From Candidatus Saccharimonadota bacterium (lineage in GTDB: Bacteria > Patescibacteriota > Saccharimonadia > Saccharimonadales > JAGQNJ01), in assembly GCA_020428405.1 (NCBI GenBank), contig JAGQMZ010000002.1:33-64032 (forward strand): DNA of 64,000 nucleotides. The letters run 5' to 3'. Below the pieces are notes generated by a model, which searched no databases, was not told where the DNA came from, and saw only the letters and a list, made by a program, of their open reading frames with translations. This document shows, in pieces, positions 1 to 64,000 of this stretch; positions within the stretch are counted from its first letter, which is position 1, and the number at the start of each line of letters is the position of its first letter. The translations under genes and the position numbers were made by a program.

Positions 1-291
1 GGGCCAATGGAGTACAACCTTGATAGTGGCTTTGCACTGCCAGTTGTTGATGACTGGGGTACCCTAGCTTACATTAATCCGGCTGTACACAACCCATCAG
101 CTGCTGCTTGGGGTGTGGCTGACCAGGTCGGCTTCCTCTTTTCGGACTTCTCGGCTGGGTCACCTGGCGTGGTGGCGTTCAGTCGGGGTGGCCCTTGGGT
201 CAATGGCCCTTATTCGGGGCTGTTTACGCTTGGTCTTGTTTATACGCCGTCCGACTTCTCTCCGTCTGTCGGGTTCCGGGCTGCCCTGTGA
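1..291 (+). CDS. C-terminal part of a DGR-type variable (target) protein with C-type-lectin/FGE-like fold; 5' end lies outside the window
   Basis: Frame is open from base 1. The tail AAAWGVADQVGFLFSDF...FSRGGPW...SVGFRAAL* resembles the WG..D..GN..EW / RGGSW / GFR C-terminus of FGE/CLec DGR targets. The last ~170 nt are GC-rich and A-poor, and an Avd-like gene follows. Confidence 0.55.
   Translation, partial: GPMEYNLDSGFALPVVDDWGTLAYINPAVHNPSAAAWGVADQVGFLFSDFSAGSPGVVAFSRGGPWVNGPYSGLFTLGLVYTPSDFSPSVGFRAAL
110..291 (+). other. Putative DGR variable region (VR)
   Basis: Only 14 A in 171 nt (121-291) by my count, in an otherwise A/T-rich window. It sits at the extreme 3' end of the CLec-like ORF, as in known DGR targets. 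The 5' boundary is approximate because no TR copy is available to align. Confidence 0.45.
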
Positions 292-352
292 ATACCTTGT
301 CGCTTGATGCTTATTGCTTGACTGCTTAGGGCTTAACTTCTTGTCTTTTATT

Positions 353-382
353 GTCCGATTCCTGCCCCGCAGGACATCGGAC
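353..382. promoter_or_regulatory. GC-rich hairpin/cruciform downstream of the VR
   Basis: GTCCGATTCCTGC-ccc-GCAGGA(c)ATCGGAC gives a 13-bp stem with one bulge, about 60 nt after the stop codon. Its position matches the hairpin that supports target recognition in the Bordetella phage DGR. Confidence 0.35.
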
Positions 383-418
383 CATTCATATATCATGTAA
401 CTATAGGTTCTATTTGTA

Positions 419-793
419 ATGACACGCATTAAACCAAAATCTATGACCGCACCAGATGACCTGATTTTGTATACCAAAATGGTTGATTTCTTGAGCTGGT
501 TATTCCCAATTCTTAATACCTTTCCAAAAAACCAGCGTCTAGTGTTGCAGCAGCAACTGGGTAATAGCGCCCTGGATTGTCTGCGTCTGATTATTAGTGC
601 CCGTAACGCCCGCTTGCCAAGACGCAAGGCCAGTTTGTTGTTTGAGCTTAATGTTGAGTTTGAAGTTCTACGTAAACTTTTAACAGTTGCTCATACCATC
701 GGCTTCTTAAATGCCAAACGCACTGAAAATGGCATGGGACAGCTATTAGAACTTGGCAAGATGACCGGTGGCTGGCTAAAACGCTACGAGTAA
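419..793 (+). CDS. avd: Avd-like four-helix-bundle protein (DGR accessory variability determinant / 23S rRNA IVS protein family)
   Basis: 124 aa and basic. DLILYTKMVDFLSWLFPILNTFPKNQRLVLQQQLGNSALDCLRLI matches the ..Y.....L......FPK.E...L..Q..R.. pattern of the family. Located immediately downstream of the VR-like gene end. Confidence 0.6.
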   Translation: MTRIKPKSMTAPDDLILYTKMVDFLSWLFPILNTFPKNQRLVLQQQLGNSALDCLRLIISARNARLPRRKASLLFELNVEFEVLRKLLTVAHTIGFLNAKRTENGMGQLLELGKMTGGWLKRYE

Positions 794-797
794 TACC

Positions 798-834
798 TTG
801 ACACATAATTAATACTTACATACAATTAGTATTA
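798..834 (+). promoter_or_regulatory. Promoter plus inverted-repeat operator of the toxin-antitoxin pair
   Basis: TTGACA (798-803), N17, TACAAT (821-826). The 7-bp inverted repeat TAATACT (810-816) / AGTATTA (828-834) brackets the -10 box just before the antitoxin ATG. Confidence 0.45.
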
Positions 835-836
835 CT

Positions 837-1076
837 ATGATGTATACAAATTCAATTACCCCAAAAGGTCAAGTTACGATCCCAAAGGCTCTTAGAGATA
901 AGATTGGCTTAAAGCCTGGACAGTCGGCTCGGTTTGAGTTGCTTGATGAGCGTACTATTGTTATTCGTAAGCCATTGACCGACGAACAGGTTCGCCGTGT
1001 TGTTGGACCACCACGTGGTGATCAGCCTCTTACTGATAAAGAAAAAGCTCGCCTTAAAGCCCGAGGGCTGCTTTAA
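837..1076 (+). CDS. AbrB/MazE/SpoVT-family antitoxin
   Basis: ITPKGQVTIPKALRDKIGLKPGQSARFELLDERTIVI is a typical SpoVT/AbrB swapped-hairpin motif. It lies 2 nt upstream of the PIN gene. Confidence 0.8.
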   Translation: MMYTNSITPKGQVTIPKALRDKIGLKPGQSARFELLDERTIVIRKPLTDEQVRRVVGPPRGDQPLTDKEKARLKARGLL

Positions 1077-1078
1077 CT

Positions 1079-1456
1079 ATGACCTTACTTGACGCAAACT
1101 ACTTTTTGCGTTGGTTTTTAAATGATGTACCGAGTCAAAATAAAATCGTAAAGCAAACACTCGCCCAGGCTGAGCCAGACAGTCTCATGATGGATAGAAT
1201 TACATTAGCTGAAGTTACCTATGTTCTTAGGAGTCTTGGTTACAATCATCAGCAAGTGGTGATGGCTATAAAAGAATTCTACCTTGTTGCTTCAGTAAAA
1301 CCATTGGACAAGACCCTGAGCTTGGCTCTGGATATTTTTGAAGGCACTAGTCTTGATTTTGAAGATTGTTGGTTGGCCGCAAAAGTAAAAGATGCGGATA
1401 TGTCGTTAGCGTCGTTTGATAAGCAATTGCAAAGATTTGTCAGTAGTCTTGCTTAG
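1079..1456 (+). CDS. vapC: PIN-domain toxin (VapC-like ribonuclease)
   Basis: LLDANYFL (N-terminal Asp), LAEV, DFEDCWLAA and SFDKQL give the acidic residue spacing of a PIN domain. Paired with an AbrB-type antitoxin. Confidence 0.7.
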   Translation: MTLLDANYFLRWFLNDVPSQNKIVKQTLAQAEPDSLMMDRITLAEVTYVLRSLGYNHQQVVMAIKEFYLVASVKPLDKTLSLALDIFEGTSLDFEDCWLAAKVKDADMSLASFDKQLQRFVSSLA

Positions 1457-1460
1457 CTAC

Positions 1461-2312
1461 TTAGGCTTGTTCCCAGATTTCTTTAGTCAGCACGTTATAA
1501 CGCCTGAGCTTGTCTATAGTCGTAAACCGTACATCTGGTCGGTCTTTATCATCTCGATCCCAGTCCTCGCTAATTAACCCTCTGGTTCGCTGTTTGGCGT
1601 ATATTAAGTCTGTTAGCGTTGCACATACAAGTAGCATCGTCGGTCGTGGATTACCGGTTCGTTCGTTCCACTCATCAATTTCATCTTCAAAGTACTGGAC
1701 GTAGTTCTTTAGTCGCTTACGTAAACGGTAGTGCGGTAGGGTTGCCTCAAAGATTTCTAGTATGTAGCTACTTTGAACTGAATTTGGGTCGGCAAGTTCG
1801 TCAGTCTCACATTTATGGAAGCAGAGGTCAGGATTAATGAGTTCGCTGTCATTCATGAGGTCGTAATACCGTTCATCCTGATAATCCGCTCGAGTCTCGT
1901 AGTAATAACAGGTCGTGTGGTGGTAGCTGGCGTGTCGTGTATCATCAAGCTCAATGCAGCAGTTCGCTATATCTAAACAACTGTCAATAAAGCTCTGGCT
2001 GCGTTCATTATCGCGGTAGCGTATAGCAAGTCCATCTTCTGGGGCAAACGGTAGGTTTCGCAGGTGTCGGATACCATTAATCCCCATATAATAAATGGCT
2101 GGCTTAGTTTTATCCGCAAAGTGGTCTTTGTTATAAATCCAACATATGTAGTCTTTAGAGCGTAGGTCTTTAAGCCATAGGTTTATTGTTTTCTTATCTT
2201 TATGCTTCATCATTGTTTGTATTTGAATTCTTGTTAAGAAACGAAAGCTGTATAGTAAATTAATAATTTGTTTTTGTTTAGGTGTTATTTTTGGCAGCGA
2301 TTCTATTTTCAT
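1461..2312 (-). CDS. Replication-relaxation (Replic_Relax) family protein, plasmid/mobile-element associated
   Basis: The N-terminal wHTH-like ITPKQKQIINLLYSFRFLTRIQIQTMM...WLKDLRSKDYI resembles the L..RD..IL..L...R.LT..Q pattern of that family. Assigned from memory of the family, not from a search. Confidence 0.45.
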   Translation of the reverse strand: MKIESLPKITPKQKQIINLLYSFRFLTRIQIQTMMKHKDKKTINLWLKDLRSKDYICWIYNKDHFADKTKPAIYYMGINGIRHLRNLPFAPEDGLAIRYRDNERSQSFIDSCLDIANCCIELDDTRHASYHHTTCYYYETRADYQDERYYDLMNDSELINPDLCFHKCETDELADPNSVQSSYILEIFEATLPHYRLRKRLKNYVQYFEDEIDEWNERTGNPRPTMLLVCATLTDLIYAKQRTRGLISEDWDRDDKDRPDVRFTTIDKLRRYNVLTKEIWEQA

Positions 2313-2435
2313 ATGCCAAACCCTCCTACTCCGTTATATATAAAAGTAGGTACCACTATATTCCTAAACTAACAGATTGACACAAGCGTTATTCTGCCAT
2401 CGCCCATGGGGGCAAAATACATAGGCAATTTTGTA

Positions 2436-2524
2436 TTGACATGAGCATTATTGTAGCGTAGTATGTTTCATGAAGACCTTCGGCACCGTAGTTTATAAGC
2501 TACCCAGCGGAAGGCCTTTTTTAT
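2436..2524 (+). ncRNA. Candidate small RNA (promoter-hairpin-U tract unit) or 26-aa mini-ORF
   Basis: TTGACA (2436-2441), N17, TAGTAT (2459-2464). About 55 nt follow, with nested stems GACCTTCGGC...GCGGAAGGCC and GTAG...CTAC, then TTTTTTATTT. Confidence 0.2.
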
Positions 2525-2563
2525 TTGAGCTTATCTATCGAAAAGACTGACATAAAATATTTC

Positions 2564-2758
2564 CTATCGCTTTTGTTTTACATGATCCCAGAAAATATTT
2601 ATAAATATCTTATCTTTTTTAAAATAAGCAGAGCGAATATAGGCTTGGAGTCTTGGTGAACGTTTCTGAATAGCATGGTATTCTTTACGTGCTGCTTTCA
2701 TTACTTCTTTATGTGAAGTGCCTGGAAGCTTTCCGTATTTTGATTTATGTACTCTCAT
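2564..2758 (-). CDS. Hypothetical basic 64-aa protein
   Basis: ORF only, with no family recognised. Lies just downstream of the IS1595 transposase on the same strand. Confidence 0.3.
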   Translation of the reverse strand: MRVHKSKYGKLPGTSHKEVMKAARKEYHAIQKRSPRLQAYIRSAYFKKDKIFINIFWDHVKQKR

Positions 2759-2790
2759 TATTACCTACTACCTTAGCATAATGTTACTAT

Positions 2791-3749
2791 TAAATTATGG
2801 GTAAAAAGAAGTTCCTAGATCTTATTAAGCTCGCGGCGCAGCCTTTGCCAAAAGGAGCGAAAACACGTTTTGATGACGATGATTATAACGAAAGGCAAAC
2901 TCTGAAACGTACGAATGAAGCCAGTAAGGCGAAACAGAATGGTAAGTCCCATTCACAGAACGCTTCAACTGACCGAAAAAGCCCTCGACGTGGTTCGTCG
3001 TAACACCATTCTTTACGAACTCTTTTGCAATATGCCTGACTGACTCATGTTCAAATACAACTCGTACACGTAAATGCTTATAGATCTTGCTTTCATCAGT
3101 GTGAAGCATAGAACCAGGTCTTACATTTGATTCCAAGAACGGTACGGCTGTGTCTGAGTTGGCTTTCGGTACCACGGCTGTTCTAACATGTCCACCAACT
3201 TCCAGAGCTGCTAAAACTGGTGTTTTGTTGTCACCTTTCTTACTTTGTTTACTCTTACCGCCAATATATGCCTCATCTACTTCAATTGGGGTGCCTAAAA
3301 AACCAAGTTTGCCACTTTCATTCATGAGTATGCGTATCATCTTGGCCATACGGTGGGCTGTTTTATAACTGACGCGTACTTGTCGTTCTATTTCCTTAGC
3401 GCTGACCCCATTCTTGGATACAGAGAACAGGTACAATGCATGGAACCAGTCTGTGAGTGGTGTAGTAGATTTTTCAAAAATAGTGCCAGCTAGCGGATAT
3501 ATCTGATGTCTACATTCCTTACAGACAAAAGACATGCGTTGTTTAACTCTGTAATACTTTGGACTAACGATACCGCAGTGCGGACAGGCCTTCATGCCAC
3601 CGTAGCGTGCATCAAAAAGATATTGCAGGCATGCATCATCATCCGTAAATTGTGCTTGCATATCTTTTAGCGTATATCTCATAGTGTTGCTCTACTTGTC
3701 TACAAGTACATTATAACACTTAAGAACGTGTACATATTGTTGTAAAATA
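2791..3749 (-). mobile_element. IS1595-family insertion sequence (ends approximate)
   Basis: An 8-bp direct repeat GTTACTAT at 2783-2790 and 3750-3757 flanks the transposase gene, and IS1595 elements typically make 8-bp duplications. I could not identify convincing terminal inverted repeats. Confidence 0.4.
2825..3682 (-). CDS. IS1595-family (ISXO2-like) DDE transposase
   Basis: N-terminal zinc ribbon CPHCG...CKECRH, then VEVDEAYIGG...HTDE...TNHVEGFFGQLKR...YVSEFAFRYNHR, the characteristic IS1595 transposase layout. Confidence 0.9.
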   Translation of the reverse strand: MRYTLKDMQAQFTDDDACLQYLFDARYGGMKACPHCGIVSPKYYRVKQRMSFVCKECRHQIYPLAGTIFEKSTTPLTDWFHALYLFSVSKNGVSAKEIERQVRVSYKTAHRMAKMIRILMNESGKLGFLGTPIEVDEAYIGGKSKQSKKGDNKTPVLAALEVGGHVRTAVVPKANSDTAVPFLESNVRPGSMLHTDESKIYKHLRVRVVFEHESVRHIAKEFVKNGVTTNHVEGFFGQLKRSVNGTYHSVSPYWLHSYVSEFAFRYNHRHQNVFSLLLAKAAPRA

Positions 3750-3825
3750 GTTACTATGTGTATAAGTGAATAATGAGCAAAATCAGCCCATCTGTTTACT
3801 TGTTCTGACTACACACTCCTCGGAT

Positions 3826-3860
3826 AAATAAAAAGCTGCTCCTATTTCAGAGCAGCTTTT
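3826..3860 (-). terminator. Intrinsic terminator after rplL
   Basis: Perfect 10-bp stem AAAAGCTGCT / AGCAGCTTTT with a 10-nt loop, followed on the minus strand by a T-rich run, 24 nt after the rplL stop. Confidence 0.7.
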
Positions 3861-3883
3861 AGTTATTGGGCAACGTAGACTAT

Positions 3884-4270
3884 TTAAGCAAGCTCTACAG
3901 TTGCACCAGCCTCTTCTAGAGACTTCTTAGCAGCTTCTGCATCTTCTTTGCTAGCTTTTTCTACAACTGGCTTTGGTGCGCCATCAACGATAGCTTTTGC
4001 TTCACCCAGTCCAAGACCAGTAATTTCTTTAACAGCTTTAATAACTGCTACTTTTTGTGCACCAGCATCTTTAAGGACAACATCAAATTCGCTCTTTTCT
4101 TCTGCTGCACCAGCGTCGTCACCACCAGCGGCTGGGCCAGCGACCGCTACTGCAGCTGCTGCCGCAGGCTCAATGCCGTACTCGTCTTTTAGGATAGTTT
4201 TTAGTTCGTTTACCTCTAGAACAGTTAAGCTTGTTAGCTCTTCTGCTAGTTTTTTAAGATCTTTTGCCAT
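3884..4270 (-). CDS. rplL: 50S ribosomal protein L7/L12 (bL12)
   Basis: Ala/Glu-rich hinge followed by [41 protein letters not shown]. Confidence 0.97.
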
Positions 4271-4292
4271 CTTCTTCTGCGCCTAAGGGCTT

Positions 4293-4370
4293 ATGAGACA
4301 AACCTACGGTTTTTCTCATCGTGCCGGGCAAAAAATGTGATTTTTGCTCAGGCTGCTCTTTTCCCTTAAG
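4293..4370. repeat. Copy A of a ~78-nt structured intergenic repeat (rplJ-rplL spacer)
   Basis: About 68 of 78 aligned positions are identical to 12617-12691 by eye. Hairpins are ATGAGAcAAACC-tac-GGTTTtTCTCAT and GCAAAAA-n5/6-TTTTTGC. A diverged third copy lies at 58801-58880. Confidence 0.6.
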
Positions 4371-4396
4371 CTCTCCTTTCTTAATCGTTAGTATTA

Positions 4397-4921
4397 TTAG
4401 GCTGTTGCCTTTGTTTCTACACCATCAAGTAGTGCGTGTAAGTTGCCAGAAAGTGCATTTGTAACATCGTTAAGTGGCGATGCTAGAGTTGCAATTACTT
4501 GAGCAATTAGCTCATTCTTACTTGGCAAGTCTGCTAGTGCCTTGACATCGTCTGCGCCAAGGAACTGACCATCTGCAGTAATAGCTCCAACAAATTGTAT
4601 GCTGGGATTCTTTTTTGCAAATGTTGATAGGTTTTGGGCTGGAGCAACTTCGTCATCGCCATTAAAGGCATACAAAAGCTGTCCTTTTAATTCGCTTAAA
4701 TCAACGTTTTTTAAGTTTTCGTTGTTTTGAACGGCCTTAATTATAAGACGGTTCTTAACAACCTTAATCTTCGTTCCGCTTAATTTAGCGTTTCTGCGGA
4801 GCTCTTGAAGTGCTTTTACGCCTGTTCCTTGATATGACGCCACAACCGTAAGTTTTGACTCGCTTAGTAAGGTAGTAATTTCATCGACAACTGATTGCTT
4901 TTGTTCTTTGGTTAAAGCCAT
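4397..4921 (-). CDS. rplJ: 50S ribosomal protein L10 (uL10)
   Basis: MALTKEQKQSVVDEI...VASYQGTGVKALQELRR is typical of L10, and the gene sits upstream of rplL. Confidence 0.95.
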   Translation of the reverse strand: MALTKEQKQSVVDEITTLLSESKLTVVASYQGTGVKALQELRRNAKLSGTKIKVVKNRLIIKAVQNNENLKNVDLSELKGQLLYAFNGDDEVAPAQNLSTFAKKNPSIQFVGAITADGQFLGADDVKALADLPSKNELIAQVIATLASPLNDVTNALSGNLHALLDGVETKATA

Positions 4922-5143
4922 AGTTTTATGAATCCTTTACCTTAAATTTATATCGACCTGAGTGTTAATGTTCTTCTACCAAAAAAGCCTTTGGTTGGCC
5001 AAAGACTTCTTAATATACGATTTTGCTTTTATCTTTTATAAATAACGGCTTCTCGTACCTCGGTAGCATTCTTAAGTGGTTACACCGCTACTGTCTTTGG
5101 TAAAATGTACCTGAATTATATCAATTCTTTAGGGTAATATCAA
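4922..5143 (-). promoter_or_regulatory. rplJ promoter and L10-leader-like structured 5' UTR with attenuator hairpin
   Basis: TTGATA (5138-5143), N17, TATAAT (5115-5120) on the minus strand. The ~190-nt leader contains GUCUUUGG-ccaa-CCAAAGGC plus UUUUUU (4981-5007). This hairpin's G-U pair works only in minus sense. SD is AAGGTAAAGGA. Confidence 0.5.
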
Positions 5144-5595
5144 GCAATATGATTATTTTCTAAATGTTCTAACTTTTTTCTTAAAACTGGGTTTAGGCCA
5201 GTTTGGCGAGATCGAAAAAGCACTTCCTGAAATTTTCCATTATCTGGATTTTCGGTGTTGGCCACTGCTTTATTAGCAACATCTAATATATCATCAACAT
5301 CTACAACTGCAAGAATACCTTCATATGTATTGATACTTAAAGAAGCGTACAGTCTGTTGAATCTGGCTGCAATCTCAAGCGAATCTCCATCTTCAAAACT
5401 TGCAGTTGTAGCCATTGCTAAGTGTCCTGCAAATTGTTCTCGCTCAGCTCCTTCCATTCGGCTAAACTCGGCTACAATTTGCCTATCCGTTATAGTTTGC
5501 TCCCGTTGCATCCTTAACTTATCCGCAATGCTCGCTTGCAAATCTACTACCGGGTCTCGTTGTATTACTTGATAGCTTTCTACTTCGGTTAACAT
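5140..5595 (-). CDS. Hypothetical acidic protein (151 aa)
   Basis: ORF with SD-like GAAAGGAA upstream. No family recognised. Preceded by the Ile-rich leader unit. Confidence 0.5.
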   Translation of the reverse strand: MLTEVESYQVIQRDPVVDLQASIADKLRMQREQTITDRQIVAEFSRMEGAEREQFAGHLAMATTASFEDGDSLEIAARFNRLYASLSINTYEGILAVVDVDDILDVANKAVANTENPDNGKFQEVLFRSRQTGLNPVLRKKLEHLENNHIA

Positions 5596-5610
5596 ATATT
5601 CCTTTCAATT

Positions 5611-5746
5611 TAAAAACCCCGCTGTTGCGGGGTTTGGGTTACTTTAACAATAACATTAATCCCGCGGTGGCGAGTTCTTAATAATTGCAATAATTATTGA
5701 TTGTGTCATCGGTAAAGTTTATACTCCTTACACAATTATCTGTCAA
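5611..5746 (-). promoter_or_regulatory. Candidate leader-peptide transcription attenuator (Ile type)
   Basis: TTGACA (5741-5746), N17, TATAAA (5718-5723). The ATG lies 8 nt after the -10. The 17-codon ORF is followed by the terminator AACCCCGC-aaca-GCGGGGTT plus TTTTT (5611-5634). GCGGG in the last codons can pair with the terminator 5' arm CCCGC. Confidence 0.45.
5656..5709 (-). CDS. 17-codon Ile-rich leader peptide candidate (MTQSIIIAIIKNSPPRD)
   Basis: 5 of 17 codons are Ile (ATA/ATT). Leaderless spacing from the -10 box. The stop lies about 20 nt before the terminator stem. Confidence 0.4.
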   Translation of the reverse strand: MTQSIIIAIIKNSPPRD

Positions 5747-5961
5747 GCTGGCAAATGGGCTCGATTAGGTGGAGTTACATGCGTAATGACTTCTGGAATG
5801 TCTACTTCCCCAGCTGCACTTAGTACAACCCCACCTACGACTTTAGCTGAATCAACTTCGTATGATTCCTGTTCTTTGTTGGCAGAGCCTATCATTGTCT
5901 GTACATCTTTTTTGCACACCTCAGCCCATCTTGAATCCATAGGGTCTTTAATTTCTTCCAT
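5743..5961 (-). CDS. Hypothetical acidic protein (72 aa)
   Basis: ORF with SD GAGAGGAAA upstream and a structured leader at 5962-6110. No family recognised. Confidence 0.4.
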   Translation of the reverse strand: MEEIKDPMDSRWAEVCKKDVQTMIGSANKEQESYEVDSAKVVGGVVLSAAGEVDIPEVITHVTPPNRAHLPA

Positions 5962-6126
5962 TTTTTTCCTCTCAAAGTTAAATAACTCTAAACTTACTTA
6001 AGGCTGTTTAGCTTTGACTTACGGTTTAGTTTGCACAAGCAAAGCACAGCCTGTTCAGGCTAAGGAGTGTTAGTGGTTGCCGTGCTTTATTTATCATTAC
6101 ATATAAATTATCAAATAATATTCTAC

Positions 6127-6310
6127 TTGACAACAAGCTTTAACAGCAGTAATTTAATATATGTGAGCTATTTCAACACAGTTATTGCCAAGATTTGCAT
6201 GAGCCACCGATATGGCTTTGTGCTCGTCATGCAATAAGGTGTTGGATTTGGTTCAGTAAAGCGACAATTTAGAAAAATGAAGCCGAATCCAAACAAGGGT
6301 TCGGCTTTTT
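6127..6310 (+). promoter_or_regulatory. Promoter plus structured leader ending in an intrinsic terminator, upstream of a hypothetical gene
   Basis: TTGACA (6127-6132), N17, TAATTT (6150-6155). The ~150-nt leader ends with GCCGAAUCC-aaacaa-GGGUUCGGC (6282-6305) plus TTTTT. Confidence 0.4.
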
Positions 6311-6329
6311 AATGAAAGGTATACAGATA

Positions 6330-6755
6330 ATGACATTACTAGAGACGGATTTAACACCCGAAATAATGAAGCTTGATACTGACGCATTGATTGGCTATGA
6401 AATGACTACTTCTAGGGAAAGGCTTAGAGATTTTTTCAATAACCCAAAAAGGAATACAATTGACTCAGATGTAGGCTATGCGGTTGTTATGTCTGATTAT
6501 TTGAACACTATTCAGAAGTACTGGTATGAACAAGATGCAGCTACGAAATATGAAGTAATAGAAGAATTGCCAAGGAGAATTAAAGCAGAGGCTCAAATGT
6601 TTTTTGAGAGTGTTGAGCCAATTGATGAAATTGCTAATAGAGTTAACACTTATCTAAATGATCAGACTGCTAATAGTCTTAAACAAAGAGGGATTTCTCA
6701 GTATCCTAGAGCAACAACCATGACTTTACTTGATATATTTGACGATTATCGTTAG
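6330..6755 (+). CDS. Hypothetical acidic protein (141 aa; track start 6312 is less likely)
   Basis: The second ATG (6330) has AAAGG 9-14 nt upstream. The first ATG abuts the terminator U-tract. Confidence 0.5.
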   Translation: MTLLETDLTPEIMKLDTDALIGYEMTTSRERLRDFFNNPKRNTIDSDVGYAVVMSDYLNTIQKYWYEQDAATKYEVIEELPRRIKAEAQMFFESVEPIDEIANRVNTYLNDQTANSLKQRGISQYPRATTMTLLDIFDDYR

Positions 6756-6765
6756 TTCAATTATT

Positions 6766-9060
6766 TTATATACTATTAAGTTTGAACTGAGTATATCGTT
6801 CGGCTGCTAAACGAGTTAATTCTGGATCTTCATCTTTGTTTACAAATATCATTGCATCAGCAATAACTGGGTGGACTTCTGCAAGCTTATCGTGCATCTG
6901 TTTAACTAGTTTTCTGTAACCAGGATGGCCTTGTGGAGTTGTTCTTAGTTCGTGCAAGTGAAAAGCTTCTCTTGCGTTATATGTAACTTTCCAGCGCATT
7001 TTATGGCCAAGTAAGGTTGCATACTGGGCTTCTAAATCATAACCAGCTTTTTGTAAGTCACTATACAACGACAGACTAATTTCAAAACATTGCTCAAATT
7101 CATCTGTTAGATTAGCTTGCTCAACTAAATCAGGGACATCAAAGCCTAGCCTTGGCGAAAGATACTGCCATTCAAGGTCATCGACAATTCGATGACGTTG
7201 TAAATCTCTAAAAATACCGTAGTCACAAACAAGATCCCAAGAATAATGCGCTTTTTCTAATGCTCTGCCAGGACGGTGCCTTCTGTTTAGTCTTTCTCCC
7301 ATATAGCTGTTAAATATTTCTAAGCGTTTTTGATAGGGCATTTCATTAACTTGTTGCTGAATTTCTTCAAGCGGTGCATTTGAATGCTCGTATACCATAT
7401 CTGCAACTAGGTCTAGCTCATTTCGTGGCCAGTAGCTGGAGAGTGTAACTTCAGATGTTTTGTCCGAAATGCCGTATGATTGAGAGACAAGTTCGTTAGC
7501 TAATTTACTTACTGCTTTATAAGTATTTGCCCTATATGCAATAGTGGCACCGCCACGCTCAGGCTTATCTGCTCTTTCAAGAAATGTCGGAATAACTTTT
7601 CTTAACTCATCAAGCAACTGTTTACCTACTTTTTGGGCTTCTGGCAATTTGTCTGACATAAGGTGCATTATTAAACTTTCTAGAGCCTGACCTGAAGCGT
7701 AAATACCTACAGTTGATGTGGTTGCAACGGGCAAAAGTGGTCTTGCGGCGTCGCAAGCTTGTGCCCGGGTTGCGCTCTTCCAAGCTGTGTCTTGCTGATT
7801 TTTTGATACGCTAGAATTTGATCTCACGTATGCGGTCAGTTTGTGTACAATATCCGAGTATATATCAAAAATTTTATCGATTTTGGCTATGTATTTATCT
7901 TTGGTTTCAGTGTCTAAATATTTAGGTATATGGTACCTATATTTACCTTGACTATCTTTTTGGTCAAAATATATGTACCGAGTTGACTGCTCTAGGTATG
8001 ATGCCAATCTACCCCACTCAAGCTTTTTTGTAAGCAGATTAGAAGCGTTTTCTACTACAACATGTTGGCCAACTAGCTGTTGTACAGAATCATCGCCATA
8101 TGCTGTAATGACACGTTTTAGTAAGTTCTCATCTTTGCCGGCTTTTTCTATAAATTCGTCCAAAATCGTTATCCGCATATCATCACCGCGTCGGCTAAGC
8201 CTTGCCATTGCTGCGGCTATTGTTACCGGGCTTAGTTCTTCGTTAAAGGCATAAACACTGCTGTTGGTGTTAGTGACTACATTGGAAAGATATTGTTTGC
8301 CGGCATCGGTTATTTTATAGCCGTCATCATCTTTTATTAGTAATTCTTCGTTTAATGTATTTACTGGTTTAAGCATTGGCTGAACTTTCTCCCATATCAT
8401 TTTATGTACTGTATCAATATCAAGTAATTGACCATCTCTTACGCAATCTATTCGTTCAAAATCCTTAGGGAATAACTCGCACAAATCATCGTATACTTCT
8501 ACAGCTGTTTGTAAATGTTTTAAGTCAGCTTCATGGATATCTCGTTTTTTATCCGTATAAGTTCGCTCTTCTTTTTGGTCTACCAGCTTTTGAGCTATCT
8601 CGGCCGGAACTCTAAGCACAAAGTTTTTATCTGGCCTGGGTATTCCAAGCATTTCAAATTCTAAGTTATCAAGCCAAATAAAATAGCCACGTCTTTCCTC
8701 TGGATGACTAAATTTTGTTCCTTGGTGGCCCATGTTAGAGCCTGTAAATCTGTTGCACAGTACAATTTTACCGGCCTTCAGTGCTTTTTTTATGTCAGAA
8801 GATGCCTGGTATCTATCTAGGGCATAAAATAGCGAACCAGTATATGGACCTACCTGCTCGGCTGTGCCGTATTTGCCATTCAAGTATTCCTTGACAAAAA
8901 AGCTTGAATTTTCTTCGTATTGAGGAAAGTCAAAAGTTGCAACATCATGGCCTTCGCGCTCCAACCGTTGTTTTAGTAATTTAAATTGTGTACCTTTACC
9001 TGAACCGTCGGTACCTTCGATTACTATAAAAAGACCTTCCCCACCCGTTTTGCTGGGCAT
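6766..9060 (-). CDS. tmk-thyX: Fusion protein: thymidylate kinase (N-terminal) plus tandem-type FAD-dependent thymidylate synthase ThyX (C-terminal)
   Basis: The N-terminus has the FIVIEGTDGSGKGTQ P-loop and an ALDRY motif. The C-terminal ~530 aa carries ASYLEQSTRY and LQRHR...AREAFHLHELRTTPQGHPGYR, which are ThyX signatures in a duplicated arrangement. An alternative GTG start at 9075 would overlap dcd. Confidence 0.8.
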   Translation of the reverse strand: MPSKTGGEGLFIVIEGTDGSGKGTQFKLLKQRLEREGHDVATFDFPQYEENSSFFVKEYLNGKYGTAEQVGPYTGSLFYALDRYQASSDIKKALKAGKIVLCNRFTGSNMGHQGTKFSHPEERRGYFIWLDNLEFEMLGIPRPDKNFVLRVPAEIAQKLVDQKEERTYTDKKRDIHEADLKHLQTAVEVYDDLCELFPKDFERIDCVRDGQLLDIDTVHKMIWEKVQPMLKPVNTLNEELLIKDDDGYKITDAGKQYLSNVVTNTNSSVYAFNEELSPVTIAAAMARLSRRGDDMRITILDEFIEKAGKDENLLKRVITAYGDDSVQQLVGQHVVVENASNLLTKKLEWGRLASYLEQSTRYIYFDQKDSQGKYRYHIPKYLDTETKDKYIAKIDKIFDIYSDIVHKLTAYVRSNSSVSKNQQDTAWKSATRAQACDAARPLLPVATTSTVGIYASGQALESLIMHLMSDKLPEAQKVGKQLLDELRKVIPTFLERADKPERGGATIAYRANTYKAVSKLANELVSQSYGISDKTSEVTLSSYWPRNELDLVADMVYEHSNAPLEEIQQQVNEMPYQKRLEIFNSYMGERLNRRHRPGRALEKAHYSWDLVCDYGIFRDLQRHRIVDDLEWQYLSPRLGFDVPDLVEQANLTDEFEQCFEISLSLYSDLQKAGYDLEAQYATLLGHKMRWKVTYNAREAFHLHELRTTPQGHPGYRKLVKQMHDKLAEVHPVIADAMIFVNKDEDPELTRLAAERYTQFKLNSI

Positions 9061-9067
9061 GGAAGTA

Positions 9068-9781
9068 TCAGTCACCTTTTAAACCTGCAATTCCTTTCGG
9101 TAAAATTCTTTTATCCTTATATGCTTTTGGCAGCATCTGGTCAGGAGTCCAATTTTTAATTAATGTATCAAGATCTGTTCCTGACTGATATTTGCCGCTA
9201 AACCCGCTATTTCTTCCTTGGCCGTAGTTACCTTCAACCTGGCCTGTTTCTAAAAATATTGCTTGTGCGATCCGTTCACCAACTGGCAAAAGCACGATTT
9301 CTTTGTGATTTAAGTTATAAATTTCTAGTGTTAGCCGGTTTATATATCCGGGGTCAACCCAGCCGGCATCAAAACACACTGCTACACCATTTCGTCCCCA
9401 ACTTGAACGAGCCTTTATTTCATATGCTCCAGGTGGTTTTATGCCAAAAAATTCGTGTGTATGAGCTAAAATTCGTTCGCCAGGCTTTAATGGTATGATG
9501 GGGTGTTTTGGCGGTATGTTCTTAAGAAGCTTAACACCGTTAATATCGCACCATTCCTTATGGGGTAATGCGGTTTGTGGTTTACCAAAGTATCTTTGAA
9601 CGTCAGACTCATCAAATGGATTATAGATTGTATTATCACCGGCTCGTTCAGTTCTATAATAGTTTGCTCCTAAAGTTACATCTAGACTAGCATGAGATAT
9701 ATGCTTGGGACTAAACGGCCGACAGACTATGTGCCCGTCATCTAAAGCCTTTTTAATTTGAATATTACTATATACTCCCAT
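9068..9781 (-). CDS. dcd: dCTP deaminase / dUTPase-superfamily protein
   Basis: IQIKKALDDGHIV..PF, then KARSSWGRNGV...DAGWVDPGY.NRLTLEIYN, typical of Dcd. The ATG at 9781 is preferred over the track's TTG at 9802. Confidence 0.8.
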   Translation of the reverse strand: MGVYSNIQIKKALDDGHIVCRPFSPKHISHASLDVTLGANYYRTERAGDNTIYNPFDESDVQRYFGKPQTALPHKEWCDINGVKLLKNIPPKHPIIPLKPGERILAHTHEFFGIKPPGAYEIKARSSWGRNGVAVCFDAGWVDPGYINRLTLEIYNLNHKEIVLLPVGERIAQAIFLETGQVEGNYGQGRNSGFSGKYQSGTDLDTLIKNWTPDQMLPKAYKDKRILPKGIAGLKGD

Positions 9782-9847
9782 GTTTGTAAGATATTGTAGC
9801 AATTTTTATAAGTCTTTTGCTAGACAAGATACCATATTACAACAGAC

Positions 9848-10498
9848 TTATAAGTTTAATGCTTTAGCAATAGTCGCCCCTACTTGATCAATACTGCCGT
9901 TGGCGTTAATAACATGAAGATTAGTTGGTAAACCGGCTAAGTCATTAACAAATTCATAAGCCTTAACATAACCATTACGCATACGTCTTTTATATTCATT
10001 ATTTTGCATTTCAAAATAATTCGTTGTTTGTTCGGGTTGGATTTTTAATCTTTCTTGTTGTCTTGTAAATAGTTCGTTATCGTTTATAGAAAAGAGCAAT
10101 AAATCATCAATGTCCCATAATCGCAGCATGCGCTCGCAGGCATCGTAAGCATGGCTAACATCTTTTAGCTGAGACCCAAATGCATTGTAGGCCAATATTG
10201 CTAAAGGGCTTCGATCTATAATAATGACATCGTAGTTTTCGGCTTTTTGCTTCATATCTTGGCCTAGAGCGGTATGCATAGCCAATGAAATGTATAAATC
10301 AACCTCGGGCGTTCTTTCAATATTTGATAACGAAACTTTTCGTAGCAGTTCACCAATTGGTGTTCCGCCGCTAGCTCGTGTCCGAAGAACTTTTAAGCCC
10401 TTATCTTCAAGTTTTTTAACTAACCCATCGACTTGAGTTGTTTTGCCACTGCCATCAGGGCCGTCAATAGCAATAATACGCGCTTTTTGATTAGTCAC
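9848..10498 (-). CDS. tmk: Thymidylate kinase (stand-alone copy)
   Basis: IIAIDGPDGSGKTTQ P-loop, IIDRSPLA motif, GTG start. Confidence 0.8.
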   Translation of the reverse strand: MTNQKARIIAIDGPDGSGKTTQVDGLVKKLEDKGLKVLRTRASGGTPIGELLRKVSLSNIERTPEVDLYISLAMHTALGQDMKQKAENYDVIIIDRSPLAILAYNAFGSQLKDVSHAYDACERMLRLWDIDDLLLFSINDNELFTRQQERLKIQPEQTTNYFEMQNNEYKRRMRNGYVKAYEFVNDLAGLPTNLHVINANGSIDQVGATIAKALNL

Positions 10499-10531
10499 GT
10501 ATGTTATTGTACGCTTTAGAAATATTATTTA

Positions 10532-11494
10532 CTAGACTTCAGATACGGCAACTCTAATACTGGGCCCCATAGTGGTTGTAATATGAACGGATTGAACGTA
10601 GGAATTTTTTAAGCTAGCTGGCTTAGCGGATTTTAGTGCGGCTACCAAGACATCTAGGTTTTTTTTCAAATCTTCGGCTGAAAAGTTAGTTTTGCCAATG
10701 TTCACATGAACAATCCCGTTACTATCTACACGGTACTCGATACGTCCTGACTTAGCTTGCTTTACAGCAGAAGCAATATCTTTAGTTACCGTACCACTCT
10801 TAGGATTAGGCATAAGACCTTTGGGCCCTAATACTCGAGCAAATTTACTAAGTTTTGCCATCATCATCGGAGTAGATACCAGAACGTCAAAGTCTATGTC
10901 TTCTTTTTCTAATCTTTGTAAAAATTCATCGCTTTCAGCAATATCAGCACCAGCTGCCTTTGCTTTCTTAAGGTCATCAATATCCGCAAAAACGGCAACT
11001 TTAACTTCTTTACCGGTACCAGCTGGCAAGCTAACAGTACCGCGAATATTTTGATCAGCCTGTCTTGGGTCAACACCCAGTCTTACGTGTAGTTCCACGC
11101 TGGCATCAAATTTTGCAGGATTTGTTTTTAGTGCTAGATCCAAAGCCTCTGTAAAAGTATATTGCTTGGTTTTATCAATAAGCTCGTATGCTTTACGGTA
11201 GTTTTTCCCTCTTCTTTCGGCTAGTGGGCGTGGTGGTTTAACTTGTTTAACAGGTTTCTTTGGCTCTTCTTCTTTTTCTTCTTGTGGTCCTGACTTTTGG
11301 CGCTCAATCTTAGCCTGTTTCTCTTCGGTTGCTTTTATACCTTTTGCACTATGCTTACCAGCTTTAGCAATTTTTGCATCGTCTTTTTTAAGCAAACCTT
11401 TAATTGCAGCTTCAAGTTCTGCAATCGTGTTCTTTTCTGTTACTTCTAGTCCAAGTTCTTTAGCCTGTTCTAGTAATTCGGCTTTCTTTGCCAT
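10532..11494 (-). CDS. rplA: 50S ribosomal protein L1 (uL1) with a ~95-aa N-terminal extension
   Basis: The C-terminal ~225 aa (YTFTEALDLAL...FDASVELHVRLGVDPRQADQNIRGTV) is canonical L1. The N-terminus adds a helix-extended-helix-like AELLEQAKELGLEVTEKNTIAELEAAI plus a K/E-rich linker. Confidence 0.93.
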   Translation of the reverse strand: MAKKAELLEQAKELGLEVTEKNTIAELEAAIKGLLKKDDAKIAKAGKHSAKGIKATEEKQAKIERQKSGPQEEKEEEPKKPVKQVKPPRPLAERRGKNYRKAYELIDKTKQYTFTEALDLALKTNPAKFDASVELHVRLGVDPRQADQNIRGTVSLPAGTGKEVKVAVFADIDDLKKAKAAGADIAESDEFLQRLEKEDIDFDVLVSTPMMMAKLSKFARVLGPKGLMPNPKSGTVTKDIASAVKQAKSGRIEYRVDSNGIVHVNIGKTNFSAEDLKKNLDVLVAALKSAKPASLKNSYVQSVHITTTMGPSIRVAVSEV

Positions 11495-11551
11495 TGTTGT
11501 CTCCTTTCGTGGTTCAGTCGTTCATAAAATGAACTCCCACAAAGTTATTAT

Positions 11552-11797
11552 TTACTCGTCTTCTACTGCACCATATGGATCATCTACGCCTCCCTCACGT
11601 AAATCTGAAATTGTATCTTCAATATGCGGAGTTATATCTTCTGTTGAGGGTAACTTAATCCTGTTTTTTTCTGCAAACTGTTGCATTCTTTCATTATATG
11701 CGTCATTGTCCGGAAATCCTGGGCCAGCAGATCCGCGTTTAGGCGTTACTTTACCTGGATAGGTCTCTGGGTTGTAAAGATTTTTCTCACCTTCCAT
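11552..11797 (-). CDS. Hypothetical small acidic protein (81 aa) between rplK and rplA
   Basis: SD GAGGAGATAG about 12 nt upstream. Starts 2 nt after the preceding ORF's stop. No family recognised. Confidence 0.5.
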   Translation of the reverse strand: MEGEKNLYNPETYPGKVTPKRGSAGPGFPDNDAYNERMQQFAEKNRIKLPSTEDITPHIEDTISDLREGGVDDPYGAVEDE

Positions 11798-11799
11798 AA

Positions 11800-12048
11800 T
11801 TATTCTATCTCCTCTAGAACACCTAACTTGTCTAAGAAATATTTCGCCTGAACACTATTATTCGCTCTGTAAACTTGCTGCAAACGGTCAATAACTTTTT
11901 GCGACTTATCATTTTCTATTGGCAATTCGTCATTTACTAGCATATATGCCGAACGTCTATCGTGTTCAGAAAATAATAAAGATGGATCAGAATCTTCGTT
12001 ATGTATGGGTAGTGAGCCAGAGTTATTTTGCCCTGTATAAAGTGTCAT
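11800..12048 (-). CDS. Hypothetical small acidic protein (82 aa) between rplK and rplA
   Basis: Starts 2 nt after the rplK stop, with GGAGATAG in the rplK 3' end as SD. No family recognised. Confidence 0.5.
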   Translation of the reverse strand: MTLYTGQNNSGSLPIHNEDSDPSLLFSEHDRRSAYMLVNDELPIENDKSQKVIDRLQQVYRANNSVQAKYFLDKLGVLEEIE

Positions 12049-12050
12049 GG

Positions 12051-12479
12051 TTAGTTAGCTATCTCCACACCCATACTACGTGCTGTACCGGCAACCATCT
12101 TTTTAACTGCTTCTACGTTATCAGCATTCATATCTTTAGCTTTTTCTTCGGCAATCTCTGTTAGCTGAGCGTCAGTTAACTTTTTATCAAGTTTTTCTGT
12201 ATTTGGGCGGCCAGAGCCTTTTTGGATGCCAAGTTTTTGGCGGATTAAATCATCAGTTGGCTGTGATACAACCCTAAAATCCATTGAACGGTCATCAAAA
12301 ATTGTAATATGAGCTGTGACTGTACCTTTCATGTCTTTGGTCGCCTCGTTAAAAGGCGTCACAAAGTCCATCATATTAACACCATACTGACCAAGTGTTG
12401 AACCCACAGGAGGGCCAGCACTGGCTTTGCCGGCTGGAATCTTCATTTTTAGATTTGCTTTAACTTCTTTTTTAGCCAC
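12051..12479 (-). CDS. rplK: 50S ribosomal protein L11 (uL11)
   Basis: KMKIPAGKASAGPPVGSTLGQYGVNMMDFVTPFN is a canonical L11 N-terminal domain. GTG start. Confidence 0.95.
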   Translation of the reverse strand: MAKKEVKANLKMKIPAGKASAGPPVGSTLGQYGVNMMDFVTPFNEATKDMKGTVTAHITIFDDRSMDFRVVSQPTDDLIRQKLGIQKGSGRPNTEKLDKKLTDAQLTEIAEEKAKDMNADNVEAVKKMVAGTARSMGVEIAN

Positions 12480-12494
12480 GTTTATACCTACTCT

Positions 12495-12578
12495 TTACGT
12501 AATTTAATCTGTTATTTAGTGTCATTTACGTAATCGTTTACGTAAACGATTACGTAACTATCTAAAAAAGTGCGTAAC
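12495..12578. promoter_or_regulatory. Array of TTACGTAA palindromes (candidate operator) just upstream of rplK
   Basis: Exact TTACGTAA at 12495, 12526, 12538 and 12550, plus a half-site TGCGTAAC at 12571. The three central boxes are 12 bp apart and lie within a perfect 30-bp palindrome (12527-12556). The box at 12495 is 16 nt from the GTG start. Confidence 0.5.
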
Positions 12579-12616
12579 TCGTTTATTCTACTACAAATCA
12601 CCCCTGTTGTCTACCC

Positions 12617-12691
12617 ATGAGACAAACCTACGGTTTTTCTCATCGCACCAGGCAAAAATGCGATTTTTGCTTGAGCTGCTCTTTTCCCTAA
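12617..12691. repeat. Copy B of the structured intergenic repeat (nusG-rplK spacer)
   Basis: See copy A. The first 29 nt are identical. One substitution pair keeps a stem base pair (G:C in A, A:U in B). Confidence 0.6.
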
Positions 12692-12951
12692 TTTCGGTTA
12701 TGATTTTTTCTTCTGTAATTGGTATAGAACTTCACTACATCTAGTGCTATCTCCTACACGCGTCTGGATAGGGAATACTCCCTGATCGGGGTTTTTGATA
12801 AATGTGTCACTAAACCCACAAGCTTCTACATTACAACCAAATGTTACTTGACTGACAGCTGAACTAGCAAGTGCTATTTCTAGCTTAACCTCTTAACTAA
12901 ATAAAACGAGGTATCTCCACGGATTAACCAAAGGCTCTTGTTGGGCCACAA

Positions 12952-13494
12952 CTAGACTCGTTTGACTTGTAGTGAGTCTAGTTCTACGGGTGTTTCACGA
13001 CCAAACATGTTAACGAGTACTTTAAGTTTGCCCTTTTGAGCGTCAATTTCATTAATAGTGCCGTCAAAGCCTTTGAATGGTCCATCAACAATGTTAACAA
13101 CTTCGCCTTCTTTGTAATCAATCTTATGTTTTGGCTCAGCACGGCCCATACGCTTCATGATTTTTTCAATTTCTGCATTGCTGACAGGGCTTGGGTCGGT
13201 TCCTGTACCAACAAAACCGGTAACGCTTGGAGTGTTTCTAACAATGTACCAGGCGTCTTCCGTAAGTTTCATTTCTACCAATACATAACCCTGAAAAATC
13301 CGTTTTTCTACAACTTTACGCTTACCATTTTTTACCTCTATCATTTTTTCTTTCGGTACTAGAACCTGAAAAATTTTATCTTTCATATCAAGACTGTCGG
13401 CGCGCTGTCTGATACTCTCTGCCACCTTTTCTTCATAGCCACTATAGGTATGGATTGCATACCAGCTTTTATGTGTGTCATAACGTTTGTTCAT
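12952..13494 (-). CDS. nusG: Transcription termination/antitermination factor NusG
   Basis: WYAIHTYSGYEEKV NGN domain and a KOW motif GEVVNIVDGPFKGFDGTINEID. Confidence 0.95.
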   Translation of the reverse strand: MNKRYDTHKSWYAIHTYSGYEEKVAESIRQRADSLDMKDKIFQVLVPKEKMIEVKNGKRKVVEKRIFQGYVLVEMKLTEDAWYIVRNTPSVTGFVGTGTDPSPVSNAEIEKIMKRMGRAEPKHKIDYKEGEVVNIVDGPFKGFDGTINEIDAQKGKLKVLVNMFGRETPVELDSLQVKRV

Positions 13495-13865
13495 TATAAG
13501 ATTACCTCTTTAAATAATTTATCTAACCCATAATCAATGATTGAAACAAAAAATCCAAACACTATGGCAAAAATAAATACCGCCGTAGTTAATTTAATGG
13601 TTTCTTTGCGGCTAGGCCACTCAACCATCTTTACTTCTTGCCAGCTATACATAAAGTAGTCAATTAATAAAATTTTTCTAAAAAATCGGCCGATTGATCT
13701 AAATACTTTATTTTGAAATGGCTTTAATACAAATTTAAACGGTCTTAAAACTGTTAATATTAGTTTTTTTATTGCTGAAAAAAACTTAGTAACAGGAGTT
13801 AGCTTTCGGCGTGTTTTACGCTGTCTCTTGGTCTTTTTTACCGGTTCTTTTCTGACTCTCGCCAT
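13494..13865 (-). CDS. secE: Preprotein translocase subunit SecE with a basic N-terminal extension
   Basis: The C-terminus SWQEVKMVEWPSRKETIKLTTAVFIFAIVFGFFVSIIDYGL is the SecE core. Located upstream of nusG. Confidence 0.85.
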   Translation of the reverse strand: MARVRKEPVKKTKRQRKTRRKLTPVTKFFSAIKKLILTVLRPFKFVLKPFQNKVFRSIGRFFRKILLIDYFMYSWQEVKMVEWPSRKETIKLTTAVFIFAIVFGFFVSIIDYGLDKLFKEVIL

Positions 13866-13893
13866 TGATTCTCCCTAGAATTAAAAATAGTCC

Positions 13894-13951
13894 ACCATAT
13901 AAATAGTAGACCGGACTTGTCAATAGTACTTCTTATGTACCGTATTGTCAA
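13894..13951 (-). promoter_or_regulatory. Tandem sigma70-like promoters for secE-nusG
   Basis: TTGACA (13946-13951, overlapping the kinase TGA stop), N17, TACTAT (13923-13928). A second one: TTGACA (13918-13923), N18, TATGGT (13894-13899). Confidence 0.4.
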
Positions 13952-15057
13952 TGGTAACTTTGCTTTAAGTTTGGAATTTTGATTGTAAAGACAGAGCCTT
14001 TATTGAGCTCGCTATTGACTGATATTTCGGCATGAATAAGTCTAGCTAATTTCAAGGTTACATATAAGCCTAAACCAGTACCGTTATTTTGTCTTGTTCG
14101 ATAATCTTCTGAGCGAAAAAACTTATTAAAAATCTTTGCTTGGTCGTTTCTGCTAATACCAATGCCGGTATCTTGAACGATAAATTCAATTGCATTATTT
14201 ATTTGTTTAGCTGAGATTGTTACTGACCCTTTTTGGGTATATTTTATAGCATTTGTAATAAAGTTTTGTAAAATCTCATTAACGTACATTCGGCTGGAAT
14301 TTAATAGCTCTACGTTGGCATCCGGGCTTATTTTTAGTTGTAAACCCTTGGCTTGGGCTTCCGGTGTATATGCTTTTTGAAACTCTGACAAAAGATTATA
14401 TACGTTGATTGATTCTACCTGTACTTCTAGCTTCTCTTTCTCTGCCCTAGATAAAGTAGAGAGATCATTAACCAGATCACTTAAAAACACTATTTGTTCA
14501 TGAGCAAGTTTTAATGCCTCTGTGGTTTTGCTTATATCACCACCTTTTTGAGCAATTAACAGTGCGTTACTTATGTTTCCTTCAGAAATTGTAATTGGAG
14601 TTCTGAGTTCGTGGCTGACTACACTTATAAATTCATCTCTTTCTTCTTCTAGGGATTTTTCATGAGTTATATCACGCAATAGTATAACGTGACCTCTTGT
14701 ACCTGTAACACCGTAACCAAGTCTAACTGGTGCGATACTAATGTAAACATTTATAGTGCTATTATCTTTATAAGTAATAATGTAGTCGCGTGATGAATAT
14801 TGTCTTTTAGTGTTTCTAATTAAAGTAGGAATGTGAATAGTTTGGTTTGTGTGAGGGTCGGTTAAAGTTAAAACGGCAGAAAGCTGCTTATCAGTTATAG
14901 CGGTGTTTATATCTAAAATATTAAGCGCTGCGCCATTGTAAACGGCAATTTTTTGTTCTTCATCAATTGCAATAACCCCGTCAGCCATGCTGTTAATTAG
15001 ACTATTAAGACGTTCATGTTCAATATTTACAGGTGGTTTTTGAGGATTTTCGTTCAC
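13948..15057 (-). CDS. Cytoplasmic PAS-domain sensor histidine kinase
   Basis: H-box SHELRTPIT, and N/G boxes NAIKYT, DTGIGI, GTGLGLY. No transmembrane segment, and no response regulator in the window. Confidence 0.85.
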   Translation of the reverse strand: MNENPQKPPVNIEHERLNSLINSMADGVIAIDEEQKIAVYNGAALNILDINTAITDKQLSAVLTLTDPHTNQTIHIPTLIRNTKRQYSSRDYIITYKDNSTINVYISIAPVRLGYGVTGTRGHVILLRDITHEKSLEEERDEFISVVSHELRTPITISEGNISNALLIAQKGGDISKTTEALKLAHEQIVFLSDLVNDLSTLSRAEKEKLEVQVESINVYNLLSEFQKAYTPEAQAKGLQLKISPDANVELLNSSRMYVNEILQNFITNAIKYTQKGSVTISAKQINNAIEFIVQDTGIGISRNDQAKIFNKFFRSEDYRTRQNNGTGLGLYVTLKLARLIHAEISVNSELNKGSVFTIKIPNLKQSYH

Positions 15058-15081
15058 AATGTAAATATTATGGCATACTTC

Positions 15082-15786
15082 TTATGGTCTAGAAACGACT
15101 ATATCTGGAGAGTGGCTTTTTATTTCCTTTTTTATTGTCATATAATCCGGCACAAATTTTTCTACTAAACTCCAAAATTCTTTGCTGTGATTTAAATGTA
15201 CTGTGTGAGCAAGTTCGTGAAAAATAACATACTTAATATGAGTATCGGGAAGTTGTATCAAATATAAATTTAACACAACATCTTTTTTGTTGTTGCAGCT
15301 CCCCCAGCGGCTTTTTAATTTTTTTATTTCCAAGCTGCTAAGATTAAAATTATTTTCATTGGCTAGCTGTCTGGCCATAGGAATCAAGATATTTTCTGCA
15401 TCACGTTTTAAAATATTTGTAATATATTTTTCTATCCTATTTTGCCCTGCTTCTGATTCTGAAGTTTGATCTAAAGGAACGGCTATCGTTATTATGCTAC
15501 CTTCTTCCTGGATACTAAAATTACTTGAATTACTTGATATTAATCTTAAACGATAGTTATTACCAATGATTGACCCATCGATGAATGGTAATCTTTGTGC
15601 TTGGTTATTTGCTATCCACTGCTTTCTTTTCTTAACAAACTCAACAGCAGTTTTATAAGGTAACCAACTCGGTAATGTAACTTTAACCGTGCCTCCGTTT
15701 AGTTTAATTCTTATGGTTTTTGAGGCTCGATGTTTGTAAAAGGTAACTTTACCAATATCATCAATTTGGTAAGTTTTCTGTGCCAT
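15082..15786 (-). CDS. YgjP-like (DUF45/M48-type) metal-dependent hydrolase
   Basis: SRWGSCN...YVIFHELAHTVHLNHSKEFW is the WGSC plus HExxH signature of the family. Confidence 0.75.
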   Translation of the reverse strand: MAQKTYQIDDIGKVTFYKHRASKTIRIKLNGGTVKVTLPSWLPYKTAVEFVKKRKQWIANNQAQRLPFIDGSIIGNNYRLRLISSNSSNFSIQEEGSIITIAVPLDQTSESEAGQNRIEKYITNILKRDAENILIPMARQLANENNFNLSSLEIKKLKSRWGSCNNKKDVVLNLYLIQLPDTHIKYVIFHELAHTVHLNHSKEFWSLVEKFVPDYMTIKKEIKSHSPDIVVSRP

Positions 15787-15792
15787 TTAATT

Positions 15793-16449
15793 TTAGCGTA
15801 TTGTGATATTTCTGCGTGACATATCAACTCTACCAGAAGCCGGGACCAAGTTGATTAAACCAGGCTTTACAACACCAGACGATAAATTGCTTGGATCTAT
15901 TAACCTTAAACTGTACAATTTTTTTAGAATCGCTGTACGCTGCATAGGAAACGAGTGTTTTCCACTTAGTACAATAAAATCCTCGTCATGTGCCGGTCTT
16001 TGCATTTTACCAATTATTTCGTTAAATTTTGGCCTGTCTAAAGGTTGTGCGTGTCTGTCTTCTGCTCGTCGTCTATCTCTATGAGACACTCTTGCAAATG
16101 CACTATCAGCATCGATTTGAAACCAAATTAAAACATGTTCGGACTTCTTTTTTCTAGCTATTTCTCTAAGCCGTCTTCTTTGTCTTTTGTTAATAGCATT
16201 TGTGTCATAAATTACTGAAACACCAGAATCCAAAAACTCCTCTGTCATGTATTCCATAAGGTGTTCGACAATCTCATTTTCTGTCTTATCGTAACGAGGC
16301 TCTTCAAATAGCTGATACCTAATTTTGTCACCTTGAACATGGGCTGACCGGATTGTTTCTGCTATGTGGTTTGCAAAGTATGTTTTTCCGGCACCAGGAA
16401 AACCATAAAGCATAATAAGTGTAGGTTTTGTCAACTCAAGCTTCGCCAT
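15793..16449 (-). CDS. P-loop kinase-like ATPase (AAA_33-type)
   Basis: Walker A GFPGAGKT near the N-terminus in a ~200-aa architecture. The ATG lies 7 nt after TACAAT, so the mRNA is probably leaderless. Confidence 0.55.
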   Translation of the reverse strand: MAKLELTKPTLIMLYGFPGAGKTYFANHIAETIRSAHVQGDKIRYQLFEEPRYDKTENEIVEHLMEYMTEEFLDSGVSVIYDTNAINKRQRRRLREIARKKKSEHVLIWFQIDADSAFARVSHRDRRRAEDRHAQPLDRPKFNEIIGKMQRPAHDEDFIVLSGKHSFPMQRTAILKKLYSLRLIDPSNLSSGVVKPGLINLVPASGRVDMSRRNITIR

Positions 16450-16543
16450 GTACTATATTGTATAACAGATGTGCGATAAATTAAAAAATGTATATAGCTT
16501 GATGACTTATTAATGTAATTAATGTATTATTACAGGGGTGTAT

Positions 16544-16620
16544 AGGGGTGTAGCTCAGTTGGCTAGAGCGTCGGTCTCCAAAACCGAAGGCCTCGGGTTC
16601 GAGTCCCGCCACCCCTGCCA
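16544..16620 (+). tRNA. trnW: tRNA-Trp (anticodon CCA), CCA end encoded
   Basis: Acceptor AGGGGTG/CACCCCT, anticodon loop CU-CCA-AA, T-loop GGTTCGAGTCC, discriminator G, 3' CCA. Confidence 0.9.
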
Positions 16621-16632
16621 GCAAATTTTAAA

Positions 16633-16664
16633 CCCTGGCGTGAGGATGCCAGGGCTATTTTTTT
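16633..16664 (+). terminator. Intrinsic terminator after tRNA-Trp
   Basis: CCCTGGC-gtgaggat-GCCAGGG followed by CTATTTTTTT. Confidence 0.75.
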
Positions 16665-16680
16665 ATAGTATTTCGAATTT

Positions 16681-17340
16681 TTAGCGTAAACCAAGTTTGC
16701 TTGAACAGTGTGGCCATTGTCCCCAGCCACTTCTAGCTTGCAGAATCTCGGCACGCTTAATTTGCTCAGCTTTACTATTTTGGTGAGGTAAGCCAGTACC
16801 ACCAACTGAACGCCAGGTTGCAGCGCTAAACTGGACGCCGCCATAGTAACCATTGCCAGTGTTGATAGACCAGTTACCTCCAGATTCACAAGCCGCTAAT
16901 CTATCCCAAACTCCGCCATCAACATTTGCGGCAGGTGCTTGAGCAACGTTTTGCTTTCTAGATGAAACTTTCTTGCTTGAACTAACCTTCGGCTTAATGC
17001 TACTTACTCGAGCAACCTTTTCAGGCATTGGTCGCTCTGCTAGTTCTTCATCTGAAGATGGTATTCTAATTTGTTCGCCTGGATGTATTACATCTGGGTG
17101 AGCAATAAATACATTCGCGTAAAACAGTCTTTGGTATGTACTATCATTTGCTTTTGCAATTTTTGAAAGGCTATCGCCTTTCTGGACCTCAACAACTACC
17201 TGCGCTGGTTGTTGAGCTTCCGGTTGGCTAGCTTCTTGAGCATAAGCCTTTGATCCTGCAATGCCAAAAAATAGCACGGCAGAAATTATTCCCGCAGTAA
17301 GTACGGTTTTATTCATATTCTTGTTCCTCCTTATACCCAC
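16681..17340 (-). CDS. Secreted LysM plus Rpf-like (resuscitation-promoting-factor type) transglycosylase
   Basis: N-terminal signal/TM segment, LysM VQKGDSLSKIAK...GEQIRIP, and C-terminal WDRLAACESGGNWSINTGNGYYGGVQFSAATW. Confidence 0.8.
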   Translation of the reverse strand: MGIRRNKNMNKTVLTAGIISAVLFFGIAGSKAYAQEASQPEAQQPAQVVVEVQKGDSLSKIAKANDSTYQRLFYANVFIAHPDVIHPGEQIRIPSSDEELAERPMPEKVARVSSIKPKVSSSKKVSSRKQNVAQAPAANVDGGVWDRLAACESGGNWSINTGNGYYGGVQFSAATWRSVGGTGLPHQNSKAEQIKRAEILQARSGWGQWPHCSSKLGLR

Positions 17341-17499
17341 AGTAGCCCCTACTTACATTTTTAATTTATATGGGGACTGTTAGGTTTATAGTCACTCTTC
17401 CCTCACAAAAAAATGACACAAAGACCATCATACTGTTAATCAAATAAATGTCAAATAAACACTTTAAAAACAATGTTGTAATAATAACCTAAGTATTGT

Positions 17500-17706
17500 T
17501 TAGTGCTTTTTGGCTTTTACTTCATTTCGTCCAAGATTTTTTTTGGTTTCAGTAAAAGTTACATGTTTTCTTAAGCGCGGGTCGTATTTACGAAGACTTA
17601 GTTTGTCTGGCGTATTTTGGTTATTTTTAATAGTATAATAACTTCTTATTCCAGATTCTTCAGAAACAAGTCCTATAATTTTACGTTTGCTTGATTTTTT
17701 TGCCAT
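17500..17706 (-). CDS. rpmG: 50S ribosomal protein L33 (bL33)
   Basis: [55 protein letters not shown]. The internal ATG at 17706 is preferred to the track start at 17721. Confidence 0.9.
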
Positions 17707-17908
17707 CGTTTTTAACCTCACTTTTAGTTGGAATAATAACTGCCAGTATCAAATATGCGATAACTCCTGGTAAAAGACCAGAAATGATTGTAATTAGTAT
17801 ATAGCCGGCACGTATGATGTTTGGATCAATATCAAAGTACTCGCCAATTCCACCACAAACGCCTGCAATCTGCTTATCACTATTCGATCTTAGTAATTTT
17901 TTCATCAT
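17681..17908 (-). CDS. PspC-domain membrane protein
   Basis: [34 protein letters not shown] followed by a transmembrane helix. Confidence 0.7.
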
Positions 17909-17942
17909 TAAAAATGATAACAGATTATTGTAATAAATTCAA

Positions 17943-18017
<75 letters not shown>

Positions 18018-18050
18018 ACTAACATAGTACAAATTTTAAATATTTTATTT

Positions 18051-18136
18051 TGGTGCAGGGAGAGGGATTCGAACCCCCGAAGGCATAAGCCAGCAGATTT
18101 ACAGTCTGCCGTGTTTGACCGCTTCACTATCCCTGC
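18051..18136 (-). tRNA. trnY: tRNA-Tyr (anticodon GUA), long variable arm
   Basis: Acceptor GCAGGGA/TCCCTGC, anticodon loop CU-GUA-AA, extra arm, GGTTCGAATCC, encoded CCA. Confidence 0.9.
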
Positions 18137-18213
18137 CCAAGTAGCCACATTGTAGCTACTGAACACTTTCCTGACTCTCCTCATGGTTTAGATGTTCTCG
18201 CATTACATCTAAA

Positions 18214-18290
18214 TGGAGCCGGCAGAGGGATTCGAACCCACGACCTACGGTTTACAAAACCGCCGCTCTAACCAACTGAGCTATGCCGGC
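18214..18290 (-). tRNA. trnT: tRNA-Thr (anticodon UGU)
   Basis: Acceptor GCCGGCA/TGCCGGC, anticodon loop UU-UGU-AA, GGTTCGAATCC, encoded CCA. Confidence 0.9.
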
Positions 18291-18469
18291 ACATCAGAAC
18301 CGACGGCCAGCTGATATCTATAAGTTTGCGTACTTCAGCTTCTGTCGCTTCTTTCTTTTAATCTTTTATCCAGCTGAACGGACAAAGTCGTTACTTGGGA
18401 TAAAAAATTGTAGGATTTTTGTTTTAATGCACGTGCAACTGCACTCGCATGATTTTATCAGAACAGGGG

Positions 18470-19123
18470 TTAAATAACAACCCTGCGCTTAGGTCGTGCG
18501 ATTCTTTTTGGCTTACTGTCTGGAACGACCATTTTCTTCATTTTATGTTCAATAATCTTTGCTTGCTCTTCATGGTTACGACTTTCGTATGCTTTATGTA
18601 GTAGGGACAATGATTCTTTATTTGGCTCAAGCTCAACAGCTTTCTCTAATTCTTTAAACATCAGTTTATCATTACCTAGCTTTTCTTGAACTTTTGCATA
18701 CGCAATGTGACGAGCAGCCATAGAATCTTCTAATTTTAGAGCTTGCTCAAAGGCGGTTGATGCTTTGTCATAATTTTCTGTTTCATAATAAATTAAACCT
18801 AGGTTATGAAGACTCGAGGCATTAGTTTCAATACTTGAAGCTATTTCAAAACAGTCGATAGCATCTTTGTATTCCTTCTGCTTGGCGTATAGAATGCCTA
18901 GGCGGTTGTATGCAGCTGCGTTTTTTTCGTCAATTTTTAGAATCGTAAGTAAAGCTTTCTCGGCACGTAAAAATCGATTTTCACGCATACCTTGGTGTGC
19001 AATATCCCACAATTTACCTAGTCTGCCCGTTAGCTTGTTAGGTAGTATCATTACTTCATCATGATGTACAAAACTCCTAATAGTAAAAATTGCAAAAACA
19101 CAGAGAATAAAAATCGCTAGCAT
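18470..19123 (-). CDS. Membrane-anchored TPR-repeat protein
   Basis: N-terminal transmembrane helix, then repeated A..YN.LG..Y......Y..A...FE.A TPR units. Confidence 0.7.
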   Translation of the reverse strand: MLAIFILCVFAIFTIRSFVHHDEVMILPNKLTGRLGKLWDIAHQGMRENRFLRAEKALLTILKIDEKNAAAYNRLGILYAKQKEYKDAIDCFEIASSIETNASSLHNLGLIYYETENYDKASTAFEQALKLEDSMAARHIAYAKVQEKLGNDKLMFKELEKAVELEPNKESLSLLHKAYESRNHEEQAKIIEHKMKKMVVPDSKPKRIARPKRRVVI

Positions 19124-19143
19124 ACTTTAAGCATTATACCCCA

Positions 19144-19983
19144 TTATATTCTTAACATTAAGTCCGTTAGTAGTAACCTATAATTCGGTGTAGTCTGTAA
19201 TTTTTGCATAGACTTAAAAACTGCTTTTCGTACTTCTGCAAGTTTTGTAACTTTTTTACTTTGCCCATTATTAATAGCAGACACAAATGCAGCTTTGCTT
19301 ACAATTAATAAAGAATCTAAAAGCAATGCTACCTCCGATTTTGACAACGACTCAATCATACATATTCTATCAAACGAAGAGCTTGACAGTATCTGTTTTG
19401 ATAGTGATATATTTTTTATAACATCGTGTTGTTCTTGCTTAAGCAACGCTGTCATCAAACCAATTCTGTAGTTAGATATTTTATATGCCTTAATTATTTG
19501 TTCATCAGAGTATTGGTTATTAAAAAAATCAATAGTTGTATTAATTGTAGGCGGTGTAATTTTTATAAAATTCAGTCTTGAGGATATAGTAGGTAATATT
19601 GATGCTAAATTTGGAAACGTCAAAATTATTGTAGTATTATTAGGCAATTCTTCAATATTTTTTAGAATTGCATTTTGTGCTTCCACCGTCATCTTATCTG
19701 CATCTTCAATAATGATGATTCGTTCTGATTTACTGTCTGCTGTTTTAAGTTGGATAAATTTTGGTAATTGCCTTGCTTGTTCTACTGTAATCTTACCCTT
19801 ATCGTTGGGTCGCACAACAAGAATATTTTCGTTTTTTACTTGGTTAGTAATCTTATCCTTCAAGTATTGGGCTAGATAGGCTTTGCCAGATCCTTCTGGC
19901 CCATAAATACCAATAGCGTGGGGCTTTCTGTTTAGTACGCTTAATATCTGCGCTTCGCTAGTTTTACTTAATAGAACTTTCAT
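19144..19983 (-). CDS. holB: DNA polymerase III delta' subunit-like clamp-loader protein
   Basis: HAIGIYGPEGSGK Walker A, IIIIEDADKMTVEAQNAILKNIEE, and SRL in TISSRL. Confidence 0.65.
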   Translation of the reverse strand: MKVLLSKTSEAQILSVLNRKPHAIGIYGPEGSGKAYLAQYLKDKITNQVKNENILVVRPNDKGKITVEQARQLPKFIQLKTADSKSERIIIIEDADKMTVEAQNAILKNIEELPNNTTIILTFPNLASILPTISSRLNFIKITPPTINTTIDFFNNQYSDEQIIKAYKISNYRIGLMTALLKQEQHDVIKNISLSKQILSSSSFDRICMIESLSKSEVALLLDSLLIVSKAAFVSAINNGQSKKVTKLAEVRKAVFKSMQKLQTTPNYRLLLTDLMLRI

Positions 19984-20846
19984 TCTTTTATTTTCTCATG
20001 AAATTCTTTTGGCAGGTTTGATTTATAATTTTTCTTCTCACCGTTTGGAAGTTTAATTTCTAGTGAAACTGCATGCAAAAATAGCCGCTTATCTGGTTTG
20101 CCACCATAAAATTCGTCTCCAAGTATTGGATAGCCTAGGTACTTTAAATGAATTCGTAGTTGGTGGGTCCTACCTGTGCGTGGTTTTAGTTCAACTAGGC
20201 AATAATCCGAGCCTTCATCTATTACTTTGTATTCCGTTTGAGCTGATTTTCCACTTGATGTAGCCTCAAATAATTTGGGGTTTGAAGTACTTCTGCCTAT
20301 CGGAATATCAATGACGGCTTGTTTTGGGCTAATGCCTGATTTTGCAACGGCAATATATTTTTTTGAAACTTTTCGTTCAGAAAACTGTTTTTGTAGAAGT
20401 TTAAGAGTCTTTTCATTTTTAGCGCAAATAATAACACCAGAAGTAGCTCTATCAAGCCGATGTACAATTCCACCTCGGTTTCCAGATAGTCCATCAAGTT
20501 TGTTTGCAATAAAGGTTGCTACAGTCGGCTCATCATTAATTTCACCCTTGCTATGAGTTAAGACTCCTTCAGGCTTATCTATGACAATACAATCATTATC
20601 TTCATATAGGATAGGAAGAGTAATAAATTTTGGATGTACTAACTGATCCATATTTATGTCAATAATTACTTGATCGCCTTCTCGAACTTTATAACCGGAT
20701 TTTACTGACATAATGCCATTGACATGAATTTTTTTACCATCAATAAGTTTTTTTATATAGCTCCTGCTCATCTTCTCATGTTTTTTCAGCAGATAGTTAT
20801 CAAGTCTTATTCCTGAATCAATTTTTTTTATTTGATGTTTGGTCAT
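19980..20846 (-). CDS. rluD: RluA-family 23S rRNA pseudouridine synthase (RluD-like) with S4 domain
   Basis: S4-like RLDNYLLKK, catalytic HRLDRATSGVIICAKN, and GRTHQLRIHL. Confidence 0.85.
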   Translation of the reverse strand: MTKHQIKKIDSGIRLDNYLLKKHEKMSRSYIKKLIDGKKIHVNGIMSVKSGYKVREGDQVIIDINMDQLVHPKFITLPILYEDNDCIVIDKPEGVLTHSKGEINDEPTVATFIANKLDGLSGNRGGIVHRLDRATSGVIICAKNEKTLKLLQKQFSERKVSKKYIAVAKSGISPKQAVIDIPIGRSTSNPKLFEATSSGKSAQTEYKVIDEGSDYCLVELKPRTGRTHQLRIHLKYLGYPILGDEFYGGKPDKRLFLHAVSLEIKLPNGEKKNYKSNLPKEFHEKIKE

Positions 20847-21018
20847 CTCTTAATCTCTTCCATTCTGCTTTTTCCTCAGGATCTATAGGAGGTAAAAGAT
20901 AATCCTCTAAAGGTATAGGAACTGCTCGCATCATCCCCCTAATACTAACAGTTTCTGAAATATTACTACTACCACCATCAACTCCATCCTCAATATGGTA
21001 AACTTTAATTTCTTCCAT
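20818..21018 (-). CDS. Hypothetical small acidic protein (66 aa) between trpS and rluD
   Basis: AAAGGAA SD about 9 nt upstream, inside the trpS 3' end. Overlaps the rluD start by 29 nt. Confidence 0.4.
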   Translation of the reverse strand: MEEIKVYHIEDGVDGGSSNISETVSIRGMMRAVPIPLEDYLLPPIDPEEKAEWKRLRDDQTSNKKN

Positions 21019-21024
21019 GTATTT

Positions 21025-22053
21025 TTATTCCTTTCGTAAGCCGACTGCATTTTGGACATTTAATAATGTATGGTTGGCTGTATGGTTCATGGTTTTTTCT
21101 GAATATTCAAGTTTGCTCAGTAATGCAGACTCATCTACTGAATTTAGTTTTGATTGAAAATTACTTAAAAATTTACTTACTACTTCTGCAACGTCTTTTT
21201 TAAGTTGTCCGTATTGCGACTGCCCTTTGTATTTACTAATAACAGATTCAATGCTTTCACCTGAAAGCGCAGCAAATATATCTAGCAAGTTACTAATACC
21301 AGGCTGTTTTTCATAATCGTAGTTTACAGAGCCAATACTATCAGTTGTTGAGCCCACAATTTTTTTAGAAGCAATTTCTGGACTGTCTCCTAAAAATATG
21401 ACACCCTTACCTGTTTCATCAGATTTACTCATTTTCTTTTCTGGGTTAACTAAATCACGAATTCTCAGACGTTGTTGTTTGTTGGCAAACTCTATTTGAG
21501 CGTTTTCTGGCTCTGGTGGTGTAAATAATTCACCGAACTTATTATTCACCCTTATGGCAATATCTCTTGCTAGCTCAACATGCTGGGTTTGATCAGCACC
21601 TACCGGCACGTATTTGGCCCCGTAGAGTAATATATCGGCAGCCATCAACACTGGATAATCAAATAGTCCTGCGCTTATGCCTTGTTTGCCTTGACCCTTT
21701 TCTTTGAATTGAGTCATTCTGCTTAGTTCACCCATGTAGGTAAAGCAATTTAGGATTACTGTAAGTTCGCTATGGGCAGGAATATAACTCTGACGATAAA
21801 TGTATGAATCCTTATCGTCCAAGTTAAGGCCTGTTGCAACAAATATTTTAAGGTTATGCATGGTTTGATCATATAGCTTGCTGTGGTCTATAGGTGTAGT
21901 AAAGCTGTGAAGATCTGGCACAAATAAGTTTACTTGATATTCGCCCGCATAAGCCTTTTGAAGCTCGACAATAGGAAGCAAAGCACCTAAATAGTTGCCC
22001 AGGTGTAAATCATTATTTGCTCTTAGACCGGTTAGTATAACTGGCTTACTCAT
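21025..22053 (-). CDS. trpS: Tryptophan--tRNA ligase
   Basis: ILTGLRANNDLHLGNYLGA (HIGH-type) and KMSKS present. About 340 aa, class Ic architecture. Confidence 0.93.
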   Translation of the reverse strand: MSKPVILTGLRANNDLHLGNYLGALLPIVELQKAYAGEYQVNLFVPDLHSFTTPIDHSKLYDQTMHNLKIFVATGLNLDDKDSYIYRQSYIPAHSELTVILNCFTYMGELSRMTQFKEKGQGKQGISAGLFDYPVLMAADILLYGAKYVPVGADQTQHVELARDIAIRVNNKFGELFTPPEPENAQIEFANKQQRLRIRDLVNPEKKMSKSDETGKGVIFLGDSPEIASKKIVGSTTDSIGSVNYDYEKQPGISNLLDIFAALSGESIESVISKYKGQSQYGQLKKDVAEVVSKFLSNFQSKLNSVDESALLSKLEYSEKTMNHTANHTLLNVQNAVGLRKE

Positions 22054-22080
22054 TGTTTTGTATATTATACCTTATTTTCA

Positions 22081-22140
22081 TTAACTTAATTTCATTGTTT
22101 GATATAGCTCTGCTGTTTTTTGGCTTACTAAAGTTTCCAT
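22081..22140 (-). CDS. Possible 19-aa mini-ORF (METLVSQKTAELYQTMKLS) between attenuator and trpS
   Basis: Good SD GGAAGGA 4-5 nt before the ATG, directly after the terminator U-tract. No conservation evidence available. Confidence 0.2.
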   Translation of the reverse strand: METLVSQKTAELYQTMKLS

Positions 22141-22154
22141 AATTTCCTTCCGTT

Positions 22155-22320
22155 AAAAAAGACCGCCGATGTGGCGGTCTTTTGGTTTACTTATATAAAT
22201 TTATTTAACAATATGAAATAGAACGCCACTGGTGTGGTTTTGTAAACCAAAAGTAATATTGATTTATAGCTCTACTTAACATAACAAAACTAAAATATAC
22301 CATGCCCTAGTAATTGTCAA
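22155..22320 (-). promoter_or_regulatory. Candidate ribosome-mediated attenuator (Trp type) upstream of trpS
   Basis: TTGACA (22315-22320, overlapping the M20 TGA stop) with TATATT/TATTTT as -10. Contains the 25-codon ORF. The box AGUGGCGUUCUA (22219-22230) is complementary to the terminator 5' arm CGCCAC. Terminator is GACCGCC-acat-GGCGGTC (22161-22179) plus TTTTTT. Confidence 0.5.
22205..22282 (-). CDS. 25-codon Trp/Tyr-rich leader or arrest peptide candidate (MLSRAINQYYFWFTKPHQWRSISYC)
   Basis: Leaderless spacing from the -10. Same length as the ORF at 24526-24603, with shared M1, R/K4, I/V6, Y9, W12, P16, W19-R20-S21 and Y24. Confidence 0.5.
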   Translation of the reverse strand: MLSRAINQYYFWFTKPHQWRSISYC

Positions 22321-23393
22321 CTATTAACTCTACTGAATTTGGTTACAAATTTTTTAAGGAGTTTATAAAATTTTTCTATACTTTCTTTTGAAATCCACTC
22401 TTCATCTCCATGGGCCCCGCCACCATCTGGACGAAGCATTATAACGGGTATATTTTTTTCTGCAAAAAATCTTGCATCCGATGAACCGTGCGCTCGTGTA
22501 AAATTAATAATACCATTGTTTTCTTTTTTATAAATTTTTATGAATTGTTGCACGTATGGATTTAATTTATCAAGCACATAATCCTGGCCATTTTTTTCAT
22601 TTTTTATAGATACATCATACTTTAGAAATAGTGAGTTAAGATGTTTGTATATTCTTGTTAGGTCATCCTGTGATTTATAGCGAATGTCTAGTGTACAATC
22701 AGCAGTTGCTGGGCCTTTGTTTTCAGAATCCCCAGAGTTTATTTTCGCAATTGTGACTGTCGAGTTAACTGTATTTGACATGTCAAACAGTTCTTCAACT
22801 TCAGATAAAAATTTAACCATTTTTGAAGCCGCACCATCACCCTCCCATGGACGTGAACCATGGTGGGCTTTACCTTGAACAGTTAACTCTAAAATAAGGA
22901 TGCCTTTGGCTCCTATATTTAGACTACCAAAACCCTCTCCGGCGTCTGGGAGTATACATAAGTCTGCAGAGTACCCTTTATCAAGCAAGCTTTTTACTCC
23001 ATTAAAGCCACCAAGTTCTTCATCTCCTGTAAGCATAATACCCAAATTATAATTCTTAAGATTAGGTTTCAGCTCATTTATAAGCTTAATGAAGCATGCC
23101 GTGGCAAAAAGCATGTCATATACTCCTCTTCCAAAGTACTTATTGTCAGTTTGTCTAAATCCTTGACCCTCTCCGGGGACAACATCAATGTGAGCCTGAA
23201 GCAAGAGTTTGGTTTTTTTGGTTCCTTTGGTGCCTGCATATAAACTATAAACCCCGTCATTTTTAAAAATTGAGGTGAATAGTCCAGCATTTTTCAAACT
23301 TTTTTCTACGTATTTACATAGCTGTTTAACGTTTTCTTGTTTTTCAGACTGAGGGTAAAATTCTACTAGTTCTTTGAGTGTTTTTTCTAACAT
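22317..23393 (-). CDS. M20-family metallopeptidase (ArgE/DapE/CPG2-like)
   Basis: LQAHIDVVP, GRGVYDM, GDEELGG and GKAHHGSRPWEGDGA are M20 metal-binding and catalytic motifs. Confidence 0.85.
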   Translation of the reverse strand: MLEKTLKELVEFYPQSEKQENVKQLCKYVEKSLKNAGLFTSIFKNDGVYSLYAGTKGTKKTKLLLQAHIDVVPGEGQGFRQTDNKYFGRGVYDMLFATACFIKLINELKPNLKNYNLGIMLTGDEELGGFNGVKSLLDKGYSADLCILPDAGEGFGSLNIGAKGILILELTVQGKAHHGSRPWEGDGAASKMVKFLSEVEELFDMSNTVNSTVTIAKINSGDSENKGPATADCTLDIRYKSQDDLTRIYKHLNSLFLKYDVSIKNEKNGQDYVLDKLNPYVQQFIKIYKKENNGIINFTRAHGSSDARFFAEKNIPVIMLRPDGGGAHGDEEWISKESIEKFYKLLKKFVTKFSRVNS

Positions 23394-23400
23394 GAGTTAA

Positions 23401-24447
23401 CTATACCAGAACGGCTCCGCTTACAGCATTACTTGCACCGTGCAGTAAAACTTCATTTCTTGCCACGTAACATCCTCCAACTGCTTCTGCACTTACTACT
23501 CCACTCTCACTACTTAGTAAAGTAAACACTCTTAGGATTGCATTAGTGCGATCCTCACTATTGACAATCTGAAAAGGAGGGAGGAACTCTTGAACAAGTG
23601 CTCCCTTATTTTGTTCGCAGTACTTACTAAGGTCACGTTTTAATCTGCTTGCAGTTACTGTCCTGGCCTTACCGTACCTCTCTCGGTCGCTTCTTGATAA
23701 ATATATACTAATACCCATTGCCATAGACCCAAGGCGTGACTTTACTACTTGTGATGAAAGATCTCCATTGAGATCAACAAGTAAATCATCTTCACTTTTT
23801 ACAGCCGTAAGTATACCTACTTTCTCAGCATACGTTTTGTCTCCTTCGGTAACAAGTGGTGCTACAGCTTGTTGCTGAAACTGTAAGTAGGGATCTCTTG
23901 ATGTTTTACTTCCAGGTATAGCTTTAACAATAACTGGTCCGTTAATTCTGAGATCTTCTGGAACATTGCCAATATTGATATATTTCGAGTCACCAACTAT
24001 TAAGCCATCATCAGTGCCGTGACCACGTTCATTAGAAATAATAACAGTGGGAGGAGAGTTCAGTAGCTCTTCATAGTGACCAAGTATCACATCTTTTATT
24101 CCTGCTCTTCCAATGCTTTTATGGATTATGTCGGTAATGCCCTGTCCTGAAGGACTATCTTCCATCTCATAGGGCAGCATTACTCCATTTTTTCCAATTG
24201 TGCAGTCTACCCTGGCAACCAGTGTGGGTATACCAAACATATTATATGCTTGTGTGTCTTCTGTTGTGTAATTTTCTGCAGCGCCAGACGCAAAGTCTTC
24301 AATTTGTTGCTTGTGTTCTTCGCTAAGTACAATTACATCGTTTGAAAATGGTGTTGACAGACCATCGTATAAATAAAGCTCACCATTTTGTGAGGCAAAG
24401 CTTATCGGGCCAGTTTCATTTAATCGTTGACTACTTATTTCTCTCAT
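23401..24447 (-). CDS. Hypothetical protein, possibly ATP-grasp-like ligase
   Basis: PVIVKAIPGSK..., ALVQEFLPP and a C-terminal GGCYVARNEVLLHGASNAVSG loosely resemble ATP-grasp strand motifs. Weak assignment. Ends 7 nt upstream of the M20 gene. Confidence 0.5.
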   Translation of the reverse strand: MREISSQRLNETGPISFASQNGELYLYDGLSTPFSNDVIVLSEEHKQQIEDFASGAAENYTTEDTQAYNMFGIPTLVARVDCTIGKNGVMLPYEMEDSPSGQGITDIIHKSIGRAGIKDVILGHYEELLNSPPTVIISNERGHGTDDGLIVGDSKYINIGNVPEDLRINGPVIVKAIPGSKTSRDPYLQFQQQAVAPLVTEGDKTYAEKVGILTAVKSEDDLLVDLNGDLSSQVVKSRLGSMAMGISIYLSRSDRERYGKARTVTASRLKRDLSKYCEQNKGALVQEFLPPFQIVNSEDRTNAILRVFTLLSSESGVVSAEAVGGCYVARNEVLLHGASNAVSGAVLV

Positions 24448-24470
24448 ATCTCTTTCTCGTTTCTTTAGGT

Positions 24471-24642
24471 AAAATTATAAAAACCGCCTAGTGGCGGTTA
24501 TGTATATTTATATCTTATAGAAAAACTAGGAATACAAAGTAGAACGCCACTTTCGCGGGTTATTATGCCAATGCCGATAATATGTGACTGTTTTATTTAC
24601 CATATCTGCACCAATATACACTTTAGATACTCTAGTTGTCAA
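24471..24642 (-). promoter_or_regulatory. Paralogous attenuator unit upstream of the ATP-grasp-like/M20 pair
   Basis: TTGACA (24637-24642), N18, TATATT (24613-24618), 25-codon ORF, identical box TAGAACGCCACT (24540-24551, plus strand). The box is exactly 57 nt from ACCGCC of the terminator, as in the trpS unit. Terminator is AACCGCC-acta-GGCGGTT (24482-24499) plus TTTTTAT. Confidence 0.5.
24526..24603 (-). CDS. 25-codon Trp/Tyr-rich leader or arrest peptide candidate (MVNKTVTYYRHWHNNPRKWRSTLYS)
   Basis: The ATG lies 9 nt after the -10. Paralog of 22205-22282, with mostly conservative replacements (L/V, R/K, I/V, F/H) and a synonymous Pro codon. Confidence 0.5.
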   Translation of the reverse strand: MVNKTVTYYRHWHNNPRKWRSTLYS

Positions 24643-24824
24643 CCTAATATCAAATTACCATCTTTATAAGTAGCTTTTTCAGCCTCTTCAATTTTACTAA
24701 GTTCACCCTGAAAGTAAACTTCTTCTAGTTCTGAAGGTTCGGGATCTGCAATAGTGGCGTCAACCTCAACACCCTGCAAAGTCATATCATAGATAGGGCC
24801 TTCAGTACTGTTTAATTGCTCCAT
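24639..24824 (-). CDS. Hypothetical small acidic protein (61 aa from the internal ATG)
   Basis: The track ORF 24639-24938 overlaps the rpsI 3' end, so the internal Met at 24824 is used. No SD and no family, so this is a weak call. Confidence 0.3.
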   Translation of the reverse strand: MEQLNSTEGPIYDMTLQGVEVDATIADPEPSELEEVYFQGELSKIEEAEKATYKDGNLILG

Positions 24825-24861
24825 AATATTAATAATATCATGGAAACTAATTGCAAAGATT

Positions 24862-25260
24862 TTAACGCTTTGTAAACTGTCGTTGCTTACGAGCACCCTT
24901 AAGGCCGAACTTCTTGCGTTCTTTCTCACGAGGGTCACGGCTAAGTAGATCAGCTCGTTTAAGAGTACTCTTGAGATCTGGATTCATAGCTGCTAGAGCT
25001 CTTGTAATGCCTAATCTAATAGCATCAACTTGGCTAGCATGACCACCACCGCTGACTTTTGCGCTAACATCGAATTTATTCACTTGGTCTAAAATTACAA
25101 AGGGTTGGTTTAATTCGTAAATAAATGTTTTACTTTCAGCAAAGTATTCTCCTACAGACTTATCATTAATTGTAATTTTGCCAGAACCAGACATTAATCT
25201 TACTCTTGCAGTTGAGCTTTTTCGTCTGCCTAGTGCGTAAAAATACTTATCTTTGGCCAT
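24862..25260 (-). CDS. rpsI: 30S ribosomal protein S9 (uS9)
   Basis: GRRKSSTARVRL...GGGHASQVDAIRLGITRAL...RDPREKERKK.GLKGARK.RQFTKR. Confidence 0.96.
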   Translation of the reverse strand: MAKDKYFYALGRRKSSTARVRLMSGSGKITINDKSVGEYFAESKTFIYELNQPFVILDQVNKFDVSAKVSGGGHASQVDAIRLGITRALAAMNPDLKSTLKRADLLSRDPREKERKKFGLKGARKQRQFTKR

Positions 25261-25697
25261 TATTTAATATCCTTTATTGAAATTGCATTAGGTTGCTGAG
25301 CATTATGATTATGATTTTCATCAGTATAAACTTTTAGTCTTTTCATGCGATCGGCACGTAGTTTATTTGGCGGAATCATTCCGTACACAGCTTTTTCTAT
25401 AACACGCGTGGAGTCTTTTTCAATCTGTTCCTTGTTAGTTGTCTGTTTGATTCCACCTGGGTAGCCAGTGTGTCTGTAATTTGGCTTCTCTAGTTTATTT
25501 CCGGTAAGAACAAGCTTATCGCTATTAATTACTACTACGTAGTCACCACAATCTATATGGTGGGTAAACATAGGCTTCTTTTTACCAGTAAGTAAATTAG
25601 CTACAACCGTAGAAATTCTGCCTAGAGAAGCTTCAGAAGCATCAATTACATACCATACGCGTTTAACGTCTGTTGGTTTTGCGCTGTAAGTACTCAT
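25260..25697 (-). CDS. rplM: 50S ribosomal protein L13 (uL13)
   Basis: VWYVIDASEASLGRISTVVANLLTGKKKPMFTHHIDCGDYVVVIN. Confidence 0.96.
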   Translation of the reverse strand: MSTYSAKPTDVKRVWYVIDASEASLGRISTVVANLLTGKKKPMFTHHIDCGDYVVVINSDKLVLTGNKLEKPNYRHTGYPGGIKQTTNKEQIEKDSTRVIEKAVYGMIPPNKLRADRMKRLKVYTDENHNHNAQQPNAISIKDIK

Positions 25698-26128
25698 TAT
25701 GCTTTCTCCTTAGCTTTCGGTGCTTGCTTTTCAGTAACTATAGATTTTACTTTCTGAGCTGGTTTTTTATCTGCATCTACAAATTCAATCTTAGAAAGCT
25801 GTGTATTATCGCCTCTACGCAGTTTTGTGTTTGTAATTCTTACGTAGCCACCGTTACGTAGTTGATATCTTTTGGCAATATCATCAAAAAGCTTATGCGC
25901 CGACTCTAAGGTGCTAAGACTACTTATAACTTGTCGTCTACTGTGTAGGTCACCTTTTTTAGCTTTGGTTATTAGTTTTTCAATAGCTGGTCTAACTTCC
26001 TTAGCTTTAGCTTGAGTCGTTTCTATTGATTCATTAATAATTAACGCCTCAAGAAGACTTTTTATTAAAGCAGAGCGTTGATCGCGTTCTCTTCCCAGTT
26101 TTCTTCCCTGGTAACCATGACGGTGCAT
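25697..26128 (-). CDS. rplQ: 50S ribosomal protein L17 (bL17)
   Basis: MHRHGYQGRKLGRERDQRSALIKSL...IETTQAKAKEVRP.IEKLIT. Confidence 0.95.
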   Translation of the reverse strand: MHRHGYQGRKLGRERDQRSALIKSLLEALIINESIETTQAKAKEVRPAIEKLITKAKKGDLHSRRQVISSLSTLESAHKLFDDIAKRYQLRNGGYVRITNTKLRRGDNTQLSKIEFVDADKKPAQKVKSIVTEKQAPKAKEKA

Positions 26129-26131
26129 TAT

Positions 26132-27067
26132 TTAAAGCTCCATCTCCGCCATTTTATCTTTAACTTCGTCTAAGGCTTTGGCGCCAAAACCTTTTAGGTC
26201 TCTGAGTTCTGCATCGTTTAAGCTAACTAAATCATGCAATGTGTGAATTTCATTATTTACTAAGGCATTCGTTGTACGTGCTGAGAAGTTTAAATCCTCT
26301 ACAGGAGTCATTAGTTCCGCAGTATCGTCTTCTGTCTCATCTTCGGCTCCTTCAGCGGATATACTGTCTGTATGTTCGATTCTTGTTTGGCCGGCAAGTG
26401 CTGTATATTGATTTATCAATATTGCAGATGCTTCTTCAAATGCCTCACGCGGCGTTATTGTGCCATCTGTGCTAATTGACAGAACCAATTTATCTAAATC
26501 TGTAATTTGCCCAACACGGGTATTTTCTACCTTGTACCGTACTCGTTTAACGGGGCTGAAGATTGCGTCGACTGCGATCATATCATTTGATTTTCTATGA
26601 GCAGTTTCGTCGACTGGCCTGTAGCCACGACCTGTTTCAACAGTTAATTCAATTTTTATGACACCTTTTGCATCATCAAGTGTAGCAATGACATGTTCTT
26701 TATTTACAACTTCTACGTCGGCAGTTGTTTCAATATCACCGGCAGTAACTTTTCCCTTACCTTTTTTATTTAATACAAGGGTCTGTGGCTCATCTGAGTA
26801 AACTTTAAACCTAATGCCTTTTAGTGCTAGCATGATATCAACAACGTCTTCTTTAACACCCGTAACAGTTGTAAATTCATGTGTTGCACCTTCTATCCTA
26901 AAAGCGGTCACAGCAGCACCAGCTATACTAGAAAGTAATACTCTTCTAAAACTATTGCCAAGTGTCATTCCATAACCAGTGTGAAGTGGCTCAATAGTAA
27001 GTGTAGCACTGTTGTCTGAGTGATCTTTGACACTTACTACACCTGGGGTATAAATATTTTTTGACAT
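26132..27067 (-). CDS. rpoA: DNA-directed RNA polymerase subunit alpha
   Basis: LTIEPLHTGYGMTLGNSFRRVLLSSI NTD, and a C-terminal HhH LNFSARTTNAL...LKGFGAKALDEV. Confidence 0.96.
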   Translation of the reverse strand: MSKNIYTPGVVSVKDHSDNSATLTIEPLHTGYGMTLGNSFRRVLLSSIAGAAVTAFRIEGATHEFTTVTGVKEDVVDIMLALKGIRFKVYSDEPQTLVLNKKGKGKVTAGDIETTADVEVVNKEHVIATLDDAKGVIKIELTVETGRGYRPVDETAHRKSNDMIAVDAIFSPVKRVRYKVENTRVGQITDLDKLVLSISTDGTITPREAFEEASAILINQYTALAGQTRIEHTDSISAEGAEDETEDDTAELMTPVEDLNFSARTTNALVNNEIHTLHDLVSLNDAELRDLKGFGAKALDEVKDKMAEMEL

Positions 27068-27082
27068 ACTCTTCTTGCCTCC

Positions 27083-27700
27083 TTAGCGTGAATAATACTC
27101 TATAATTAATTGTTCATTGATATCTGGCTCAACATCGTCGCGCGTTGGTAACGCCTTCACATCTATGACAAGTTTTTTACGATCGACTTTAAGCCATGTT
27201 GCCTCATTCTCCTGACCGCCCGGACTAACATCGTCAAGATTTGTGAAATAATGTGTTTTTTTACTGGATTCACGAACTGTTATATTATCGCCTTGGCTAA
27301 CTCTAATCGAAGGTATATCGACACGTCGGCCGTTAAGGTTAAAGTGGCCATGAGAAACTAACTGTCTTGCAGCACGCCTGCTAACAGCAAAGCCGCTCCT
27401 GTAAACTACATTATCAAGTCTTTGCTCCAAAAATAGAAGTAACTGAGTACCAGACTGACCTTTCTTTCGGCTAGCTTCCTGCATAAGCTTGCTAAACTGT
27501 CTTTCTAGTAGCCCGTATATTCTTTTAACTTTTTGTTTTTCTCTAAGTTGAATTGCGTACTGGCTTGCTTTGCTTCTGGAATTTCGCCCACCTTTCGTAG
27601 CAGGTGCTGCTTTTTTTGCGAGCGCTTTATGTGCTTTTGGATGAAGCGCATAACCTTCCCGTTTACTAAGCTTTACGACTGGTTGCAAATCTCTTGCCAC
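27083..27700 (-). CDS. rpsD: 30S ribosomal protein S4 (uS4)
   Basis: YAIQLREKQKVKRIYG..ERQF and the S4 domain RLDNVVYRSGFAVSRRAARQLVSHGH. Confidence 0.96.
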   Translation of the reverse strand: MARDLQPVVKLSKREGYALHPKAHKALAKKAAPATKGGRNSRSKASQYAIQLREKQKVKRIYGLLERQFSKLMQEASRKKGQSGTQLLLFLEQRLDNVVYRSGFAVSRRAARQLVSHGHFNLNGRRVDIPSIRVSQGDNITVRESSKKTHYFTNLDDVSPGGQENEATWLKVDRKKLVIDVKALPTRDDVEPDINEQLIIEYYSR

Positions 27701-27703
27701 GAT

Positions 27704-28114
27704 TTATACCCTTCTTGCCTTTCTGGGTCTTACTCCACCATGAGGTACACCTGTAACATCAATAATTTTATCAATAGATATATCTGAACTACCAACAGTT
27801 CTGATTACAGATTCTCGGCCTTGACCAATACCTTTCACATATATATCAACCTTTTTAATGCCAAATTGTTGTTTGGCTGTCTGAGTCGCTTTCTCTGCTG
27901 CGACCTGTGCTGCGTATGCCGTACCCTTTTTTGAGCCTCTAAAACCGCAGCTACCAGCACTAGCAAATGTTAAAACTGCACCTTTACTGTCAGCAAAGGT
28001 GACAATAGTATTATTAAATGATGCCAAAATATGAACTTGGCCATAAGGCACACTTCTCTTTGCTTTCTTCTTTTTTGATACTGGTTTTGTAACTAATGAT
28101 TCTACTTCTGCCAT
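27704..28114 (-). CDS. rpsK: 30S ribosomal protein S11 (uS11)
   Basis: GQVHILASFNNTIVTFADSKG...GFRGSKKGTAYAAQ...DVTGVPHGGVRPRKARR. Confidence 0.96.
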   Translation of the reverse strand: MAEVESLVTKPVSKKKKAKRSVPYGQVHILASFNNTIVTFADSKGAVLTFASAGSCGFRGSKKGTAYAAQVAAEKATQTAKQQFGIKKVDIYVKGIGQGRESVIRTVGSSDISIDKIIDVTGVPHGGVRPRKARRV

Positions 28115-28123
28115 AATTTAATC

Positions 28124-28510
28124 CTAGGTCTTAGCTGGAGCCTTCTTCTTGGTTCCCCCAACAGTAACTTTTTTACCACGTCTGGTTCTAGCATTTGTAC
28201 GAGTTCGCTGACCGCGAGAAGGTAAACTGCTTTTATGCCTGAAACCTCGGTAAGAGTTTATATCCTTTAGACGTTTAATATTAGCTGTTACTATTCTTTG
28301 AAGCTCGCCTTCAACTATATATTTGGAATTGATAACATCCTGAATTTTTGAAATCTCAGAATCTGTTAAGTCTTTTACGCGAGTTACTGGATCAATATTT
28401 GACTTTGTTAAAATATCCTTACTAGATGTCAAGCCAATACCATATACGTATGTAAGTGCTGTTTCAATCTGTTTATCATTAGGAATTGTAACGCCGGAAA
28501 TTCTTGCCAT
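28124..28510 (-). CDS. rpsM: 30S ribosomal protein S13 (uS13)
   Basis: [26 protein letters not shown]...[26 protein letters not shown]. Confidence 0.96.
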
Positions 28511-28514
28511 CTAA

Positions 28515-28631
28515 CTAACCTTGTCTCTGCTTATGCTTTGGTTTAGATTTATTTATAACGTATATACGGCCCTTGCGACGCACAATCTTGTCGTCGGGGC
28601 TAATCTTTTTTACACTTGCACGCACTTTCAT
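28515..28631 (-). CDS. rpmJ: 50S ribosomal protein L36 (bL36); not in the ORF track (38 aa)
   Basis: My translation is [38 protein letters not shown]. Lies between infA and rpsM, the canonical position. Confidence 0.85.
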
Positions 28632-28714
28632 CCCGTTTATTCTCCTTATAACAGGGTGGCCTATATAGCCTTAATGCGGATTACTAGCTGGAGCTAATAA
28701 CACACTGCTTATAT

Positions 28715-28936
28715 TTAAGTCTTGCGATACGTGATTCTGCCCTTAGTAAGGTCGTAAGGTGTCAACTCAACCGTAACGCTGTCGCCGGGCACAATTTTTA
28801 TATAATGCTTTCGCATTTTGCCAGCAACGTGAGCTATAATTTGATGGCCATTTTCGAGCTCGACTTTGAATTGTGTTCCCGGTAAGGTCTCAACAATTTT
28901 TCCACTTAACTCGATTACTTCTTTATTACCTGCCAT
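28715..28936 (-). CDS. infA: Translation initiation factor IF-1
   Basis: [64 protein letters not shown]. Confidence 0.97.
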
Positions 28937-28996
28937 AAATATATAACAATATCAAATTGTATCAGATAACAACTACGCTGTAAAGTATATTATAGA

Positions 28997-30487
28997 TTAT
29001 TTTTGCTTTTTTCTTCGTCCAATTCTTAGTCGCCTACCACCAGTAGCGGCTTCTGCGGCATCAGATGACTCATATAAGTAGTCTGGTTGCTCGTAGGCAT
29101 CATAAGTTAACATCAATGCTTGAGATTCAATTTTTCTAAGAGTTTCAAGTGCTACAGCTACTAATATTAAGATACTTGTTCCCCCAATAGTAATATTTAT
29201 ATCGAGAAATGCTTGGCCAATTATTGGCATGATTGCAAGCAAGCCTAACGATAATGCACCAAATAGAGTTAATCTATTTACGGTTCTAGTTAGATATTTC
29301 TCAGTTTGTTTACCTGATCTAACACCTTCAAGAAATCCACCTTGCTTTTGAAGGTTCTCAGCAATTTCGTGTGAATCAAATTGGATATTTGTATAGAAGA
29401 ATGTAAACATGAATACTAACAAAAAATATACTATAGGGTAAATATAAGGTTGCCAACCACCTATTGAGAACGTTTGAGCGGTAGGTGTTTGAAACCACTG
29501 TACTAGTTGTCCACCAATTTCTTGTAGTCTCATACTGTCAGTTCCTTGTAAAATTTGTCCAATAAATTGTGGTGCACTCAAAAATGCTACCGCGAATATG
29601 ATCGGAATAACTCCAGCTGTTATAAGTTTAATCGGCAGTGTGGTTGTTACGCCGCCGTATAACCTATTACCTTTGACCCGTTTTGCATAATTAACTGTCA
29701 AGTTTCTGGAAGCTTCATTTAGTTTTACGACTAACACTGTAGTTAGCGTTACAATACCAAGTATTAAAAATGAATACCAAAACGCTTTTTCGTTTATTGG
29801 CAGTTCAAAACCAAATATTGTCCACCTTCCTTCTCCATCAAAAATACTATTTAACAGATTGCTTATAGTTGAAGGAAGTTGGCTGATAATGCCAATAGTA
29901 ATAATCAATGATATACCATTACCGATATTTTGCTCAGTTATAATTTCGCCTAGCCACATCAGAAGCATTGCTCCACCAGTTAAGGCACTAACCATTAGAA
30001 CCCATTGTGAAATTGATGCTGTGGCGGTTATATCCCCTAAGCCACCAATACTTGAAGCTACCTGTCTGACAAGATAGATTGAACCAATTGACTGAATGAT
30101 GGCTAGTGGCAGGGCAAGAATACGTGTATATTGATTGATCTTTTTTCTTCCAAATTCACCTTCTTTATTTAGTGCTTCAAGTTTCGGGATAGCTCTGGTT
30201 AATAGCTGCATTATGATAGAAGCATTAATATAGGGCCCCATACCGACTAGCATAATCGAAAAGTTAGCTAATGCGCCGCCTGATAGAATATCAACAAAAC
30301 CAAGTAGCTGGGAACTTTGTGCCGAATTAAAGAGTGTTTCAAGGATTTGTTTTAATGTTTCCCCGTTAGCAATTGGAATTGGGATATGAGCTAAAATTCT
30401 AAAAACTATAATAATTCCAAGAACCGCAAGAATTTTCTTACGCATTTCGGCATTCGATAGTGATTTAGCGATAGTCTTCCAACTCAT
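28997..30487 (-). CDS. secY: Preprotein translocase subunit SecY
   Basis: Ten-TM layout with [13 protein letters not shown] and [10 protein letters not shown] motifs. Located after rplO. Confidence 0.95.
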
Positions 30488-30536
30488 AAATACTTAATCA
30501 TTGTACCTTAGCTATAGTTAATAGACTAGTTCAGTC

Positions 30537-31004
30537 TTAATTTTTAGTGTTGTCTTTTTTTGTTCGTTTTGGAATATCAACTTTAATGAACGTACCACCG
30601 GCTTTTTCAATTGCCGAAATAGCAGATGCCGAAGCTGCTTGAAGTTTAATATTCAGTGCTTTTGAGACATTTCCGGTGTTGATAATTTTAACCTTAACGA
30701 ATTCTGTTGGAATAAGATTTGCTTCTGCAAGAATTTTATTATCAACATTTTTAGAGCTTGTAGGTAGTTCACTTAGCTTAACCTCATATATAGTTGGTCG
30801 GTGTGAAGTAAAGCCACGAAGCTTAGGCATACGTTGATTTAATGGGTTCTGGCCACCCTCAAAACCAATACGAACACCACCACCAGTTCTAGAATTCTGA
30901 CCTTTTGTACCACGGCCTGCTGTTTTACCTTTGCCAGCAGAAATTCCTCTACCAGCTCTAGTTCTATTCTTGTTTTTTACTACAGATAGTTCATTGTATT
31001 TCAT
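30537..31004 (-). CDS. rplO: 50S ribosomal protein L15 (uL15)
   Basis: RAGRGISAGKGKTAGRGTKGQNSRTGGGVRIGFEGGQNPL.QRMPKLRGF. Confidence 0.95.
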   Translation of the reverse strand: MKYNELSVVKNKNRTRAGRGISAGKGKTAGRGTKGQNSRTGGGVRIGFEGGQNPLNQRMPKLRGFTSHRPTIYEVKLSELPTSSKNVDNKILAEANLIPTEFVKVKIINTGNVSKALNIKLQAASASAISAIEKAGGTFIKVDIPKRTKKDNTKN

Positions 31005-31006
31005 AG

Positions 31007-31531
31007 TTAAGCCTTCTTAGCTTTCTTTGATTTTTTTGCGCCAACCCATTTACTTTGAGGTTGTAGCTGTTTTAAAGCCTCTACAGTAGCGTAAGCAATG
31101 TTAATTTTATTGCTTGAGCCTAAAGATTTAGATAGTGCATTTTTTACACCTGCAACTTCTAGTAGAATTCTAACTACACCACCAGCAATAAGACCAGTAC
31201 CTGAGCTTGCTGGTTTAATTAGAACATTAGCACCAGAAACTTTTGCTTGTACATCATGTGGAATTGTATCTTTATAGAGGCTTACCTTGACCATATTCTT
31301 TTTAGCTACGTCAGTCGCCTTAGAGATTGCCCCGGTTACATCTTGAGCTTTTGCAACACCAACACCAATGCTACCCTTGTGATCACCTACAACTACTAAA
31401 GCCCTAAATCTAAAGCGTCGACCGCCCTTAACAACTCTGGCTACACGGTCAATATGTACCATGCGTTCATCTAGAGTATTTTCTTTCTCTACATTCTTTT
31501 CTGCTTCTAGTTGTACTTTATCTAGTGCCAT
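31007..31531 (-). CDS. rpsE: 30S ribosomal protein S5 (uS5)
   Basis: VHIDRVARVVKGGRRFRFRALVVVGDHKGSIGVGVAKA. Confidence 0.96.
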   Translation of the reverse strand: MALDKVQLEAEKNVEKENTLDERMVHIDRVARVVKGGRRFRFRALVVVGDHKGSIGVGVAKAQDVTGAISKATDVAKKNMVKVSLYKDTIPHDVQAKVSGANVLIKPASSGTGLIAGGVVRILLEVAGVKNALSKSLGSSNKINIAYATVEALKQLQPQSKWVGAKKSKKAKKA

Positions 31532-31533
31532 AG

Positions 31534-31890
31534 TTAGAACTCCAATCCTGCTTTACGAGCTTCATCTGCAAAAGCTTTAATACGACCGTGGTAAAGCTTT
31601 CCGTTTCTGTCAAGAACAACTTGCTTAACTTTGGCTTTCTTAGCCTTCTCTGCAATGTCTTTTCCAACCAAAGCTGCGATTTCTGTCATATTCTTATCTT
31701 TTGATGAAAGTTTTTGTGAACTTGCACTAATGATTGTTGCATGGGTTTCATCATTAATAATCTGAGCTGATACATTTCTATTACTAATTGTCACCGTCAT
31801 GCGTGGACGTTCAGATGTACCCTTAACTACGTTACGAATACGAGTCTTTCGCCTTTGTTTGCTATCAACTTTTTTAATCAATCTATTCAT
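31534..31890 (-). CDS. rplR: 50S ribosomal protein L18 (uL18)
   Basis: RPRMTVTISNRNVSAQIIND...VVLDRNGKLYHGRIKAFADEARKAGLEF. Confidence 0.95.
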   Translation of the reverse strand: MNRLIKKVDSKQRRKTRIRNVVKGTSERPRMTVTISNRNVSAQIINDETHATIISASSQKLSSKDKNMTEIAALVGKDIAEKAKKAKVKQVVLDRNGKLYHGRIKAFADEARKAGLEF

Positions 31891-31892
31891 GT

Positions 31893-32432
31893 TTATTTAT
31901 CCTTTCCAGACTTACCGCTTTTTCGGATAATTCTTTCACCTTCATAGCGAATACCTTTGCCTTTATAGGGTTCTGGCTTTTTTAGGGCTCTAATTTCAGC
32001 TGCAACATGACCGACTAACTGTTTATCAATACCCGTAATAGTAATCGTATTCTGTTCAACAGTAGCAGTTATACCCTGAGGTAGCTCATAAATAACATCA
32101 TGAGATAAGCCTAAGTTCATTTTAAGTTGACTGCCTCCAAGAGAAACCCTGTAACCTACACCATGAAGTTCAAGTTTTTTTGAAAAACCATCTGTAACGC
32201 CAGTAACCATATTCTGAATTAACGTACGCATTAAACCATGGTTAGCTCGGTGTACGGGCTGATCATCTATACGTGCAACTTTTATCTCGCCTTCATTTTG
32301 CTCAATTTGAACGCCTAAAAGAATAGGTTCACTAAGATTACCCTTAGAACCTGCAACATTAACAGTAGTATCGTCTACAGTAATTGTCACACCACTTGGA
32401 ATTTTGATTGGTAGTTTTCCTATACGACTCAT
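31893..32432 (-). CDS. rplF: 50S ribosomal protein L6 (uL6)
   Basis: MSRIGKLPIKIPSGVTI...LELHGVGYRV...KKPEPYKGKGIRYEGE. Confidence 0.96.
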   Translation of the reverse strand: MSRIGKLPIKIPSGVTITVDDTTVNVAGSKGNLSEPILLGVQIEQNEGEIKVARIDDQPVHRANHGLMRTLIQNMVTGVTDGFSKKLELHGVGYRVSLGGSQLKMNLGLSHDVIYELPQGITATVEQNTITITGIDKQLVGHVAAEIRALKKPEPYKGKGIRYEGERIIRKSGKSGKDK

Positions 32433-32440
32433 ATTCTTCC

Positions 32441-32836
32441 TTAATAAACCTTACAAATTAATTCACCACCAACCCGTTTAGCTCTGGCTTCATCGCCAGT
32501 CATTACGCCTTGAGAGGTAGAAATTATTACAATTCCACGACCACGCTTAACAGTTGGAATACCTCTAACATTTACATATTGACGTCGGCCCGGTTTACTT
32601 AAACGCTTAATCTCGGTGATGCTAGGATTTTCTGATTCGCTACTTACTGTTAGAACAAGATGTTTTTCAATACCTTTACCATCTGTTTTCACAGATTTAA
32701 TATAATCATTTTGCTGAAGTAATTTTGCAACTGATTCCTTCATTTTTGAATAAGGAACAGACACTTCAGGCTTACGAACTAGGTTCGCATTTCTGATTCT
32801 TGTTAGCATATCTGAAATTGGATCTGTTGATACCAT
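32441..32836 (-). CDS. rpsH: 30S ribosomal protein S8 (uS8)
   Basis: DPISDMLTRIRNANLVRK...GIVIISTSQGVMTGDEARAKRVGGELICKV. Confidence 0.96.
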   Translation of the reverse strand: MVSTDPISDMLTRIRNANLVRKPEVSVPYSKMKESVAKLLQQNDYIKSVKTDGKGIEKHLVLTVSSESENPSITEIKRLSKPGRRQYVNVRGIPTVKRGRGIVIISTSQGVMTGDEARAKRVGGELICKVY

Positions 32837-32845
32837 AATTACTCC

Positions 32846-33115
32846 TTACCAGCTGGCCTTTGTTACACCAGGAATTTCACCCTTTGAGGCATGTTCCCTA
32901 AACGAAATTCGGCTTAAGCCAAATGTTCTCATGTAAGCGCGAGGTCGACCAGTCTCGACGCAACGGTTCTTCCATCTAGTCGGAGAAGAATTTCTTGGCA
33001 GTTTGTGAAGTGCATCGTAATCACCTGCAGCCTTCAATTCTGCACGCTTATCTGCATACTTCTTAATCATTTCTTGTCGTTTTTTGTCTCTTGCAACGAT
33101 TGATTTCTTAGCCAT
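32846..33115 (-). CDS. rpsN: 30S ribosomal protein S14 (uS14), long form
   Basis: [14 protein letters not shown]...[40 protein letters not shown]. Confidence 0.95.
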
Positions 33116-33687
33116 TACTTATTCTCCTTTTCAAACGGCATTCCGAGCTTTGTTAGTAGTTCTTTAGAGCCTTCTTTACTGCCAGATTGAACAACAAACA
33201 CTATTTGCATGCCATGTGTTATTGATGAATCTTCAAATGTAATTTCTGGAAACACAGTCTGGTCATTTAAACCAAGACTGTAGTTGCCCTGAGCATCAAA
33301 AGCATTATTGCTAACACCGTGAAAGTCACGTAGTCGTGGTAACACGATGTTTACTAGCCTATCCATAAACTCGTACATTTTTTGCCCGCGTAGCGTAACT
33401 TTTAGGCCAATTTTGTTGCCTTCACGTAGCTTAAAGCTCGCAATTGACTGTTTAGCAACAGTTTGGATTGGTTGTTGACCGGTGATTTTTCTCAGCGTGT
33501 TAGTGGCAACTTCCATAAGCCGCTTATCATCTTTTGCTCGGCCTAGACCAATATTTAACACAATTTTTTCAAGTCGCGGAACTTGATTAATATTATCAAG
33601 TTTTAGCTCGCTCTTAAGCTCTTTTATAATCTGATCATTGTACTGCATTAGCAAGCGTGGTTTTAGAGATTTAGTTTTTTCAGCCAT
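33115..33687 (-). CDS. rplE: 50S ribosomal protein L5 (uL5)
   Basis: [13 protein letters not shown]...[41 protein letters not shown]. Confidence 0.96.
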
Positions 33688-34016
33688 TATTTAATCTCCT
33701 TTCCGCTTTTCTTTGCGATTCTAACTTTCTTGCTGTCTGTAACTTTAATGCCAACTTTCGTAGCCGTCTTTTTAGCCTGGTCATAGTAAGCAACGTTAGA
33801 AATATCAATTGGCTTAGTTAGCTCAACAATTCCACCTTGTGGGTGTTTCTGATTAGGCTTAATATGTCGTTTTACGACGTTAACTTTATCTACCGTTACT
33901 GAATGTGACTTAGGGTAAACACTCACGATTTTGCCGGTTTTACCTTTGCCTTTGCCAGTTGTAACAATAACTGTGTCACCTTTTTGTAGTCTAGTTTTGA
34001 ATACTCGATCACTCAT
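33687..34016 (-). CDS. rplX: 50S ribosomal protein L24 (uL24)
   Basis: KOW motif LQKGDTVIVTTGKGKGKTGKIV...VNVVKRHIKPNQKHPQGGI. Confidence 0.95.
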   Translation of the reverse strand: MSDRVFKTRLQKGDTVIVTTGKGKGKTGKIVSVYPKSHSVTVDKVNVVKRHIKPNQKHPQGGIVELTKPIDISNVAYYDQAKKTATKVGIKVTDSKKVRIAKKSGKEIK

Positions 34017-34384
34017 TATAGTACCTCCGGTGCAAGGCTGATAATCTTAGCGTAGCCTTTGTCTCTTAGTTCACGTGGAACTGGGCCAAAGATACGTGTA
34101 GCCTTTGGTAGTTTATCTTCACCAATAATTACAGCTGCATTGTCATCAAAAGAAATTGTAGAACCGTCTTTTCGCTTGATAGTTTGTTTGGTTCTAACAA
34201 TAACTGCACGAACAACTGTCTTCTTCTTAACGTTTCCACTTGGAGCGGCATCTTTTACGGACGCAACAATTACGTCACCAACTCTTGCATAGCGGCGTCC
34301 ACTGCCTCCTAGTACACGAATACAAAGCAGTTCTTTCGCACCGCTGTTATCACATACTTTTACTCTTGATTCTTGTTGAATCAT
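34016..34384 (-). CDS. rplN: 50S ribosomal protein L14 (uL14)
   Basis: [44 protein letters not shown]. Confidence 0.97.
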
Positions 34385-34677
34385 ACAACGTCCTCTTCAG
34401 CCTTTTTGGCATCTTCTTTAACATCACTCTCACTAATTGTTGGTCGTTCAACAATCTTATCTAGCTTGTAGCGCTTACTTGCACTTAGCGGGCGAGTTTC
34501 AGAAATAACAACTACGTCACCTTCTTTAGCTTCATTCTTTTCATCATGAGCCATTACTTTTTGGCTATCAATATAGCGCTTCTTGTAAATTGGGTGAGTC
34601 TTGTGCGTAACAATAGTTACCACGATAGATTTATCTGGCTTATCAGACGTAACTTTTCCTTGTAATACTTTAGCCAT
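34381..34677 (-). CDS. rpsQ: 30S ribosomal protein S17 (uS17)
   Basis: [30 protein letters not shown]...[26 protein letters not shown]. Confidence 0.95.
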
Positions 34678-34877
34678 TACATTTGCTCCTTTATCAGCTG
34701 TTCACTAAGTACGGTTAGCATTCGTGCTAGGTCGCGCCTTTTATTACGGATTACGCGAGAATTAGTAGTCTCGCCTAGTACCATTTGACGTCTTAGTTCA
34801 GTAATTTCTTCTCTAAGCTTAGTGCTCTGCTTGGTAAGCTCTTTTGTATCTAGTTTGCGTATTTCGACCATCTTCAT
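34677..34877 (-). CDS. rpmC: 50S ribosomal protein L29 (uL29)
   Basis: 66 aa, ELTKQSTKLREEITELRRQ...NSRVIRNKRRDLARMLTV. Lies between rplP and rpsQ. Confidence 0.93.
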   Translation of the reverse strand: MKMVEIRKLDTKELTKQSTKLREEITELRRQMVLGETTNSRVIRNKRRDLARMLTVLSEQLIKEQM

Positions 34878-35290
34878 TACGCTTCCTCCCTTGAGATAAA
34901 CTTAGTCTTAACAGGTAGTTTGTGTGCCGCAAGACGCATAGCCTCTCTAGCAACTTCTTCACTAACACCTTGCATTTCAAACAAAACGGTTCCTGGACGC
35001 ACTTTTGCAACAAAGAACTCCGGGCTCCCTTTTCCGCTACCCATCTTTGTTCCAACGGCTTTACGAGTTACAGGAGTATGGGGGAAGATTCTAATCCATA
35101 TCTTTCCACCACGCTTAATGTATCGTGTCATAGCCTGACGTGCGGCCTCGATTTGTCTAGAGGTAATGCGATCCATGCCTTGAGACTGCAGTGCATACTG
35201 GCCAAAAGCAATGTGGTTGCCAGATGTTGCAACGCCTTTCATGCGACCAACGCGAACTCGGCGGTATTTAGTTTTCTTAGGAAGCAACAT
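34877..35290 (-). CDS. rplP: 50S ribosomal protein L16 (uL16)
   Basis: [17 protein letters not shown]...[29 protein letters not shown]. Confidence 0.97.
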
Positions 35291-35291
35291 C

Positions 35292-35921
35292 TTAGTTTAC
35301 CTCTCCTTTGTAAATCCAAACCTTTACACCAATAATGCCAGCCTGAGTTTTAGCAGGAACAAATGCGTAATCAATGTCTGCGCGCAAAGTATGTAGTGGT
35401 ACGCTTCCGGCAGTTTCTTTCTCTCTTCGAGCCATTTCTGCACCATTTAGACGGCCAGAAACCTCAATACGAACACCTTTAGCGCCTGCACGCATTACTG
35501 CTGCAGCTGTAGATTTGATTGCACGGCGGAACGAAATACGTCGTTGAAGTTGGAAAGCAATGTTTTCTGCAACCAATTTTGCGTGAAGATCAGCTTTTTT
35601 AACTTCTTCAATGTTTACACGAACAGGAATGTTATAAATCTTTTCAATGTTCTCTTTAAGTTCTTGTACGCCAGAACCACCACGGCCAATAACTACACCA
35701 GCTTTAGCAGTTGCAAGTGTAACTGTAACTAGATTTGGTGAGCGCTCAATGTCAACCTTGTTGATTGCGCCACGGGTACCAATTTTATCTTCAATCAATT
35801 TACGAACAGCAAGGTCTTGGGTTAGGAACTTAGCGTATTCACGCTTGTTAGCAAACCACTTACTGCGCCAATCTTTGTTGACTTGTAGTCTCATACTAAT
35901 TGGATTTACTTTTTGTCCCAT
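35292..35921 (-). CDS. rpsC: 30S ribosomal protein S3 (uS3)
   Basis: [12 protein letters not shown]....WRSKWFA and KH domain [15 protein letters not shown]. Confidence 0.97.
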
Positions 35922-36310
35922 TACGCCTTCTCCTCACTCTTTTTAGTGCTTTTAGCTGCTGGTTTTTTAGCTACACGCTTTTCTCCGTCAACAACAACTT
36001 TAATGTGTGATGACTTCTTCTGGTATGGTAATGCTCGGCCTCTTGCAGCAGGGCGGTAACGTTTTAGCCTTGGTCCTGGTGTTACGGTAATTTCTGTAAT
36101 CTTCAGAGTGCCAGGCTTTAGGTTGTGATTGTGTTCTGCATTTGCTTTAGCAGACTTAATTACTCTAGCAACTACATCGCTAGCGCGTCTTGGAGTGTTT
36201 TCTAAGATAACCAAAGCGTCTTCTACAGTTCTATTACGAACAAGAGCAGCTACCACGCCAGTTTTACGTGGGCTCATTCTTACTCCTTTAGCAACTGCTT
36301 GAACACTCAT
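35921..36310 (-). CDS. rplV: 50S ribosomal protein L22 (uL22)
   Basis: AKGVRMSPRKTGVVAALVRNRTVEDALVILENTPRRAS..V..VIKSAKANAEHN. Confidence 0.95.
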   Translation of the reverse strand: MSVQAVAKGVRMSPRKTGVVAALVRNRTVEDALVILENTPRRASDVVARVIKSAKANAEHNHNLKPGTLKITEITVTPGPRLKRYRPAARGRALPYQKKSSHIKVVVDGEKRVAKKPAAKSTKKSEEKA

Positions 36311-36585
36311 TATTTAGCTCCCTTTGCTAGCTTTCCGCCGTGGCTTCTAAATTTACGTGTTGGTGCGAATTCACCAAGTTTGTGCCCAACCATGTTTTCT
36401 GTAACAAATACTGGAACGTGAACTTTGCCATTGTGAACAGCAATAGTTTTACCAACAAATTCAGGCGCAATAGTACATGCACGAGCCCATGTTTTAATAA
36501 TGGTTCGGTCTTCTTTTGCTAATGCGTTAACTTTTTTAGCAAGTTTTGGATCTACAAATGGTCCTTTTTTCAAACTTCTACTCAT
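36310..36585 (-). CDS. rpsS: 30S ribosomal protein S19 (uS19)
   Basis: [15 protein letters not shown]...[39 protein letters not shown]. Confidence 0.97.
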
Positions 36586-36590
36586 ACTAA

Positions 36591-37445
36591 TTACCTTCTT
36601 TTACCTTCATGTCGTGAACGGACAATAAACTTATTAGTCTTTCTGCGAGAACGTGTTTTATAGCCAAGTGTCTTTTGACCCCAAGGTGTACGTGGAGCAG
36701 CACCGTGGTTCTTACCACCACCAATACCGTGTCTACCACCATCACCACCACCATGGGGGTGGTCAGCTGCGTTCATAACAACTCCTCTAACGGATGGGCG
36801 GATACCCATGTGGCGTTTTCTCCCGGCTGAGCCATACTTAACGTTCTGATGACCTTCATTACCAACAGCACCAATAGAAGCAGTGGCATTAATGTTAACC
36901 ATGCGAACTTCGCCACTTGGTAGCTTAACTTGAGCATAATCACCTTCTTTTGCTGTCAGTTGAGCCCTGGCACCAGCGCTTCGCACCATTTGCGCACCTT
37001 TGCCCGGCTGAAGCTCAATAGAATGAATTGTTGAACCAACTGGAATATTCACTAGTGGCAGGCGATTTCCAACTTCAATAGATGCTTCTGCATCAGAAGC
37101 AATCTTTTGACCAACTTTCATACCTCCAGCTGCAATGACATAGTGGTACTTACTACTAGAATCTTTAATTCTAGCAATGTGCGCTGATCGGTTTGGATCA
37201 TATTCAATAGCCTCAATTACTGCAGATGTGCCAGGTGCAAGCTTAAAATCAATAATCCGATAGAATTTCTTTGCACCGCCACCTTTGTGACGCACTGTGA
37301 TTCGGCCCTGGTTGTTACGGCCATTGCCACGACGCTTAACCTGAGTAAGTGATTTTACAGGGCGCTTTGCAGTAATTTCTGTAAAATCTCGGTTTGTCAT
37401 ACCGCGACGAGCAGGAGTAGTAGGCTTATACATTTTTATAGCCAT
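36591..37445 (-). CDS. rplB: 50S ribosomal protein L2 (uL2)
   Basis: [22 protein letters not shown] and [14 protein letters not shown]. Confidence 0.97.
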
Positions 37446-37789
37446 TATTTCTTCTCCTTTTTGTCAGACTTTTTGTCTGATTTCTTTTCTTCTTCTGGGA
37501 CTTCAAAGAACGGTAGTTTATCACCATCTTTAAGCTGAACATATGCTCGCTTAACATCAGCACGTTTGCCGTGAACTGGGCGGTTTCGCTTTTGATATGA
37601 AAGCTTAACTTTACCTTTAGCACGTGCCGTTCGCACGTTAGTAACAGTAACCTTAAACTGACTCTCAACAGCGTCGGCAATTGTGTTCTTGTTTGCAGAA
37701 GTAGGCACATCAAATACGTAAGTACCACTAATCAAGCTTAGTGCGTAAGCCTTTTCACTCATTCGTGGTTTTAAGATTAGAGTACTCAT
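37445..37789 (-). CDS. rplW: 50S ribosomal protein L23 (uL23)
   Basis: LKPRMSEKAYALS..GTYVFDVPTSANKNTIADAVESQFKVTVTNVRT. Has a K/E-rich C-terminal tail. Confidence 0.94.
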   Translation of the reverse strand: MSTLILKPRMSEKAYALSLISGTYVFDVPTSANKNTIADAVESQFKVTVTNVRTARAKGKVKLSYQKRNRPVHGKRADVKRAYVQLKDGDKLPFFEVPEEEKKSDKKSDKKEKK

Positions 37790-38421
37790 TATTTAGCTCT
37801 CCCTAGTCTTGCATTTAATACTTCTAGGCCAGGTTTAGTAATAACCACTGTGTAAGCGTTCATAACGTCATTAGTGTTTACGTAGTTAGCAGATACTAAT
37901 GCAACGTTTGCAATGTTATTAGTTGCACGTGTGATTTCTTCTGTCTTTTCACTAACAACTAATAGAGTGTTTCGCTCAGCGCCAATCTTGGTAAGTAGCT
38001 TAACAACATCTGCAGTTTTGCCAGATTTAATCTTTAAGTCTTCAATGATGATAATATTCTTCTTTTGTAGTGATAATGCCTGTTTTAGAGCAGTCTGGCG
38101 TTCTCTTTTTGTAAGAGACATAACGTGGTTTTCTTTGCCAGTTGGGCCAAATGTAATACCACCGCCAGTCCAGATTGGGTTTCTAATAGATCCAAAACGT
38201 GCTCGGCCCGTGCCTTTTTGACGCCATGGCTTACGGCCACCACCACGTACAAGACCCCTGGTCTTTACATTGGGGTGAGCGTTTCTAGCCTCGCCAAGGT
38301 AGCCAAGATAAACCCGTTTAATTAAATCGTGATTTTCAACAGTTAAGTCAAAGATATCTTTGCTAAGTTTTGCTGGTGTACTAGCTTTTGAGCCGGCACT
38401 CGTAAATGTAGGGGTAGCCAT
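37789..38421 (-). CDS. rplD: 50S ribosomal protein L4 (uL4)
   Basis: KTRGLVRGGGRKPWRQKGTGRARFGSIRNPIWTGGGITFGP. Confidence 0.96.
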   Translation of the reverse strand: MATPTFTSAGSKASTPAKLSKDIFDLTVENHDLIKRVYLGYLGEARNAHPNVKTRGLVRGGGRKPWRQKGTGRARFGSIRNPIWTGGGITFGPTGKENHVMSLTKRERQTALKQALSLQKKNIIIIEDLKIKSGKTADVVKLLTKIGAERNTLLVVSEKTEEITRATNNIANVALVSANYVNTNDVMNAYTVVITKPGLEVLNARLGRAK

Positions 38422-39032
38422 TATTTAGCCTCCTTAATCATTACAATGCCTTTGCGAGGACCAGGTACTGCACCAGATACGCCAATAACGTTTAGGTCTG
38501 TATCAATAAGTTCAATTTTAAGGTTCTTTACTGTTACACGTTCGTGACCCATTTGGCCGGCCATCTTTTTGCCTTTAAAAATCTTTTGTGGGTACATAGA
38601 GCCAATTGAACCTGGGCGACGATAGCTGCGACCACCATGAGTCTTGCGTCCTCTATGAAAGTTATGACGTTTAATTGTTCCTGCAAAACCCTTACCTTTG
38701 CTTAGGCCAGTTGCATCAACTATGTCGCCAACACTAAAAGAGTCGGCAGATAGTTTATCGCCGACCTTTAGTTCTTTATCTAATTCTTCTACACGGAACT
38801 CACGAATAATCTTTGAGTTTGTTTTTGCTCCTTTTAGGTGCCCCGCAAGTGATTTGTTTAGGTTTTTCTTTTCTTCAAAGCCTAGTTGCACTGCCTTATA
38901 ACCATCTTTTTCGATGTCTTTGACTTGAGTAACAGTATTTGGGGTAGCAGAAAGAAGGGTTACAGCAGTAACCACGCCATCTTCATTGATGGTGCTAGTC
39001 ATACCAACTTTTCTTGTAATGAAAGTTTTCAT
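38421..39032 (-). CDS. rplC: 50S ribosomal protein L3 (uL3)
   Basis: MKTFITRKVGMTSTINEDG..TAVT...FKGKKMAGQMGHERVTVKNL. The ATG at 39032 with SD AAGGAG is preferred over the track start at 39113. Confidence 0.95.
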   Translation of the reverse strand: MKTFITRKVGMTSTINEDGVVTAVTLLSATPNTVTQVKDIEKDGYKAVQLGFEEKKNLNKSLAGHLKGAKTNSKIIREFRVEELDKELKVGDKLSADSFSVGDIVDATGLSKGKGFAGTIKRHNFHRGRKTHGGRSYRRPGSIGSMYPQKIFKGKKMAGQMGHERVTVKNLKIELIDTDLNVIGVSGAVPGPRKGIVMIKEAK

Positions 39033-39181
39033 TCTTCTCCTTGCAAACGCTTTTACATAAAAAGTCTTGGTTACGTGTGGTTTTCGCCCAAGCGAACCTT
39101 CATCTATAACCAAGTGTCTTATTAAAAGATACCAATACAGAGTAGCAGAAAACCCTCACCTCTGTCAATACGTTGTTTATA

Positions 39182-39448
39182 TTACACGCTTATATAGATT
39201 CCAATTGGGAGCCAAAAGCCAACTAGCATTGATACTAAAAGAACAGCGTATTCTATTTTTCTATCAATTTTAAAGTGGTCATGACTTACTAAAACTAAGC
39301 CAATTAATAAGCCAACTGGTATAGGAAGTTGCCAAGACTGGCCATCTGTAGCTTTAATCCATAAAGAACCAAGTACCATGAAAAGTAATATTTTTAAGAA
39401 GTATGCACTGTCTGATTGTTTAGCTTGTTTCTGTTTTTTCTTTGCCAC
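39182..39448 (-). CDS. Hypothetical small membrane protein (88 aa, 2-3 TM) inside the S10 operon
   Basis: K/Q-rich N-terminus followed by hydrophobic helices. GTG start without a clear SD. Confidence 0.45.
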   Translation of the reverse strand: MAKKKQKQAKQSDSAYFLKILLFMVLGSLWIKATDGQSWQLPIPVGLLIGLVLVSHDHFKIDRKIEYAVLLVSMLVGFWLPIGIYISV

Positions 39449-39471
39449 TAGCAGCCATTATATCACTTATG

Positions 39472-39657
39472 CTATTTTTGCCAGTCTTTAATAGTAATAA
39501 TACCGTTCTCTTCGGTTACCACGACTTTTTGACGCTCTTGCCAGCGAAGCTTTCTAATAATACCTACCGGTATTGTTACAGAGTAGCTGCTGGTCCCAAC
39601 TTTAGTGATTTTTCTTACAGGGTTACTACTTGATTTTTCTTGAGCCGTATCTGTATT
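39472..39657 (-). CDS. AbrB/SpoVT-like DNA-binding domain ORF lacking an ATG/GTG/TTG start (not in the ORF track)
   Basis: My translation is NTDTAQEKSSSNPVRKITKVGTSSYSVTIPVGIIRKLRWQERQKVVVTEENGIITIKDWQK*. The VG.S..VTIP..I...L.W..G..V motif is typical of SpoVT/AbrB. Same frame as the 145-aa ORF, separated by TAG-TGT-TAA. A possible ATC start lies at 39609. Confidence 0.4.
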   Translation of the reverse strand, partial: NTDTAQEKSSSNPVRKITKVGTSSYSVTIPVGIIRKLRWQERQKVVVTEENGIITIKDWQK

Positions 39658-39663
39658 TTAACA

Positions 39664-40101
39664 CTATTTACGTAAACGTTTACGTAATCGATTACGTAAA
39701 TTACTATCGTCATCCGGAACCCTCGTTAAGCTACTTTTTAAAAACTTATCGTGATCAAAAATTGAGTTTTCTGGATCAAGCTTACCTATCTCCTGTACCT
39801 TTGAGTAAATTGCACAGTTACCAATTGCTTTCGCGACTTCTGTTCCATATTCTATCATGCGCCAGTCATAGCGCTTACCGTCAAAGCTAAACATACCTGT
39901 AAGAAAATCAACCTCCACACTGTCCGGAAAAATTCGTGACCGGACGCTAACCGGAGCATCACTGAGCTGTTCGCCCGGCAACCCGATAATTGATGGTGTT
40001 GGTAAATCACCTATGACAAGACCTTCTGGGGGATTATGTATGCCGATAATAGAATAATTGCCTGCAACCGCCAATCCAATTAAGTGTTCTGGCTTTGACA
40101 T
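39664..40101 (-). CDS. Hypothetical protein (145 aa) between rpsJ and rplC
   Basis: ORF starts 6 nt after the rpsJ stop. The basic C-terminal tail LRNRLRKRLRK is encoded by the TTACGTAA array, so the true 3' end is uncertain. Confidence 0.4.
   Translation of the reverse strand: MSKPEHLIGLAVAGNYSIIGIHNPPEGLVIGDLPTPSIIGLPGEQLSDAPVSVRSRIFPDSVEVDFLTGMFSFDGKRYDWRMIEYGTEVAKAIGNCAIYSKVQEIGKLDPENSIFDHDKFLKSSLTRVPDDDSNLRNRLRKRLRK
39668..39699. promoter_or_regulatory. Second TTACGTAA array (3 boxes, 12-bp phasing)
   Basis: TTACGTAA at 39668, 39680 and 39692 with palindromic 4-nt spacers ACGT/TCGA. The downstream flank (TTACGTAAAT..TAAA..ACAGAT) resembles the rplK array flank. Lies immediately upstream (minus sense) of the AbrB-like ORF. 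Confidence 0.5.
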
Positions 40102-40107
40102 GGTAGT

Positions 40108-40443
40108 TTACATCTTAATTTCGGCGTCGCAGCCGGCTGGCAAAGACAGGCTCATTAATGAGTCAATTGTCTTTGGCGTAGGCTCTAGAACGTCAATGAT
40201 ACGTTTGTGAATACGCATTTCAAACTGTTCACGGCCTTTTTTATACACGTGTGGACTTTTTACTACTGTGTACTTTGTTTTTTCTGTAGGCAAAGGAATC
40301 GGCCCGGCAATAGTTGCGCCGGTACGAATAGCGGTGTCTACAATTTGTTTTGCTGATTGATCGATCACCTTGTGATCATATGCTTTTAGTCTGATACGGA
40401 CGCGTTGTTTGCCCGTTTCATTCTTTGCGGATGCTGCACTCAT
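40108..40443 (-). CDS. rpsJ: 30S ribosomal protein S10 (uS10)
   Basis: [41 protein letters not shown]. The ATG at 40443 has SD AAAGGAA. The track start is 40467. Confidence 0.95.
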
Positions 40444-40525
40444 AAAATTCCTTTCTTTTTTGAGCACTCTAACATGTACAACCGTTAGAATTTATTATTA
40501 CTATAATATTTTACAACATTAAGTT

Positions 40526-40557
40526 AAAAAATAAAAGAGTCCGCTTTATGCGGACCC
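40526..40557 (-). terminator. Intrinsic terminator after tuf
   Basis: Minus strand reads GGGTCCGC-ataaa-GCGGACTC followed by TTTTATTTTTT. Confidence 0.7.
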
Positions 40558-40579
40558 TTTTTCGGCTTCTTGAGATTAC

Positions 40580-41761
40580 TTATTTTGTAATCTTAGTAAC
40601 AACACCAGCACCTACGGTACGGCCTCCTTCACGAATAGCGAAGCGTTGACCCTGATCCATGGCAATAGGCTGGATTAGTTTTACCTTGAAGGTTACTGTA
40701 TCACCAGGCATAACCATTTCTTTGTCAGCTGGTAGTTCAACCTCACCAGTTACATCCGTTGTTCGGAAGTAGAACTGAGGCTTATAACCCTTGAAGAATG
40801 GAGTGTGACGTCCACCCTCTTCTTTTTTAAGAACATATACTTCTGCATCAAACTCTGTGTGCGGAGTAATAGTACCTGGTTTTGCAAGCACCTGACCACG
40901 TTCGATGTCATCACGCTCAACACCACGTAGCAAAATACCTACGTTGTCGCCAGCTTGACCTTGGTCTAGGTTCTTTTTAAACATTTCAACGCCAGTTACA
41001 ACACTCTTTTGAGTATCTTTAATACCAACGATTTCAACTTCTTCGTTTACTTTTACTACACCTTGTTCAATACGGCCTGTAGCAACAGTACCACGACCCT
41101 TAATTGAGAAAACATCCTCAATTGCCATCATGAATGGTTTATCTAGGTCACGTTTTGGTTCTGGAATATATTCGTCCATAGCCTTAACAAGTTCCATAAT
41201 TGCATTTTGATCTTCTTCAGATCCTTCTAGAGCCTTTGTAGCAGAACCCTTGATGATTGGAGCGTCTTCGTCAAAGTCGTTCTTTGCTAGAAGCTCACGA
41301 ACGTCCATTTCAACTAGTTCAACTAGCTCTGGATCTGCAAGGTCCATCTTGTTTAAGAAAACGACAATCTTAGGTACGCCAACTTGCTTAGCGAGTAGGA
41401 CGTGCTCACGGGTCTGAGGCATAGGGCCATCAGCTGCTGATACAACAAGTACAGCACCGTCAACCTGCGCGGCACCAGTAATCATGTTTTTGATGTAGTC
41501 GGCGTGTCCTGGCATGTCAACATGAGCATAGTGGCGTTTTTCTGTCTCGTACTCTTGGTGAGATACAGCAATTGTAATACCACGTTGCTTTTCTTCAGGC
41601 GCGTTGTCAATTTGATCATAATTAATTGGCTTATTTACGTCACTTGGTAGCTTTTTAGAAAGCGTGTGAGTAATAGCCGCTGTTAGTGTTGTTTTACCGT
41701 GGTCAACGTGGCCCATTGTTCCTACGTTAACGTGCGGTTTACTTCTGTCGAAGTCTGCCAT
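40580..41761 (-). CDS. tuf: Elongation factor Tu
   Basis: [31 protein letters not shown]. Confidence 0.98.
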
Positions 41762-41889
41762 TATTATTAGCTCCTTTATTATCTTTTAAACTTTAAATGC
41801 ATAAGTAAATAACACCCATGCGAGTTACCAAATAATTTTATCTAATTATCAGGGGTTTGTAAAGAGATTTATTGTTTTTGCACTACAGT

Positions 41890-43980
41890 TTATTTGCTAT
41901 TTTTAGCAATAATCTCTTCTGCTACGTGGTTTGGCACGTCTGCGTAGTGGTCTAGCTCCATGCTCGAGCTTGCGCGACCTTGTGTCATAGAACGTAGGTT
42001 TGTAGTGTAGCCAAACATTTCGCCAAGTGGCACAAACGAGGTGATTTCTTTAACGCCAGCTTGCAGGTCTTCCATAGATTCAATTCGGCCACGCTTAGAG
42101 TTAAGGTCACCAATTACGTCACCCATGAACTCTTCAGGAGTAACTACTACAACCTTCATAACAGGTTCTAGAAGCACAGGGCTTGCGTTCTTAACACCTT
42201 GTTGAAGCGCCATACTGCCGGCAACTTTAAAGGCCATTTCACTAGAGTCAACATCGTGGTAGCTACCATCGTAAAGCTCTGCAGTCATGTCTACTACTGG
42301 GTATCCAGCAAGCACACCGTTAGCCATAGCTTCTTCAATTCCTGCTTGAACAGGTTTGATGTATTCAGCAGGCACAACTCCACCTTTAATCGAGTTAATG
42401 AATTCAAATCCTTTACCAGCTTCATTTTGGTTAAGACGTAGCCATACGTGACCATATTGACCACGACCACCACTTTGGCGGACAAATTTACCTTCAACTT
42501 CAACACCGTCTTTACGGATTGTTTCACGGTAGGCAACTTGTGGTTGACCAATGTTAGCCTCAACGTTAAATTCAAGCTTCATTCTGTCTACAAGAATTTC
42601 AAGGTGAAGCTCACCCATACCACTAATAATGGTTTGGCCAGTCTCGTCGTCTACATGCACACGGAAGGTCGGGTCTTCTTCCGCAAGTCTTTGAAGAGCA
42701 AGTGACATTTTTTCTTGGTCGGCTTTAGTCTTTGGCTCGATTGCAATACTCACAGGAGGTTCTGGGAAGGTTATGTTCTCAAGAACAACAGCGTTATTAG
42801 GATCGCAAAGTGTATTACCGGTTGTTGTGCCCTTAAGGCCAACTACGGCAGCAATGTCACCAGCGGCTATTTCTGTGATGTCTTCTCGCTTATCAGCTTG
42901 CATGCGCACAAGTCGGCCTATACGTTCTTTTTGGCCAGTTGAACTGTTCATAACGTAAGAGCCAGCTGTTAGTTTGCCACTGTAAACGCGGATGAAACAA
43001 AGCTTACCAACAAATGGGTCGGTGGCAATTTTAAATGCCAAAGCTGCCATAGGTTCTGAAGCTTCTGGCTTTCGCTCTACCTTTTCATCGGTCTTGGGGT
43101 GATTACCCCAAACAGAACCACGCTCTAGTGGGCTAGGTAAAAAGTCATTTACAGAATCTAGAAGTTTTTCAACAATCACACCACGGCCGTCGCCACCCGT
43201 TACAGGGAAGAATTTTCCAGTTAGTGTAGCGTATCTAATAGCGTGACGTACTTCATCTTCTGTTAAGCCTTCTTCACCAACTTCTAGGTATTTCTCTAAC
43301 ATACCCTCGTCCTCTGCTACTGCGTTTTCAATAAGTAAGCTTCTGTACTTTTTAGCTTTATCTTGCATGTCTTCAGGGATTTCGCCCTCTACAAGGTTTT
43401 TATCTGTAAATTCAGTGTAAGTGTAAGCCTTCATAGTAATAAGGTCTACAACACCGTTAATTGACTGCTCAAAGCCAATTGGCAGATGAATTGGGAACGC
43501 CGCTTTGTTTAGGCGGTTATGAATACTTTCAAGTGATTTGTAGAAGTTACCGCCAGTTTGGTTAATCTTGTTAATAAAGCAGATACGTGGAACATTGTAC
43601 TTGTCTGCCTGGCGCCATACTGTTTCTGACTGAGACTCAACGCCCATTTTACCGTCAAATACTGTTACGGCACCGTCAAGTACACGTAATGAACGTTCTA
43701 CCTCGGCAGTAAAGTCGATGTGGCCTGGAGTATCAATAATGTTGATTTTGTAATCTTTCCAAAAGCAAGTAACCGCTGCAGAGGTAATGGTAATACCACG
43801 TTCGCGTTCTTGGGTCATCCAGTCTGTTGTGGTCTCGCCTTCGTGAACTGCGCCAATTTTGTGCTTTAAGCCTGTGCGGTAAAGGATGCCCTCTGTTGTG
43901 GTAGTTTTACCGGCATCAATGTGCGCAATGATACCAATGTTTCTATACTTGTTTAAATCTGTGATCTTTTTATCTGCCAT
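41890..43980 (-). CDS. fusA: Elongation factor G
   Basis: [29 protein letters not shown]. About 700 aa with a five-domain layout. Confidence 0.98.
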
Positions 43981-44292
43981 TTATTCTCCTAAGTGACTCC
44001 CGATTAATTTTTCTCTGACTTCGCTTTGGTTTAAACCAAACCCAAGCTCACCCAACTGAGGGGCTAGTTGCTCGGCACGGTAATCTGCTAAATGTACACT
44101 CTCAATTTGGTTTGCTTCTTCAAGTGTAGCAACTTCATGGTCTAATACTCTAGCATCGCCTTCTGCTATTGCTACTTCGTCCCTGTCCCATGCCTGAGTT
44201 AAGGCTAGTAGTGATGATTCCTGCCTAAAAAGTGAGTCGCATTGTTCTTTTAACCCACCTACACAGTTATCACAGTTTTGCATTTTTTGCAT
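43981..44292 (-). CDS. Hypothetical acidic protein (103 aa) between rpsG and fusA
   Basis: SD AAGG 6-7 nt upstream. Starts 5 nt after the rpsG stop, and its TAA abuts the fusA ATG. The N-terminus has CDNC...C. Confidence 0.5.
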   Translation of the reverse strand: MQKMQNCDNCVGGLKEQCDSLFRQESSLLALTQAWDRDEVAIAEGDARVLDHEVATLEEANQIESVHLADYRAEQLAPQLGELGFGLNQSEVREKLIGSHLGE

Positions 44293-44297
44293 TATAT

Positions 44298-44774
44298 CTA
44301 CCTTGCAAAGTGAGCGAAGGCACGGTTAGCCTCGGCCATCTTATGTGCGTCTTCACGCTTCTTAACTGCTGCACCTGTGTTGTTGTATGCGTCCATAAGT
44401 TCCTGGGCAATGCGGTCTTCCATGCTCATACCTTTTCTAGCACGAGCAGCTGCTACAAACCACATAATTGTAAGGTGTTGCTGACGTTGACCTTTAACCT
44501 CAAAAGGAATCTGGTAGTTAGCACCACCAACACGCCTAGAACGAGTCTCTAACTGTGGTTGAATGTTCTTCATTGCCTGCTCAAAAACCTCTAGTGGGTT
44601 TTTAACCTTTAATTTATCGGCGGCTTTTTGCATTCCACCGTAAACTAAACGTTCTGCTATCTGTTTTTTTCCATCTAGCATTACGCGGTTAATTACTTTT
44701 TGAACTTGAACACTGTTGTATAGTCTGTCTGGTTTGATATCACGTACTAGTGATTTAGTCTTCTTCCTAGGCAT
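44298..44774 (-). CDS. rpsG: 30S ribosomal protein S7 (uS7)
   Basis: DGKKQIAERLVYG...LETRSRRVGGANYQIPFEV...NRAFAHFAR. Confidence 0.97.
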   Translation of the reverse strand: MPRKKTKSLVRDIKPDRLYNSVQVQKVINRVMLDGKKQIAERLVYGGMQKAADKLKVKNPLEVFEQAMKNIQPQLETRSRRVGGANYQIPFEVKGQRQQHLTIMWFVAAARARKGMSMEDRIAQELMDAYNNTGAAVKKREDAHKMAEANRAFAHFAR

Positions 44775-45187
44775 TATTTGCCTGCCTTTTTAGTACCGTA
44801 CTTAGAACGGCCTTGCTTGCGGTCTTGAACACCTTGAAGGTCAAGTGCACCACGAACAACGTGATAACGCACACCCGGAAGGTCTTTTACTCGTCCACCA
44901 CGAATCATTACCACAGCGTGTTCTTGTAGGTTATGGCCTTCTCCACCAATGTAAGCCCAAACTTCGTGACCGTTTTGCAAACGAACACGCGCTACTTTAC
45001 GTAGAGCAGAGTTAGGCTTTTTAGGGGTTTTGGTTGTAACCTTAACACAAACACCACGTTTAAATGGTGATGGCTTTTCATAGTTTGTAGTATTTAGATT
45101 ATTAACCACGCGGTGCAGTGCTGGAGACTTTGATTTCTTAGTCACCTTCTGGCGGGGTTTTCTAACTAACTGGTTAATAGTTGGCAT
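44774..45187 (-). CDS. rpsL: 30S ribosomal protein S12 (uS12)
   Basis: [12 protein letters not shown]...[45 protein letters not shown]. Confidence 0.98.
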
Positions 45188-45278
45188 TAAAATCCTTCTT
45201 GATTAATGATTGATTTGAGGGGAAATCCAGCACTAACTGCCCCTAATTTAAACTCGAGAATTAATTTTACCAGATATT

Positions 45279-48200
45279 TCACTTCTGTTCAACCGTTTTA
45301 GACTCCGCTTCGTCTTTTTCGTAAGCGTTATAGCCAGTACCAACCGGAATTAGACGACCAAGGATTACGTTCTCTTTAAGTCCGTAAAGATTATCCATCT
45401 TACCACTAGTTGCTGCGCCAATTAGTACACGGGTCGTATCCTGGAAGCTAGCTGCACTTAAGAATGACTCGGTAGATAGTGAAGCTTTGGTAATTCCAAG
45501 AAGTAACTGGTTGTAAGCAATCAAGTTCTTACCATCTTTCTCTAGTTTTTCGTTCTCATCTTGAACAGCCTGTTTACTAACAATGTCACCTGTTACGTAT
45601 TGGCTATCGCCTGCATCCTCAATCTGAACACGCGAGAACATTTGGCGAATTATGATCTCAAGGTGTTTATCAGCAATATTTTGTCCTTGTGAAGCAAAAA
45701 TTTTTAGAATTTCGTTCATTATATAGCGCTGAGTTGCTTCAACTCCCTGGAGCTTCATTAGTTCGTGCAGGTTAATAGAGCCATTTGTAAGTCTTTGACC
45801 CGCTACAACTTCATCTTTGTCTTTTACAGTTAACTGCTTAAAGCCAGGGATTTCATAGCGTACAGAATTTTGGCTACCAGGTGTAATGACAATTTTCTTT
45901 TTTAGAACTTTTGCTTTGCCAGCAACAGCAGCAACTATTGGGTTTGAACCTTCTTTTTCAGATGCGATTACATCACCAATGTTAACTTCGTCTCCGTCTG
46001 AGATATTTGCTTTTCTGTCTTCTAGTTGATAATCAACTTTTGCGTTGTCTTTGGCCTTAACTTCTACAATATAGCGATCGCCTTCTTCCCATACGTTTGC
46101 TATACCAGAAACTTCTGACAAGTAAGCTTGACCTTTTGGAGTTCTTACTTCGAATAACTCTTCAACACGTGGCAGACCAGTCGTAATGTCTTCACCGGCA
46201 ACACCACCAGAGTGGAATGTTCTTAAAGTTAGCTGCGTACCTGGCTCACCAATACTCTGTGCGGCAATCACACCAACTGGGTAATGATCTGCGACTAGTG
46301 CACCAGTTGCCGGGTCAATACCGTAGCTTTTCCGCGTAACACCGCGTGCATTCGTACAACTTAGCACACTCATAATTTTTACACCGTCAATATTTTTATC
46401 GGCATCAATTGCCTCTGCTATTTCCGCTGTTATTAACTCACCTTTTTTAACATATTTTTCAACATTTTGAGCCGCAAAACGACCTTCTAATCTAGAACCA
46501 TAGCTCACACCTATTTCATCGGCGTCTGAACGGAAGATAGAAAAGCCTGGATCACTATCATCGGTATCTACCGTAAATACATCTTGGCTAACATCTACCA
46601 AACGTCTAGTAAGGTAGCCTGAATCAGCAGTTTTAAGAGCCGTGTCAATCATTCCTTTTCGTGCTCCTCGAGTAGCAATAAAGTACTCAAGCGGTGTAAG
46701 CCCACGTTTGTAGCCAGACTTAATAGGTAATTCAATTGCTCTACCGGTTGCATCAGCCGTAACACCGAGCCAACCAACAGCCTGCTTAACCTGTCCAATA
46801 TTACCTCGAGCTCCAGATGTAACTGCTACTGACATCGCACTATCTTCATCTTCAAACTGTTCAGTAAGAGTTGATTGAACTTTAGAGTCTACTTCCATCC
46901 AATTTTCAACTGTCAAACGATATCGCTCTTCATCAGTTATAAAGCCTTGATCGTATTGTTCACTAATTTCTGCAGCCTTGCTTTCTCCTGCATCGATAAG
47001 ATCATCAAAGGTCTTTATTTCACTAAAGTCGTCCATGCCAAGGCTTAAACCTGAATATGTAGCATAATCAAACCCAATGTCTTTTAGCTCATCTGCAATT
47101 CTTGCAGTTTCGTCCTGACCATAACGTTGATAGGTAGCAGACATTACATTAGATAATTTCTTTTTTGTCATTGTGGCATCTTGAAACTCAAAATCTTCAG
47201 GAAATATTTCATTAAATAATATTCGTCCAAGTGTTGTTTGTCGTTGGCTACCCCTAAAAGGAAGACTTACTTTAGACTGTAAGACAATCTCTCCGGCGTC
47301 TAAAGCCATAATAGCTTCATCAAGACTAGCAAATCTGTTTATGACATCTTTTGTTTCTTTTCTTTGATATGTCAAGTAGTAACAACCTAGAACAATATCT
47401 TGGTCAATATGAAGAATAGGTGAACCGTCAGCCGGTTTTAGAAGATTCTTATTTGATGCCATTATTTCACGGGCTTCGGCTTGAGCCGCAACAGATAATG
47501 GTAAATGGACAGCCATTTGGTCGCCATCAAAATCAGCGTTAAATCCTTTACACACTAATGGATGAAGCTGGATTGCCTTACCTTCAATCAATATTGGTTG
47601 AAAAGACTGAACACTTAAACGGTGAAGTGATGGAGCACGGTTTAGAAGCACATACTTGCCTTTAATTACTTCGTCTAACGCATCCCAAACCGGTGTTTCC
47701 CCAGATTCAATCATCCTTGTAGCGGAACGAATATTGTGTGCATGATCATTTAAAATTAAATTACCAATAACAAACGGCTTAAACAACTCGAGTGCCATCA
47801 TCTTAGGTAGCCCACATTGATTAATCTTAAGCTCAGGACCAGCAACAATTACTGAGCGACCAGAGTAATCTACACGTTTACCTAGTAAATTCTGACGGAA
47901 TCGTCCCTGTTTACCCTTTAACATATCGCTTAATGATTTTAATCGTCGTCTTTGACCGGTTGCGGCAACCGCACGGCCACTTCTGGCGTTTCCGTTATCT
48001 ATTAGTGCATCGACAGCCTCTTGTAGCATACGTTGTTCATTTCTACGGATAACTTCCGGGGCATTTAGTTCAATCAGCTTCTTAAGTCGGTTATTACGAT
48101 TAATAACACGTCTGTACAGATCATTCATATCACTTGTAGCAAATCGTCCACCTGTTAACTGAACCATAGGACGTAGATCTGGAGGAATTACCGGCAAAAC

Positions 48201-49088
48201 TGAAACACACATTGAGTTTGGTTTAATGCCTGCGCGCTCCATACTTTCAAGCAATCGTAATCGTTTAAATAGTTTTTTCTTTCTTTGGCCTTTCGCTTCT
48301 TCTGCCTCGTCTGTTAGCTGCTTGATAAGCTCAGTAAGGTCAATCGTGTCTAATAATTCTTTTATAACCTCACCGCCCATACCAACTTCTACAATATCTA
48401 ATAGTTCGTCAGGCAAGTTATTGTATTCAGATTCTGATAGTAGATTGAGCTTAACAAGTGATTCAATTTGCCCTTTTACGGTCTCGAACTGTTCAGCAAC
48501 TTCGTCAAGTTCTTTAGTACGCATTTCCGCAAGCGCTTTAACATTTGCGTCTTCTGCTTCTGCCTCTTTTTCGTAACGAGCTTTTATGGCTTCTTGAGCT
48601 GCTGCAAACTCGGCTTCTTTATCAGAAAGCATCTTGTCACGTTTTGCTTCATCAACATTTTTAACTATGTAACTAGCAAAATATGCCACGCGCTCTAAAT
48701 TCTTAACAGTCATCCCAAGGAGCAGGCCAATTGCTGAAGGCATGCCCCTAAGAAACCATATGTGTGCAACTGGGCTAGCTAAACTAATATGGCCCATACG
48801 TTCACGGCGAACAATTGATTTAGTTACAATCTCACCTTTTTTATCAACTGCTGCTTCACGTGAGCGTACACCTTTGTATTTCGCATCATGTGGATTTATA
48901 TCCTTTACCGGCCCAAAAATTCGCTCACAAAATAGCCCATCACGTTCTGGTTTTTGAGTACGATAGTTAATTGTCTCTGGTTTTGTGACTTCTCCGTAAG
49001 ACCATTCGATTATGTCATCCGAACTTGCTACTGCAAGTCTTACAGCATCAAAATCAGAAATCGTAGGTCCGCCTGAATAACGTTTCAT
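45279..49088 (-). CDS. rpoC: DNA-directed RNA polymerase subunit beta'
   Basis: [16 protein letters not shown] catalytic motif. About 1270 aa. Start overlaps the rpoB stop (TAATG). Confidence 0.98.
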
Positions 49089-52000
49089 TACGCTGTCTCC
49101 TTACTTTGATTATTTTCTTGTTCGGCAGCTTCTGAAACCTTTTCGTGAATTTGATCGTCTATATCCATAATGTCAAATTCATCAATTCCCTCTTCTGCAC
49201 TCAAATCGATGTCTGATGCCTCCGGTGCCGGAACATCTACATCAGACTGGTGTTCTGCCTCGTCCTTAATAGTTTCAGCTAAGACATCTTCAGCATCTAC
49301 CGATTCATTTGAAAGAACTAAGTCGACTTTCAAGCCCAAACCTTGCAGTTCTTTAACAAGCACGTTGAAGCTCTCTGGTACCTTTGGCCCAACAATCGGC
49401 ATGCTCTTAATAATGGATTCATATGCCTTTGATCGCCCGTAAACATCGTCTGACTTAATGGTAAGCATTTCTTGCAAAGTATGAGCGGCACCATACGCTT
49501 CAAGTGCCCATACTTCCATTTCACCAAATCTTTGTCCACCATTTTGTGCTTTACCGCCTAACGGCTGCTGGGTAACCATTGTATATGGACCAGTTGACCT
49601 TGCGTGGATCTTATCGACAATCATGTGATTAAGCTTAATCATGTACATGCTTCCTACCGTTGTGCGTTCGCTAAATGCTTCACCTGTTCGGCCATCGTAT
49701 AATTGCTGTTTTCCATCTTCTGGTAAACCGGCTTCTTTTAACAGGTCCTGAATTTTTTGAATCGGAACACCCTTAAACGATGGTGAAGCAACATGAAGTC
49801 CTAACATTTTAGCTGCCATTCCAAGATGAGTCTCGAAAAGCTGACCTATGTTCATTCTTGAAGGGACACCCAAAGGGTTAAGAATAATATCTACAGGTGT
49901 TCCATCTTCCATAAACGGCATATCCTCTACAGGTAGTACGCTAGCAATTACACCTTTGTTACCATGACGTCCGCCAAGCTTATCACCAACCGCAATCTTA
50001 CGCATTTGAGCAACAAATACCTGTACCTGCATAATCACACCGGCTTTTAAGTCATGTCCATTCTCTCTGGAGAATACCTTTACACCAACAACTTTCCCAT
50101 GTTTTCCGTTACTCATGCGTTGAGATGTATCACGCACATCTTTGGCTTTTTCGCCAAAAATTGCACGCAATAGTCTTTCTTCGCTAGAAAGTTCTTGTTC
50201 ACCTTTTGGAGTAATCTTTCCAACAAGAATATCACCAGGGTGAACATCGGCGCCAATTGTTACTATTCCATCCTCATCTAAATGTCGGAGTGCTTCTTCG
50301 GAGACATTCGGGATATCGCGCGTTACAATTTCAGGGCCAAGCTTGGTTTCGCGTACCTCAGTCATATAATCAACAATATGAATAGATGAAAGCGTGTCAT
50401 CTTCCACAAGATTTCTGGATACAATAATTGCATCTTCAAAATTGTAGCCAGACCATGGCATGAATGCAGCAACCAAGTCCTTACCTAGAGCCAGCTCACC
50501 ACCATCAATAGACATACCTTCAATCAGAGCATCACCAGCTTTAACCTTATCACCCTGAGAAACGACAACTTTTTGATTAATACAAGAACCCTCGTTACTT
50601 CTTATAAAGTGATCTGGTTTGTACGTAATCTTGCCGAGTTTTTTATATTTCACCGTAACTTCATCAGCAGTTGCTACTAACACTTCGCCGGATTCTTCAG
50701 CCAGAATCAGCTGCCCAGTATTTTTAGCAACTTGAGACTCCATACCAGTTCCAACAAGTGGACGTTGGGGTTTTACAAGTGGTACGGCTTGGCGCTGCTG
50801 ATTACTACCCATTAAGCTTCTGTAAACATAATTTTTTTCTATGAAAGGAATAAGTCCAGCACTTGAACCGATAATTTGACTTTCTGATGCGTCAATATGT
50901 GTAATTTCATCGGCATCTACCTCACCAGTAGCAAGCTTAATACGGGCTGAAATTCGTTCGTTAACAAAATGGCTATCTTTTATTTCCTCGCCGGCACTAG
51001 CAATTACTGCTTTTTCTTCTTCAGCAGCATCTAAGTAAACAATTTTGTTAGTCACCGTAGCTTTAACGGGCCATGTTTTCCTGGATTTTACAGCGGCTAG
51101 CTTTTTTGCAGCAGCTTCTGTTATTTTTGTGCCAGCTTTTATTAGTAACTTACCGCTATCGTCTTCTAGGTCAACACTTGCAATATAGCCAGCAGCATCT
51201 TTAGCAGTAACGGCATTTATGACCTTTATGTAAGGTGTTTCAACAAAACCATATTCATTAATCCTAGCGTACAAGGCAAGATTCAATACTAATCCGATAT
51301 TTGCACCTTCTGGAGTTTCTACCGCACAGATTCTACCATAGTGAGTTGCGTGAGCATCACGAACTTCAAAACCGGCTCGCTCTCTAGACAACCCGCCAGG
51401 ACCCATTGAACTTAAACGTCTCTTATGAGCAAGTTCACTAAGCGGGTTAATATGATCCATAAACTGAGAAAGCTGTGAACTTGCAAAAAATTCACGAACT
51501 GCCGCTACAATTGGTCGAGCATTAATTAGCTGCCCGGGGGTAACTGTGTCTATCTCGCTCATACTCATGCGGTCTTTAGTATTTCGTTCCATGCGCAACA
51601 GGCCGATTCTAAATTGACGCTGAACTAACTCACCAACAAGCTTTACTCGACGATTAGCCAGACTATCAATATCGTCAGCATCTTCCCCCGTATTATTTAA
51701 ACGGATAACCTCTGCAATTATTGCTTGCAAATCTTCTAGACGCATAACCCTGTTCTCTATTGTGTTGGGTATATCCATATCTAGACGCTTGTTAATCTTG
51801 TATCTTCCAACTCGACTAAAATCAAAACGTTTAAAGTTGTAGAACATATTTTCAATTAGCGAGCGTGCATTATCTACAGTCGCAAGATCACCCGGACGAA
51901 GGCGCCGGTATACTTCAATTAGGGCCTCACTGTTACCTTTAGCCTGATCTTTTTCTAGCGTTGCATCAATATAGCTGTCCTTACCCTGGTCAACGTGACT

Positions 52001-52624
52001 GAATGCTCCTTTGATATCAGATTCGCTCATTCCAAGCGCTTTTAAGAGTGTGGTTATTGGAATTTTACGTTTTCTATCAATTTTTACATACATTGCCCGA
52101 TTTGGAGCTGTCTCAAATTCAAGCCAAGCCCCACGACCCGGTATAACCTTTGCTCCGAATAACTTACCAGAAGCATGTTGTTCTGCAGTAAAGAAAACGC
52201 CAGCCGATCTAATTAGCTGGCTTACAACAACTCTTTCAGCTCCATTGATAATAAATGTACCTCGAGACGTCATCCAGGGATAATCGCCAAGATATATTTC
52301 TTGGTCGCTTACCTCGCCAGTAACTTTATTTGTTAAAGTTACTGTAGCTTTAAGCGGAGCTTCATAAGACACATTATTCTCACGGGCTTCTGTCTCTGAG
52401 GTCTTTGGCTCGTCAAAATGATAATCCTTAAAGCTTAGCGTAAGTTTTGTTCCTGTATAGTCTTCAATCGGACTAATTTCAGCAAGTAACTCACCTAGCC
52501 CTTCTTCGATAAACCATTGAAACGATTTGTTTTGATGATCCACTAGGTTTGGTAGATCAAGTACGTTATCTTTTTGTGTAAAGTACGTGCGCTTACTTAG
52601 CGCAGTTGTAGACGTCTTTGCCAT
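49088..52624 (-). CDS. rpoB: DNA-directed RNA polymerase subunit beta
   Basis: Canonical beta motifs (GRHGNKGVI, FGEMEVWALEAYGAA). The ATG at 52624 with AAGGAGAG upstream is preferred to the track start at 52672. Confidence 0.98.
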   Translation of the reverse strand: MAKTSTTALSKRTYFTQKDNVLDLPNLVDHQNKSFQWFIEEGLGELLAEISPIEDYTGTKLTLSFKDYHFDEPKTSETEARENNVSYEAPLKATVTLTNKVTGEVSDQEIYLGDYPWMTSRGTFIINGAERVVVSQLIRSAGVFFTAEQHASGKLFGAKVIPGRGAWLEFETAPNRAMYVKIDRKRKIPITTLLKALGMSESDIKGAFSHVDQGKDSYIDATLEKDQAKGNSEALIEVYRRLRPGDLATVDNARSLIENMFYNFKRFDFSRVGRYKINKRLDMDIPNTIENRVMRLEDLQAIIAEVIRLNNTGEDADDIDSLANRRVKLVGELVQRQFRIGLLRMERNTKDRMSMSEIDTVTPGQLINARPIVAAVREFFASSQLSQFMDHINPLSELAHKRRLSSMGPGGLSRERAGFEVRDAHATHYGRICAVETPEGANIGLVLNLALYARINEYGFVETPYIKVINAVTAKDAAGYIASVDLEDDSGKLLIKAGTKITEAAAKKLAAVKSRKTWPVKATVTNKIVYLDAAEEEKAVIASAGEEIKDSHFVNERISARIKLATGEVDADEITHIDASESQIIGSSAGLIPFIEKNYVYRSLMGSNQQRQAVPLVKPQRPLVGTGMESQVAKNTGQLILAEESGEVLVATADEVTVKYKKLGKITYKPDHFIRSNEGSCINQKVVVSQGDKVKAGDALIEGMSIDGGELALGKDLVAAFMPWSGYNFEDAIIVSRNLVEDDTLSSIHIVDYMTEVRETKLGPEIVTRDIPNVSEEALRHLDEDGIVTIGADVHPGDILVGKITPKGEQELSSEERLLRAIFGEKAKDVRDTSQRMSNGKHGKVVGVKVFSRENGHDLKAGVIMQVQVFVAQMRKIAVGDKLGGRHGNKGVIASVLPVEDMPFMEDGTPVDIILNPLGVPSRMNIGQLFETHLGMAAKMLGLHVASPSFKGVPIQKIQDLLKEAGLPEDGKQQLYDGRTGEAFSERTTVGSMYMIKLNHMIVDKIHARSTGPYTMVTQQPLGGKAQNGGQRFGEMEVWALEAYGAAHTLQEMLTIKSDDVYGRSKAYESIIKSMPIVGPKVPESFNVLVKELQGLGLKVDLVLSNESVDAEDVLAETIKDEAEHQSDVDVPAPEASDIDLSAEEGIDEFDIMDIDDQIHEKVSEAAEQENNQSKETA

Positions 52625-52792
52625 ACTTGGTGACACTCTCCTTGAGTTGTATGCACTAATAAACTGCCGCATGTGCGTCAGATTTTACTAATGTAAACTT
52701 AAATTTTGATAATGCGCGCGAAGAACCTAAGCTTTCGGAGCCAATAATTTTTATAAATTACAGCAATGCCCGCTTACTCTACTTCTGTGATT

Positions 52793-52821
52793 ATATTACA
52801 TAATTTTCAGACTGTGTGCAA
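52793..52821 (-). promoter_or_regulatory. Candidate rpoBC promoter
   Basis: TTGCAC (52816-52821), N17, TAATAT (52793-52798) on the minus strand. Confidence 0.35.
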
Positions 52822-52837
52822 TAGTTTTTTAGTTTAT

Positions 52838-53422
52838 TTATAAAACAGAATCAACTATGCCGTACTTTTTTGCTTCTTCTGCGCTTAGCCAAAAATCCCT
52901 TTCAACATCTTTTTCAATCTTCTTTAGGGGTTGGTTAGTATTTTTTGCGAGTATTTGGTTTAACACTTTTTTAAGCCTTAAGCCTTCTTTTAAGTCAATC
53001 TCCATATCGCTAACTTTACCTTTAGTGCCAGCTGATGGCTGATGGATCATAACCGTAGCATGAGGCAATAAATGCCTTTTGTCTTTTGTTCCTGAACTTA
53101 GTAAAAAGGCCGCAGCGCTGGCTTGAACGCCAATGCCTACGGTCTGAACATCACATTTTACATAATTCATGGTGTCGTAAATTGCAAATGCATCATAAAC
53201 ACTGCCACCAGGGCTGTTTATGTAAAACTTAATATCCGCTTTTGGGTTGTCATTTTCTAAAAACAACATCTGGGCAACTATTAAGTTAGCCGTATGTTCA
53301 TTAACTTCAGTGCCTAAAAATATTATTCTGTCTTTAAGTAGCCTAGAGTATATATCGAAAGCTCTTTCATACCGGCCTTCTTGCTCAATTACTGTTGGTA
53401 CTAGCGTTGAGTTCTTTACCAT
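52838..53422 (-). CDS. clpP: ATP-dependent Clp protease proteolytic subunit
   Basis: [33 protein letters not shown] and catalytic [11 protein letters not shown]...MIHQP. Confidence 0.96.
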
Positions 53423-53439
53423 GCTTCAATATTATAAAG

Positions 53440-53466
53440 TTAGCACTCTCATGTCAAGAGTGCTAG
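53440..53466. promoter_or_regulatory. CIRCE-like inverted repeat (HrcA operator) overlapping the clpP promoter
   Basis: TTAGCACTC-N9-GAGTGCTAG compared with the consensus TTAGCACTC-N9-GAGTGCTAA. The N9 contains TTGACA (minus, 53452-53457). The -10 is TAATAT/TATAAT at 53429-53436, 6-8 nt before the clpP ATG. Confidence 0.65.
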
Positions 53467-53494
53467 TTCGTTGTCTTTATACGGTGCGGTTACG

Positions 53495-53749
53495 TTAGCT
53501 GTTAGAGTCTGCACCTAAAATTTCAAGTTGTGCAAGTTTTTCAAATTGTAATCCAGGATTAGCCAGTACCGGAAAATTAGCAAGCTGTCTTTCGTCAGGT
53601 CTAACTATTCCGTTTATTATATCTTTGTCAAAACCGGCGTTTGTTAGCATCAATGCGTACTTGCCTACACACTCTGGGGTGATTTCATTGTTATCTGGCC
53701 TAGCCTCAATTCCTATAGCTAAACTAAATGATTCTTTATTACTAGACAT
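53495..53749 (-). CDS. Hypothetical small protein (84 aa) between tig and clpP
   Basis: ORF preceded by TGGTATAAT, with 6 nt between TATAAT and the ATG (leaderless-type). No family recognised. Confidence 0.4.
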   Translation of the reverse strand: MSSNKESFSLAIGIEARPDNNEITPECVGKYALMLTNAGFDKDIINGIVRPDERQLANFPVLANPGLQFEKLAQLEILGADSNS

Positions 53750-53764
53750 ATAGGTATTATACCA

Positions 53765-55054
53765 TTATTTGTCGTTTGTCGCAATGCTTAATATGTGCTC
53801 CAAAGTCTTTTCGGTAATCATCCTTGAAGCTATGTCTTGCTTAGTCTCCGGTTTGTCAAGTTCTGCTTTCATAGCAGGGTCCGTGTACTGGCCTTTCAAT
53901 AGCTGCATCCGCATATCAACTTCTTCTGGTGTTACATCAATCTTCTCGTTGTGCGAAATCTCAGAGAGAACTAGTCCTGTCTTGACACGTTGTTCGGCTT
54001 CTGGCTTTAACTTTGCTTTATCAAATTCTTCTTCAGTCATACCCTCAAGCTCTAACATTTCTTGCCAGGTTTGATCTTTGTAGACTAAGTTTTGCTTAAC
54101 TTCAGTTTTTAGTCGCCCCAATTGTTCGTCAATAAGTGACTCTGGCAAATCTACCTTACTTTTATCAACGATCTCGTTAACTATTGAATTTTCTAGAGCT
54201 CTGGTAGCCTGCGTTTCCTTTTCTTGCTGAAGCTGAGTTTTAATATCTTTTTTTAGCGCTGCTAGGTTTTCAAAAGAACCAATCTTTTTTGCAAACTCGT
54301 CATCAAGCTTAGCTTTTTTAAGCTCCTGCACATTTTTAACAATAACTGTAAATTTAGCTTTCTTATTAGCCAGGGCCTTTACGCCGTAATCTTTAGGGAA
54401 ACTAATATCAAATACCTTGTCTTCACCGGCTTTTAGACCAACAATGTTTTCTTCAAAGCCTGGAATAAAAGTGTTGCTGCCAAGAGTTAATGGGTAATCT
54501 TTACCATCTGCACCGCTAATAGCATTGCCCTTTTCATCTTTACCAGAAAAGTCAATTGTTACTTGATTACCATTTTTTGCAGCGCGTTTTACATCAACCT
54601 TTTCAGCCCCCTTTGCCTGTAGATCTTCCAAAACTTTTTTTACATCATCTGCTGTAACTGTTGGTTTTTCTTGCTTTTTTTTGATTGATTTATAGTTTGG
54701 CAAATCAATTTTGCCAATTACTTCTGTCGCGGCATCAAACTCTAGTTCTGTATAAGGCACAAACTTTTTGAGCGTTACTTGTGGAGCACCAACTGGCCGG
54801 ATATCGCTTTTTCTTACGGCATTAACGTAAAGTTTGTTTACTGCTTTGTCAACAACCTTGGATTGCAAAACTTGGTCATCAACATTTTTTTCAACTACGG
54901 AAAGTGGAGCTTTGCCTTCTCTAAATCCAGAAACCTTAGTAGTGTTTGCAAGTTCTTTTAAAACTGCGTCTTTTACCACACTTAAGTCTTTGCTATCAGC
55001 AACGATTGTTAGTGTAATTTTAGTTGGGTTATTTTGCTTTGTCGTTATATGCAT
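53765..55054 (-). CDS. tig: Trigger factor
   Basis: N-terminal ribosome-binding GFREGKAP motif, central FKBP-like domain, ~430 aa. Located upstream of clpP. Confidence 0.93.
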   Translation of the reverse strand: MHITTKQNNPTKITLTIVADSKDLSVVKDAVLKELANTTKVSGFREGKAPLSVVEKNVDDQVLQSKVVDKAVNKLYVNAVRKSDIRPVGAPQVTLKKFVPYTELEFDAATEVIGKIDLPNYKSIKKKQEKPTVTADDVKKVLEDLQAKGAEKVDVKRAAKNGNQVTIDFSGKDEKGNAISGADGKDYPLTLGSNTFIPGFEENIVGLKAGEDKVFDISFPKDYGVKALANKKAKFTVIVKNVQELKKAKLDDEFAKKIGSFENLAALKKDIKTQLQQEKETQATRALENSIVNEIVDKSKVDLPESLIDEQLGRLKTEVKQNLVYKDQTWQEMLELEGMTEEEFDKAKLKPEAEQRVKTGLVLSEISHNEKIDVTPEEVDMRMQLLKGQYTDPAMKAELDKPETKQDIASRMITEKTLEHILSIATNDK

Positions 55055-55093
55055 AGAAAGCTACTCTAACAGAGTAATGACCGTTTGTCTAGA

Positions 55094-55555
55094 TTAGCTG
55101 AATAGTATCCGGTTTAGAATAATTGTGAAAACTACAAACCAAACCATTTCAACAATCCAACCCCAAGAACGCTCCCATTGCTGGATGGTTTTATGAAACT
55201 TTCTAATAATATCCCACTCTTTATCTGCACCAGAAAGGTCAGCTTTATAGTGGCTCAGCCACATGATATCTGGAATTGCCGCCAGCAGGCCACCCAAAGG
55301 TAACAGCCACCAATCGTAGCCAACTTTATACCCCGCAAACCCTACTATTACTAAAAATGCGGTGAGCACAATTCCATCAGTTGTCAAAATATATCTAAAC
55401 TCCTTAGATTTGACTGAAGCAACGGTATGAGCCCCAAAATGTGGTAAGGCATCAAGTGCAAAATGAGACAAAAATGCAAGTGTTAATCCTAATGCTGGAT
55501 TAACAACAGTCGCAGCAATAACCGCTCCGGTTAAAGCGTGGTTAGTTGCTGTCAT
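55094..55555 (-). CDS. Small integral membrane protein, possibly a YdjM/DUF457-like metal-dependent hydrolase
   Basis: Four hydrophobic helices with HALTG...SHFALDALPH motifs. Weak family assignment. Confidence 0.4.
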   Translation of the reverse strand: MTATNHALTGAVIAATVVNPALGLTLAFLSHFALDALPHFGAHTVASVKSKEFRYILTTDGIVLTAFLVIVGFAGYKVGYDWWLLPLGGLLAAIPDIMWLSHYKADLSGADKEWDIIRKFHKTIQQWERSWGWIVEMVWFVVFTIILNRILFS

Positions 55556-56858
55556 TATTCCTATAGTCTTTTACGATACTTACGATTCTTTGCAAGCTAT
55601 GGGCTTCTTCTTTACCTGAGCTTAAATTTTTAAGTTTAAACTGACCTGATTCAACTTCATTATCACCTACAAATAGCATGTATGGCACAGTTTTTTTTGT
55701 GGCATTTTTTATTTGCTTTTCTAACTTATTACCAGAGAAATCAGCTGCCACATTTACGCCCATTTCGCGCAACTCGTTTATTAACCGCAAAGCCTCGTTC
55801 TTATTGCCAGTAAGAACCGCTGCGTAAACCTCAACAGAGCTAGAAACCTTAGGCAATAGATTATGCAAAAACAAGAAATTATATAACGTCGCATCCCCCA
55901 TACCAAAGCCAACTGTCGGCACCGGCTCAACGCCAAATTCACCAATCAGACCATCATAACGACCTCCACCAAACATGGAGCGATTATTTTCTGGATGTGT
56001 GTCAAATACTTCAAAAACAATGTCTGTATAATAATCAAACCCGCGCATTAAGCTAAGATCAAACACCACATTATTTATTGAACTATTATTACAAAGATTG
56101 ATAAGCTCTGTGAGCTTCTGACTGCTTTCATGCTGTTTTAGTTCAATCGGTAAATCTTCTATTGTACTTATAGATAAAATGTTTAGTAGTTTACTGCCAA
56201 CATTATTTTGTCTTTGATTTTCGTCTAAAATTGTATTCAATTTTGCGCTAAATTCGCTGCCTGACATTTTATCTTTTTTGTCAATCAGCCTTATAAGAGA
56301 TTCTGACTGAACATCATTAATTTTAAGATGGTCTTCTAACAAATAATTGATAAGTTTACGGCTATTAATTTTAACTTGGTACATATTAGGCTGAGCCTCA
56401 AAAGCCGACATAATGCCAGAGCTAATTTGAATCATTTCAAATTCAGCTAAAATATTATCTACTCCAAATAAATCAACATTTAATTGCCAGAACTCTCGAA
56501 GCCGGCCTTTTTGCGGTCTTTCATAACGCCATAAGTTTGGGATTGAGTAAAGTCTTAGCGGGTAACCAAATTCTTGCCGTCTAGCAGCTACCATACGACT
56601 AACGCTAGGTGTCATTTCCGTTCGCATGGTTATGTTACGACCGCCCCTATCAGTAAAGCTATAGGTTTGTTCGTTTACAATTTCGTCGCTAGTTTTTGAG
56701 GCGTAAAGCTCAGTCGGCTCTAGTACTGGTGCGTCATATTCTTCATAGCCAAAGCTTTCAACAACATTTCGCCAAACACTAAACATCTGTTTCTGTAAGC
56801 GTTTGTCTTCTGGGTAAAAATCTCGAGCCCCTTTATAAGGTTGGGTTGATAAACTCAT
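55542..56858 (-). CDS. hisS: Histidine--tRNA ligase
   Basis: YKGARDFYPED, class II motifs RYERPQKGRLREFWQ and FGGGRYDGL, plus a C-terminal anticodon-binding domain. TATAAT lies 8 nt before the ATG. Confidence 0.93.
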   Translation of the reverse strand: MSLSTQPYKGARDFYPEDKRLQKQMFSVWRNVVESFGYEEYDAPVLEPTELYASKTSDEIVNEQTYSFTDRGGRNITMRTEMTPSVSRMVAARRQEFGYPLRLYSIPNLWRYERPQKGRLREFWQLNVDLFGVDNILAEFEMIQISSGIMSAFEAQPNMYQVKINSRKLINYLLEDHLKINDVQSESLIRLIDKKDKMSGSEFSAKLNTILDENQRQNNVGSKLLNILSISTIEDLPIELKQHESSQKLTELINLCNNSSINNVVFDLSLMRGFDYYTDIVFEVFDTHPENNRSMFGGGRYDGLIGEFGVEPVPTVGFGMGDATLYNFLFLHNLLPKVSSSVEVYAAVLTGNKNEALRLINELREMGVNVAADFSGNKLEKQIKNATKKTVPYMLFVGDNEVESGQFKLKNLSSGKEEAHSLQRIVSIVKDYRNNDSN

Positions 56859-57105
56859 TTGTATTTATTATACACATTATTTTTAAAAATCTTTATGCTT
56901 ATTTATTAGTATTATTCTAAATATATTTTTGGTAGCAGACTGGTGCCGGACTGGTACAACTTAAACTACCCCTGTTATTTTGACCAAAAGCGGATTTAAA
57001 TCCGCTTTAACTCCGCTTTTCCAGCATTCTGTGACTTCGTGCCTATAAATCAGCACATTATTTATTAATAAACTGTAAAAAAGCCTCGGATGAGACTCTC
57101 CTACT

Positions 57106-57124
57106 TTGGTGGGCGAGAAAGGAC
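57106..57124 (-). repeat. Direct repeat of the 3' end of tRNA-Leu (att-like scar)
   Basis: TTGGTGGGCGAGAAAGGAC (19 nt) is identical at 57106-57124 and 57236-57254. The second copy covers the last 18 nt of the tRNA-Leu gene plus one flanking base. Confidence 0.6.
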
Positions 57125-57202
57125 AACGCTGGGGCTACGCACCCGACTAACCTTCCCGTTCGCTTCGCTCACTTATTGAAGTTTCATGACATTTCGACGG
57201 CA

Positions 57203-57229
57203 ACAAAAAAGCAGTCCACAAGGACTGCC
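57203..57229 (-). terminator. Intrinsic terminator after tRNA-Leu
   Basis: Minus strand reads GCAGTCC-ttgt-GGACTGC followed by TTTTTTGTT. Confidence 0.7.
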
Positions 57230-57236
57230 TCTTTGT

Positions 57237-57321
57237 TGGTGGGCGAGAAAGGACTTGAACCTTCACGCCTTGCGGCACTAGTTCCTAAGACTAGCGTGTC
57301 TACCAATTCCACCACTCGCCC
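57237..57321 (-). tRNA. trnL: tRNA-Leu (anticodon UAG), long variable arm
   Basis: Acceptor GGGCGAG/CTCGCCC, anticodon loop CU-UAG-GA, extra arm, GGTTCAAGTCC, discriminator A, encoded CCA. Confidence 0.9.
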
Positions 57322-57377
57322 ACGGTGCTAATTACAAGATGTTATTTTACTTGTTTTTGACTAAAAACTCCAGTGTT

Positions 57378-57917
57378 TTATTTCTGCATTATTAATATTG
57401 ATGCGTTGGCATATTCTTTGATGGTTATTTCTTTTAGGTCCTCTAGTTTTTGAGCTACCTCTTTGACCTGCCCGGTCGGCAAAGAGCAAACCATGATTCC
57501 ACCATCAACTAAGTACTTATGCATTTGCTCAAGAACGCTTATTTTTACATCATTATATGGAGGGTCGCAAAAGATAATATCAAATATAAGATTGTTGGTT
57601 TTCAGCCATGAAGAAACGTTAGATACAGATACACTTAGTTCATTGCCCAACCGAAGCAAGTCTTTATTCTTTTGTATAGTACTAAACGCAGATTTGTCTT
57701 TTTCTACAGCATAAACTTTTTGGGCACCCCTACTTACAGCCTCAAAGGCTAATGCGCCACTACCTGAATACGCGTCAAGTACTGTTAGGCCTGATATGTC
57801 ACCCAACATATTAAAGATTGCCGAACGTATCTTTTCTGACATCGGGTGAGTCTTATGCCCCTTTGGTGCATCAAATCGTCTACCACCCAGGCTGCCACTT
57901 GTAACACGCAACTTCAC
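57378..57917 (-). CDS. rsmD: 16S rRNA (guanine966-N2)-methyltransferase RsmD-like
   Basis: HPMSEKIRSAIFNMLGD, VLDAYSGSGALAFEAVSRGA and DPPY are the RsmD family layout. Confidence 0.8.
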   Translation of the reverse strand: MKLRVTSGSLGGRRFDAPKGHKTHPMSEKIRSAIFNMLGDISGLTVLDAYSGSGALAFEAVSRGAQKVYAVEKDKSAFSTIQKNKDLLRLGNELSVSVSNVSSWLKTNNLIFDIIFCDPPYNDVKISVLEQMHKYLVDGGIMVCSLPTGQVKEVAQKLEDLKEITIKEYANASILIMQK

Positions 57918-57918
57918 A

Positions 57919-58737
57919 TTAATTTACCTCTATAATGCCAGCGTCGATAAGTGCAAGATACCAAATAAGAGTAACAGTTTTTACAATTGAGGGGGCTAGC
58001 TTATTACGAACCTCCCACATTAACTTTGTCGACCAGCCACGTTTTCTAAATCTTTCATACATATCGAGGACGGCGATTTCTCTCGCTGAGCGCTTGAAAG
58101 TATTAACTGGACCAACTTCTACGGCTTTTTTTATCTCTTCTTTTGTCGGTTTGGCACTATTAATGCTTAGTGGGGCAATAATCGTAGCAATACCGAGCTC
58201 GAACATACCATGCGTAGTCATCAACCCCTTTGGTCCGTATACTTTCCAGCTTTTTTTAAAGGTATCGCGCTTGGTTTCGCCTTTTGGTATTACTTTATCT
58301 CTAATAGTTGTTCTGGTTTCTTTTTCTTCTCCCCGTATTTCGCTTAATTTTTGTTCATACGGATAATGGTGAGCTGGCGTTAAACCATCAACTATTGCAT
58401 GGGCCAGCCAAGCAGCCTCGAATGCTGTACGTTCATTATTTTTCTTTTTTAATTCTTTTACGAGCTGGTTGTAGTGGTCTTTAATTAACTCAAGAAGTTG
58501 TGAATCGTCTTCGTCAAACGGGCTGTAATAATGCCAGGGTTCATCTTTTGCTGGACTTTTACGTTTTATTGCATCAGGGCCTTTTCTTCCTTCAAAATGA
58601 AGTATATGTCTTGACGCGGGAAACAGTTTTTTATTTGGTAATAGTTCTCCAAGCTTAGCTCTGGCAACTCGATCAAGTTTTTGGTGAGCACCAAGTACAC
58701 GCCCAGACATCGGTGTTAATGTTGTTCCTGAATACAT
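57919..58737 (-). CDS. Hypothetical protein (272 aa), His-rich motifs
   Basis: ORF with WLAHAIVDGLTPAHH-type motifs. No confident family. Confidence 0.5.
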   Translation of the reverse strand: MYSGTTLTPMSGRVLGAHQKLDRVARAKLGELLPNKKLFPASRHILHFEGRKGPDAIKRKSPAKDEPWHYYSPFDEDDSQLLELIKDHYNQLVKELKKKNNERTAFEAAWLAHAIVDGLTPAHHYPYEQKLSEIRGEEKETRTTIRDKVIPKGETKRDTFKKSWKVYGPKGLMTTHGMFELGIATIIAPLSINSAKPTKEEIKKAVEVGPVNTFKRSAREIAVLDMYERFRKRGWSTKLMWEVRNKLAPSIVKTVTLIWYLALIDAGIIEVN

Positions 58738-58738
58738 A

Positions 58739-58885
58739 TTACAATTGCTGACGTTTATAAGACAAATCTACCCTACTGCACTCTTCAAATTTTAACAAAC
58801 TTGCCAGAACCTCGATTTTTCTCATCGTGCGGTAAAAATGGTCTACGATTTGTCCAGTTAGTTTTTTTTCTCTTCTTAAAGTCAT
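58739..58885 (-). CDS. Possible 48-aa ORF (MTLRREKKLTGQIVDHFYRTMRKIEVLASLLKFEECSRVDLSYKRQQL), not in the track
   Basis: Starts 3 nt after the recG stop and ends 1 nt before the next ATG. Contains repeat copy C, so it could instead be a non-coding element. Confidence 0.3.
   Translation of the reverse strand: MTLRREKKLTGQIVDHFYRTMRKIEVLASLLKFEECSRVDLSYKRQQL
58801..58880. repeat. Copy C (diverged) of the structured intergenic repeat
   Basis: Shares TTTTTCTCATCGTGC (15 nt), plus GG.AAAAATG and TTCTCTTCTTAA blocks collinear with copies A and B. Confidence 0.4.
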
Positions 58886-58888
58886 TTT

Positions 58889-60922
58889 CTAGTTAAGATG
58901 CACAACTGATTGCAGTTGTTTAATTCGTTCTTTAATGTAAGGATATTGTACCAGATTTTTTGGATCATCCATGAATTGCTTGGCAGCCCTACTGGCAGCT
59001 GCGATTAATTTTGCATCTGAAAAATTTGCAACTCTTAAATCTAAAATTCCGTGTTGTCTTGTGCCATATATTGCCCCTGCGCCTCTTAATTCGAGGTCAA
59101 GTTCTGCCAGCTTAAAACCATCGTTTGTAGATTTGATAGCTCTGATTCTTCTAGTTGGCTCATTTTCTGTTAGCAAATAACACTCGCCTTGTTCATTTCC
59201 TCTACCAATCCGACCACGTAATTGATGGAGTTGGGCCAACCCAAATCTGTCCGCCGATTCAATTACCATGATGTTGGCATTGGGAACATTTACTCCAACT
59301 TCAATTACAGTTGTAGAAATTAAAATATCTACCTTTCCTTTTATGAACTTTTTCATTATTGCAGCTTTATCTTCTCCGGTCATCTTGCCGTGAAGAACTT
59401 CTATTTTTAACCCTTTAAGGAGAGTGCTTAATTCTTGATGAACTTTTTCAACTGATTTGATAAAAATTGTATCGCCTGGAGAAATTACTGGGCAAACTAC
59501 ATACGCTTGGCAGGTTGTAGATTTAATTTTTTTATATATATCTTGGTAAAGTTTCAGCCTATCTGTTGGCTTTATGAGCTGTGTAGTAACTTTTTTTCTA
59601 CCTTGAGGCTTTTCATTGATAATACTAACATCCAATTCTCCAAAAACAGTTAAAGCTAAGCTTCGTGGTATTGGCGTTGCCGTCATACTAAGCATATGCG
59701 GCGATATATTTGTCTTTGACAGAAGATGTCTACGTTGGTTTACTCCGAACCTATGCTGTTCATCAGTTATTACTAAGCCAATGTCTTGATACTCAATTTT
59801 ATCTTGAAGCAATGCGTGGGTTCCAATAATGAGCCTAGGTTTTAAAGCCGATTTAACATCCTTTTTAATATCTTCTTTTTGCTTTTTTGACATACTGCCA
59901 ACTAGTAAAGTTATTTGATTTTGAAAACCAACCCCATCAAGTAATTCATAAAATGTTTCAGTATGCTGCCGGGCTAATATTTCGGTGGGAGCTAAAAAAA
60001 TTACTTGATATCCTTGATTTAAAGTCAGCATTGACGCCATAGCGGCTACTACAGTTTTGCCCGAGCCAACATCACCTTCTAATAAACGATTCATGGGTTT
60101 TGATTGCGATATATCCTGATATATTTGCCAGGCAGTTTTTCTTTGCGCATTAGTAAGTTTAAATGGCAGCTGCTTGATAAACTGATCAGTTATATTTAAG
60201 TCTATCTCTATCTTAGGTGCATCAGCTCGTGCGACCTCTTTTCGTGCACTCTGACTGGCAATTGACAATTCAAAAATTTCTTCAAAGCCAAGCCGGTAGC
60301 GAGATTCGTCAATTTCGCTAATCGAACTAGGCCGGTGAAGCTGCTTATAAGCATCTGCGGAGGATATTAAATTATTCTGTTGACAAACTATATCTGGTAA
60401 AGTTTCCTTAATTTTGGGTTTTAAGGCAAATATATTTGCAAGATGTTTTCGAATTTGCTTAGACGACAAACCTTTGGTTTCAGGATATACAGGCAGTATT
60501 CGTCCGCTGTTAACTGATAAATCTGAAACTAATTCGGCAGATGGGTTTCGAAGCGACAGCCTGTTACCACCAAAGTCAAATTTTCCTGATATAAAGTATT
60601 CTACATTGTGCCGTAAAGACTTTGCTCTATATGGCTGGTTAAACCAAATAACACCTACGCTGGCCGTGTTATCACTTGCTATTGCTTCAGTAATATGTAT
60701 GCCTCCACGGCTATAACGGCTGTGAACCGAACTTATTTTAGCTTTTATTGTTACGTTGCCGGGTGTTAGTGTTGCGACTTTTTGAACATGACTATAATCT
60801 TCATACTTTCTAGGAATATGTTTTAGTAGTCCTGATACGTCATAAATGCCAAGTTTGTTATATAGCTTGCTGGTTTTTTCGCCAACTCCTTTAATACTCT
60901 CAATATTTGTTGAAAGCTCCAT
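58889..60922 (-). CDS. recG: ATP-dependent DNA helicase RecG
   Basis: Wedge/OB N-terminus, helicase motifs GDVGSGKT, DEQHRFG, TATPIPR, QLRGRIGRG. Confidence 0.93.
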   Translation of the reverse strand: MELSTNIESIKGVGEKTSKLYNKLGIYDVSGLLKHIPRKYEDYSHVQKVATLTPGNVTIKAKISSVHSRYSRGGIHITEAIASDNTASVGVIWFNQPYRAKSLRHNVEYFISGKFDFGGNRLSLRNPSAELVSDLSVNSGRILPVYPETKGLSSKQIRKHLANIFALKPKIKETLPDIVCQQNNLISSADAYKQLHRPSSISEIDESRYRLGFEEIFELSIASQSARKEVARADAPKIEIDLNITDQFIKQLPFKLTNAQRKTAWQIYQDISQSKPMNRLLEGDVGSGKTVVAAMASMLTLNQGYQVIFLAPTEILARQHTETFYELLDGVGFQNQITLLVGSMSKKQKEDIKKDVKSALKPRLIIGTHALLQDKIEYQDIGLVITDEQHRFGVNQRRHLLSKTNISPHMLSMTATPIPRSLALTVFGELDVSIINEKPQGRKKVTTQLIKPTDRLKLYQDIYKKIKSTTCQAYVVCPVISPGDTIFIKSVEKVHQELSTLLKGLKIEVLHGKMTGEDKAAIMKKFIKGKVDILISTTVIEVGVNVPNANIMVIESADRFGLAQLHQLRGRIGRGNEQGECYLLTENEPTRRIRAIKSTNDGFKLAELDLELRGAGAIYGTRQHGILDLRVANFSDAKLIAAASRAAKQFMDDPKNLVQYPYIKERIKQLQSVVHLN

Positions 60923-60939
60923 AGTTGTAAGTATAACTG

Positions 60940-61743
60940 TTATCCAGCTTTTTTTATCAAAAAGAAGACACTTGGACCAAAGTATGTTTTTGCAAGAGCT
61001 AGCTGGAGAAAGGTTTCGGCAGATAACATAATACTTTGCGGAACGACTTTTTTCAGAGTAGGTGATCTTAGGTTGGAAACTGAAAGTACTCTATCGACTT
61101 TAAGCCCCGCATGTGCAAGCTGTTTAATTACTGTTTTAGGATTATGGTTCACGAATGCCACTTCATCATCTCGCTTATTTTCGGGACTCCTAATATCAAT
61201 TGGCTCTGTCGGCATTTTTTGCATCTTGAGCATATGTTTAATACGATTTCTGCCGTGTGCATAGTTAGCGATTTCAAGAATAAAAGTTCCTGTCTCGCCA
61301 AGTGCCCTGGCTACTTCTGCAAATTCTGAGCTTGGATCTGGTAAATGATGCATAACACGAATCATTGTTATTAAATCTATCGTGCCTTTTTTAAACTTAA
61401 GGTCATCAGCCTGCATTAATTTTTGACTGATTTCAGGGTGATCTTTAAGGTAAACCTTGGCGATTTCTAACTGTTGCTTGCTGGGCTCGGCCAAAGTCAC
61501 TTTATCTGCATACTGTTCCAATAAAATGCACAGCCTCCCATAACCGCCACCAATATCTACAGCTTGCTTAAAGTGCTTGCCTTTTAAAAGACGTTTTATT
61601 GCAAGCTCTTCTGCTGCGTGTTCGTAATCTCTGCCGTCCCAGTACTCAAGATAGTTATAATTGCCAGAGTCGTATTGATCGGCTTTTTTATGTTTATCGC
61701 TACTAGAAGGCTTTTTCTGCTTATTTTTCTTATTCATACCCAA
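60940..61743 (-). CDS. Class I SAM-dependent methyltransferase
   Basis: Motif I VDIGGGYGRL and a downstream acidic loop. Substrate unknown. Confidence 0.7.
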   Translation of the reverse strand: MGMNKKNKQKKPSSSDKHKKADQYDSGNYNYLEYWDGRDYEHAAEELAIKRLLKGKHFKQAVDIGGGYGRLCILLEQYADKVTLAEPSKQQLEIAKVYLKDHPEISQKLMQADDLKFKKGTIDLITMIRVMHHLPDPSSEFAEVARALGETGTFILEIANYAHGRNRIKHMLKMQKMPTEPIDIRSPENKRDDEVAFVNHNPKTVIKQLAHAGLKVDRVLSVSNLRSPTLKKVVPQSIMLSAETFLQLALAKTYFGPSVFFLIKKAG

Positions 61744-61757
61744 AACAGTATAGCAGG

Positions 61758-63008
61758 TTAGTTTTTAATTTGAACAATGGCATTTGAGTTTTTACCACGG
61801 CGCAATACCGCGTGTTTTCCGTCAATTAAATCGTCTTTTGAAAATCTATAATCCAGGTTAATGGGATTACCGTTAACATAAACTGCATTTTGCTCTATGA
61901 ATCTTCTGGCTTGACTGTTTGATTCTGCCAAACCTGCTTCGACTAATGCGTTAATAACCGGCTCGCCAATACTAGATTCACTAAGAGGAAGTTCGGATTT
62001 AAGCTGAACTATATTATCGGCAGATATGTCTGTGTAATCTTTGTCCCCAAATAACACGTCGGTAATGTTAGCTACGGAATCTGCAGCCTGTTTTCCATGA
62101 ACTAAACTTGTAACTTCGTAAGCAAGTATTCTTTGTGCGCTTCTGGAAGATTTATCGTCGTCAAATTCTTGCATAACCTGCTCAATTTTTGATTTTTCTA
62201 ATTCTGTATATACCTTAAGATAGCCTTCGATACCCTCGTCATCGACATTAAGCCAAAATTGATAGAACTTATATGGGCTTGTCTTCTTGGGATCTAGCCA
62301 CACTGCACCGTCTTCAGACTTGCCGAATTTCTTGCCAGTAGTTTTATTAATTATTAACGGCATAGTAAGAGCATTGACTTCATCACCCGTCTCCCGGCGT
62401 ACAAGATCTACACCACTAATGCAGTTCCCCCACTGATCCGAACCGGACAGCTGTAAATTTACCCCAAATTTCTGATGTAAATGAAGAAAATCGTACCCTT
62501 GTAGTAAGGTATAACTAAACTCCGTATAACTAATACCAGAGCCGCCCTCCCCCATTCTTTTAGCGATGTAATCCCTCTGTACTAAAGGCGTCATAGAAAA
62601 ATTTTTGCCAACATCACGCAAAAATTCAATTACTGTCATATCCTTGAACCAATCAAGATTATTGACTAGTGTTATTTCATAACCCTGAAAAATACTCTCT
62701 ATTTGTTGTTTTGCAGATTCCACATTTTTTGCTACTGTTTCCTCACTTTGCAAAATACGCTCGGCATCTTTTCCGCCCGGGTCGCCTATTAAACTTGTTG
62801 CTCCACCTGCTAGTAAAATGCCCTTATGGCCATGACGCAGAAAAACCTTATCTAGCATCATGGCAGCTAAATTACCAACAGTTTGCGAGTCTGCCGAAGC
62901 ATCGAAACCATGATAAAAAATCCAATTATTGTTATCTAGTCTATTAATATCGCTTAATGTAGTTTGGTTTACAAATCCTCTCCATTTGAGTTCTTCAGAT
63001 AAAGTCAT
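61758..63008 (-). CDS. tyrS: Tyrosine--tRNA ligase
   Basis: LKWRGFVNQTT, YHGFDASADSQTVGNL (HIGH-type region), KFGKS and a C-terminal S4 domain. The ATG at 63008 is preferred to the track's TTG at 63038. Confidence 0.93.
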   Translation of the reverse strand: MTLSEELKWRGFVNQTTLSDINRLDNNNWIFYHGFDASADSQTVGNLAAMMLDKVFLRHGHKGILLAGGATSLIGDPGGKDAERILQSEETVAKNVESAKQQIESIFQGYEITLVNNLDWFKDMTVIEFLRDVGKNFSMTPLVQRDYIAKRMGEGGSGISYTEFSYTLLQGYDFLHLHQKFGVNLQLSGSDQWGNCISGVDLVRRETGDEVNALTMPLIINKTTGKKFGKSEDGAVWLDPKKTSPYKFYQFWLNVDDEGIEGYLKVYTELEKSKIEQVMQEFDDDKSSRSAQRILAYEVTSLVHGKQAADSVANITDVLFGDKDYTDISADNIVQLKSELPLSESSIGEPVINALVEAGLAESNSQARRFIEQNAVYVNGNPINLDYRFSKDDLIDGKHAVLRRGKNSNAIVQIKN

Positions 63009-63134
63009 ACTAGATATTAATATTACATACTTAGGCAAGTTAGTACAGTTTATATCAGCAAAAATTCAGCTCTTTCACGTATATGGTTATTTGGTATAAT
63101 ATCCTGGTAACTATGGAGCACACAGATTAAATAT

Positions 63135-64000
63135 ATGAAGACCTCTAAACGACGTAGTCGTGTACATAAAAATACGTTCACAACTCGCAGCGGAAAAACA
63201 GTAAAAGTAAATCGAAGTATATCGCAAAAATTAAAGAATGCCCGCGATGCAAAAGCGTTAAATAAAGCGAATAGGCTTAGTGGAATGCCGAAATCAAGGC
63301 TTAAACGAATAGCCTACAGAATGCACCCAAAGAGATTAAAAGAATACTGGTTTAGTCGCGAGGGTGGTTTAATGGCTCTTAAACTGCTGGGGGCTTCATT
63401 TATTATTGGTTTCATCATACTTGCCGGATTATTTGCATATTTCAGAAAAGATTTGCCAAATCTTCGTGATATTTCTGGAAACAACATAGGTGGAAGCATA
63501 AGGTATTATGACCGGACCGGCGAAACTCTCTTATTTGAAGATTATGATGCTGTTAAGAGAATACCAGTTAAGGATGAAGAAATTAGTCAATATGCTAAAG
63601 ATGCCACTGTAGCTATTGAAGATAAAGACTTCTTTGAACATGGTGGGTTTGATGTCAGAGGAATTATGCGAGCGGGCGTTAACAATGTCTTTGGTCTATC
63701 CGGTGGTCAACAAGGAGGCTCAACTATAACACAACAGTTAGTTAAATTGTCCCAGGACTGGACTCGTGACCAATCCTACACCAGAAAGATTAAAGAGCTA
63801 ATACTAGCTGTTGAGCTTGAAAGGACATATTCAAAACAAGAAATATTGGTAGGTTATTTAAATACTGCACCTTATGGTGGTATCGAGTACGGAATTGAAG
63901 CAGCAGCTAGAAATTATTTTGAAAAATCTGCCAAAGACCTAACACTTGATGAGGCTGTAATGTTTGCTGCCATACCAAAATCGCCGGCGTATTATTCACC
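63135..64000 (+). CDS. Penicillin-binding protein 1A-like (GT51 transglycosylase domain); 3' end outside the window
   Basis: My translation from the ATG at 63135 gives a basic N-terminus, a TM helix, then AIEDKDFFEHGGFD, GGSTITQQLVK and RKIKELILAVELE. The frame stays open to base 64000. Confidence 0.85.
   Translation, partial: MKTSKRRSRVHKNTFTTRSGKTVKVNRSISQKLKNARDAKALNKANRLSGMPKSRLKRIAYRMHPKRLKEYWFSREGGLMALKLLGASFIIGFIILAGLFAYFRKDLPNLRDISGNNIGGSIRYYDRTGETLLFEDYDAVKRIPVKDEEISQYAKDATVAIEDKDFFEHGGFDVRGIMRAGVNNVFGLSGGQQGGSTITQQLVKLSQDWTRDQSYTRKIKELILAVELERTYSKQEILVGYLNTAPYGGIEYGIEAAARNYFEKSAKDLTLDEAVMFAAIPKSPAYYS

Follow-up and report, generated by a model that had tools for sequence, protein, structure and literature searches.

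The E. coli trpL leader (RF00513) and other classical attenuators combine a short leader ORF containing one or more Trp codons with an intrinsic terminator, three mutually exclusive helices (1:2, 2:3 and 3:4) and a stop codon from which a terminating ribosome blocks region 2. Classical attenuators have been predicted before trpS and leuS in Streptomyces (Seliverstov et al. 2005, PMC1262725), and the leaderless polycysteine short ORFs of mycobacteria are described as Cys-responsive attenuators (bioRxiv 10.1101/834739). The usual regulator of trpS in Firmicutes is the T-box. Very little is known, to our knowledge, of how Saccharibacteria and other candidate-phyla-radiation bacteria regulate their genes.

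Here we describe a family of putative attenuators in Saccharibacteria, represented by two units within a 64-kb window (the whole stretch of DNA analysed). The predicted architecture shares the leader ORF, terminator and stop-codon placement of trpL and, with a putative 1:2 helix, its three alternative helices; it departs from E. coli trpL in having, as a rule, a single Trp codon or two that are apart where trpL has a tandem pair, in being apparently leaderless, in occurring in Saccharibacteria, and in targeting trpS together with variable Trp-supply genes instead of the trp biosynthetic operon. Like the Streptomyces trpS attenuators (PMC1262725), it would attenuate a tryptophanyl-tRNA synthetase gene through a leader peptide, but sequence and phylum are unrelated, and the Saccharibacteria family sits within a conserved gene order, rpsI > leader > cargo > trpS > rluD, whose cargo is exchangeable. 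With the mycobacterial ORFs (bioRxiv 10.1101/834739) it shares a short ORF at or near the transcript 5′ end whose translation would sense one amino acid; it differs in having one Trp codon in place of Cys runs and in its conserved terminator/antiterminator pair. The likeness to the T-box lies in the regulated gene, trpS, and in a terminator/antiterminator output that would answer tRNA-Trp charging, whereas Stem I, the specifier loop and the T-box bulge are missing and a conserved, presumably translated frame is found instead.

Results

Both units lie on the minus strand, unit 2 at 24642-24477 and unit 1 at 22320-22153, and each comprises a sigma-70-type promoter, a 25-codon ORF, the box AGTGGCGTTCTA and an intrinsic terminator, in agreement with the original prediction of paralogous 25-codon units of the same architecture. 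The unit 2 promoter (24613..24642; −35 TTGACA at 24642-24637, 18 nt, −10 TATATT at 24618-24613) matches 11 of 12 consensus positions and is the best in the region; that of unit 1 (22292..22320) has TTGACA at 22320-22315, 17 nt, and TATTTT at 22297-22292. Because the leader ATG lies 9 nt past the −10 box, as it does in both units, the unit 2 transcript is probably leaderless or nearly so, judging from promoter spacing. The ORFs, each of 25 codons plus a stop, encode MVNKTVTYYRHWHNNPRKWRSTLYS in unit 2 (24526..24603) and MLSRAINQYYFWFTKPHQWRSISYC in unit 1 (22205..22282), and share the residues originally listed as common to both (M1, R/K4, I/V6, Y9, W12, P16, W19-R20-S21 and Y24).

The box, at 24540..24551 in unit 2 and 22219..22230 in unit 1, sits 57 nt from ACCGCC in both, as had been noted (plus-strand positions 24483 to 24540 and 22162 to 22219). 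Its exact 12-mer occurs at only two places in the window, against a chance expectation, by simple arithmetic, of ~0.01 copies in 128 kb. The claim that the units are duplicated was borne out by a global alignment with 111 identical positions and a score of 73 versus −24 ± 10 for shuffles, and by the family covariance model, which finds exactly two copies in the 64-kb window, at 92.6 and 80.7 bits, and no third copy there or in the flanks of 23 loci. The two units are paralogues of one element.

We assembled 59 related leaders from Saccharibacteria genomes and metagenomes; ORF, frame and peptide tallies rest on 57 instances. Because 38 of the 59 were fetched by a DNA pattern fixing TTGGTTTACC and TGGCGGTTT, the lack of variation at those columns in that subset follows from the retrieval itself. 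Across the family, a UUGG is invariant (alignment A3) and in frame with the ATG in all 57 leaders; the frame containing the UGG is open in every instance, whereas the other two are open in 23 and 32. ORF length ranges from 20 to 33 codons, the leader Trp falls at codon 10-14 in nearly all (codon 19 in one), and 49 of the 57 peptides contain exactly one Trp. A −10-like hexamer was found for 44/57 instances, with the ATG 4-12 nt, mostly 6-10 nt, past it. The nine N-terminal codons are without any conservation.

Known RNA families were searched with Rfam at gathering thresholds, over the whole window and eight related loci, and in E-value mode, over the region and a canonical relative (L018). These scans returned only sub-threshold, terminator-driven matches (STnc420 and the Phe, Trp and Thr leaders). 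The Trp_leader model (RF00513) reached 22.3 bits, short of its gathering score of 41, with the terminator carrying the match, and reported nothing for L018. The attenuator family is absent from Rfam, and our literature searches turned up neither this family nor any other leader-peptide attenuator described from Saccharibacteria or the candidate phyla radiation.

A GC-rich terminator stem followed by a U run is present in both units and all homologues, and the stem covaries. The unit 2 terminator (24477..24499) reads AACCGCC-ACTA-GGCGGTT, then TTTTTAT; that of unit 1 (22153..22183) is AAAGACCGCC ACATC GGCGGTCTTT, then TTT. The box, or region 2, would form the 5′ strand of an antiterminator with region 3, which in unit 2 is CGCCACT (24490..24496; terminator 5′ arm and loop bases), complementary to box AGTGGCG, and in unit 1 is AGACCGCCAC (22171..22180), complementary to box GTGGCGTTCT with one U.C mismatch. 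Across the 59 sequences this antiterminator has 14 pairs, 86.6% paired versus 35-54% when the partner columns are slid, and seven pairs show changes on both sides. One of them, pair 63-133 (GC 26, CG 11, UA 3), has its 3′ base within the terminator loop, so its covariation is not explicable by the terminator stem.

The box:region 3 duplex energy is −17.0 kcal/mol versus −8.8 kcal/mol for shuffled boxes, with z < −2 in 48/57; automatic detection of terminator arms put region 3 in the wrong place in about nine sequences, unit 2 among them, and their low duplex energies are artefacts. For unit 1 the duplex is −14.6 versus −5.7 kcal/mol for a shuffled box. The unit 2 energy was redone by hand in place of the misplaced automatic region 3, and the antiterminator comes to −13.1 kcal/mol in a fold with the ribosome placed at W12 and the terminator 3′ arm absent. 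When the window units were folded with a ribosome mask, a ribosome at W12 gave the antiterminator and one at the stop codon gave the terminator only.

Region 1 would pair with the box as an anti-antiterminator hairpin: AACCCGC in unit 2 (24555..24561), from the MFE fold and family helix counts, and CCAC in unit 1 (22237-22234), with which the box GUGG also pairs. In the family this helix is 70.8% paired, has 3 covarying pairs and begins 3-6 nt past the UGG, with the ribosome footprint assumed, and it carries compensatory changes such as C-to-U with G-to-A in L003 and L017. In the window units it is short (4-7 bp, about −6 to −7 kcal/mol). Together, the 59 instances and their covariation argue for a well-supported cis-regulatory family in Saccharibacteria.

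We consider it quite likely that each unit is a classical ribosome-mediated transcription attenuator sensing charged tRNA-Trp; we infer the transcription start, translation of the ORF, stalling geometry and direction of regulation as follows. Promoter spacing would put the start a few bases 5′ of the ATG, so that the ribosome would load at the 5′ end and trail the polymerase. When Trp-tRNA is scarce, the ribosome would wait with UGG codon 12 in the A site, the proposed sensing codon (24568..24570 in unit 2, from UUGG invariance and frame with the ATG; 22249-22247 in unit 1), and would cover ~12 nt beyond it, that is, region 1. The box, 19-23 nt downstream, would be left free to pair with region 3, comprising the bases before the terminator with its 5′ arm and loop; this pairing would prevent the terminator hairpin and allow read-through into the ATP-grasp/M20 genes (unit 2) or trpS (unit 1). 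When Trp-tRNA is plentiful, the ribosome would reach the stop codon, ~20 nt past the box start, and occlude the box, and the terminator would form and halt transcription.

Several observations count against attenuation, among them the shortness of the region 1:box helix in the window units. With only one Trp codon, most leaders would sense less strongly than E. coli trpL with its tandem codons. Window-type leaders hold a second in-frame Trp codon, W19, inside the box (22228-22226 in unit 1, and likewise within the unit 2 box); stalling at that codon would keep the antiterminator from forming, and regulation would run in the wrong direction. Finally, L144, the trpS leader in the genome of L003, is without the canonical UGG, and its only Trp codon lies 7 nt before the box, a misfit to the stalling geometry.

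The original prediction held that amino-acid conservation exceeds what codon sensing needs and that the peptide may act itself. In its fuller form, the nascent peptide would sense free tryptophan as a TnaC-like arrest peptide, with a Trp-bound ribosome stalling near the stop codon and keeping the box covered, or would act as a free small peptide. TnaC has 24 residues with W12-F13, and several leader features recall it: a [YF]-W-F-T motif is widespread, the Trp lies ~13-15 residues ahead of the stop codon in most leaders, the Thr codon following WF varies (ACC, ACT, ACA, ACG), and W12/P16/WRS/Y24 is kept in three leaders of the window clade. Against this, the box is read in three frames across the 57 leaders (xAVCSV in 24, GGLFRV in 26, WR.. 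in 7), giving the C-terminal half unrelated peptides, while its nucleotides and the 19-23 nt spacing from UGG to box stay constant whatever the frame. W19-R20-S21 therefore reflects a constraint on the RNA and not a peptide motif. The proposed peptide pattern, expected in orthologues, was found in its 25-codon W12/P16/WRS/Y24 form only in the closest relative found (L023, MTYKVTSQYHVWFTNPHKWRSTSYC). Moreover, the residue matching TnaC D16 is D, G, N, T, S, F or K, no C-terminal Pro is conserved, and unit 2 has HWHNN where others have YWFTD. The conserved nucleotides past the UGG are accounted for by box pairing, including compensatory changes, there is covariation between the box and the 5′ arm of the terminator, the first nine codons show no conservation, and termination is intrinsic and not Rho-dependent. 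We judge a peptide acting in its own right very improbable.

Also very improbable, in our assessment, is an untranslated RNA switch, whether a mini T-box-like sensor of tRNA-Trp, some other riboswitch or a site recognised by an RNA-binding protein. In its T-box-like version the first UGG would be the specifier and the box UGGC would pair with the tRNA-Trp GCCA end, which is in keeping with two conserved elements containing UGG, the terminator/antiterminator layout, the strong nucleotide conservation and the standing of trpS as a classic T-box target in Firmicutes (PMC1262725). However, neither the T-box model (RF00230; window region and L018) nor any other Rfam family matched even at E ≤ 10; Stem I and a specifier loop are absent, the box UGGC is fully paired inside the antiterminator and not bulged, and the two UGGs are merely ~20 nt apart. 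An untranslated RNA would also need neither the ATG-initiated frame through the UGG, intact in 57/57, nor the short and fairly constant −10-to-ATG distance where a hexamer was found. A T-box identity was dropped on these grounds: no model match, no Stem I and a conserved ORF.

That the mini-ORF is a RiPP precursor modified and trimmed by the adjacent ATP-grasp and M20 enzymes, with the terminator merely setting the precursor:enzyme ratio, is barely credible: the arrangement, with a small ORF directly 5′ of ATP-grasp and peptidase genes, is typical of RiPP loci, and L020, a distant gammaproteobacterial homologue, has a similar one (a small ORF and a terminator, then two ATP-grasp genes and an M20 gene), but the same leader heads trpS, DAHP synthases and other genes without any ATP-grasp, no core peptide is conserved because the box is read in three frames, the window peptides are without the acidic residues that graspetide cross-links require, and the enzyme fold is glutathionylspermidine-synthetase-like, which we take to differ from the RimK/microviridin type of ATP-grasp ligase.

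Downstream of unit 2, an ORF of 348 aa (23401..24447) is followed after 7 nt (23400-23394), as described, by an M20 metallohydrolase gene (22317..23393), both on the minus strand. The ATP-grasp-like character proposed for the 348-aa protein was upheld by structure prediction: the AF2 model (pLDDT 93.9) has as its best PDB matches in Foldseek the glutathionylspermidine synthetase-like enzymes 3n6x, 2io7 and 7uk8 (YgiC), with probability 1.00 and TM 0.45-0.54, at only 10-12% identity and with the 348-aa protein ~100-240 residues shorter. Further top PDB matches are all ATP-grasp enzymes (glutathione synthetases, PurK, Ddl), and the modelled protein has an ATP-grasp fold of the glutathionylspermidine-synthetase-like type. 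HMM searches placed the protein in no Pfam or NCBIfam family, a family-profile search of PDB sequences gave no match, and ten distant relatives likewise have no Pfam domains; the family is rare, with 308 cluster representatives (E ≤ 0.001) among 1.84 billion proteins. The M20 assignment also stood, as an ArgE/DapE-type deacylase (PF01546 87.8 bits, PF07687 49.1 bits); scores against the DapE, ArgE and LysK equivalogs are all under their cutoffs. Its stop codon does overlap the unit 1 promoter, with TGA 22319-22317 inside the −35 hexamer, and unit 1 precedes trpS (21025..22053, minus strand; TIGR00233 282.1 bits versus a cutoff of 176.75). LysX/LysK pairing of an ATP-grasp enzyme with an ArgE-like M20 enzyme belongs to amino-group-carrier pathways. 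Here too an ATP-grasp ligase gene adjoins an ArgE/DapE/LysK-type M20 hydrolase gene, but the carrier protein and intermediate enzymes are absent nearby.

Within the conserved gene order, trpS follows the leader in nearly all loci extending far enough, and most metagenomic loci have no ATP-grasp gene. Besides the ATP-grasp-like/M20 pair, cargo includes class I and II DAHP synthases, chorismate mutase/prephenate dehydratase, an Asp/Glu racemase, an AstE/AspA deacylase and small ORFs. By annotation, the regulated genes (trpS, DAHP synthases, chorismate mutase/prephenate dehydratase, racemase and deacylase cargo) would fit Trp supply.

In most relatives the ATP-grasp/M20 pair and trpS form one operon under a single leader. 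Since the window holds two paralogous copies, an ancestral-type leader-ATP-grasp-M20-trpS operon may have been split here into two separately attenuated units, which together would make up a small Trp-starvation regulon. The originally proposed regulon of trpS and the gene pair is kept in this form, with Trp supply the most plausible signal. Another genome (L003/L144) also has separate leaders ahead of trpS and of the pair, so the trpS unit appears not to be merely a recent copy peculiar to the source genome. Most plausibly, both units respond to Trp supply and co-regulate trpS and the ATP-grasp/M20 pair.

Discussion

The family suggests that attenuation coupled to the ribosome operates in Saccharibacteria, on transcripts that are probably leaderless. 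It would label several uncharacterised genes as induced when Trp-tRNA is short, foremost the rare ATP-grasp-like family without a Pfam model. The exchange of cargo between leader and trpS amounts to a natural experiment, in which some lineages carry biosynthetic enzymes there and others a ligase, deacylase or racemase, hinting at lineage-specific ways of securing tryptophan. A tentative extension, which we hold to be possible though doubtful, is that the leader marks a Trp-starvation regulon in which the ATP-grasp ligase and M20 deacylase form a new tryptophan-acquisition or salvage module of reduced, host-dependent lineages, filling the leader-trpS slot held in relatives by DAHP synthase, racemase or AstE/AspA deacylase. 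If so, the element would open a direct route to learning how these epibionts come by an amino acid that they are unable to synthesise.

The interval between the unit 1 terminator and trpS was also considered as a duplicated 5′ end of the ATP-grasp gene, a candidate that was rejected: the local score was 20 versus 17.8 ± 2.8 for shuffles, and in a repeat test 200/1000 shuffles scored as high. This interval contains a 19-codon ORF, METLVSQKTAELYQTMKLS (22081..22140, minus strand), with GGAAGGA upstream, which is probably what is left of the small ORF found behind the leader in other trpS operons; the local alignment score of its region with the start of the L144 small ORF was reached by 4 of 1000 shuffles.

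Two copies of a regulatory leader in the window

On the minus strand of the window, two leader units precede the ATP-grasp/M20 gene pair (unit 2, 24642-24477) and trpS (unit 1, 22320-22153), in the order rpsI (25260-24862), unit 2, the 348-aa ATP-grasp-like ORF (24447-23401), the M20 gene (23393-22317), unit 1, a 19-codon ORF and trpS (22053-21025), all on the same strand. Each unit has a strong sigma-70-type promoter, the two being the top promoter matches of the region in a consensus scan, followed by an ATG 9 nt past the -10 hexamer that begins a 25-codon ORF, and each is closed by a GC-rich hairpin and a U run. The 12-mer AGTGGCGTTCTA is identical in both and has no other site within 64 kb. 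Alignment of the two units yielded 111 identical positions and a score far above those of shuffles, and a covariance model built from 15 leaders found exactly two copies within the window. The shared peptide residues, the 57-nt spacing between box and terminator, the 7-nt gap between the paired genes and the M20 stop codon within the unit-1 -35 hexamer, all described in the original prediction, were verified in the sequence.

Several neighboring features were also observed. An ORF between rpsI and unit 2 (24639-24938, minus strand; 99 aa from GTG, with an internal ATG near 24822, MEQLNSTEGPIYDM...) ends in a TGA within the unit-2 -35 TTGACA, paralleling the M20 stop in unit 1. Immediately 5′ of trpS, a perfect TATAAT in GGTATAATATACAAAACA-ATG (22060-22080, minus strand) may, judging from the motif itself, be an internal promoter located past the attenuator that gives trpS a basal level of expression; it has no adequate -35 hexamer and is absent from the consensus promoter scan output. 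A 66-aa ORF (MEEIKVYHIEDGVDGG...; 20818-21018, minus strand) takes up the space separating trpS from the rluD-like gene; in most related loci trpS adjoins rluD. A tRNA-Trp (CCA) gene (16544-16620, plus strand) lies ~5.6 kb from the Trp-regulated operons, and a ribosomal protein L10 leader (RF00557; 4972-5118, minus strand; 67.1 bits, above the gathering score) is another cis-regulatory RNA in the window.

Mutually exclusive pairings and a conserved RNA box

The leader is a real, well-supported regulatory element; the mechanism is ordinary and the phylum unusual. The box, which in the window units is the 12-mer above, can pair with a stretch that begins immediately 5′ of the terminator and runs through the 5′ arm into the start of the loop. 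In a model-based alignment of 59 leaders, this 14-pair antiterminator was 86.6% paired, versus 35-54% with the partner slid, and seven pairs showed two-sided changes. At the outermost position 26 leaders have GC, 11 have CG and 3 have UA; because its 3′ base sits in the terminator loop, this covariation is not attributable to the terminator stem. Box duplex energies averaged -17.0 kcal/mol, versus -8.8 for shuffled boxes. The bases following the Trp codon (canonical ACCGACAC) pair with the box as an anti-antiterminator, with compensatory changes, and the terminator stem likewise covaries. These pairings are the 1:2 / 2:3 / 3:4 logic of classical attenuation. When the window units were folded with a ribosome mask at the proposed sensing codon, W12, and the 3′ arm withheld, the antiterminator formed; a mask at the stop codon gave the terminator only.

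Every leader carries an ATG-initiated ORF of 20-33 codons. A -10-like hexamer was found in 44 of 57 instances, and there the ATG lies 4-12 nt past it, mostly 6-10. In nearly all leaders the Trp codon falls at position 10-14 (19 in one), and the box starts 19-23 nt 3′ of it; the Trp frame is open in all 57 instances, the other two frames in 23 and 32. UUGG is invariant in the leader alignment, and the N-terminal codons show no conservation. The box itself (canonical GUGGCGGUUUGUUC; window-clade form GUGGCGUUCUA) is translated in all three frames, as xAVCSV in 24 leaders, GGLFRV in 26 and WR.. in 7, the last including both window units and the nearest relative, L023. Because the box occurs in all three reading frames, the W19-R20-S21 common to both window units is what a conserved RNA element yields when translated. 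The proposal that the leader peptide itself acts is thus not supported, as the box is conserved as RNA while its frame varies among leaders; the 25-codon peptide pattern recurs in L023 and nowhere else.

A probable tryptophan attenuator

The most likely mechanism, which we consider quite probable, is that Trp-tRNA-dependent ribosome stalling at UGG12 would free the box and lead to antitermination; where transcription starts, that the ORF is translated, how the ribosome footprint lies and which way regulation runs are inferred parts of this model. The leader would work in the manner of the E. coli trp leader and of the attenuators that have been predicted ahead of trpS in Streptomyces (PMC1262725), and its probably leaderless short ORF has a counterpart in mycobacterial Cys attenuators (bioRxiv 10.1101/834739). 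Against Rfam Trp_leader the leader scored 22 versus 41 bits, below membership; it did not match the T-box family, and no family in Rfam 15 covers it. Literature searches pairing Saccharibacteria or the candidate phyla radiation with leader peptide, attenuator or transcription attenuation, and Saccharibacteria with tryptophanyl-tRNA synthetase, returned nothing relevant.

Some observations fit the stalling model less well. In most leaders only one codon would do the sensing, the helix between the post-UGG bases and the box is short in the window units, and a ribosome stalled at the in-frame W19, within the box, would act in the wrong direction. A further difficulty is the trpS leader L144 (3653-3776, plus strand), from the genome also holding the ATP-grasp/M20 locus L003. 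The canonical UAUUGGUUU segment is missing from it, and its 24-codon ORF (MTSMLITGTPNYRAWRAGLFCDFA) has its sole Trp codon 7 nt 5′ of the box, where a stalled ribosome would cover the antiterminator strand. This leader may be either a decayed attenuator or one following a different logic.

Leader distribution and variable cargo

The ATP-grasp/M20 pair was found in 14 species-representative genomes and several assemblies; 13 of the 14 are Candidatus Saccharibacteria or Saccharimonadales MAGs, and one holds a distant gammaproteobacterial homologue (L020). In most pair loci M20 is followed directly by trpS and then rluD, with one leader only, 5′ of the ATP-grasp gene; a second leader, ahead of trpS, is absent from the closest relatives recovered (L001, L021 and L023, at 60-63% identity). 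A metagenome scan with the pattern TTGGTTTACC-N(6-16)-TGGCGGTTT returned 80 loci, 38 with true leaders by the covariance model; although these 38 were picked by a pattern fixing two motifs, their features are the same in an independent protein-anchored set.

The order rpsI, leader, cargo, trpS, rluD is constant across loci, where the cargo is absent or comprises small ORFs of 53-107 aa, class I or class II DAHP synthase, chorismate mutase/prephenate dehydratase, Asp/Glu racemase, an AstE/AspA-type deacylase or the ATP-grasp/M20 pair. Linkage of the leader to trpS and to the first enzyme of aromatic biosynthesis is as predicted for a Trp-responsive element. An AstE/AspA-family gene lies between leader and trpS in L146 (3291-4001, plus strand), and in L073 an M20 gene with neither an ATP-grasp partner nor its own leader (6222-7298, minus strand) lies between rpsI and the trpS leader.

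The window is not alone in having two leaders: L075 carries a tandem, and the L003 genome has an ATP-grasp/M20 leader plus the trpS leader L144. The L075 copies (2227-2360 and 2648-2771, plus strand) flank a 79-aa ORF; the second (MNTKLQNLYWYYHLYWRSFS), 5′ of an Asp/Glu racemase gene, has two Trp codons and W-R-S like the window.

Downstream enzymes

The trpS product is a TrpRS (TIGR00233, above its cutoff), and the M20 product is a hydrolase of the ArgE/DapE group that scores under all equivalog cutoffs. Searches of Pfam and NCBIfam with the 348-aa protein gave no match. Its family is small: a word-indexed search gave 73 clusters, and a search of 1.84 billion proteins gave 308 representatives at E <= 0.001. 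A confident AlphaFold model from 31 homologues (pLDDT 93.9) had as its best PDB matches glutathionylspermidine-synthetase-like ATP-grasp proteins (3n6x, 2io7, YgiC), followed by glutathione synthetases, PurK and Ddl, so the label "ATP-grasp-like" is correct at the fold level. This ligase and deacylase pair holds the slot where other lineages have DAHP synthase, a racemase or another deacylase, and the regulatory context suggests a putative role in Trp supply. The added value of the leader is that it marks an uncharacterised enzyme pair as Trp-regulated.

In the gammaproteobacterial MAG locus L020 (about 5700-9514, plus strand), a 14-codon ORF (MKSTFLVCCVTTLL) and a terminator lie ahead of the gene for the 348-aa protein's homologue (27% identity), and genes for an ATP-grasp_3 protein and an M20 peptidase come after it; the ligase/M20 linkage is therefore older than Saccharibacteria.

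Origin of the two units

Two histories may account for the paired units. In one, unit 1 would be the leader resident at trpS, and a leader-ATP-grasp-M20 module would have been inserted upstream of it. Alternatively, there may have been a copy event or gene conversion within the window clade, which is argued for by derived characters common to both units, the GGCGUUCUA box and the in-frame second Trp, seen elsewhere only in L023. A simple recent duplication is disfavoured, because the sequence that follows the unit-1 terminator is similar to the beginning of a 66-aa ORF located after the L144 trpS leader (TTAACGGA...ATGGAAACTTTA) rather than the 5′ end of the ATP-grasp gene, to which alignments revealed no resemblance. 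The likeness to the L144 ORF lies in the start and upstream bases of the 19-codon ORF in this stretch, and 4 of 1000 shuffles scored as high.

Between the unit-1 terminator and trpS, the 19-codon ORF METLVSQKTAELYQTMKLS (22081-22140, minus strand) has GGAAGGA upstream. In many loci a small protein family occupies the interval from leader to trpS, and this ORF is probably what is left of a truncated member.

Follow-up and report, generated by a model that had tools for sequence, protein, structure and literature searches.

The locus and its features

The window, the whole stretch of 64,000 nucleotides analysed here, carries downstream of rpsJ a short open frame on the minus strand, which lies directly behind an orphan ORF, an array of palindromes and a promoter-like element. 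The features discussed below are as follows.

39664 to 40101, minus strand: ORF145, a lineage-specific orphan between rpsJ and the operator, with codon-position GC like that of real genes
39668 to 39699: putative operator array of three TTACGTAA palindromes with 12-bp spacing; homologous arrays lie upstream of family genes
39655 to 39663, minus strand: extended -10-like element TG-T-TAAAAT (TG 39663-39662, hexamer 39660-39655), followed by the spacer ACAGAT (39654-39649)
39646 to 39648, minus strand: ACG codon in the ATG column of the family, 10 codons before V11-R12-K13 and with the -10 hexamer 6 nt upstream
39475 to 39648, minus strand: coding body with predicted AbrB/SpoVT fold, 57 codons plus the stop TAG (39477-39475); it begins with ACG in place of the ATG of relatives
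39182 to 39448, minus strand: 88-aa predicted membrane protein (88-aa ORF), whose counterparts in relatives, 52-53% identical, stand in synteny with the AbrB gene
12495 to 12557, minus strand: putative second copy of the promoter/operator, before rplK (GTG 12479), with three boxes at 12526-12557 and a fourth at 12495-12502

By direct reading, the open minus-strand frame 39657-39475 translates as NTDTAQEKSSSNPVRKITKVGTSSYSVTIPVGIIRKLRWQERQKVVVTEENGIITIKDWQK. As the original prediction had stated, no ATG, GTG or TTG precedes the AbrB-like domain in this frame. The first canonical in-frame start is the GTG at 39522-39520 (codon V43), deep within the domain. ORF145 ends upstream with TAG (39666-39664), followed by TGT, TAA (39660-39658) and then the AbrB-like frame in the same register. 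It reads the three TTACGTAA boxes as ...NLRNRLRKRLRK*, so the boxes encode its tail and directly precede the AbrB-like frame, both of which had also been pointed out before.

Independent contigs of Logan, ENA and NCBI, which stem from different studies and years, agree exactly over the region, including positions 39655-39666, for which verification had been proposed. Contigs of four runs from different studies and years show 0 mismatches and 0 gaps, and the ACG is the same in independent assemblies dated 2015 to 2025. The loci L212, L214 and L215 are also identical, save a SNP at position -1 of L215, where the codon is still ACG. A sequencing or assembly error was rejected because the contigs of independent studies agree.

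A small AbrB/SpoVT-type protein of a family widespread in CPR

Profile, homology and structure searches agree with the AbrB/SpoVT domain claimed for this frame. Pfam PF04014 matches it with 24.5 bits (E=2.6e-5), slightly below the curated cut-off of 24.7, and NCBIfam TIGR01439 and TIGR02609 match weakly. A protein search found 7 homologues at 52-67% identity, with E down to 1e-12. The homologues P0001-P0004 bear precomputed PF04014 matches, and P0003 carries the name 'AbrB/MazE/SpoVT family DNA-binding domain-containing protein'. Scored with a family HMM from which the window copy had been left out, the frame reaches 86.0 bits, where members score 94.7 +/- 6.4. The window copy keeps 16 of the 18 columns conserved at 80% or more in the family, and retains R12, K13, T15, G18, S21, V24, T25, I26, P27, E38, R39, Q40, K41, V42, D55 and W56 among the family-conserved residues. 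In the AlphaFold2 model (pLDDT 76.5), two strands (residues 14-17 and 21-24), a helix (28-34) and two more strands (42-47 and 50-55) form the b-b-a-b-b swapped-hairpin (looped-hinge-helix) fold of the SpoVT/AbrB superfamily. Ranks 1-30 of a Foldseek search of the PDB are all MazE, SpoVT, AbrB-N, VapB, Sso7c4-like or C56/C68 structures, with probabilities up to 1.0 and TM scores of 0.5-0.7. Judged by sequence and model, the frame is a real small AbrB/SpoVT-type gene whose product is predicted to bind DNA. Outside the start codon, no decay is visible in the ORF 39648-39475.

The homologues belong to an unnamed family of stand-alone proteins of ~58 aa, comprising 516 clusters at 50% identity, nearly all of them 55-65 aa long. 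Its pattern is M.RRK..NIRKITKVG..S.SVTIP......L.W.ERQKVVV......I.I.DWKK. The family profile matches proteins from residue 1, and the AbrB domain runs to the last residues, a conserved ...DW(K/Q)K end. We gathered 80 genome loci of the family, spanning CPR phyla. The window copy has the conserved residues and the stand-alone length of these proteins, and by position and homology the frame is an orthologue of this AbrB/SpoVT-fold family, which is widespread in Patescibacteria (CPR). Among 5.8 billion proteins, there was no intact protein nearly identical to the window copy. A literature search on AbrB in Saccharibacteria or Patescibacteria, or on TTACGTAA operators, returned nothing relevant.

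An ACG codon in the ATG column

The start of the family is well fixed relative to the domain. Among 79 distinct family copies other than the window, the start codon is always ATG, Met lies exactly 10 codons ahead of [IVT]R[KN] in 62, and the distance is never negative. The window has ACG where the family has its ATG, ~10 codons ahead of [IV]RK. In L011, L012 and L003, where the syntenic orthologue likewise sits between rpsJ and rplC, the gene is intact and starts with ATG; the original prediction had called for this comparison. L011, 58% identical to the window gene, has its start aligned with the ACG (TAAAAT-ACGGAT-ATG-GCG in L011 vs TAAAAT-ACAGAT-ACG-GCT in the window). Most likely, the orthologous ATG became ACG by a single T>C transition. 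The window copy appears to be a member of the family by descent, yet a defective one.

Other starts fit these data poorly. The original prediction had offered an independent gene with a rare start at the in-frame ATC (39609-39607), whose product would be M-TKVGTSSYSV.... ATC is indeed a known rare bacterial start, but a product begun there would lack R12 and K13, two residues that never vary among the aligned family members. In addition, it has no Shine-Dalgarno sequence before it, and no relative starts there or hints at such a start. We consider this start very improbable.

Alternatively, the gene may have started at GTG 39664-39662, which overlaps the ORF145 stop (TAGTG), and may have been broken when one nucleotide was inserted into the A5 run at 39638-39634. 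With one A removed, the GTG frame would give MLKYRYGSRK-SSSNPVRKITKVG..., similar to the longer, Lys-rich N-terminus of P0001 (MKKYKKTKQTSDPVRK), and stop-start overlaps are common in coupled genes. However, the GTG is upstream of the -10 hexamer, and the gene's own transcript would therefore not contain it. No indel is needed to fit the ACG column to the orthologues, either in codon count or in distance to the -10 hexamer, and the ACG frame resembles relatives from codon 2 (M-A in P0005-P0007 and L011). No assembly shows an indel at the A5 run, and the start of the intact L011 gene aligns with the ACG, not with the GTG. This frameshift was dropped as the best explanation because the family alignment and L011 fit the ACG column; we regard it as improbable.

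A third alternative is a once-fused ORF145-AbrB gene, either split by stops, as the original prediction had considered, or still joined by read-through of the two stops TAG and TAA. Both frames have the same register, and TAG-TGT-TAA is all that parts them, but the putative operator and the -10 hexamer lie between them, and the TAA taken for a stop at first reading belongs to the hexamer TAAAAT. The family is stand-alone (55-65 aa), whereas ORF145 has no homologue or orthologue anywhere that we could find and is absent from the syntenic loci L011, L003 and L012. Read-through of two tandem stops is very unlikely. Stop-codon reassignment was likewise rejected, as the ribosomal genes of the window translate normally with table 11. 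ORF145 is not part of the AbrB gene, and a fusion is almost certainly the wrong explanation.

Probable loss of the start codon on a predicted leaderless mRNA

The -10-like hexamer stands at a similar distance from the start in L011 (TAAAAT-acggat-ATG), L002, L006, L012 and L003. Across the 79 copies, TANNNT occurs with a 6-nt gap to the start in 17, vs ~3 at other positions. There is no Shine-Dalgarno sequence upstream of the ACG. In the Saccharibacteria clade of the window, the mRNA is predicted to be leaderless, with a 5' AUG, because the hexamer lies 6-7 nt before the ATG; for the window gene itself, the promoter geometry likewise points to a leaderless transcript. On such mRNAs, a 5'-terminal AUG is critical (PMC8459731, PMC9031893). 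GUG, UUG, CUG and AUN starts drastically lower expression relative to AUG, and ACG does not figure among the starts with known activity on leaderless mRNAs (PMC8459731).

Our data suggest the following scenario. The family gene lies directly behind 2-3 palindromic boxes with ~12 bp phasing, which overlap its promoter, a layout expected for a protein that would repress its own transcription. In the lineage of the window, one T>C transition would have turned ATG into ACG (39648-39646). Since leaderless translation depends heavily on a 5' AUG and no Shine-Dalgarno sequence is present, the cell now probably makes the protein in traces at most, or not at all. The retained operator and promoter may now merely feed transcripts into the 88-aa ORF and rplC. 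With its ATG mutated to ACG, the gene is therefore probably a young pseudogene. We put the probability of a recent start-codon loss, leaving either a young pseudogene whose body is undamaged or else a strongly under-translated gene, at roughly two in three. Like other start-codon-loss pseudogenes, the window copy carries one transition in its initiation codon, while the rest of the ORF is intact. The 'decaying pseudogene' of the original prediction stands as regards the lost start, but not as regards decay, as the gene body is still intact.

An intact ORF with all invariant residues kept speaks against a pseudogene, and would also be expected if the protein were still expressed from ACG. The gene could still function by low-level initiation at the near-cognate ACG (39648), with autoregulation as a buffer and the protein occupying its own operator and the rplK array. 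Near-cognate starts may be tolerated in the family, because L042, a family member, has ATA in the start column, and negative autoregulation could partly offset weak translation. The conserved coding body (16/18 columns, 86 bits) and the operator arrays, perfectly conserved here and before rplK in close relatives, fit this possibility. The open frame is also kept in two haplotypes (the window and L215), but these are nearly identical and therefore say little on selection. Against a functional gene stand the poor record of non-AUG starts on leaderless mRNAs, from which ACG is missing, the lack of a Shine-Dalgarno sequence, the ATG in all 79 other copies and the existence of very close relatives without the gene. 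Continued expression from ACG is unlikely, and recent start-codon loss is the reading we prefer.

Phased palindromes as the putative operator of the family

The three TTACGTAA boxes (39668-39675, 39680-39687 and 39692-39699) form an array that ends 7 nt upstream of the -10 hexamer and also serves as the final 11 codons of ORF145. The window contains 8 copies of TTACGTAA, vs 1.5 expected, and none of 100 shuffles reaches 8. Phased TACGTA-N6-TACGTA pairs occur in the window only at 39669-39698 and 12527-12556 (0.13 expected). Palindromic boxes also lie upstream of homologues, including L009, L011 and L002, and the window shares the family arrangement of 2-3 boxes, with ~12-bp phasing, directly upstream of the gene. 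Phased 8-mer repeats were found in 45 of 78 family upstream regions, vs 1.9% of random 80-mers.

The box sequence co-varies with the N-terminal strand and loop of the protein. At least two TACGTA boxes precede 24 of 57 copies of the RK.T type vs none of 18 of the R..Q type (p=3.6e-4), and CTAG or CATATG boxes precede 15/18 R..Q-type vs 0/57 RK.T-type copies (p=3.6e-13). Box arrays of the same kind also precede many unrelated genes. The earlier suggestion that the palindromes are the operator of the protein gains from this comparison, since boxes precede family genes and their type tracks the protein subtype. That the TTACGTAA repeats are the predicted operator of this AbrB family is well supported.

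A bolder proposal is that the family is an undescribed major sequence-specific transcription factor of CPR, with a readable box code and operators at housekeeping genes, and that in the window it is still made from a leaderless ACG. We find this proposal as a whole doubtful. If true, the recognition code, covering the box classes TACGTA, GAATTAATTC and CCTAGG, would pair the RK.T type with TACGTA, the long-loop RKLTRMGGGKS type with TGAATTAATTCA, and the R..Q type with CCTAGG, ACTAGT or CATATG. Phased-array operators would stand before housekeeping genes, including rplK-rplA, and the window would offer a natural case of non-AUG leaderless initiation from a 5'-terminal ACG, tuned by autorepression.

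A second array upstream of rplK

In the array before rplK, the boxes are followed by TAAATA (12518-12513) and ACAGAT (12512-12507). By its sequence, this array is a copy of the putative promoter-operator of the AbrB gene. It is present in L222, whose L11 is 99% identical, and with 2 boxes in L221 (95%), and it is absent in L219 and L220 (L11 93% identical). Retention at 95-99% L11 identity suggests that a binding protein is still present, either this one or an unseen paralogue elsewhere in the genome, of which the analysis covered 64 kb.

The original prediction had tied the regulator to ribosomal-protein expression. Part of this stands, in that the rplK array is a real copy shared with relatives at 95-99% L11 identity, but the array is missing at 93% and family loci show no family-wide enrichment of ribosomal-gene neighbours. 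A ribosomal gene is found within 3 kb at ~10% of the family loci, near a rough estimate for small genomes, and a family-wide tie to ribosomal-protein operons was rejected on this ground. The sole real ribosomal association appears to be the rpsJ-rplC synteny in Saccharibacteria.

A third locus with a triple-box array showed as loose ends in assembly contigs; an exact-pattern scan of JGI metagenomes for it was empty, and it was absent among the fetched loci. Relatives carry small ORFs between nusG and rplK. In the 470-nt nusG-rplK spacer of the window, tblastn found no remnants of them and there was no Rfam match; its folding z-score is weak (-1.96).

Comparison with known AbrB-fold systems

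The type II antitoxins MazE, VapB and PrlF (PF04014; 1mvf, 1ub4, 5l6l, 3zvk) share with the family the swapped-hairpin AbrB fold, the small size and the palindromic operator repeats overlapping their own promoter, which imply autorepression. Unlike them, the family has no C-terminal toxin-binding tail, as the domain fills the whole 58 aa, and no conserved neighbouring toxin gene. At 58 family loci, no cluster dominates among the downstream ORFs (5 members in the largest), and the window neighbours ORF145 and the 88-aa ORF have no toxin-family matches. A toxin-antitoxin pair was rejected for want of a conserved partner at the 58 loci.

The N-terminal domains of Bacillus subtilis AbrB, Abh and SpoVT (1yfb, 2k1n, 2w1t) match the predicted fold with TM 0.66-0.71 and probability 0.98-1.0, at 25-30% identity. 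The arrays before many unrelated genes suggest a spread of sites like that of these global regulators. AbrB and SpoVT have C-terminal multimerisation or GAF domains, whereas the window family is a single domain of 57-58 aa. We know of no clear consensus site for AbrB; the 58-aa family, in contrast, has phased arrays of sharply defined palindromes.

Sso7c4 and the Sulfolobus 'histone-like' AbrB-family proteins (2l66, 5itj, 5itm), together with C68 and C56 of pSSVx/pSSVi (3o27, 7xi6), are likewise stand-alone proteins with a single AbrB-fold domain, of 48-60 aa, and Sso7c4 has been described as a chromatin-type binder (PMC3159460). At the sequence level, no PDB entries match better than the Sso7c4/C68/C56 group (E of ~0.3 at 35% identity), whose members are archaeal or viral, unlike the CPR family. 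To our knowledge, neither phased specific operators nor a leaderless autoregulated layout has been reported for this group.

CPR bacteria have very few recognisable regulators. One that they have in common is a stand-alone protein of the AbrB fold, with phased palindromic boxes in its own promoter. DNA recognition by this fold has, as far as we know, long lacked a clear code, and natural protein-operator pairs would make such a code directly testable. The window also illustrates how a gene caller misses a conserved regulator through one changed base in the start codon. The proper label would be a start-codon-loss pseudogene, or ACG-start candidate, of the AbrB/MazE/SpoVT family, and neither a fusion nor an ATC-start gene.

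Gene order at the rpsJ-rplC junction

In L011, the order is tuf, rpsJ, a terminator, 3 boxes, TAAAAT-acggat-ATG with the AbrB gene, a 298-aa ORF, the 112-aa membrane protein, rplC and rplD, and it is similar in L012 and L003. The 88-aa ORF of the window is 52-53% identical to the 112-aa ORF of L011 and the 110-aa ORF of L012. It has a promoter-like site of its own, CTGGCA-16-TGaTATAAT (39484-39457), whose hexamer ends 8 nt before the GTG start. In contigs with 100% identical S10, the AbrB frame and its boxes are absent between rpsJ and rplC, and other cargo or nothing lies there. The AbrB gene appears to be dispensable, since it is missing in strains with identical S10. Among these strains, the rpsJ-rplC junction is a hotspot of gene turnover.

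An AbrB-fold frame without a canonical start codon

The SpoVT/AbrB-type frame on the minus strand (the AbrB frame) lies within the minus-strand gene order fusA, tuf, rpsJ, ORF145, AbrB frame, ORF88, rplC, rplD, rplW. Re-reading the sequence bore out the original prediction's description of the frame, the stops and the boxes.

40108-40467, minus: rpsJ
39664-40101, minus: ORF145, 145 aa, TAG stop at 39666-64
39668-39699: three TTACGTAA boxes at 12-bp spacing, forming the final codons of ORF145
39663-39655, minus: -10-like TG-T-TAAAAT, then ACAGAT, then ACG
39182-39448, minus: ORF88, 88-aa membrane ORF
12557-12495: second copy of the module (three boxes, TAAATA-ACAGAT, a fourth box, then the rplK GTG)

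The ORF145 stop is followed by TGT, TAA and 61 open codons as far as the TAG at 39477-75. The first canonical in-frame start, GTG at 39522-20, lies within the domain, with no ATG, GTG or TTG before it. The window holds eight TTACGTAA boxes against 1.5 expected, and phased box pairs occur only here and upstream of rplK (0.13 expected). A homologue search returned nothing for ORF145, an orphan with gene-like codon-position GC that is unrelated to the ORFs preceding the boxes in two other loci, L003 and L012. A promoter-like site at 39457-39484 (CTGGCA-16-TGaTATAAT) has a -10 hexamer ending 8 nt upstream of the ORF88 GTG; ORF88 may have its own promoter and a very short leader within the 3' end of the AbrB frame. 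In sequencing run X14, one low-depth contig has one base fewer in the A-run at 39432, in the Lys-rich N-terminal part of ORF88; the missing base is due to a homopolymer assembly error or else marks a minor frameshift variant.

The AbrB frame just misses the Pfam PF04014 cut-off (E=2.6e-5, 24.5 bits against 24.7). Its AlphaFold2 model is b-b-a-b-b (pLDDT 76.5), and the top 30 PDB matches to it are all MazE, SpoVT, AbrB-N, VapB, Sso7c4-like or C56/C68. The product has the AbrB/SpoVT fold and comprises only the DNA-binding domain. Each of seven homologues at 52-67% identity stands alone, at 58-61 aa, which leaves without support the proposal that ORF145 and the AbrB frame were once a fused gene. 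When 1.84 billion representative proteins were searched with a profile, 516 clusters matched at E<=1e-3, of which 189 reach E<=1e-10; almost all have 55-65 aa and align from the first residue of the profile. In GTDB genomes, scanning with a degenerate pattern gave 80 loci in Saccharibacteria, Peribacteria, Nomura-, Moran-, Jorgensen-, Staskawiczbacteria and others. Downstream of 58 loci the ORFs fall into no common family (largest cluster 5), so the protein is not a toxin-antitoxin component. Several genomes carry two or three paralogues (L018, L036, L029/L038/L044). The Saccharibacteria contig CAZXJN010000001.1 carries the gene twice, intact behind rpsJ (L011) and, with another N-terminus (…SASYMVTIPKEYIKKLGWKERQKVVV…), downstream of rplM-rpsI (L070); the family gene of L076 is likewise near rplM-rpsI.

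Probable loss of the start codon

All 79 distinct family copies start with ATG, placed exactly 10 codons ahead of the [IVT]R[KN] motif in 62 of them. In the window this column holds ACG (39648-39646). The ATC start suggested in the original prediction is not supported. The positional orthologue L011 reads tuf, rpsJ, terminator, three boxes, TAAAAT-acggat-ATG and a 58-aa AbrB, followed by a 298-aa ORF, a 112-aa membrane protein 53% identical to ORF88, and rplC, rplD and rplW; L012 and L003 keep the same relative order. The DNA alignment of the window (TTACGTAA-ATAGTGT-TAAAAT-ACAGAT-ACG-GCT) with L011 (TTACGTAA-TTCTTGC-TAAAAT-ACGGAT-ATG-GCG) is unambiguous and gives no support to a frameshift. 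Most parsimoniously, one T>C transition would have turned the ATG start into ACG. A sequencing error is rejected, since contigs from independent studies agree: Logan contigs of four runs from different studies (2015, 2019, 2021, 2025) match 39100-40500 with no mismatches or gaps. The same strain is present in lower-coverage runs. Four loci found through an identical S10 protein (L212, L214, L215, L217) have the window's arrangement; in L215 one base is changed, at position -1 (ACAGAG|ACG), and the ACG is kept.

The AbrB frame is the orthologue of a CPR-wide AbrB-fold regulator, probably autoregulated and leaderless, whose ATG is now ACG. A TANNNT hexamer lies exactly 6 nt from the ATG in 17 of 79 copies, compared with about 3 at any other offset (L002, L006, L011 and L012 have this gap; L003 has 7 nt). 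The order TG-T-TAAAAT, ACAGAT, ACG thus predicts a transcript starting at A39648 with 5'-ACG, and no Shine-Dalgarno-like purine run lies upstream of the ACG. Leaderless mRNAs select for AUG much more strictly than mRNAs with a leader do, and every near-cognate codon drastically reduced expression of Caulobacter reporters (PMC8459731). We infer little or no translation of the ACG copy.

Against a family HMM built without it, the window copy scores 86.0 bits (members 94.7 +/- 6.4), and it retains 16 of the 18 columns conserved at >=80%, having lost the Met and one turn Gly. By these two measures the body shows no detectable decay, so either the start codon changed recently or constraint on the gene continues. 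Persisting constraint would suit the main rival, low-level functional initiation at the ACG, which the AUG selectivity of leaderless mRNAs makes unlikely. We favor, with a probability of about 0.68, a recent pseudogene created by loss of the start codon, or at best a gene whose translation is strongly reduced. A near-cognate ATA occupies the start column of L042 (CAZOER010000033.1, about 1195-1366), which reads IARPRTASEPVRK..., has three TACGTA boxes upstream and carries I where the V-T-I-P motif usually keeps its T; this copy, too, may be decaying, or it may genuinely start without ATG.

Between rpsJ and rplC, contigs with 100% identical S10 differ in content, with at least five gene sets:

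Window type (39100-40110): ORF145, AbrB frame, 88-aa ORF
L209, L213, L218: 118-aa ORF, NUDIX, 83-aa ORF, 161- or 238-aa ORF
L210: 65-aa ORF, 62-aa ORF
L216: 285-aa ORF
L211: 466-nt spacer only

Neither an AbrB frame nor any box is present at this junction in L209, L210, L211, L213, L216 or L218. The junction is a gene-turnover hotspot, and the regulator is dispensable in the window's clade.

The boxes as a probable operator

That the palindromes are the protein's own operator, as originally proposed, gains support from the boxes upstream of homologues and from how box type tracks protein subtype. Palindromic boxes precede the homologues in L001 (ACCTTACGTAAGGT, twice), L002 (ATTACGTAAT, twice), L003 (AATACGTATT, twice) and L004 and L006 (GAATTAATTC), and L009 has a triple array near-identical to the window's. 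An 8-mer repeated at 10-14-bp spacing is found in 45 of 78 upstream regions, compared with 1.9% of random 80-mers. At least two TACGTA boxes precede 24 of 57 RK.T-type genes and none of 18 R..Q-type genes (p=3.6e-4), whereas CTAG or CATATG boxes precede 15 of 18 R..Q-type and none of 57 RK.T-type genes (p=3.6e-13). In the window, 7 nt separate the boxes from the -10 hexamer downstream, so the boxes span roughly -19 to -50. Protein bound there would keep RNA polymerase off the promoter. The analogy with MazE, VapB and AbrB suggests that the protein would repress its own transcription. The boxes and the protein would make up an undescribed regulator-operator system in CPR bacteria; the locus itself is ordinary.

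The original prediction also proposed that the rplK array would link a functional protein to ribosomal-protein expression. The link to L11/L1 expression is real and specific to this lineage: L222, with 99% identical L11, has the array, L221 (95%) has a two-box version, and L219 and L220 (93%) lack it. Family-wide, about 10% of loci adjoin ribosomal genes, not clearly over expectation. A -10-like hexamer about 25 nt upstream of the array is conserved (TAGAAT in the window, TACAAT in L221 and L219), and the array may thus lie within the rplK leader. The 64-kb window contains no second family member; if its regulator is dead, either nothing now occupies the rplK operator or the protein comes from a paralogue not yet seen. 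In the 470-nt nusG-rplK spacer (12480-12951), only the last ~135 nt ahead of rplK are conserved. The spacer has no coding-strand ORF of at least 30 aa, no Rfam match even at E<=1 and a folding z-score of only -1.96. In relatives two small ORFs occupy the spacer (L219 has them at 78 aa and ~97 aa; one in L221 is membrane-like), and no protein-level remnants of them are detectable in the window. Upstream of rplJ, 4972-5118 matches the Rfam L10_leader (67 bits), an ordinary autoregulatory leader coexisting with the unusual rplK array.

Metagenomes contain many triple TTACGTAA arrays (at least 120), and the family gene adjoins only about 15 of 80 inspected. The JGI metagenome contigs L089-L168 have 3-6 boxes with 12-bp phasing, common in low-GC contigs. 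The other arrays precede genes that we take from their N-terminal sequences to be smpB, ruvC, ispH, fba, RNase J, ddl, an M16 peptidase and others, which suggests a regulon. In a few higher-GC contigs the arrays stand beside LacI-type regulators, and some of these matches may be unrelated. A third locus in the same metagenomes, seen as loose ends at window positions 39666 and 39701 in runs X1, X2, X6 and X12, carries the 36-nt triple-box array with two mismatches. A terminator-like hairpin (AAATCCGCCGGTTAAAGCGGATTT) borders it on one side, and GGGTTTAGCTATTTTTCCTCTG follows on the other. In X1, X6 and X12 this locus has about the same depth as the window contig, in X2 four times that depth.
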